DNA of 22,187 nucleotides from Methanocaldococcus indicus (GCF_049554935.1 NZ_CP186927.1:1-22187); one strand, 5' to 3'. Numbered from the stretch's first letter, positions 1-22,187 are shown. Program-made: numbers and translations. The notes: generated by a model from the letters alone, not told the origin.

Positions 1-95
1 TTAAACAAACAACATTAGATAGAAATATTGACAATAAGTTTAGAATAATTGCAATAATAAAATATTTTAAAGAAAAAGAAAATGAATATGATTAA
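1..95 (+). CDS. C-terminal tail of the PLD-helicase, continuing 19154..22187 across the circular junction
   Basis: Base 22187 (A) plus bases 1-2 (TT) give ATT, then KQTTLDRNIDNKFRIIAIIKYFKEKENEYD-stop. The other two + frames stop within 18 nt. Confidence 0.85.
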   Translation, partial: KQTTLDRNIDNKFRIIAIIKYFKEKENEYD

Positions 96-96
96 A

Positions 97-111
97 TTTT
101 TATTTTTTATT
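97..111 (+). terminator. Oligo-T archaeal terminator candidate
   Basis: TTTTTATTTTTTATT-type tract immediately after the stop at 93-95. Confidence 0.5.
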
Positions 112-179
112 CAGTTTTAAGATTCCTGGCATAAAAAATAGAATTATCTAAACTCTTATCAGGAGGTTGTGGGATTCTT

Positions 180-620
180 ATGACATATTGGCTCTGTATA
201 ACTAATGAGGACAACTGGAAGGTTATAAGAGAAAAGAAAGTGTGGGGTGTTGCAGAAAGACATAAAAATACAATAAATAAAGTTAATGTTGGTGACAAGT
301 TAGTTATTTATGAGATTCAAAGAAGTGGAAAAGATTATAAACCCCCATATATTAGGGGTGTTTATGAGGTTGTTTCAGAAGTTTATAAGGATAACTCTAA
401 AATCTTTAAACCTACTCCTAAAAATCCTAATGAGAAATTCCCTTATAGAGTTAAATTAAAAGAGATTCAGATTTTTGAACCACCAATTAACTTTAAGGAT
501 TTAATTCCAAAGTTAAAGTTTATCACAAACAAGAAAAAATGGAGTGGGCATTTGATGGGCAAAGCTATGAGAGTAATTCCTGAAGAAGATTATAAAATAA
601 TTATTGAACAAATGTCATAA
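180..620 (+). CDS. EVE-domain (PUA-like, UPF0310-type) protein
   Basis: YWL..T..NW....WG, GD....Y and terminal P...Y..I pattern typical of EVE proteins; AGGAGG upstream. Confidence 0.9.
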
Positions 621-833
621 AACCTCATTGATAAAGAGAAAACCAACACTCCCAAATATATAAATGATTGCTAATATAAATGCATAAATTTTTGTTGTTT
701 TTTCTTTTTGTTGGGTTGGAAATAGTTGCAACCTTTTATTTGTTTTAACCTCTTCTAATTGTTGTGAGTTTATTAACTTAATACTAAGAATATTAGAATT
801 ATAAAATATATGTGGGCTATTCTTAGGCGTATA
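615..833 (-). pseudogene. Possible relic of a gene for a C-terminally membrane-anchored protein
   Basis: 72 open codons without a credible start, ending [25 protein letters not shown]-stop. Upstream sequence gives stop-interrupted protein-like fragments. Confidence 0.3.
619..656. repeat. Dispersed 38-bp repeat, copy 1 (copy 2 at 15336-15373)
   Basis: AAAACCTCatTGATAAaGAGAAaaCCAACACTCCCAAA versus AAAACCTCtcTGATAAgGAGAAtgCCAACACTCCCAAA: 33/38 identical, no gaps. Confidence 0.75.
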
Positions 834-960
834 TTAGACCAGGTTTTTCAATCTAAAAGAAAAACACTCCTTTTGGTAAATATTCAACAAATACTAAGAA
901 TTAGGAAGAAAAAACTCAAAATTATAGTTATTTTGTTTATAGAGAGTGTAAAAACAAATA

Positions 961-1520
961 TTTTCCAAAACTGCTTCGAGAAGGTATATATATTGGGCAC
1001 CAATCTCAACAATCTATACTCAACTTGGCAAAATCTAAGCAAATCATCCGTATCACTATCCTATATATATTGGGGGGTATTTTTTAATTTTAAGGCTTAT
1101 ATAGCTTTAATTTATAAAACTAAATATTAAGATTACCTAAATTATTGAGATTTTCAAAAACTGCTTCGAGAAGGTATATATATTGGGCACTAATCTCAAT
1201 AATGTGTGCTTGTTTTGCCATAATATTAACAAATCATCTGAATCACTATCCTATATATATTGGGGCATATTTTTTAATTTTGAGGCTTATATGTTCTTAA
1301 TTTATAAAACCAAATATTAAGGTTGCTCAAATTATTGAGATTTTTCAAAACTGCTTCGAGAAGGTATATATATTGGGTGGTTATCTCAACAATTCATACT
1401 CAACTTGGCAAAATCTAAACAAATTATCTAAATCATTATCCTATATATATTGGGGTATATTTTTTGATTTTGAGGCATATATGGCTTTAATTTGTAAAGC
1501 TGGATATTTATATTATCCAA
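961..1520. repeat. Three tandem 190-bp direct repeats
   Basis: CTGCTTCGAG at 971, 1161 and 1351 (period exactly 190). Invariant blocks AAAACTGCTTCGAGAAGGTATATATATTGGG and TATCCTATATATATTGGGG occur in each unit. Confidence 0.95.
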
Positions 1521-1862
1521 TATTTAATTATATGTAATTTTTCAAATTCGGACATAATAGTAAATTTAGAATTTATAACTTCAATTTATTGGAAGTTGAT
1601 ATTCCTAAATCAGTATAATACTTTAAAATTTTACAAACTAATTATTCGTAAATCTTTGGAAATATAATATCTCCAAGTCTTGTTAATTTCTCATAAAATC
1701 CTCTTTTTTAATTTCATTAGTTAATGTGCTTTTTATAATATCACTAACTAATTTTGACCGTGATTCAATTACTTTCTGAAAGTTTGCTGTTATCACTATA
1801 CATCAACTCTCAACAATAGTAAATACCATAATATTCTTTTAGTGTCTTATTGTTGTATTAAC

Positions 1863-2062
1863 TTTATCCGCTTTTATCTGTTGGATAAAGGTTTTATCCG
1901 CTTTTATCTGTTGGATAAAGGTTTTATCCGCTTTTATCTGTTGGATAAAGGTTTTATCCGCTTTTATCTGTTGGATAAAGGTTTTATCCGCTTTTATCTG
2001 TTGGATAAAGGTTTTATCCGCTTTTATCTGTTGGATAAAGGTTTTATCCGCTTTTATCTGTT
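1863..2062. repeat. 30-bp tandem array (about 6.7 copies), iteron-like; candidate replication origin
   Basis: Unit GTTTTATCCGCTTTTATCTGTTGGATAAAG repeated head-to-tail without spacers, decaying through 2100; just upstream of the HTH and MCM genes. Confidence 0.9.
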
Positions 2063-2100
2063 TAACAAGGATTTTATGACTGAATTTTGATTAGATAAAG

Positions 2101-2134
2101 CCAAAACAACCCCGGATAAAATTGGGGTTTTTGG
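2101..2134. promoter_or_regulatory. Imperfect inverted repeat with the GGATAAA motif in its loop
   Basis: CCAAAAcAACCCC-GGATAAAATT-GGGGTTTTTGG. Confidence 0.55.
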
Positions 2135-2246
2135 ATACCCATAATTTTAATGTTTCTGATAATGTTTGAGATAGGTAGTGTCAAATAGAAAAATATTTAT
2201 ATAATAAACTTGTAAAAGTGTAAAAAACAAAAAGGTGGTGGTGTAA

Positions 2247-2426
2247 ATGAAAAAATATTCTGCAAAACAAGTAGCTGATATTTTAGGAGTTTCACCAACG
2301 ACTATACTAAGATTAATAAAAAATGGTGAAATAAAGGCGGAAATTTCTAAAAAATTCAAAAAAAGTTATTATTATATCTATGAGGATGAAGTTGAAAGAT
2401 TAAAAAAGGAATTATGTGTCAAATAA
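2247..2426 (+). CDS. 59-aa excisionase/MerR-like (HTH_17-type) DNA-binding protein, not in the ORF track
   Basis: MKKYSAKQVADILGVSPTTILRLIKNGEIKAEISKKFKKSYYYIYEDEVERLKKELCVK; GGTGGTG RBS upstream; classic S..EVA..LGVS..T..R.I..G.I.A pattern. Confidence 0.88.
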   Translation: MKKYSAKQVADILGVSPTTILRLIKNGEIKAEISKKFKKSYYYIYEDEVERLKKELCVK

Positions 2427-2535
2427 TCAGATAATAATAATATTCAAAAAATGAATTATGGGGGGTCTTAATTCTACTAAAAAAGTAAAAGGAAGTGAAA
2501 TCTTCGGAGGTATAGATATGTAGGTGGTATTAGAT

Positions 2536-4860
2536 ATGTATGAGGATATTGTATATAAATACTTTGAGAATGAACGAAGAAAAAGTCCAAGATACAAAGA
2601 AAGAAAATATAATAAAGAAACTGAATATAAAAAACTAATAAAATTTTTATTGGATAATGAGAAAGTAGATGAAGCAGAATTGATGCTAAAAGCAAAAGAG
2701 ATAGGTTTGGGAAAACTTTATTTAAATGCGTTCCTTGCAATTATGAGGAAACATTTAGGATTTATTGATTTAGAAGAATTGGATGGTTATAAAATTATAA
2801 AAATATCTAAAGAATTGAAGGAATTATTAGAGAAAGAAAAGGAGATAGAAAGAAAAATCAAGATTTTGGATTTGGAGAATTTACAAATGAAATATGAAAT
2901 AGAATTGGGGAGATATATAAACAAATATTTATTGGAAAATACATCATATGGTAGAAAAATAAAGATTTCAATGAAAGAGCTATATAATTTAGGATTTATG
3001 GAACTTGTAGATTATACATTAGAAAGTATGGAAAATTATTATCAGGTTAAAGACTGGATAGAAGAATTAGTTAAGAAACAAATAGAGATAATTTTTGGAG
3101 AGTTGGATGATGAAATAGATGTTATCCTTTATGATTTTCCAAAGGAGTATAAAATAGACATTAATGAAATATCTTCAAAATATGTAAATAAGGTAGTTGA
3201 GTTTGAGGGAAATATTGTTTATGCATCACCAGTAGTAGGAGTATCAAAGATAGTATATTATATATGTCCAAAATGTGGAAAAGGGAAAGAGAAGTATTTT
3301 AGAGAATTTTTTAATGGAACAGAGAGAGTTATTTGTGAATGTGGAGAAGTGATAAGGCAAGATAGAGTAGTAGAGTATGTAGATTTTCAAGAGCTAATAA
3401 TACAAGGATTTCCAAATGAAAGAGGATATGCAAGAGAGCAAAGAGTTCTTTATGAAGATACACAAGGAGTTTTTAATGGATATGTTAAAGTTACAGGAAT
3501 TGTGAGGGATATACCAAAAAATAAGAAGAATAAGAACATATGTGAGTATGTAGTTCAAGCAATAAATATTGAAGAATTAGAGGGATATATTCCAAAATTG
3601 ACAGAAGAAGATATAAGGAATATAGAGAAGATAGCTAAAAGGAAAGATGTTATAGATTTATTAGCGGAGAGGTTGATTCCAGAACTTAAAGGGTATCATA
3701 TAATAAAAAAAGCGGTATTTTTACAACAAGTTAAAGCAGTTGAAAAAGGAGATAAGAGAGGCAATATTAATATATTATTAATTACAGACCCAGGAATTGG
3801 TAAAACAGTAATTTTAAGAAAAATTGCAAAAATACCAGGTAATAGTTATATAAATTTACCCACATCAACAATAAACTCAATAATAGGGATTGCGGAGAAG
3901 AAGACAAGTATATTGGGGGAGAGTTTTACATTAAAAGTAGGAATTCTACCAAGAACATTAGGGACAGCATGTATAGATGAATTTTATGTTCAGAATAATT
4001 CAGAGAATAAGAAACTCTTGGAAGCTATGGAGAGTCCCTCAGTACATATAGATAAGGGAGGGATTAATGCTGAGTTACCAATAAGATGTGCATATTTATG
4101 TGCCTGCAATCCTAAGTATGGGAGATTTGACCCGGAGAAGAGTGTTGCAGAGCAGATAAATATACCAAGTCCATTATTAAGCAGGTTTGATTTAATATTT
4201 CCATTAATGGATAGTCCAAATCAAGAAATGGATGAAGAAATAGCAGATTATGTAGCTGATATACATAGAGCTTATTTAGATGAAGAAATAAATAAGAAAA
4301 TAAGACTTGATTATGTTGAAGTTGATGGGGTAAGAATAGATTTTGAATTTATAGTTAAGTATATACACTATGCAAGAAAGAAGAAGCCAATACTATCAGA
4401 TAGTGCAAAACAAGTTTTAAAAAAATATTATGTAGCGATGAGGAAATTAGGGGAGAGTAATGGAGTAGTTCCTATTGGAGTGAGACAATATGAAGGATTG
4501 ATTAGGTTATCAGAAGCTATAGCAAAAGCAAAATTAAAAGAAAGTGTTGATGAGGAAGATGCAAAGGAGGCAATAGAGATTATGGATTATTGTTTAAGGC
4601 AGATAGCATATGACCCAGAGACAGGGACATTAGATATAGATAAAATAGCAGGGACACCAAAATCAGAAAGGAAAAAGTTAGATAAAATTTTAGAGGCTAT
4701 AAAAGAATTGTCTAATAATAATCCTGAAATTTTAATTGATTATGAAAATATTAAGGAATGGACGGGATTTAGTGATAATGAATTAGAGAGACTACTGAAG
4801 AAGTTGATAATTTTGGGAGATATTGATAAACCAAAACCAGGAAAATATAGGTTATTATGA
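2536..4860 (+). CDS. mcm: Plasmid-type MCM replicative helicase with N-terminal extension
   Basis: Zn finger CPKC...CEC, Walker A DPGIGKT, Walker B CIDEF, ACNP, arginine finger SRFD, wH-like C-terminus. ATG 2536 preferred over GTG 2524 because AGGTGGT precedes it. Confidence 0.95.
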   Translation: MYEDIVYKYFENERRKSPRYKERKYNKETEYKKLIKFLLDNEKVDEAELMLKAKEIGLGKLYLNAFLAIMRKHLGFIDLEELDGYKIIKISKELKELLEKEKEIERKIKILDLENLQMKYEIELGRYINKYLLENTSYGRKIKISMKELYNLGFMELVDYTLESMENYYQVKDWIEELVKKQIEIIFGELDDEIDVILYDFPKEYKIDINEISSKYVNKVVEFEGNIVYASPVVGVSKIVYYICPKCGKGKEKYFREFFNGTERVICECGEVIRQDRVVEYVDFQELIIQGFPNERGYAREQRVLYEDTQGVFNGYVKVTGIVRDIPKNKKNKNICEYVVQAINIEELEGYIPKLTEEDIRNIEKIAKRKDVIDLLAERLIPELKGYHIIKKAVFLQQVKAVEKGDKRGNINILLITDPGIGKTVILRKIAKIPGNSYINLPTSTINSIIGIAEKKTSILGESFTLKVGILPRTLGTACIDEFYVQNNSENKKLLEAMESPSVHIDKGGINAELPIRCAYLCACNPKYGRFDPEKSVAEQINIPSPLLSRFDLIFPLMDSPNQEMDEEIADYVADIHRAYLDEEINKKIRLDYVEVDGVRIDFEFIVKYIHYARKKKPILSDSAKQVLKKYYVAMRKLGESNGVVPIGVRQYEGLIRLSEAIAKAKLKESVDEEDAKEAIEIMDYCLRQIAYDPETGTLDIDKIAGTPKSERKKLDKILEAIKELSNNNPEILIDYENIKEWTGFSDNELERLLKKLIILGDIDKPKPGKYRLL

Positions 4861-4921
4861 GATTATTAATGGGTAATATTTAAACGATAATTATGTTATA
4901 ATTTTTTAACATTTATAGAAT

Positions 4922-7900
4922 CTACACATGGTTATTTTCTAATTTTCCAGGTAAATATTCTATCTTATATAAGTATTTTGGGTTTGATATTACTCTTTTT
5001 GATAATTCTTTTCTATTGTCTATCCAAAGATAGTAGTAGTCCCCAACTTTTAATTTTTTATCTGATTTTATATCAATTCTCTTTGGTAGGCTTTCCCAGC
5101 AAATTTCACATTCATAATATGGGCTTCTTTTATCACTAATTACTTTAATGCAAATTGGGAATGCATAACTTAATTTTTCCATAATTTCTAGAACTTCTTT
5201 TCTAACGTCTACTTTATATATATCATCACATTTAATTTTATGTGATGCTGGATTTCTAATATTTTTATGGTTTTTTAATAATTTTAAGACATCATTAGGG
5301 ATGTCTTTACAAAGTGGTGCATTATTGTTTTTTAGATATTCTATGCAATCTACAAGAGGACCATAAGTTATTCTTGAAAAGTTACCTTTATAAATGGTAC
5401 TTAAGTGTTTTTTCCAGTTATCTCCCCAAAGAGTTTTTGCATTAAATTCGACAAACATTTTCATATATTCTTCTAATATAACATAGAACTCCCTATTTAT
5501 AGCTTTTTTGATTTTATAATCATATCTGGTTAAATAGAAATCCCAAGATTCTAATTCATTAACAAACAATGAAGGTAGTCTCATTAAGAAATTATCACTT
5601 ACCCAACTGTTAATCTGAGTATTAAAGTCTTCAATATTATCATCCATATATAATTTTTTTGATTTATCAGCATCTCCAATAATCTTCCCAATAATATCAT
5701 CAAGTAATTTTTTTGATATTTTGTCATCAGCAAGATTTCTTGATTTTAGTGTTATATATGAAGTTATTAAATATAAAATTTGACATAAGTTTTTAAAATT
5801 GTAATTGTTAGCTTCTTTTCTTAGTTCATCTAATTTAAATGCATCTTCAAGAGTATATTTGTCATTTAGTATTATTTTTAATCCTTCATAAAGATAATTA
5901 AAAAATTTATATTTTCTTGTATGGCTGCCAAATTCCTTAGAATAATTTAAAAACATTTCTAATTCATTTATAGCTTCTTTTAACTTATAATTTTTCATTG
6001 AAATATAAAACTTATATAGATGCATATCAGCAACTATTAAATTTGGGGATGGAATATAATTCGGAAATTGAGCATATTCGGATAATTCGATTGATTTCTC
6101 AGCCATTTGTAATGCAATGTCATACTCTTTATTTGACCAATGTAATTTTGCTTTTAGATAATAATAAATCATTTCAGAAGTTTTTGCAAATTCTTTTAAT
6201 CCCCCAATATTGAAGTAATTTATTGCCTTTTTTAAGTAATTCAAAGTTTCTTCTAATGAATTACAGAATCTCATGAGATTTTCAAATTTTAATCCAAGAA
6301 GATAATAGATTGTCCTCTTATCTTTTATCTTTTTTGCATAATCAATGGATATATCAATATATTCTATAAATTTTTCTTTATTCTTTCTATATAGTAAAGC
6401 AAGACATTTATAGGCGTTCATATATTCATCATATGCTATTTTCTCATCATATTGTTTTACAACATCTCCAGATTTTTTATAACAATAGTGGGCATTGTCA
6501 AAAAGTTTTAGGGTTTCATACTCTTTTGCCAATATATTCCAATACATATGTATTGAAAAGTCCATAACTCTCTTGTAATCTTCTTTTTTAAATTTTTTAA
6601 AAGCTTTTTCAGCAATTTCATATTGATTTTCGGTCCAAATTTTTGCTAAAGTATAATTTTTCTTTTTTCTATAATATATTGATTTATATTTACAATAACT
6701 CATTTCTATTTGCCAATATGCTTCATATTTGTTAACTTTATCACCATATTTTTTAAAATATAACTTAAGTTTTTCAATCTCTCCAATAATCTCTTCCAAG
6801 TTTTTTATTTTATCCATAGCTAAAAATTTACTTTTTGCTGATATTAACGCACATTCAACTTTACCTAATTTTAAAAATAACTCTTTTGCAGTTTCAAAAT
6901 TATTAACTGCTAATTCATATTGCTTATGCATCATATTTCTTATGCCTTCAAAATATTGAATCTTTGCATTAATTAGAGTAAATTTGTCTCCTTCTTTTAA
7001 AAGATTTAAAGCATTTTTATATGAAGTTATTAAGGAATCAATATCTCCCTTTTTATAATACTCTTTTGCCTTTTCTTCCCAATAAGATACTTTTTTTAAA
7101 GTTGTATTTCCAATACCAATTTTTGATAAAAAAGATTTTATAGTCGATGATATGTTTGTAATATCTTCATTTAATACACTCTCATATTCCTCTCTATGAA
7201 ACAATTTCTTAGTTTTTAAGTCTTTTACACTATTTTTATCTTTATTGTATTTATTAACATTTCTTTTAGATAAAATTTCACTTTTTTTAATTATATTGTT
7301 ATTAGATAAAATTGTTAATTTTTTAGAGTTTAGTTCTGCTGAATTTTTCATTAATGATAATAATTTCTTTTTGTATTTTATAGCTCCCTCATTAGATGGA
7401 GAAAGTTCAAGTACTTTGTTAAAACACTCTAATGCTTTATCATATTCTCTTAAATAATAATGGACTTCTCCCTTTTTATACCAAAATCCAACGTCTCTTG
7501 GGAAAAGGAGAACAGCTCTATCTAAATAATACAAAGCATCACTATATTTTCTATGTTTATACAAAATTTTTCCCAAATTATAACAAGAAACAGCCAAATC
7601 ATGAATAATTGACTTATCTAACTTAATTTTATTTAAATTATTTAATATATTCTTTGATTTGTTAAAATCTCCTAAATATGCATAAGATAATGCTAAATAA
7701 AACAATGCTTCATTATCTTTTTTAATATTAATGTATTTTGATAATGCATCTACTGCATTTTTATAATCATTCAAATAAAAATAACACATTCCAACTCTTT
7801 TCAATGCTTCTACATTATATTCATTTATTCTCTTTGAAATTTTATAATTATCTATGGCATTCTTATAATCTTTCAAATAAAAATAACAATCTCCAATATA

Positions 7901-8041
7901 ATGATAAATTTTCCAGTTGTTATTTACAATTTTTGTATATTCTTTAAGATAATGCAAGGCTTTACTATATTTTTTTTCATTATAATACATTAAACCAACT
8001 TTTTTTAAATCACCCAACTCAGTTTTTATTTGCCTTTTCAT
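4922..8041 (-). CDS. 1039-aa TPR-repeat protein with a candidate C-terminal HEPN-like domain
   Basis: Multiple canonical TPRs (e.g. WYKKGEVHYYLREYDKALECFNKVLELSP); C-terminal helical domain with LEEYMK...IRNPASH (Rx4H). Confidence 0.85.
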   Translation of the reverse strand: MKRQIKTELGDLKKVGLMYYNEKKYSKALHYLKEYTKIVNNNWKIYHYIGDCYFYLKDYKNAIDNYKISKRINEYNVEALKRVGMCYFYLNDYKNAVDALSKYINIKKDNEALFYLALSYAYLGDFNKSKNILNNLNKIKLDKSIIHDLAVSCYNLGKILYKHRKYSDALYYLDRAVLLFPRDVGFWYKKGEVHYYLREYDKALECFNKVLELSPSNEGAIKYKKKLLSLMKNSAELNSKKLTILSNNNIIKKSEILSKRNVNKYNKDKNSVKDLKTKKLFHREEYESVLNEDITNISSTIKSFLSKIGIGNTTLKKVSYWEEKAKEYYKKGDIDSLITSYKNALNLLKEGDKFTLINAKIQYFEGIRNMMHKQYELAVNNFETAKELFLKLGKVECALISAKSKFLAMDKIKNLEEIIGEIEKLKLYFKKYGDKVNKYEAYWQIEMSYCKYKSIYYRKKKNYTLAKIWTENQYEIAEKAFKKFKKEDYKRVMDFSIHMYWNILAKEYETLKLFDNAHYCYKKSGDVVKQYDEKIAYDEYMNAYKCLALLYRKNKEKFIEYIDISIDYAKKIKDKRTIYYLLGLKFENLMRFCNSLEETLNYLKKAINYFNIGGLKEFAKTSEMIYYYLKAKLHWSNKEYDIALQMAEKSIELSEYAQFPNYIPSPNLIVADMHLYKFYISMKNYKLKEAINELEMFLNYSKEFGSHTRKYKFFNYLYEGLKIILNDKYTLEDAFKLDELRKEANNYNFKNLCQILYLITSYITLKSRNLADDKISKKLLDDIIGKIIGDADKSKKLYMDDNIEDFNTQINSWVSDNFLMRLPSLFVNELESWDFYLTRYDYKIKKAINREFYVILEEYMKMFVEFNAKTLWGDNWKKHLSTIYKGNFSRITYGPLVDCIEYLKNNNAPLCKDIPNDVLKLLKNHKNIRNPASHKIKCDDIYKVDVRKEVLEIMEKLSYAFPICIKVISDKRSPYYECEICWESLPKRIDIKSDKKLKVGDYYYLWIDNRKELSKRVISNPKYLYKIEYLPGKLENNHV

Positions 8042-8370
8042 ATATAACTCCCTTTTTTATTAAAAATATAATAGTTTATTAGTTTTAACCAAACCGTAGG
8101 ATATTAAATCATCTGAATTGGTTATACTTAAAGTATTTAAATTATTAACGAATAATTCTCTAAGTGTGGCAATCAGGGTTTAATCACAGTATTTTAATTA
8201 GATATTTAATTTGATACTATTTTATTTTTTTGGTTTTAAATTTGATAATGAGAATTCATACTATCTTATAAGTAATGAGAAAATAGAGAGGTTATTATGG
8301 AGATTAACAACAATTACATTCCTTTGTGTTATACTTTTTTTATTGATGTGATTATGTATCTGGTGAAAAA

Positions 8371-8814
8371 ATGAAGATAGAGGATTATATTGAAAACTTA
8401 CAAATTACAAAAAATGAAATAGGATTTTACAAATGTCCATATTGTGATTACACGAATGCAGATATTAAGACAGTAAAAAAGCACATAAAAAGTAAGCACT
8501 TTGATATAATAAGTAAGGAGGTAGAGAAGATAAACAAGCAGAACCAACAGAGGAAATCCCAAAGGAAGGGAGGTAGAAAGCAACAAAAGACAGAGGAAGA
8601 TTACAAGGATTATATGTTGATATTTGCCCATAAGAAAAAGTGTAGAATTCATTTAGATAATGGCATGATTGTTGAGGGCTTAGTTAAAGCAAAAGACAAA
8701 TTCAACATAATGGTTTTAGATGCAAAACTTAAAGAAAAAGATGAAGTGAGTGATGTTGAAAGGATAATAATCCAGAAAGGGCATATTGTTGCTTTGATAC
8801 CTTTGGAGGAATAA
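8371..8814 (+). CDS. C2H2 zinc finger fused to an Hfq/Sm-like domain
   Basis: CPYC-x12-H-x4-H, basic linker, then CRIHLDNGMIVEGLVKAKDKFNIMV...IIIQKGHIVALIP (Sm1/Sm2-like); GGTGA RBS. Confidence 0.82.
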   Translation: MKIEDYIENLQITKNEIGFYKCPYCDYTNADIKTVKKHIKSKHFDIISKEVEKINKQNQQRKSQRKGGRKQQKTEEDYKDYMLIFAHKKKCRIHLDNGMIVEGLVKAKDKFNIMVLDAKLKEKDEVSDVERIIIQKGHIVALIPLEE

Positions 8815-8977
8815 AGCTATGGAGAGTGTTGCTATTAATGATATTAATATTTTTTTATTTTCTGTAATTAAACCTAATCTTTAATTTTATTAAGTTAAGT
8901 TAATAAAATACCTATTTTGGTTAATAAAAACTCCCACTGGTTGTAAATTTTTTTAGTTAAATATAGGGTGATAAAAA

Positions 8978-9421
8978 ATGGATGAAGAAAAATTAAATAA
9001 AATCATAAATGAATTTTTAGAAAGATGCAAAGAAAAATTTGGTGATAATTTAATATCAATAATTTTATTTGGTTCTTATGCAAGAGGGACAGCAACTGAA
9101 TATTCCGATGTTGATTTATTAGTTATTGCTAATAACTTGCCAAAAAGAAGAATTGATAGGCATAAAGTATTAAGGGATGAAGTATTACATTTTATTTTTA
9201 AATATGGAGTCAATATCTCTCCTATATTAGTTGAACCAAGAGATTTATCCCCAAAAGATATAAACCCATTAATTTGTGGTATTTTAACTGGTTATAAAAT
9301 AATTTATGACAAAAACAATTTCTGGAAAAATTATATTGAGAAAATAAAGCCAATTATTAAAAGGACAAAGCCTGTGTTTATTGATGGGGATAAGGAATGG
9401 AAAATAGCGAGTTTAATATAA
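8978..9421 (+). CDS. MNT minimal nucleotidyltransferase (antitoxin)
   Basis: LFGSYARG...SDVDL motif; GGGTGAT RBS; overlaps the next gene by 25 nt. Confidence 0.93.
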   Translation: MDEEKLNKIINEFLERCKEKFGDNLISIILFGSYARGTATEYSDVDLLVIANNLPKRRIDRHKVLRDEVLHFIFKYGVNISPILVEPRDLSPKDINPLICGILTGYKIIYDKNNFWKNYIEKIKPIIKRTKPVFIDGDKEWKIASLI

Positions 9422-9849
9422 AATATGCTAAATTGTTTATAAATAGGGCTGAAGAAGATTTAGAAGTTGCAAAAGTATTATTAGAAACTAATCATTATCC
9501 TGATTCCATTTATCATTCTCAACAATGTGCTGAAAAGGCTGTAAAAGCAATTTTGATTTTAAATAATATTATTGTTAGGAAACATATTGTTTCAGGAATT
9601 TTTAGGGATGTTCTATATAGAATGGATATTGAAGAGTCTTGGAAAGATAAATTACTTTATTTAATACCTAAAATTGAGAGTTTAGAAGAACACTGGGTTA
9701 TGCCAAGATATCCAGAACCATATTTTGGTGAATTTTGGAATCCATTAGAAGAATATACCAAAGAAGATGCTGAAGAATGTATTAAAAATGCAGAGTATGT
9801 TTTAAAGGTTGTTAAGGAGTTTTTAAAAGAAAAATATGGTTTAGAGTAA
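9397..9849 (+). CDS. HEPN-domain protein, partner of MNT
   Basis: A.EDL..A, SQQCAEKAVKA and RYP motifs of MNT-associated HEPN proteins. Confidence 0.92.
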   Translation: MENSEFNIKYAKLFINRAEEDLEVAKVLLETNHYPDSIYHSQQCAEKAVKAILILNNIIVRKHIVSGIFRDVLYRMDIEESWKDKLLYLIPKIESLEEHWVMPRYPEPYFGEFWNPLEEYTKEDAEECIKNAEYVLKVVKEFLKEKYGLE

Positions 9850-10189
9850 AAGAATATAAACCTTATAAATTAGCAATGTATGCTCCTGAAATAATTAGTA
9901 AGGTACTGTTGTTTAAATAACCTTAAATATATCAACTGGTATAGATGCAAAAACAGCAGTAGAATCCAAGCTAATATAAGAGGAGAGTAGATGATATACA
10001 TTAAACACTCCCTACTTAATAAAAGAACTCAACAACAAATATTTTTACCACTTTTTAGTTGAAAAGACATTTTAAATTTTATCTTTTTTAATTATTTTCA
10101 ATTTTTACTGGTGGAAATATAAAATCACAGAGAGAATGAACTTAACTACTACTTAAAAAATCCTACTGCCAATTAGAGCCAAACTCTAT

Positions 10190-10750
10190 TTTGTTTTTGG
10201 TCCTACATCTCCTGGAAAATCAACTGTAATGAGGAGTGTCATTAAAGAGTAGAAAATAACTCATAATCAAAAAGGTTGCTCCAACACTCCCAATGAAGAG
10301 CTTCCCTTCAATTCTTTCTAAGCAATAATAATCATACAAAGTTTTGTTATAATGGATATAATGGAGGAGGTTGCCACTGCTATAGGTCCTTTTTTTTGCC
10401 CATATCATTTTATCCAAATATATTTTTGAAAAACCTGAACTTTGAAAGCTAAGTTCAGATAATGGTGCTAAACCAAAACCTTGCTGGGCATATATATTAT
10501 ATAGATAACAAATACTCCAACGGCATTACTCATTTTCACTCCTATTTTTTACAGTTATTAAGATATCCAAATACATTTTAAAAACTTGAACTTTGGAGCA
10601 AAGTATTTGAATTTACTTATGAGTGAAAGTGCAATAACTCCCCATGTAGTTTTTGATTTTCCAAATAATATTTTAGAAAAATCCAAATTTTCATCCTTTA
10701 TGTGGTGTAATCTTAACTCTTGCCCTAAAAAAGAGTAGATAGTAATTATT
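10190..10750 (-). pseudogene. Probable degraded membrane-protein gene
   Basis: Successive hydrophobic fragments in different minus frames (TTWGVIALSLI; GPIAVATSSIISIITKLCMIIIA; LFIGSVGATFLIMSYFLL) broken by stops and frameshifts. Confidence 0.35.
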
Positions 10751-10763
10751 CTAAATTAATGGG

Positions 10764-11139
10764 TTTCCATCCTCCGAGAGGCTCGATTTTAACTAAAAAA
10801 ATAAAAAGAGGGTGATAAAAAATGAAAATAGTTTCCATCCTCCAAGAGGCATGATTTTAACCCAACTTGACATTTCCAAACTCATTCATCAAAAGAGGAG
10901 TGTTTTCATCCTCTAAGAGGCACGATTTTAACCAACTCCCTTGAGTGCTTGTCGGCATCCCCAAACTGATTTCCATCCTCTAAGAGGCACGATTTTAACA
11001 AATAACTATGAAAAAATATAAAGAATATATAGAAAGTTATTTCCATCCTCTAAGAGGCACGATTTTAACAGTGGCTTTGTTTTAAGAGTAAGAGAGAATA
11101 TAATGGAGTTTTCCATCCTCTAAGAGGCACGATTTTAAC
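10764..11139 (-). CRISPR. Orphan CRISPR array, 6 repeats and 5 spacers
   Basis: 30-bp repeats at 10764, 10832, 10903, 10970, 11040 and 11110 (+ strand TTTCCATCCTCTAAGAGGCACGATTTTAAC; transcribed GTTAAAATCGTGCCTCTTAGAGGATGGAAA). Unique spacers of 38, 41, 37, 40 and 40 nt. Left-hand repeats are degenerate. Confidence 0.97.
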
Positions 11140-11490
11140 AGGCCTATTTTAGACATAATAACATTAACGACCTTCTTATATATAAGCGTTTCTACATAAA
11201 AATTTTCGAAGGGGAGGTTTCCCTATTCATTTATATACCTTTGAACTTTTATAAAAATCTTTCTATTCTCAATTATTCAATTAAAAATTTTTTATTTCAA
11301 AAAACTAAACCAACTTATCGGAGATTTTCAAATATTAAAAGAAATAATTTAAAACTCCAAAAAATCTCAATAAATTATACAATTGAAATATATATAATAT
11401 TCAAAATACAGACCCCCTCTGAATTTACCTAAAAATCCTTTAAATTGAAAATAATCAATTAAAAACCAATAAAATTAAAAAATAAAAATT
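11140..11490 (-). promoter_or_regulatory. CRISPR leader with TATA box
   Basis: AT-rich non-coding region next to the intact repeats. The minus strand reads GAAACG-CTTATATATAAG (TATA at 11175-11186), about 35 nt from the first repeat. Distal boundary approximate. Confidence 0.78.
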
Positions 11491-11593
11491 TTTAGCGTGA
11501 TAAGTTTCAAGAAATCAAGAATACTCTGTTTGTGAGAACTGACTATAAAAGTAAAAAATAAGTAAAGTAAGAAGTTCAAAAAATACTAAGCAG

Positions 11594-11621
11594 TTTTAAC
11601 CTTACGGCCATAAGGTTAAAA
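11594..11621. other. dif-like site-specific recombination site (11-6-11)
   Basis: TTTTAACCTTA-CGGCCA-TAAGGTTAAAA: perfect 11-bp arms and an asymmetric 6-bp spacer, 37 nt upstream of the tyrosine recombinase. Confidence 0.8.
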
Positions 11622-11658
11622 ATGAAAAATCAATATATACCAATGATAATGGGATATA

Positions 11659-12195
11659 ATGTGGGATAGAGCTCTGAACTTTGATGCTACTCTAAAGTTC
11701 ATACTTTCAGAAATTGATAAAACCTTAGATAAGAAAATTCTATATAAATATGACAAAATTAGACTATTGTATTTATCTATTGCTCTAATCCAGCTAAAGA
11801 ATGGATGTAGGGTTGGTGAAGCTGTTGATTCAATGCTACAATATCTTGAAAATGGGACATATGATGTCAATGTTAGAATTGGAAAAAGAAAAGATAATGC
11901 TGAAAGAAAAGTTATAATCCCAGTAGAATTGGATGAAATTGTAAATCATATCTCTGATTTGGAATTACCAGATAAAAAAACAATTGTTAAGAGAGTAAAA
12001 AGCTATTTTATAACAAAATATAATATAAACACTCACTCTTTTAGATATGCATACATTACCAAACTATCTACTGAGGGAGTTCCTGCTCAAGTAATTGCTA
12101 AAATAACAGGACATAAGAAATTAGACTGCATACTGCACTACACAAACCAAAAAGCTGCAGACAATATATTAAAGAAATTTTCTGGGAGATATTAA
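11659..12195 (+). CDS. Minimal tyrosine recombinase (catalytic domain only), probable resolvase
   Basis: GCRVGE (R), GKRK (K), HSFR (HxxR), TGH (H), HY (Y); 178 aa. Confidence 0.92.
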   Translation: MWDRALNFDATLKFILSEIDKTLDKKILYKYDKIRLLYLSIALIQLKNGCRVGEAVDSMLQYLENGTYDVNVRIGKRKDNAERKVIIPVELDEIVNHISDLELPDKKTIVKRVKSYFITKYNINTHSFRYAYITKLSTEGVPAQVIAKITGHKKLDCILHYTNQKAADNILKKFSGRY

Positions 12196-12728
12196 TGATT
12201 ATTAAGCTTAATAAGATAGTTAGTTGGGACAAAATTAAGGAGATTTATGAAAAAGCAGATTCAGAACCTGTTATACTTAAAATTTCTCCATGTCTCTTAG
12301 AAAAAATGAAATACAAAATTAAATATTTAGAAAAGCATCCCCTTATTTTTATTGATGCAAAATACAAAAAAAGAGGAAGACCTAAAAAAGTCACTCCTGA
12401 ACTCATTGAAAAGATGAAGTCTATGTGGATGGAAGGTTATTCACTTTCTATAATTGCTGAAAATTTTAATTTATCAAAATCAACTGTCTATTATTATCTA
12501 AATGATTTCATATTTGAAAACAAAAAAGATAAACTACTTGCTATGTTGGAAAAATTTATGATACATGCTGTAGATGAAGGTTGGTTTAATGAAAATGTAA
12601 AAGAATACTTCAAGCTTGCTTGTGATGCTGTCAAAAATGATGACTTAGAAAAAGCTAATTATTATATTGATAAATTAATCTATATAAGATATATGTTTAT
12701 TGATAACATATCATTAAGGAAAAATTAG
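12195..12728 (+). CDS. HTH protein with a resolvase/Hin-type HTH, translationally coupled to the recombinase
   Basis: RGRPKKVT...GYSLSIIAENFNLSKSTVYYYL; TAATG stop/start overlap at 12193-12197. Confidence 0.85.
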   Translation: MIIKLNKIVSWDKIKEIYEKADSEPVILKISPCLLEKMKYKIKYLEKHPLIFIDAKYKKRGRPKKVTPELIEKMKSMWMEGYSLSIIAENFNLSKSTVYYYLNDFIFENKKDKLLAMLEKFMIHAVDEGWFNENVKEYFKLACDAVKNDDLEKANYYIDKLIYIRYMFIDNISLRKN

Positions 12729-12760
12729 TATTTGTTTTTTCATTAGATATTGAGTGTGGG

Positions 12761-13246
12761 TTATTTTAGTTTTACTATTTTTAATCTACCTTTCTTAATA
12801 ATTTGGATTTTTCCCTCTTTTTTGAGTTCTTTTATTAGCTTGTAGAACTTTTTAGCTCCCATATCTACACTATTTAATAATTCAGTTATATTCACTTCAT
12901 TTTTTTCATAAAGAATATTTAAAATTTTTTCTTTATCATCATCAATTTCCATATTATGTTCTTTTTTAATATTCTCAATCTTAGAAGTATTTATAATTCC
13001 ATTAATTAGCAAATTTAATGTTTCTACTTGTTTTTGTATATCTTCTAAATCTTTTCTTGTGAGAACATCATTTTCAAGCTTTTTAATCTTATTATTAACA
13101 TCATTTTCTAACTTCTCTATATGTTCCCTAAGTGAAATTATATTTTCCTCAAATTCACTAAGTTTTTTTATAATAGTTTCCTGATTTTCTTTTATTCTTT
13201 TGTAATCATCTAATTCTAAATATTTTAAAAGAAATTTTTTAAGCAT
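12761..13246 (-). CDS. Coiled-coil plus C-terminal winged-helix DNA-binding protein
   Basis: Heptad-rich N-terminal half; KILNIL...ITEL...FYKLIKELKKEGKI...GR wHTH pattern; AGGAGTG RBS. Confidence 0.8.
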   Translation of the reverse strand: MLKKFLLKYLELDDYKRIKENQETIIKKLSEFEENIISLREHIEKLENDVNNKIKKLENDVLTRKDLEDIQKQVETLNLLINGIINTSKIENIKKEHNMEIDDDKEKILNILYEKNEVNITELLNSVDMGAKKFYKLIKELKKEGKIQIIKKGRLKIVKLK

Positions 13247-13316
13247 ATATTAACACTCCTAAAAGTTTTCTAATATAAAATTTGAGAATGATATAACACT
13301 TTAATTTATGCTATAT

Positions 13317-13360
13317 TATATAAACTAATATAGTTTAAATTAGTGAGAATGTTTGAGAAT
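13317..13360 (-). promoter_or_regulatory. Promoter/operator of the wHTH gene
   Basis: Minus-strand TTTATATA (13317-13324) is overlapped by the palindrome TAAACTA-ATA-TAGTTTA (13321-13337). TGAGAAT occurs at 13283, 13344 and 13354. Confidence 0.5.
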
Positions 13361-13383
13361 CATTGAAATATTATATTTTATAA

Positions 13384-14524
13384 CTGATAGTGTGAATTCT
13401 CATTATCGATTATAAAACCAAAAAAATAAAATAGTATAGTTCTAAATACTTCATTAAAAAACGGTGATTAAACCATGCTACCTGCACTTAAAGAATTACT
13501 CGATAATAGTTTAAATACTTTAGGTATAGCCAATTCGGATGATTTAGTAGATTACTGCTTGATTAGAACTTTAACCGATATAAAGACAATTAAATCAATA
13601 TCCGAAGAGATTTTAGAAATTCATCGAACAACCATAATCAAAAAACTTCAAAAGCCATCAGAAATTGAGAACTGCTTTTATGCTCAGCTATTGAACCTTC
13701 CAGTCATTTTAAATAATCGTAAATTTAAATTTTCAATAATAATTGACTCAACCTTATTGAGAAGATATAGTAAAAACGTATTTAGTAGTTCTATTAGATA
13801 TAACTACGTAGAAAATCATAAAAAATTATACCAAGAACAAATAAACTGCTGTATTTTTAATAAAAAAAAAGGATTATAAATAAAACCAAAAAATATTAAA
13901 TCAACTGATGTATATTTCGAAATTATCGAATCAATATCTAAAATTATTAAGGGGACGGTCATTGGTGATGGTTTTGTAATAATAAAGAAAATTTTAAGGA
14001 GATGTAAAGAATTGGGAATCGATTATATTAGTAGAATTAGAAAAAACATAAAAATTGAGGTTTTCGGTAAAGATGTTAAAATAGAAGATATGTTTAAAAA
14101 GGACTTCAACGAAAATAAAACTAAATCAAGAACTATTAACGAAAAGAAGTTCATAATATCCGAGAAAGTGATTAATATTCCCAATTGTTGGAAAGGTTAA
14201 AATCGTTGCAGTATTAATGGAAGGTAAGAAAAAGATTAAGTATTTAGTCTCGACAAACTATAAAAAGAAAGCTGAGAATATTATAAACGAGTATTTAAAA
14301 AGATGTAAGATAGAAGAGAAGCATAGAAGGGATAAGTCGATTTTGGAGGTTGAAGGAAATTATTTGTCCTCAGAAAAGAGTAATATAGGATTCGTTAGGT
14401 TAATGGGAATGTTATTTAATTGTATCGAATATTTAAGCTACAAAAATGGAATATCATTCTATAAAGTCATTAAAGAGTGTAGTAAAGAACTAATAAAGAA
14501 CGAATATCGTAATCACACTTTCAG
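13384..14524 (+). mobile_element. Inactivated IS4-superfamily (IS701/ISH3-like) insertion sequence
   Basis: Terminal inverted repeats CTGATAGTGTGA (13384) and TCACACTTTCAG (ending 14524), one mismatch. Flanks TATAA and TTTAA may be a decayed 5-bp target duplication. Confidence 0.72.
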
Positions 14525-14564
14525 TTTAAAGTTTTATAAACACCCACTTTTACTCCCTCCATAA
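13475..14564 (+). pseudogene. DDE transposase pseudogene
   Basis: IIIDST, VIGDG and YLKRCKIEEKHRRDK (Y-2-R-3-E-6-K) motifs; in-frame TAA at 13877-13879 and a frameshift near 14185. Confidence 0.85.
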
Positions 14565-14574
14565 CACTTTTATA

Positions 14575-15183
14575 ATGAGGGGTTGGGTAATGGATGTATA
14601 TAGATTAAGAATTTGGGTGTTTAGATTTTTGTTATTAATATTTTCGGTCTTATTTTTTATTGGCAGTTCTATGTATTTTAATGCAATTTATGGAGTAATT
14701 TTTAGTGATTGGTATTGCTATTTTTCTGCCACTAAAGCAGGCATATATTTCTTCTATTCGAGTATTTGTTTTTTATCAAGTTTTAGTTTATTGTTTAAAA
14801 AGTTTAAAAATAGCAAAAAATTTATTTTTGGTGTGGTATCGTCTTTTGTTTTCTTACTACTTATGGGAGTATGTGTTTATAATATGTATCGTGTTGGAAT
14901 ATTCTTTGGAGTGTATTATAATGGTAATTTTGTATTTTATGTTGCAATAGCCTTTCTATTTTTTGTAATATCTGAGTATTTTGTATTGGATGCATTGTAT
15001 AAAAGTAAAAAATCAGGGAAGGTTAGTTTTATGAATATACTTTTATTATTAAGTGGGATTTTTACTTTTCTAGGCATGCTTATAATTTTAGGTGCATTTT
15101 TACTCCTAATTTGGGCATTTTTCCAAATGCTTGTATTAATAAGAATAGCATTCTTCATTATTGATGAAAAGATATTAAATTAA
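14575..15183 (+). CDS. Multi-pass membrane protein (C-terminal half resembles DUF996); start may be 14590
   Basis: About 6 hydrophobic segments; GAGGGG precedes ATG 14590. Family assignment tentative. Confidence 0.7.
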   Translation: MRGWVMDVYRLRIWVFRFLLLIFSVLFFIGSSMYFNAIYGVIFSDWYCYFSATKAGIYFFYSSICFLSSFSLLFKKFKNSKKFIFGVVSSFVFLLLMGVCVYNMYRVGIFFGVYYNGNFVFYVAIAFLFFVISEYFVLDALYKSKKSGKVSFMNILLLLSGIFTFLGMLIILGAFLLLIWAFFQMLVLIRIAFFIIDEKILN

Positions 15184-15335
15184 CGATTAAATTAAAAATT
15201 TTTAAACCTTCTCACATCCAATAGAATTAGGGCATTTTAAATTTTATCTTTTTTAATTATTTTCAATAAAGAAGAGTGTTAATTCTCTCTTAAAAGATGG
15301 TTACTCCCTAAAAGACATTATAAGATAAGGAGTGC

Positions 15336-15373
15336 AAAACCTCTCTGATAAGGAGAATGCCAACACTCCCAAA
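15336..15373. repeat. Dispersed 38-bp repeat, copy 2
   Basis: 33/38 identity to 619-656. A local partial duplicate ACTCCC(T)AAAAGACATT occurs at 15303 and 15365. Confidence 0.75.
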
Positions 15374-15571
15374 AGACATTTTATAAATTGATTAAATTAA
15401 TGAATTATTATAACAAACTTAGGATACTAAATGGTTAAAGTTGTTAAAAAGTAGTGGGTAAAATATCTTAATGTTAGATATCTGATAAAAATTGATATTT
15501 GATGGAGATGAAGGAACTAAATAAAAAATTAGATGATATAGTTGTATAGAAGTTAATAAAAAGTAGTTGCT

Positions 15572-18500
15572 ATGGGGTGTGTAGTAATGGCAAGTAGTGC
15601 AATATATAATTTAGATTATTTAAAAAGTAAAGGTTTTTTCAAAACTTATGGAGAGTTGGAAATTGACGGAAAAAGAATACTTTGGGATAAAGATAACTAT
15701 TTAACCTATGTAGAAGTTGAAAATTTGAGTGAATTGGAAAAAATCCATAATAAACTAAAAAAATATGTTAAGCTTGAATACTTTTATTATTACTATAAAA
15801 ATAAAAATAAAGTTAAAGTATTCAAAAGAGGCTGCAGTGTAGCTTTTACATATTCAGATAGTATAAGAAGAAATGACGTTAGAAATAGTAAAAGAGACAA
15901 GTTAAATCAATTTTCACCAGAAAATATGGATATTCTTTTTGATACTAAGGATGTAATGGATAAGTTTTATAATGAATTATGTCAGTTAAGGTTAGAATTG
16001 GCTAACAGTATTAAAAAACCAATTAAAGATAAGGACAAACTCTTAGTAGTTCAACACTTTATTGATAGGTTAGTATTCTTTTACTTCCTATGCCAATTAG
16101 GAATTGTTAAAGTAAAGTATAGGATAAATGGACAAGTTTATGAAATCACAATGAACAAAGAAACTACAAAGAGTTTTTTTGAATTTTTAATTAAGAATTT
16201 AAAGGATTTTGAATTACAGAAGCTTTTAAATACAATATTTTTTGACGGTTTAGGGAATGAAAGTAAGGTAAATGATTGTGGTTATGTTGATGTGCATGTA
16301 AAAGTTGGAGAATGGGAGTTTAACATCTTAGTTCCTTATTTAAATGGAGGATTATTTAGAGATAAGGAAATTCTAACTGAAAACAATACAAAAATTAGAG
16401 AATCAGAAATTGAATTTAGTGGGGTAATAAAGTTAATAGAGATGCTAAACCAATATAATTGGATTATTGGAGATTGTTCTGATGATGACGGCGACTCTAT
16501 CAACAATTTAACTCCCGAAATTTTAGGTCATGTTTACGAGAAATTTGTTGTTGGTTTGGAAAATATCGGAGAAGATATTAAATTAGATGAATTAGAATTT
16601 AGTAAGATAGAATATGAGAAAAAAAGTATAGGAGCATATTATACTCCAGAGGAAATAACATCCTATATTTCAGTGAATACAATAATCCCATACTTATTTG
16701 ATAAGTTGGGAGTGAAAGAGTATAATGAAATTTTAAATCCAAAAGTGGCTTTTGATGAGTTTGTTGAACATGCCAGTAAAGATGAGTTGAAAAAAGCATT
16801 GGAAATTTTAAATGAGATTAAAGTTTTAGACCCAGCTTGTGGTAGTGGTCATTTTTTAGTTAGTGCAGGAAATTTACTATTTGACTTAAAAGAATCCCTT
16901 TGTAATAAGTTAATTGAAAAATTTGGTTTTGAGAAGAAATTAGATGAGTATGCAGAGGTTAAGAAGATTATTGTTGATAATTTGTATGGTGTAGACATTA
17001 GTGAAACAGCAGTTGAAATTGCTAAGTTAAGGTTGTGGTTATGGTTGGTTAGCCAATTAAAAAATAGTGAGAATATTGAACCATTGCCAAATTTAGAGTA
17101 TAACATTAAGTGTGGAAACTCATTAATTGGATGGGTTGATGAAAAATTACAGCCAACTTTAAAATATGCTTATACTGACAAGATTGAAGGAATTTTTAAG
17201 GATTTAATTGCATTTTGTAATGACGATAAAGAGAGAGAAATGTTAATTAAGGCGAGAGATTTGCTTAAATCAGTAAAAGGGAATATTTTAGATAATTATG
17301 TTGAAGCATTTCATTTAATATATGAGATTTACAAGACAAGTCATGGGCATAAAGCAGCACAATTAAAGGAAATTTTAGAGGATGTTAGGGAAGTTATCTA
17401 TGATTGTGTAAATCCGGCATTTTTAAATTATATTAATAGTAAGCTAAAAAAGAATAAGATTAGTGAAAAAGAATTTTTAAGTTTAAGACCATTCCATTGG
17501 AGAGTTGATTTTGGTTGGATTATTAAAGAAGGCGGATTTGATATTGTTATTGGAAATCCTCCTTATATAAATATTTATAATATACCAAAGTTAGATAAAA
17601 AAATATACTCTAATGTCTATAATTTTGCTTATAAAAAATATGACATTTATATTTTATTTATCGAGAGAGGACTTAATCTCCTTAATTCTCAAGGGTATAT
17701 TTCATATATTATCCCAGATAAATGGACTGCAGAGGATTATGGTTATAAACTTAGAGAATATATTCTTATGACAAGAAATCTAAAAGAAATTGTGGATTTA
17801 AGAAATGTTGAAGTATTCTATGGAGTTGGTGTTAGAAATCTCATATTTGTTTTATGTAAATCAAAAATTTTTGATAGTATATTAATCAAAAATGAAAGAT
17901 TTAACATTAAAAATATGTTACAGTATGAAATAATTAAGCAACACCCAAAATATCATATTAGATTAGATATAACTAAGATAGATATTGATATAATCAAATA
18001 TTTATTGTCAAATTCAATACCGCTAAGACACGTTTGTTATGTTAATTGGGGTTGCAGACCATCTCCATCTAAAAAATATGTGTTTAATTCTTATGAACAA
18101 TGTTTAAAAACTACTAAAAATAAAAATTTATGTAAAAGATTGATTAAGGGAAGAAATGTTAAAAGATACTATTATAATTGGGACGGATTATGGTTAGCCT
18201 ATTTGCCCACAATGTATAATCCAATGTTTCCAGAATTATTTGAAAATGATAGAATAGTAATTAAAGATATTGGAACCAATCCATTATCTGTAACATACAT
18301 ATGTGGTTCTTTAAAATTTTATTCAGAACACACTACAATTAATGTTTTAAAATATGAAGTAATACCAAAAAACAAAATAAAAACAGAAAATAGAAAACTA
18401 TTTCAAGAAATTTCTTTAAAGTATATATTAACTAATATTATTTCGAAACTAAATAATTACTTTTTGAATAAATATTTATCAGATGGATTACACGTATTAC

Positions 18501-18970
18501 CAGAAAATACAAGAAATTTAAGGTTGAAATTAATAAACGATACCAAACCATATGAAACTATTGTTAATTATCTTTTATTCCTAAATGCAAAAGAAGATTG
18601 GAGAGAAAAATACAAAGAAAATATAAACTTCTTTGATAAGGAAATTGCTGACTCTTTAATTTATGAACTCTACTTCAAGGAAAAATTCCATGAAGATGGG
18701 CTCTATCCAGAGCCAAAAGAATATTTATTAGAAGCAGTTTCAAAACACTTAAAACCAATAAATTATGATAGATGGGCAGAATTGTATTGGAAAAAGCAAT
18801 TAGAGAATAATTTAACAAAAGAAGAAGAACAAGAATTAAAACAATTGGAAGAGGAAAATCTAAAAATAATACATGAAGTTTATGAAAAAATTAAAAAAGA
18901 TGATATAATAAATAAATTAATTGAGAAAATAAAATCACACGAGTGGGTTAGGATTATTGAAAGTAGTTAA
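15572..18970 (+). CDS. Large gamma-class N6-adenine DNA methyltransferase (Eco57I/type IIG-like) with C-terminal TRD; start probably 15587
   Basis: LG.VYE, GAYYTP, motif I LDPACGSGHFL, YGVDI, GNSL, motif IV GNPPY; GGGGTG precedes ATG 15587. Confidence 0.93.
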   Translation: MGCVVMASSAIYNLDYLKSKGFFKTYGELEIDGKRILWDKDNYLTYVEVENLSELEKIHNKLKKYVKLEYFYYYYKNKNKVKVFKRGCSVAFTYSDSIRRNDVRNSKRDKLNQFSPENMDILFDTKDVMDKFYNELCQLRLELANSIKKPIKDKDKLLVVQHFIDRLVFFYFLCQLGIVKVKYRINGQVYEITMNKETTKSFFEFLIKNLKDFELQKLLNTIFFDGLGNESKVNDCGYVDVHVKVGEWEFNILVPYLNGGLFRDKEILTENNTKIRESEIEFSGVIKLIEMLNQYNWIIGDCSDDDGDSINNLTPEILGHVYEKFVVGLENIGEDIKLDELEFSKIEYEKKSIGAYYTPEEITSYISVNTIIPYLFDKLGVKEYNEILNPKVAFDEFVEHASKDELKKALEILNEIKVLDPACGSGHFLVSAGNLLFDLKESLCNKLIEKFGFEKKLDEYAEVKKIIVDNLYGVDISETAVEIAKLRLWLWLVSQLKNSENIEPLPNLEYNIKCGNSLIGWVDEKLQPTLKYAYTDKIEGIFKDLIAFCNDDKEREMLIKARDLLKSVKGNILDNYVEAFHLIYEIYKTSHGHKAAQLKEILEDVREVIYDCVNPAFLNYINSKLKKNKISEKEFLSLRPFHWRVDFGWIIKEGGFDIVIGNPPYINIYNIPKLDKKIYSNVYNFAYKKYDIYILFIERGLNLLNSQGYISYIIPDKWTAEDYGYKLREYILMTRNLKEIVDLRNVEVFYGVGVRNLIFVLCKSKIFDSILIKNERFNIKNMLQYEIIKQHPKYHIRLDITKIDIDIIKYLLSNSIPLRHVCYVNWGCRPSPSKKYVFNSYEQCLKTTKNKNLCKRLIKGRNVKRYYYNWDGLWLAYLPTMYNPMFPELFENDRIVIKDIGTNPLSVTYICGSLKFYSEHTTINVLKYEVIPKNKIKTENRKLFQEISLKYILTNIISKLNNYFLNKYLSDGLHVLPENTRNLRLKLINDTKPYETIVNYLLFLNAKEDWREKYKENINFFDKEIADSLIYELYFKEKFHEDGLYPEPKEYLLEAVSKHLKPINYDRWAELYWKKQLENNLTKEEEQELKQLEEENLKIIHEVYEKIKKDDIINKLIEKIKSHEWVRIIESS

Positions 18971-19091
18971 ATTATTACCACTATTTGATTTTTATTTTAG
19001 TTATAAAACTAAATAATGAGTCAGGTATTTGATAAGAGCTGATGTCCTGTTAGAATATACACTGTCAGAATTTGGAGAATTAATGAACCCT

Positions 19092-19135
19092 GTTGATGGA
19101 GATATCCACAATTATTGGTATTATCTACCATCAAC
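19092..19135. promoter_or_regulatory. Long imperfect hairpin between the methyltransferase and nuclease genes
   Basis: GTTGATGG-AGATA-TCCA...TGG-TA-TTATCT-A-CCATCAAC, ending 18 nt before ATG 19154. Confidence 0.5.
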
Positions 19136-19153
19136 TACTTAGTGGGAATAATT

Positions 19154-22100
19154 ATGAGTTCTCAAATCTATTACATCTACAATAACAAACCAAACATTTT
19201 CCCTTATGAAAAAACAGTATTAGAATTATTCCAAGAAAAAATTAACAATGCAATAGAAAAAAATAAAAAACTCTCAATTTATTGTGCAGTGGGGTTTTTC
19301 TTTTTTGAGGGTTTATCAGAATTAATCCCAGATTTAGAAAAACTATACAATAAAGGACTATTAAAAGAATTTAAGTTAGTTATGGGTAGGGAAACTAAAG
19401 CCACAACAAAAGAAGTTTTAGAAGCAATAAAGAATGATGCTACCTACTTATCAAATAAGGATTATCTGTTTATAAAAAAATTATATGATGAAGGAATTTT
19501 TGATTTTAGAATATATTTAGATAGAAGATTCCATATTAAATTATATTTATTTGAAGAGAATGATGTCTTAACTGATGTGTGGGCTGGGAGTGCAAATCTT
19601 ACATCAGGAGGATTAAAGGATAACATTGAATTGATAGTCCCAACTGGAGTGACATCAAAAGATAGAGAGATTTACAAAGAATTCTTTAATAAAATTTGGG
19701 AAAGTGCTACTGATAAAGTTGAAGAGTTAAAAACTATTGATTTAATAAAAAAAGGTGCCACTGCCAAGGCAATCTATTTACCACCAAGAGAGTTTTTTGC
19801 CAATTTAATAAAAATTCTGGAAAAAGAGTATTTACTATCAAATCCTTCAGTGGAAATTTCTTATTTGGCAGAATTTCAACATATGAGTTATTTCATGTGC
19901 TTAGAAAAATTAAACAAGTGGGGTGGAGTAATCTTAGCAAATTCTGTGGGTTTGGGAAAAACTGATGTTGCATGTGCCATTGCAAAATACTATACTAACA
20001 TGGGTAAAAAAGTTTTAGTCATCCATCCTCCTAATGTAGAACATCAATGGATGAATACTTTAAAAAAAGTTGGATTAAGCCCATGTAAAGGAAAAACTCA
20101 AATATTAGACAAATGGGTTGAAGAAAATAACCAATCAGACAATTATGTTGTTTTATTATCAATGGGACTATTACAGAATAAAAATTTTAACGTCCAAGAG
20201 TATGATGGTTTTGATTTAATAATTGTTGATGAAGCACACAATTTTAGAAATTTAAAATCAAATAGAAGAAAAAACTTAAACAATCTGATAATGACTAATC
20301 AAAATTGTCATACTTTGTTAATAACTGCCACTCCAATTAATATTTCATTAGCTGATTATATAAGTTTATTGGAATTATTCACTTTAAAGGAAAAATATAA
20401 AGAAAGATTCGAAAGTGAGGGGATTATTAACAAAATAGAAACTATCAATAAGCTTATTAGAAATGATGATACTGTTGAAGCTGTAAAAATCATTAGAGAG
20501 CTGATTAAAGAATTTACAGTAAGATTAGAATGGATTGATATTTTAAAACACTTTAAAAAAGACTTGGAGAGAATTGCTGGAGTTACAGATTTCAAAATGC
20601 CTACTGTAATTCCAGTAGAATATAAGTATGACGATAGAGTTGTTCAGGCAATTTTTAATAGAGTTGTAGATTATTTAGCACAGCTGAATTATGAATATGC
20701 CAAACTATGGGATGAAGAAGGTTATAAAGAGGACAAAAACCTAATTTTCTGGTATAAATGGAGGCTGTATAAAAGATTGGAAAGTAGTGTTTATGCCTTT
20801 AAAAAGAGTTTAGAAAAATTTAAAGAGAGAAATGAATACTTATTAAACATATTCAATAAAATTGATAATAAAGAAAAGATTAGTAATGATTTATTATCCA
20901 CCCCACTTTTTGATAAGGAAAGGTTAAAAATCATTATTTCCACATATAAATCACTTAAAGAAGTTGATAGAAACAAAATTAAGGAAAATATTGAGAAAGA
21001 TATTATACTAACAACTGAAATGTTAGATAAAATTAAATCAATAGAGAAAATTCTTGAAATTGATGAGAAAGTTAAAAAATTAATTGAAATATTAAAAAAA
21101 GAAAACAAACCTACAATAATATTTTCTGAATCAAGAGATACTGTAATGTATTTAAAGGAAAAGTTAGAAAAGGAGGGTTTCACTAAGGTTGGAGTTGCTT
21201 ATGGTGGAGATGTTCAAAAAAAAGGTGTTAATAAGAAAAAAGTCCAAGATGAATTTAACAGTGGAGTGTATGATATTTTAGTAACAACTGATGTTCTTAG
21301 TGAGGGTGTCAATCTTCCAAGAGCTGATGTTGTTATTAATTTTGACTTACCTTATAATCCTGTTAAACTAATACAAAGAGCTGGGAGAGCTATTAGGTTG
21401 AATAATCCAAAGCATATTAAAATATACAATTTCAAGCCAGATGAGAGTATTGATATGGAATTAGAATTATGTAACAAATTAAAAATAAGAGTTGAGAACA
21501 TTGTTGCCACTATTGGTATTGAATTTATAATTTGGAGTATTGACCAAAAAAAGATTGAAGAATTCTCTGATAAAAATAGAAAAAGAATAGAAGAAGCAAT
21601 AAAAGAGTGGAAGCAAAAATTATCATCCTCAAACCCAGAAGAATTATCTAAGATTGTAGAAAGTAGTTTAGATAAAATTGACAAAGTTTTAAAAGATTAT
21701 ATTAATCATTATTTAATTTCAGAAGAAACTGTTGAAGAACACTATCATAGATATGAAAAACCAATCTATACATCATTAGTTGGAGAAAAAGATGGGTATT
21801 TTGTTGTATTCAAATATAGAGCCAATCATTATTATTGTGGAGAGCTGGAATTTACTACTAATGATACTAAATTAAATTTAGATGATTATGATTTTAAAAT
21901 GATTGACTCAATGATTAATAACAAGATTAATAAATTAGATGAAGAATTTTTAAAGTCTAAACTTAACATAGATAGACTATCTAACAAAATCAAAAAACTT
22001 GTAAAAAAATGTGATAGTACGGTTGAAAGATTAATAAATAGTACAAATATTGAAACATTACCTACCCATAAAAAAGAAAAATTAATTAATCTATTAGAAG

Positions 22101-22187
22101 AATACTTAAAAATTCCTCCTTTTATTAGTGAAGCTAAAAGTGACATAATCAAAAAAATTGAAGATTTAATAAAAAATTCCAAAAATA
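19154..22187 (+). CDS. PLD-family nuclease fused to an SNF2-like SF2 helicase (putative restriction subunit); 1042 aa including 1..95
   Basis: MSSQIYY...; HIKLYLFE (19532) plus GSANLT..GL..N.E; Walker A ANSVGLGKT (19937), DEAH (20228), TATP, SEGVNL, QRAGR (21374). Absent from the ORF track because no stop falls within the linear window. Confidence 0.93.
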   Translation, partial: MSSQIYYIYNNKPNIFPYEKTVLELFQEKINNAIEKNKKLSIYCAVGFFFFEGLSELIPDLEKLYNKGLLKEFKLVMGRETKATTKEVLEAIKNDATYLSNKDYLFIKKLYDEGIFDFRIYLDRRFHIKLYLFEENDVLTDVWAGSANLTSGGLKDNIELIVPTGVTSKDREIYKEFFNKIWESATDKVEELKTIDLIKKGATAKAIYLPPREFFANLIKILEKEYLLSNPSVEISYLAEFQHMSYFMCLEKLNKWGGVILANSVGLGKTDVACAIAKYYTNMGKKVLVIHPPNVEHQWMNTLKKVGLSPCKGKTQILDKWVEENNQSDNYVVLLSMGLLQNKNFNVQEYDGFDLIIVDEAHNFRNLKSNRRKNLNNLIMTNQNCHTLLITATPINISLADYISLLELFTLKEKYKERFESEGIINKIETINKLIRNDDTVEAVKIIRELIKEFTVRLEWIDILKHFKKDLERIAGVTDFKMPTVIPVEYKYDDRVVQAIFNRVVDYLAQLNYEYAKLWDEEGYKEDKNLIFWYKWRLYKRLESSVYAFKKSLEKFKERNEYLLNIFNKIDNKEKISNDLLSTPLFDKERLKIIISTYKSLKEVDRNKIKENIEKDIILTTEMLDKIKSIEKILEIDEKVKKLIEILKKENKPTIIFSESRDTVMYLKEKLEKEGFTKVGVAYGGDVQKKGVNKKKVQDEFNSGVYDILVTTDVLSEGVNLPRADVVINFDLPYNPVKLIQRAGRAIRLNNPKHIKIYNFKPDESIDMELELCNKLKIRVENIVATIGIEFIIWSIDQKKIEEFSDKNRKRIEEAIKEWKQKLSSSNPEELSKIVESSLDKIDKVLKDYINHYLISEETVEEHYHRYEKPIYTSLVGEKDGYFVVFKYRANHYYCGELEFTTNDTKLNLDDYDFKMIDSMINNKINKLDEEFLKSKLNIDRLSNKIKKLVKKCDSTVERLINSTNIETLPTHKKEKLINLLEEYLKIPPFISEAKSDIIKKIEDLIKNSKN

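Follow-up and report, generated by a model that had tools for sequence, protein, structure and literature searches.

The circular plasmid of Methanocaldococcus indicus carries a real and well-formed CRISPR array and has no cas genes of its own. The array, on the minus strand, combines five unique spacers (37-41 nt) with six 30-nt repeats and one further, degenerate repeat, and it has a leader of about 364 nt. It belongs to a CRISPR family of the host chromosome, where the cas genes are found. It is probably a working orphan array of a circular plasmid that replicates by MCM and has no cas genes; the Cas proteins of the host would serve it in trans, and recombination with chromosomal arrays would keep it compatible with that host.

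The plasmid and its genes

The window analyzed here, a stretch of 22,187 bp with a GC content of 26%, is the entire contig C2 of the two-contig M. indicus genome. The chromosome (C1) is 1,414,293 bp long and has a GC content of 28%. C2 is circular: the open reading frame (ORF) of a SNF2 helicase exits the 3' end and resumes at position 1, with its stop at 95.

Scans of the plasmid ORFs with Pfam, PADLOC, and PHROGs identify an EVE-domain protein, an MCM helicase, a large TPR protein, a C2H2 zinc-finger protein (ZnF), an MNT-HEPN pair, a small tyrosine recombinase, an HTH protein, ISC1217-like transposase fragments, a type IIG restriction-modification enzyme, and a PLD-SNF2 helicase. Two of these serve as landmarks for the array:

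8978..9849, plus strand: MNT-HEPN gene pair (Pfam), the syntenic neighbor of the array on its trailer side
11659..12195, plus strand: small tyrosine recombinase, or integrase (Pfam and PHROGs), divergent from the leader

No cas gene was found among the 18 ORFs of C2, 17 of which were scanned with Pfam and all 18 with PADLOC. The sole near-match to a Cas protein is a weak CasR/CARF-type HTH (E 3e-5). Likewise, six-frame family searches of the whole genome for Cas1, Cas6, RAMP, and Cas10 gave matches on C1 and none on C2. With no cas gene adjacent to it or elsewhere on the same replicon, the array is an orphan array and not part of a CRISPR-Cas locus.

The possibility that C2 is a virus was rejected. 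The PHROGs scan gave weak HTH-type matches and no structural or packaging hallmark, and no virion gene was found. A search of viral contigs with the MCM protein produced 97 pattern hits, none of which was confirmed, and scans of the window for tRNAs and Rfam families found nothing. In a public run (X1), contigs contain near-identical pieces of the plasmid backbone, for example 8968-10385 with 4 differences; these contigs break at repeats, so the run is uninformative on the array.

Anatomy of the array

A repeat search combined with a mismatch scan recovered six copies of the repeat consensus GTTAAAATCGTGCCTCTTAGAGGATGGAAA on the minus strand, with a start-to-start spacing of 67-71 nt. In order from the leader end outward, the parts of the array are:

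11110..11139, minus strand: repeat 1, leader-proximal, 0 mismatches, A at position 19 (A19)
11070..11109, minus strand: spacer 1, the newest, 40 nt, GC 0.33
11040..11069, minus strand: repeat 2, 0 mismatches
11000..11039, minus strand: spacer 2, 40 nt, GC 0.12
10970..10999, minus strand: repeat 3, 0 mismatches
10933..10969, minus strand: spacer 3, 37 nt, GC 0.54
10903..10932, minus strand: repeat 4, 1 mismatch, A19
10862..10902, minus strand: spacer 4, 41 nt, GC 0.39
10832..10861, minus strand: repeat 5, 2 mismatches, G at position 19 (G19) as in chromosomal arrays
10794..10831, minus strand: spacer 5, 38 nt, GC 0.18, T-rich
10764..10793, minus strand: repeat 6, 3 mismatches, G19
10718..10763, minus strand: spacer-like segment of 46 nt, the oldest, separating repeat 6 from the relic repeat
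10688..10717, minus strand: degenerate terminal repeat 7, 9 mismatches, in phase at 76 nt

The number of mismatches per repeat climbs with distance from the leader (0, 0, 0, 1, 2, 3, 9). Because the repeats decay toward 10688 and the leader lies at 11140-11503, the array is read from high to low coordinates.

The initial annotation had described six repeats, five spacers, and a leader on a circle without cas genes. The scans described above and the alignment of the leader to 11 chromosomal leaders agree with it on every one of these counts. It had also let the array begin at 10764, which is correct for the six good repeats and misses the degenerate one at 10717-10688. Matches as good as repeat 7 are rare, with 5 on both strands of the 1.41-Mb chromosome, all of them isolated. 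The array therefore truly ends about 75 nt further on.

The locus shows the features by which CRISPR arrays are recognized. It has at least three near-identical direct repeats of a length between 23 and 47 nt at regular spacing, and its spacers are unique and similar in length. An A+T-rich leader stands at the end with the best-conserved repeat, and a degenerate repeat at the opposite end.

CRISPR-Cas of the host chromosome

As had been expected from what is known of the genus, the host chromosome has Cas systems and repeats similar to that of the plasmid. It holds one type I-B locus, one type III-A locus, and 11 arrays, and the plasmid repeat belongs to one of the repeat families of these arrays.

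The type I-B locus (C1:958121-967105) runs in the order cas6, an IS6 transposase on the other strand, a 517-aa ORF, cas7, cas5, cas3, cas4, cas1, and cas2, the last on the opposite strand. The 517-aa ORF has no family match and is presumably cas8. In the type III-A locus, Cas10/Csm1 is encoded at 319720-322353 and RAMP genes at 316499-319235 of C1. The cas6, cas7, cas5, cas3, cas4, cas1, and cas2 genes are apparently intact, and the genome has a single Cas6. Activity of the type I-B system of the host is an assumption, given the IS6 transposase that separates cas6 from the putative cas8 and the opposite orientation of cas2.

Two families of repeats occur on the chromosome. Family F1 (GTTAAAATCG[T/A]GCCTCTTGGAGGATGGAAA) comprises five arrays with 27 repeats. 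Family F2 (GTTAAAATAAGACCGTCCCGGTATGGAAAT) comprises five arrays of 8-16 repeats and a solitary copy beside cas2. The plasmid repeat is of the F1 type, and its family is thus associated with cas genes in the same cell, through five chromosomal arrays, the type I-B and III-A loci, and one Cas6. The solitary repeat adjoining the cas genes belongs to F2, the family other than that of the plasmid. Repeats of F1, F2, and the plasmid have a common layout, with GUUAAAAU at the 5' end, a small central hairpin of 4 bp, and AUGGAAA at the 3' end.

The closest chromosomal counterpart is the array at C1:935190-935703, whose leader occupies 935709-936078 and which lies 22 kb from the type I-B cas locus. 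Its repeat is identical to that of the plasmid at 29 of 30 positions, its leader is 90% identical, and both leaders have the F1-type promoter-proximal signature. Unlike the plasmid array, it has G19 in every repeat and an 11-nt insertion in its leader, and it has no spacer in common with the plasmid.

The lone base that differs between the two repeats is at position 19 (A on the plasmid, G on the chromosome), in the loop of the hairpin. On the plasmid, the four leader-proximal repeats have A19 and the two older ones G19. In chromosomal F1-type repeats, G19 is found in 26 of 27 copies, the exception being a degenerate relic at C1:1143945-1143974. In the simplest reading, which fits this distribution, an A19 change would have arisen in the first repeat and then been copied in at least three later acquisitions. 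The idea that A19 is a variant exclusive to plasmids was rejected, as it was found in the chromosomal arrays of three other genomes (G004, G006, and G007). Because of this occurrence, the same pattern could be obtained by recombination between arrays instead of stepwise acquisition.

The leader

The leader and the two promoter-like elements within it are located as follows:

11140..11503, minus strand: CRISPR leader of about 364 nt, alignable from end to end with the 11 chromosomal leaders of this genome
11175..11186, minus strand: proximal TATA-like element CTTATATATAAG, part of a block that 12 of 12 leaders have conserved, some 40 nt upstream of repeat 1
11228..11239, minus strand: distal TATA-like element GGTATATAAATG, read from the sequence, in a block conserved in 12 of 12 leaders

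The leaders of the 11 chromosomal loci form one common family. Over its full length, the plasmid leader is 85-90% identical to ten of these leaders and 77% identical to the remaining one, which is adjacent to the cas genes. In 16 other genomes of the family, the best alignments reach 72-75% over partial lengths and up to about 78% over short pieces, and 3 of the 16 give no alignment at all. The leader alignment also shows an F1-type signature next to the repeats. In a poorly resolved leader tree, the leaders of the plasmid and of the array at C1:935k form a pair with moderate support (89/88).

The leader is not visibly eroded. At columns that are invariant in the other leaders, it departs at 6 of 244 (2.5%), compared with 0.4-3.6% for the chromosomal leaders; two rows are left out of this count, namely the cas-adjacent F2_967k and F1_401k, in which there is an internal duplication. 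At constrained positions, the plasmid leader has thus decayed no more than its chromosomal copies. As judged from the alignment, the TATA-like elements at 11186-11175 and 11239-11228 are putative promoters. The likeness of the plasmid leader to those of the host could also result from recent capture instead of selection.

A related plasmid with an array at the same site

A search of 72,556 plasmid records with the array and its leader found a single matching record, pFS01 of Methanocaldococcus sp. FS406-22 (NC_013888.1, 12,197 bp). This match is driven by the repeats, and the other 106 records are at chance level, with E values of at least 0.06 among the matches listed.

In pFS01, the genes are ordered as in the window, MCM-ZnF-MNT-HEPN and then the array, all in the same orientation. 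The amino-acid identities are 54.5% for MCM, 71% for ZnF, 73% for MNT, and 54% for HEPN. The DNA of the interval from HEPN to the array cannot be aligned between the two plasmids, and the synteny is one of gene order only. The pFS01 array consists of nine repeats and eight spacers, followed by the leader and then by an integrase. This integrase is unrelated to that of the window and lies on the same side of the array as the window's recombinase at 11659..12195.

Like the plasmid of M. indicus, pFS01 is cas-less, and its repeats follow the pattern GTTAAAATC...CCTCTT[A/G]GAGGATGGAAA, with A19 in the leader-proximal repeats and G19 in the older ones. Its leader likewise matches leaders of its own genome. 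The two plasmids differ in that the HEPN gene of pFS01 is split by an IS607 element, and in that pFS01, at 12 kb, is without the restriction-modification, SNF2, and TPR genes. They have no spacers in common, and neither plasmid is targeted by the spacers of the other.

The leader of pFS01 is 78-86% identical to about 20 chromosomal leaders of its own genome (G006) and about 73-77% identical to leaders of G004. In the genome of the window (G000), it matches one 102-nt piece at 73%. The leaders of the two plasmids can be aligned with each other only over approximately their last 50 nt, and there is hardly any alignment between the host leaders of one species and those of the other. Since each plasmid has a leader matched to its host, and the host leaders barely align, exchange between plasmid and chromosome at CRISPR loci must have taken place after the hosts diverged. 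An array already present on an ancestral plasmid may have undergone gene conversion, or the same site may have captured an array twice.

G004 and G009 each have zinc-finger homologues on two contigs, which in G004 are small. A repeat-signature scan of the stretches fetched around them detected no arrays.

The recurrence of the array bears on a rival explanation, namely that it is a passive passenger. In this model, recombination brought a copy of a leader and its array from a chromosomal CRISPR locus of the host lineage onto the plasmid, where it is now neutral or decaying, without benefit to plasmid or host. This explanation is rather unlikely. The nesting of leader and repeat within the host's own family, with the array at C1:935k as the nearest relative, is what it would predict. 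The array is short, three of its seven repeats are degenerate, and no target was found for any spacer in the collections searched, all of which would suit a passenger. In addition, orphan arrays are reported to be common on plasmids, shorter than cas-associated arrays, and possibly remnants in a survey of plasmids (PMC9071438). A passenger of this kind is difficult to reconcile with spacers that are unique to the plasmid, with three identical leader-proximal repeats, and with a leader no more degraded at constrained positions than chromosomal leaders. Moreover, the array of pFS01 has the same place and orientation and a host-matched leader next to backbone proteins that are 54-73% identical, and two neutral accidents of this kind are hard to credit.

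The initial annotation had allowed that the array might simply be a captured chromosomal one. This suggestion is right as far as leader and repeat are concerned, which come from the CRISPR family of the host. It does not account for the plasmid-specific spacers or for the array at the same place in pFS01.

A second explanation, more specific than a working orphan array, extends to the plasmid lineage as a whole. Among MCM plasmids of Methanocaldococcus, the array may be a fixed backbone module placed after MNT-HEPN, with leader and repeat re-tuned time and again to each host through recombination with its chromosomal arrays, and the host Cas proteins recruited against competitors. This reading is put forward tentatively, as one that has less than an even chance of being right. 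Under it, the Cas1-Cas2, Cas6, type I-B, and type III-A proteins of the host would build and use an immune memory belonging to the plasmid. If it is true, one by-product would be the ferrying of spacers between chromosome and plasmid, and hence between cells. Same-site arrays whose leaders each match their own host argue that the array is maintained in a host-compatible state and is not a mere leftover.

Exchange with chromosomal arrays

Another explanation is that the array acts as a platform of homology. The leader and repeats, which have copies at 11 chromosomal loci, would allow recombination or integration at the CRISPR loci of the host, and the spacers would be incidental. This is improbable. 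The idea has been published for orphan plasmid arrays (discussion in PMC9071438, citing Varble et al.), and several observations point in its direction. The leader is 85-90% identical to ten chromosomal leaders, and host-matched leaders in two plasmids require that plasmid and chromosome recombined at CRISPR loci at some time. On the chromosome itself, there are signs of recombination among arrays, in the form of a hybrid F1/F2 array at C1:281862-282430 and of one spacer common to an F1 and an F2 array.

Such a platform would shuffle spacers between plasmid and chromosome or give the plasmid a route of chromosomal integration. Several points count against it. Homologous recombination is hardly expected to be frequent between sequences of 85-90% identity, and the plasmid encodes an integrase of its own. 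In addition, the surroundings of the 11 chromosomal arrays have no homologue of MCM, ZnF, MNT, or HEPN to a distance of 26 kb. Nearer than this, there are only weak matches of the SNF2 protein in its helicase domain, 8-9 kb away.

Spacers and their possible targets

The spacer content of the array is specific to the plasmid. From the leader end outward, the spacers measure 40, 40, 37, 41, and 38 nt, all inside the span of lengths seen in the host (32-48 nt, median 37, n=76). They are dissimilar to one another and to the 76 chromosomal spacers of normal length. The GC content of spacer 3 (0.54) is unusually high for this genome, compared with a host mean of 0.29.

None of the plasmid spacers occurs in the chromosome or elsewhere on the plasmid, the best ungapped matches having 9-15 mismatches. 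This agrees with the earlier remark that the plasmid contains no full protospacer. An identical array on the host chromosome had been named as the finding that would speak against a role in targeting; with 0 of 5 spacers present in the chromosome, there is no such array. The other half of the proposed spacer search, for targets on viruses, plasmids, and related elements, found none in the collections described below.

In a BLAST search of 50,697 phage records with the whole array, all matches were at chance level (best E 0.4) and fell on the A+T-rich spacer 2. The oldest segment, at 10718..10763, gave chance hits in the plasmid and phage collections. Exact seeds of three spacers had 0 matches in large collections of contigs: a 24-nt seed of spacer 3 in viral, metagenome, and genome contigs, a 23-nt seed of spacer 1 in viral and metagenome contigs, and a 26-nt seed of spacer 4 in viral and genome contigs. 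In each case, diverged targets would escape such a seed.

Patterns of spacers 3 and 4 with up to 3 mismatches matched only themselves in 40 genomes of the order, small contigs included. Spacer 1 had two seed matches with 3 mismatches in the 40 genomes. These extend to just 26 and 28 identical positions of 40 and were rejected as chance. A similarity found by BLAST between spacer 2 and a spacer in arrays of G026 and G034 was also rejected, since it is due to low complexity and common repeat ends. For spacer 5, partial matches at chance level were obtained. Searches of elements with spacers 2 and 5, both of which are low in complexity, consisted of BLAST against phages and plasmids.

The lack of a target is weak evidence, since the large collections were searched with exact seeds only, and spacers 2 and 5 are of low complexity. 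Furthermore, in one study of Sulfolobales, protospacers are reported for only about 6% of spacers (PMC6858448).

In the opposite direction, none of the approximately 80 chromosomal spacers matches the plasmid. This result bears on a further explanation, in which the array would act as a decoy or regulator, with transcripts that occupy the Cas6 or the effector complexes of the host and so blunt its CRISPR immunity toward the plasmid or allied elements. Only two facts of a general nature are in keeping with a decoy, namely the host-compatible repeats and the lack of cas genes on the element. Titration is hardly feasible with six units against about 90 chromosomal ones, and with no host spacer directed at the plasmid there would be nothing to blunt. 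A decoy is therefore highly improbable.

How the array may work

An archaeal promoter in the leader would drive transcription of a pre-crRNA from 11139 toward 10688. The single Cas6 of the host would cleave each repeat, and the resulting crRNAs would be loaded into the type I-B Cascade/Cas3 complex, the type III-A Csm complex, or both. New spacers would be inserted beside the leader by the Cas1-Cas2-Cas4 proteins of the host. Recombination with chromosomal arrays would keep the leader-repeat unit matched to the current host. We infer transcription, processing, loading, and acquisition in trans, as well as a benefit to the plasmid, such as the exclusion of competing elements. That the plasmid directs host Cas against rival viruses or plasmids, as the initial annotation proposed, would be a further step beyond a working array.

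Evidence for a functional array is provided first by its anatomy, with six good repeats and a decayed terminal one, spacers in the host length range, and a full leader. The leader is host-specific and undecayed, its nearest relative is the array at C1:935190-935703, and the cas machinery of the host is apparently intact. The A19/G19 pattern as a sign of growth, the independence of the spacers, the lack of a host spacer against the plasmid, and the recurrence of the array in pFS01 point the same way. Counted against this reading are the lack of a protospacer for any spacer in the collections searched, the shortness of the array, the decay of its distal repeats, the F2 type of the solitary cas-adjacent repeat, and the presence of A19 in other chromosomal repeats.

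The function of orphan arrays on plasmids has rarely been pinned down, and the window and pFS01 form a clean natural pair. If crRNAs of the plasmid are made and used, they would represent a case, from a hyperthermophilic methanogen, of a mobile element renting the CRISPR immunity of its host. They would also suggest a possible route for the horizontal spread of spacers.

Relation to known arrays on mobile elements

Leader-bearing orphan CRISPR arrays are already known from mobile elements. In their survey of plasmids, Pinilla-Redondo et al. (2022, PMC9071438) report 207 orphan arrays, which are described as common on plasmids, shorter than cas-associated arrays, and possible remnants. Use of host Cas proteins in trans and recombination with host CRISPRs are among the roles proposed there. 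The array of the window resembles these arrays in being solitary, plasmid-borne, shorter than typical cas-linked arrays, and host-compatible in its repeats. It differs from them in that its leader has been analyzed; the sections of the survey drawn on here contain no leader analysis.

One row of the supplementary table of the survey is pFS01 (NC_013888.1), with 1 CRISPR and 1 orphan CRISPR. Among the rows listed for other Methanocaldococcus plasmids, NC_001732.1, NC_001733.1, and NC_013157.1 are given with no CRISPR. Beyond this table entry, an earlier description of either plasmid's array was not found in the literature searched, including the portions of PMC8371274 and PMC6972569 drawn on here.

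Another example for a cas-less array on a mobile element can be found in SPV1 and SPV2, viruses of Sulfolobales that carry mini-CRISPR arrays (Medvedeva et al. 2019, PMC6858448). According to that account, their leaders contain BRE/TATA elements and resemble host leaders, and the leader of the window is likewise host-like. The viral arrays are presumed to be served by the adaptation and interference proteins of the host, as proposed here for the plasmid array. The SPV1 and SPV2 arrays have one or two spacers and are carried by viruses, whereas that of the window has five spacers and an older spacer-like segment and is carried by a plasmid. It thus shares with mini-arrays the absence of cas genes and a host-like leader on a mobile element, and exceeds them in length. 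The spacers of SPV1 and SPV2 demonstrably match closely related, co-occurring viruses (PMC6858448). For the spacers of the window, no match to pFS01 was found, and for spacers 1, 3, and 4 none beyond chance in the 40 genomes of the order.

What the two Methanocaldococcus plasmids add to these examples is a host-matched leader at the same site in two related plasmids.

Relatives of the plasmid and probable exchange with the chromosome

Contigs from the public run X1 are almost identical to the plasmid backbone, with only 4 differences over 1419 nt in window 8968-10385. The same run also contains a repeat-spacer-repeat piece, in which the spacer is different.

Plasmid sequences are also found on the host chromosome (C1). 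The ISC1217-like transposase fragments at window 13475-14564 have chromosomal copies that are 84-98% identical, located as follows.

ISC1217-like copies on the host chromosome
C1:243756-244781
C1:491077-492115
C1:1128781-1129180

Likewise, C1:489494-490104 holds a remnant of the plasmid zinc-finger gene together with its upstream DNA, up to 96% identical. The transposase copies and this remnant point to traffic between plasmid and chromosome.

Sequences around the plasmid array and upstream of the MCM gene

Two short non-coding stretches, window 9888-10067 and 10129-10258, lie in the interval between the HEPN gene and the array. Copies 75-85% identical to them recur in numerous places on the chromosomes of many of the order's genomes, and tRNA and Rfam scans of the window gave no match for either stretch. 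Immediately downstream of the array trailer, at window 10387-10692, ATATTTTTGAAAAACCTGAACTTTG and its variants recur as direct repeats, 25-45 nt long. The related plasmid pFS01 likewise carries a motif, GAACTTTGGAG, downstream of its array.

Tandem repeats of about 27-30 nt also occur directly upstream of the MCM gene, at window 1842-2090. These appear as an open reading frame whose translation is a reiterated 'FIRFYLLDKG', and they may be the iterons of a replication origin.

Defence-type genes and a coiled-coil protein gene

The plasmid is rich in defence-type genes. In order of position, these encode a TPR protein, an MNT-HEPN pair, a type IIG restriction-modification enzyme and, last, a PLD-SNF2 helicase. 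They occupy the following stretches of the window.

Defence-type gene stretches
4922-8041, minus strand
8978-9849
15572-18970
19115-22187, continuing to 95

The helicase resembles DrmD and BrxH. The TPR protein is 1039 aa long, and reading its sequence by eye gives a candidate C-terminal R-x4-H motif. A further gene encodes a coiled-coil protein.

Coiled-coil protein with a C-terminal winged helix
12761-13246, minus strand, 161 aa

The winged helix of this protein is a weak match (E about 3e-5) for HTH models of the CasR and CARF-associated types.

Arrays and cas genes of the host chromosome

The chromosomal arrays use two repeat families, F1 and F2. At C1:281862-282430, a hybrid array has seven F1 repeats of one variant, followed by one repeat of another variant and a terminal repeat that is F2-like. 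This mixture suggests recombination between arrays. An F1 array and an F2 array also have one spacer in common, with 1-2 mismatches (C1:935501-935539 and C1:1004459-1004498), which could reflect either double sampling of the same invader or array recombination. In two chromosomal arrays, at C1:441798-441899 and C1:1004180-1004285, neighbouring spacers duplicate one another exactly.

Host type I-B locus (L003)
C1:958121-967688

In this locus, an IS6 transposase separates cas6 from a putative cas8. The cas2 gene is oriented oppositely and lies downstream of both a copy of the leader and a solitary F2 repeat.
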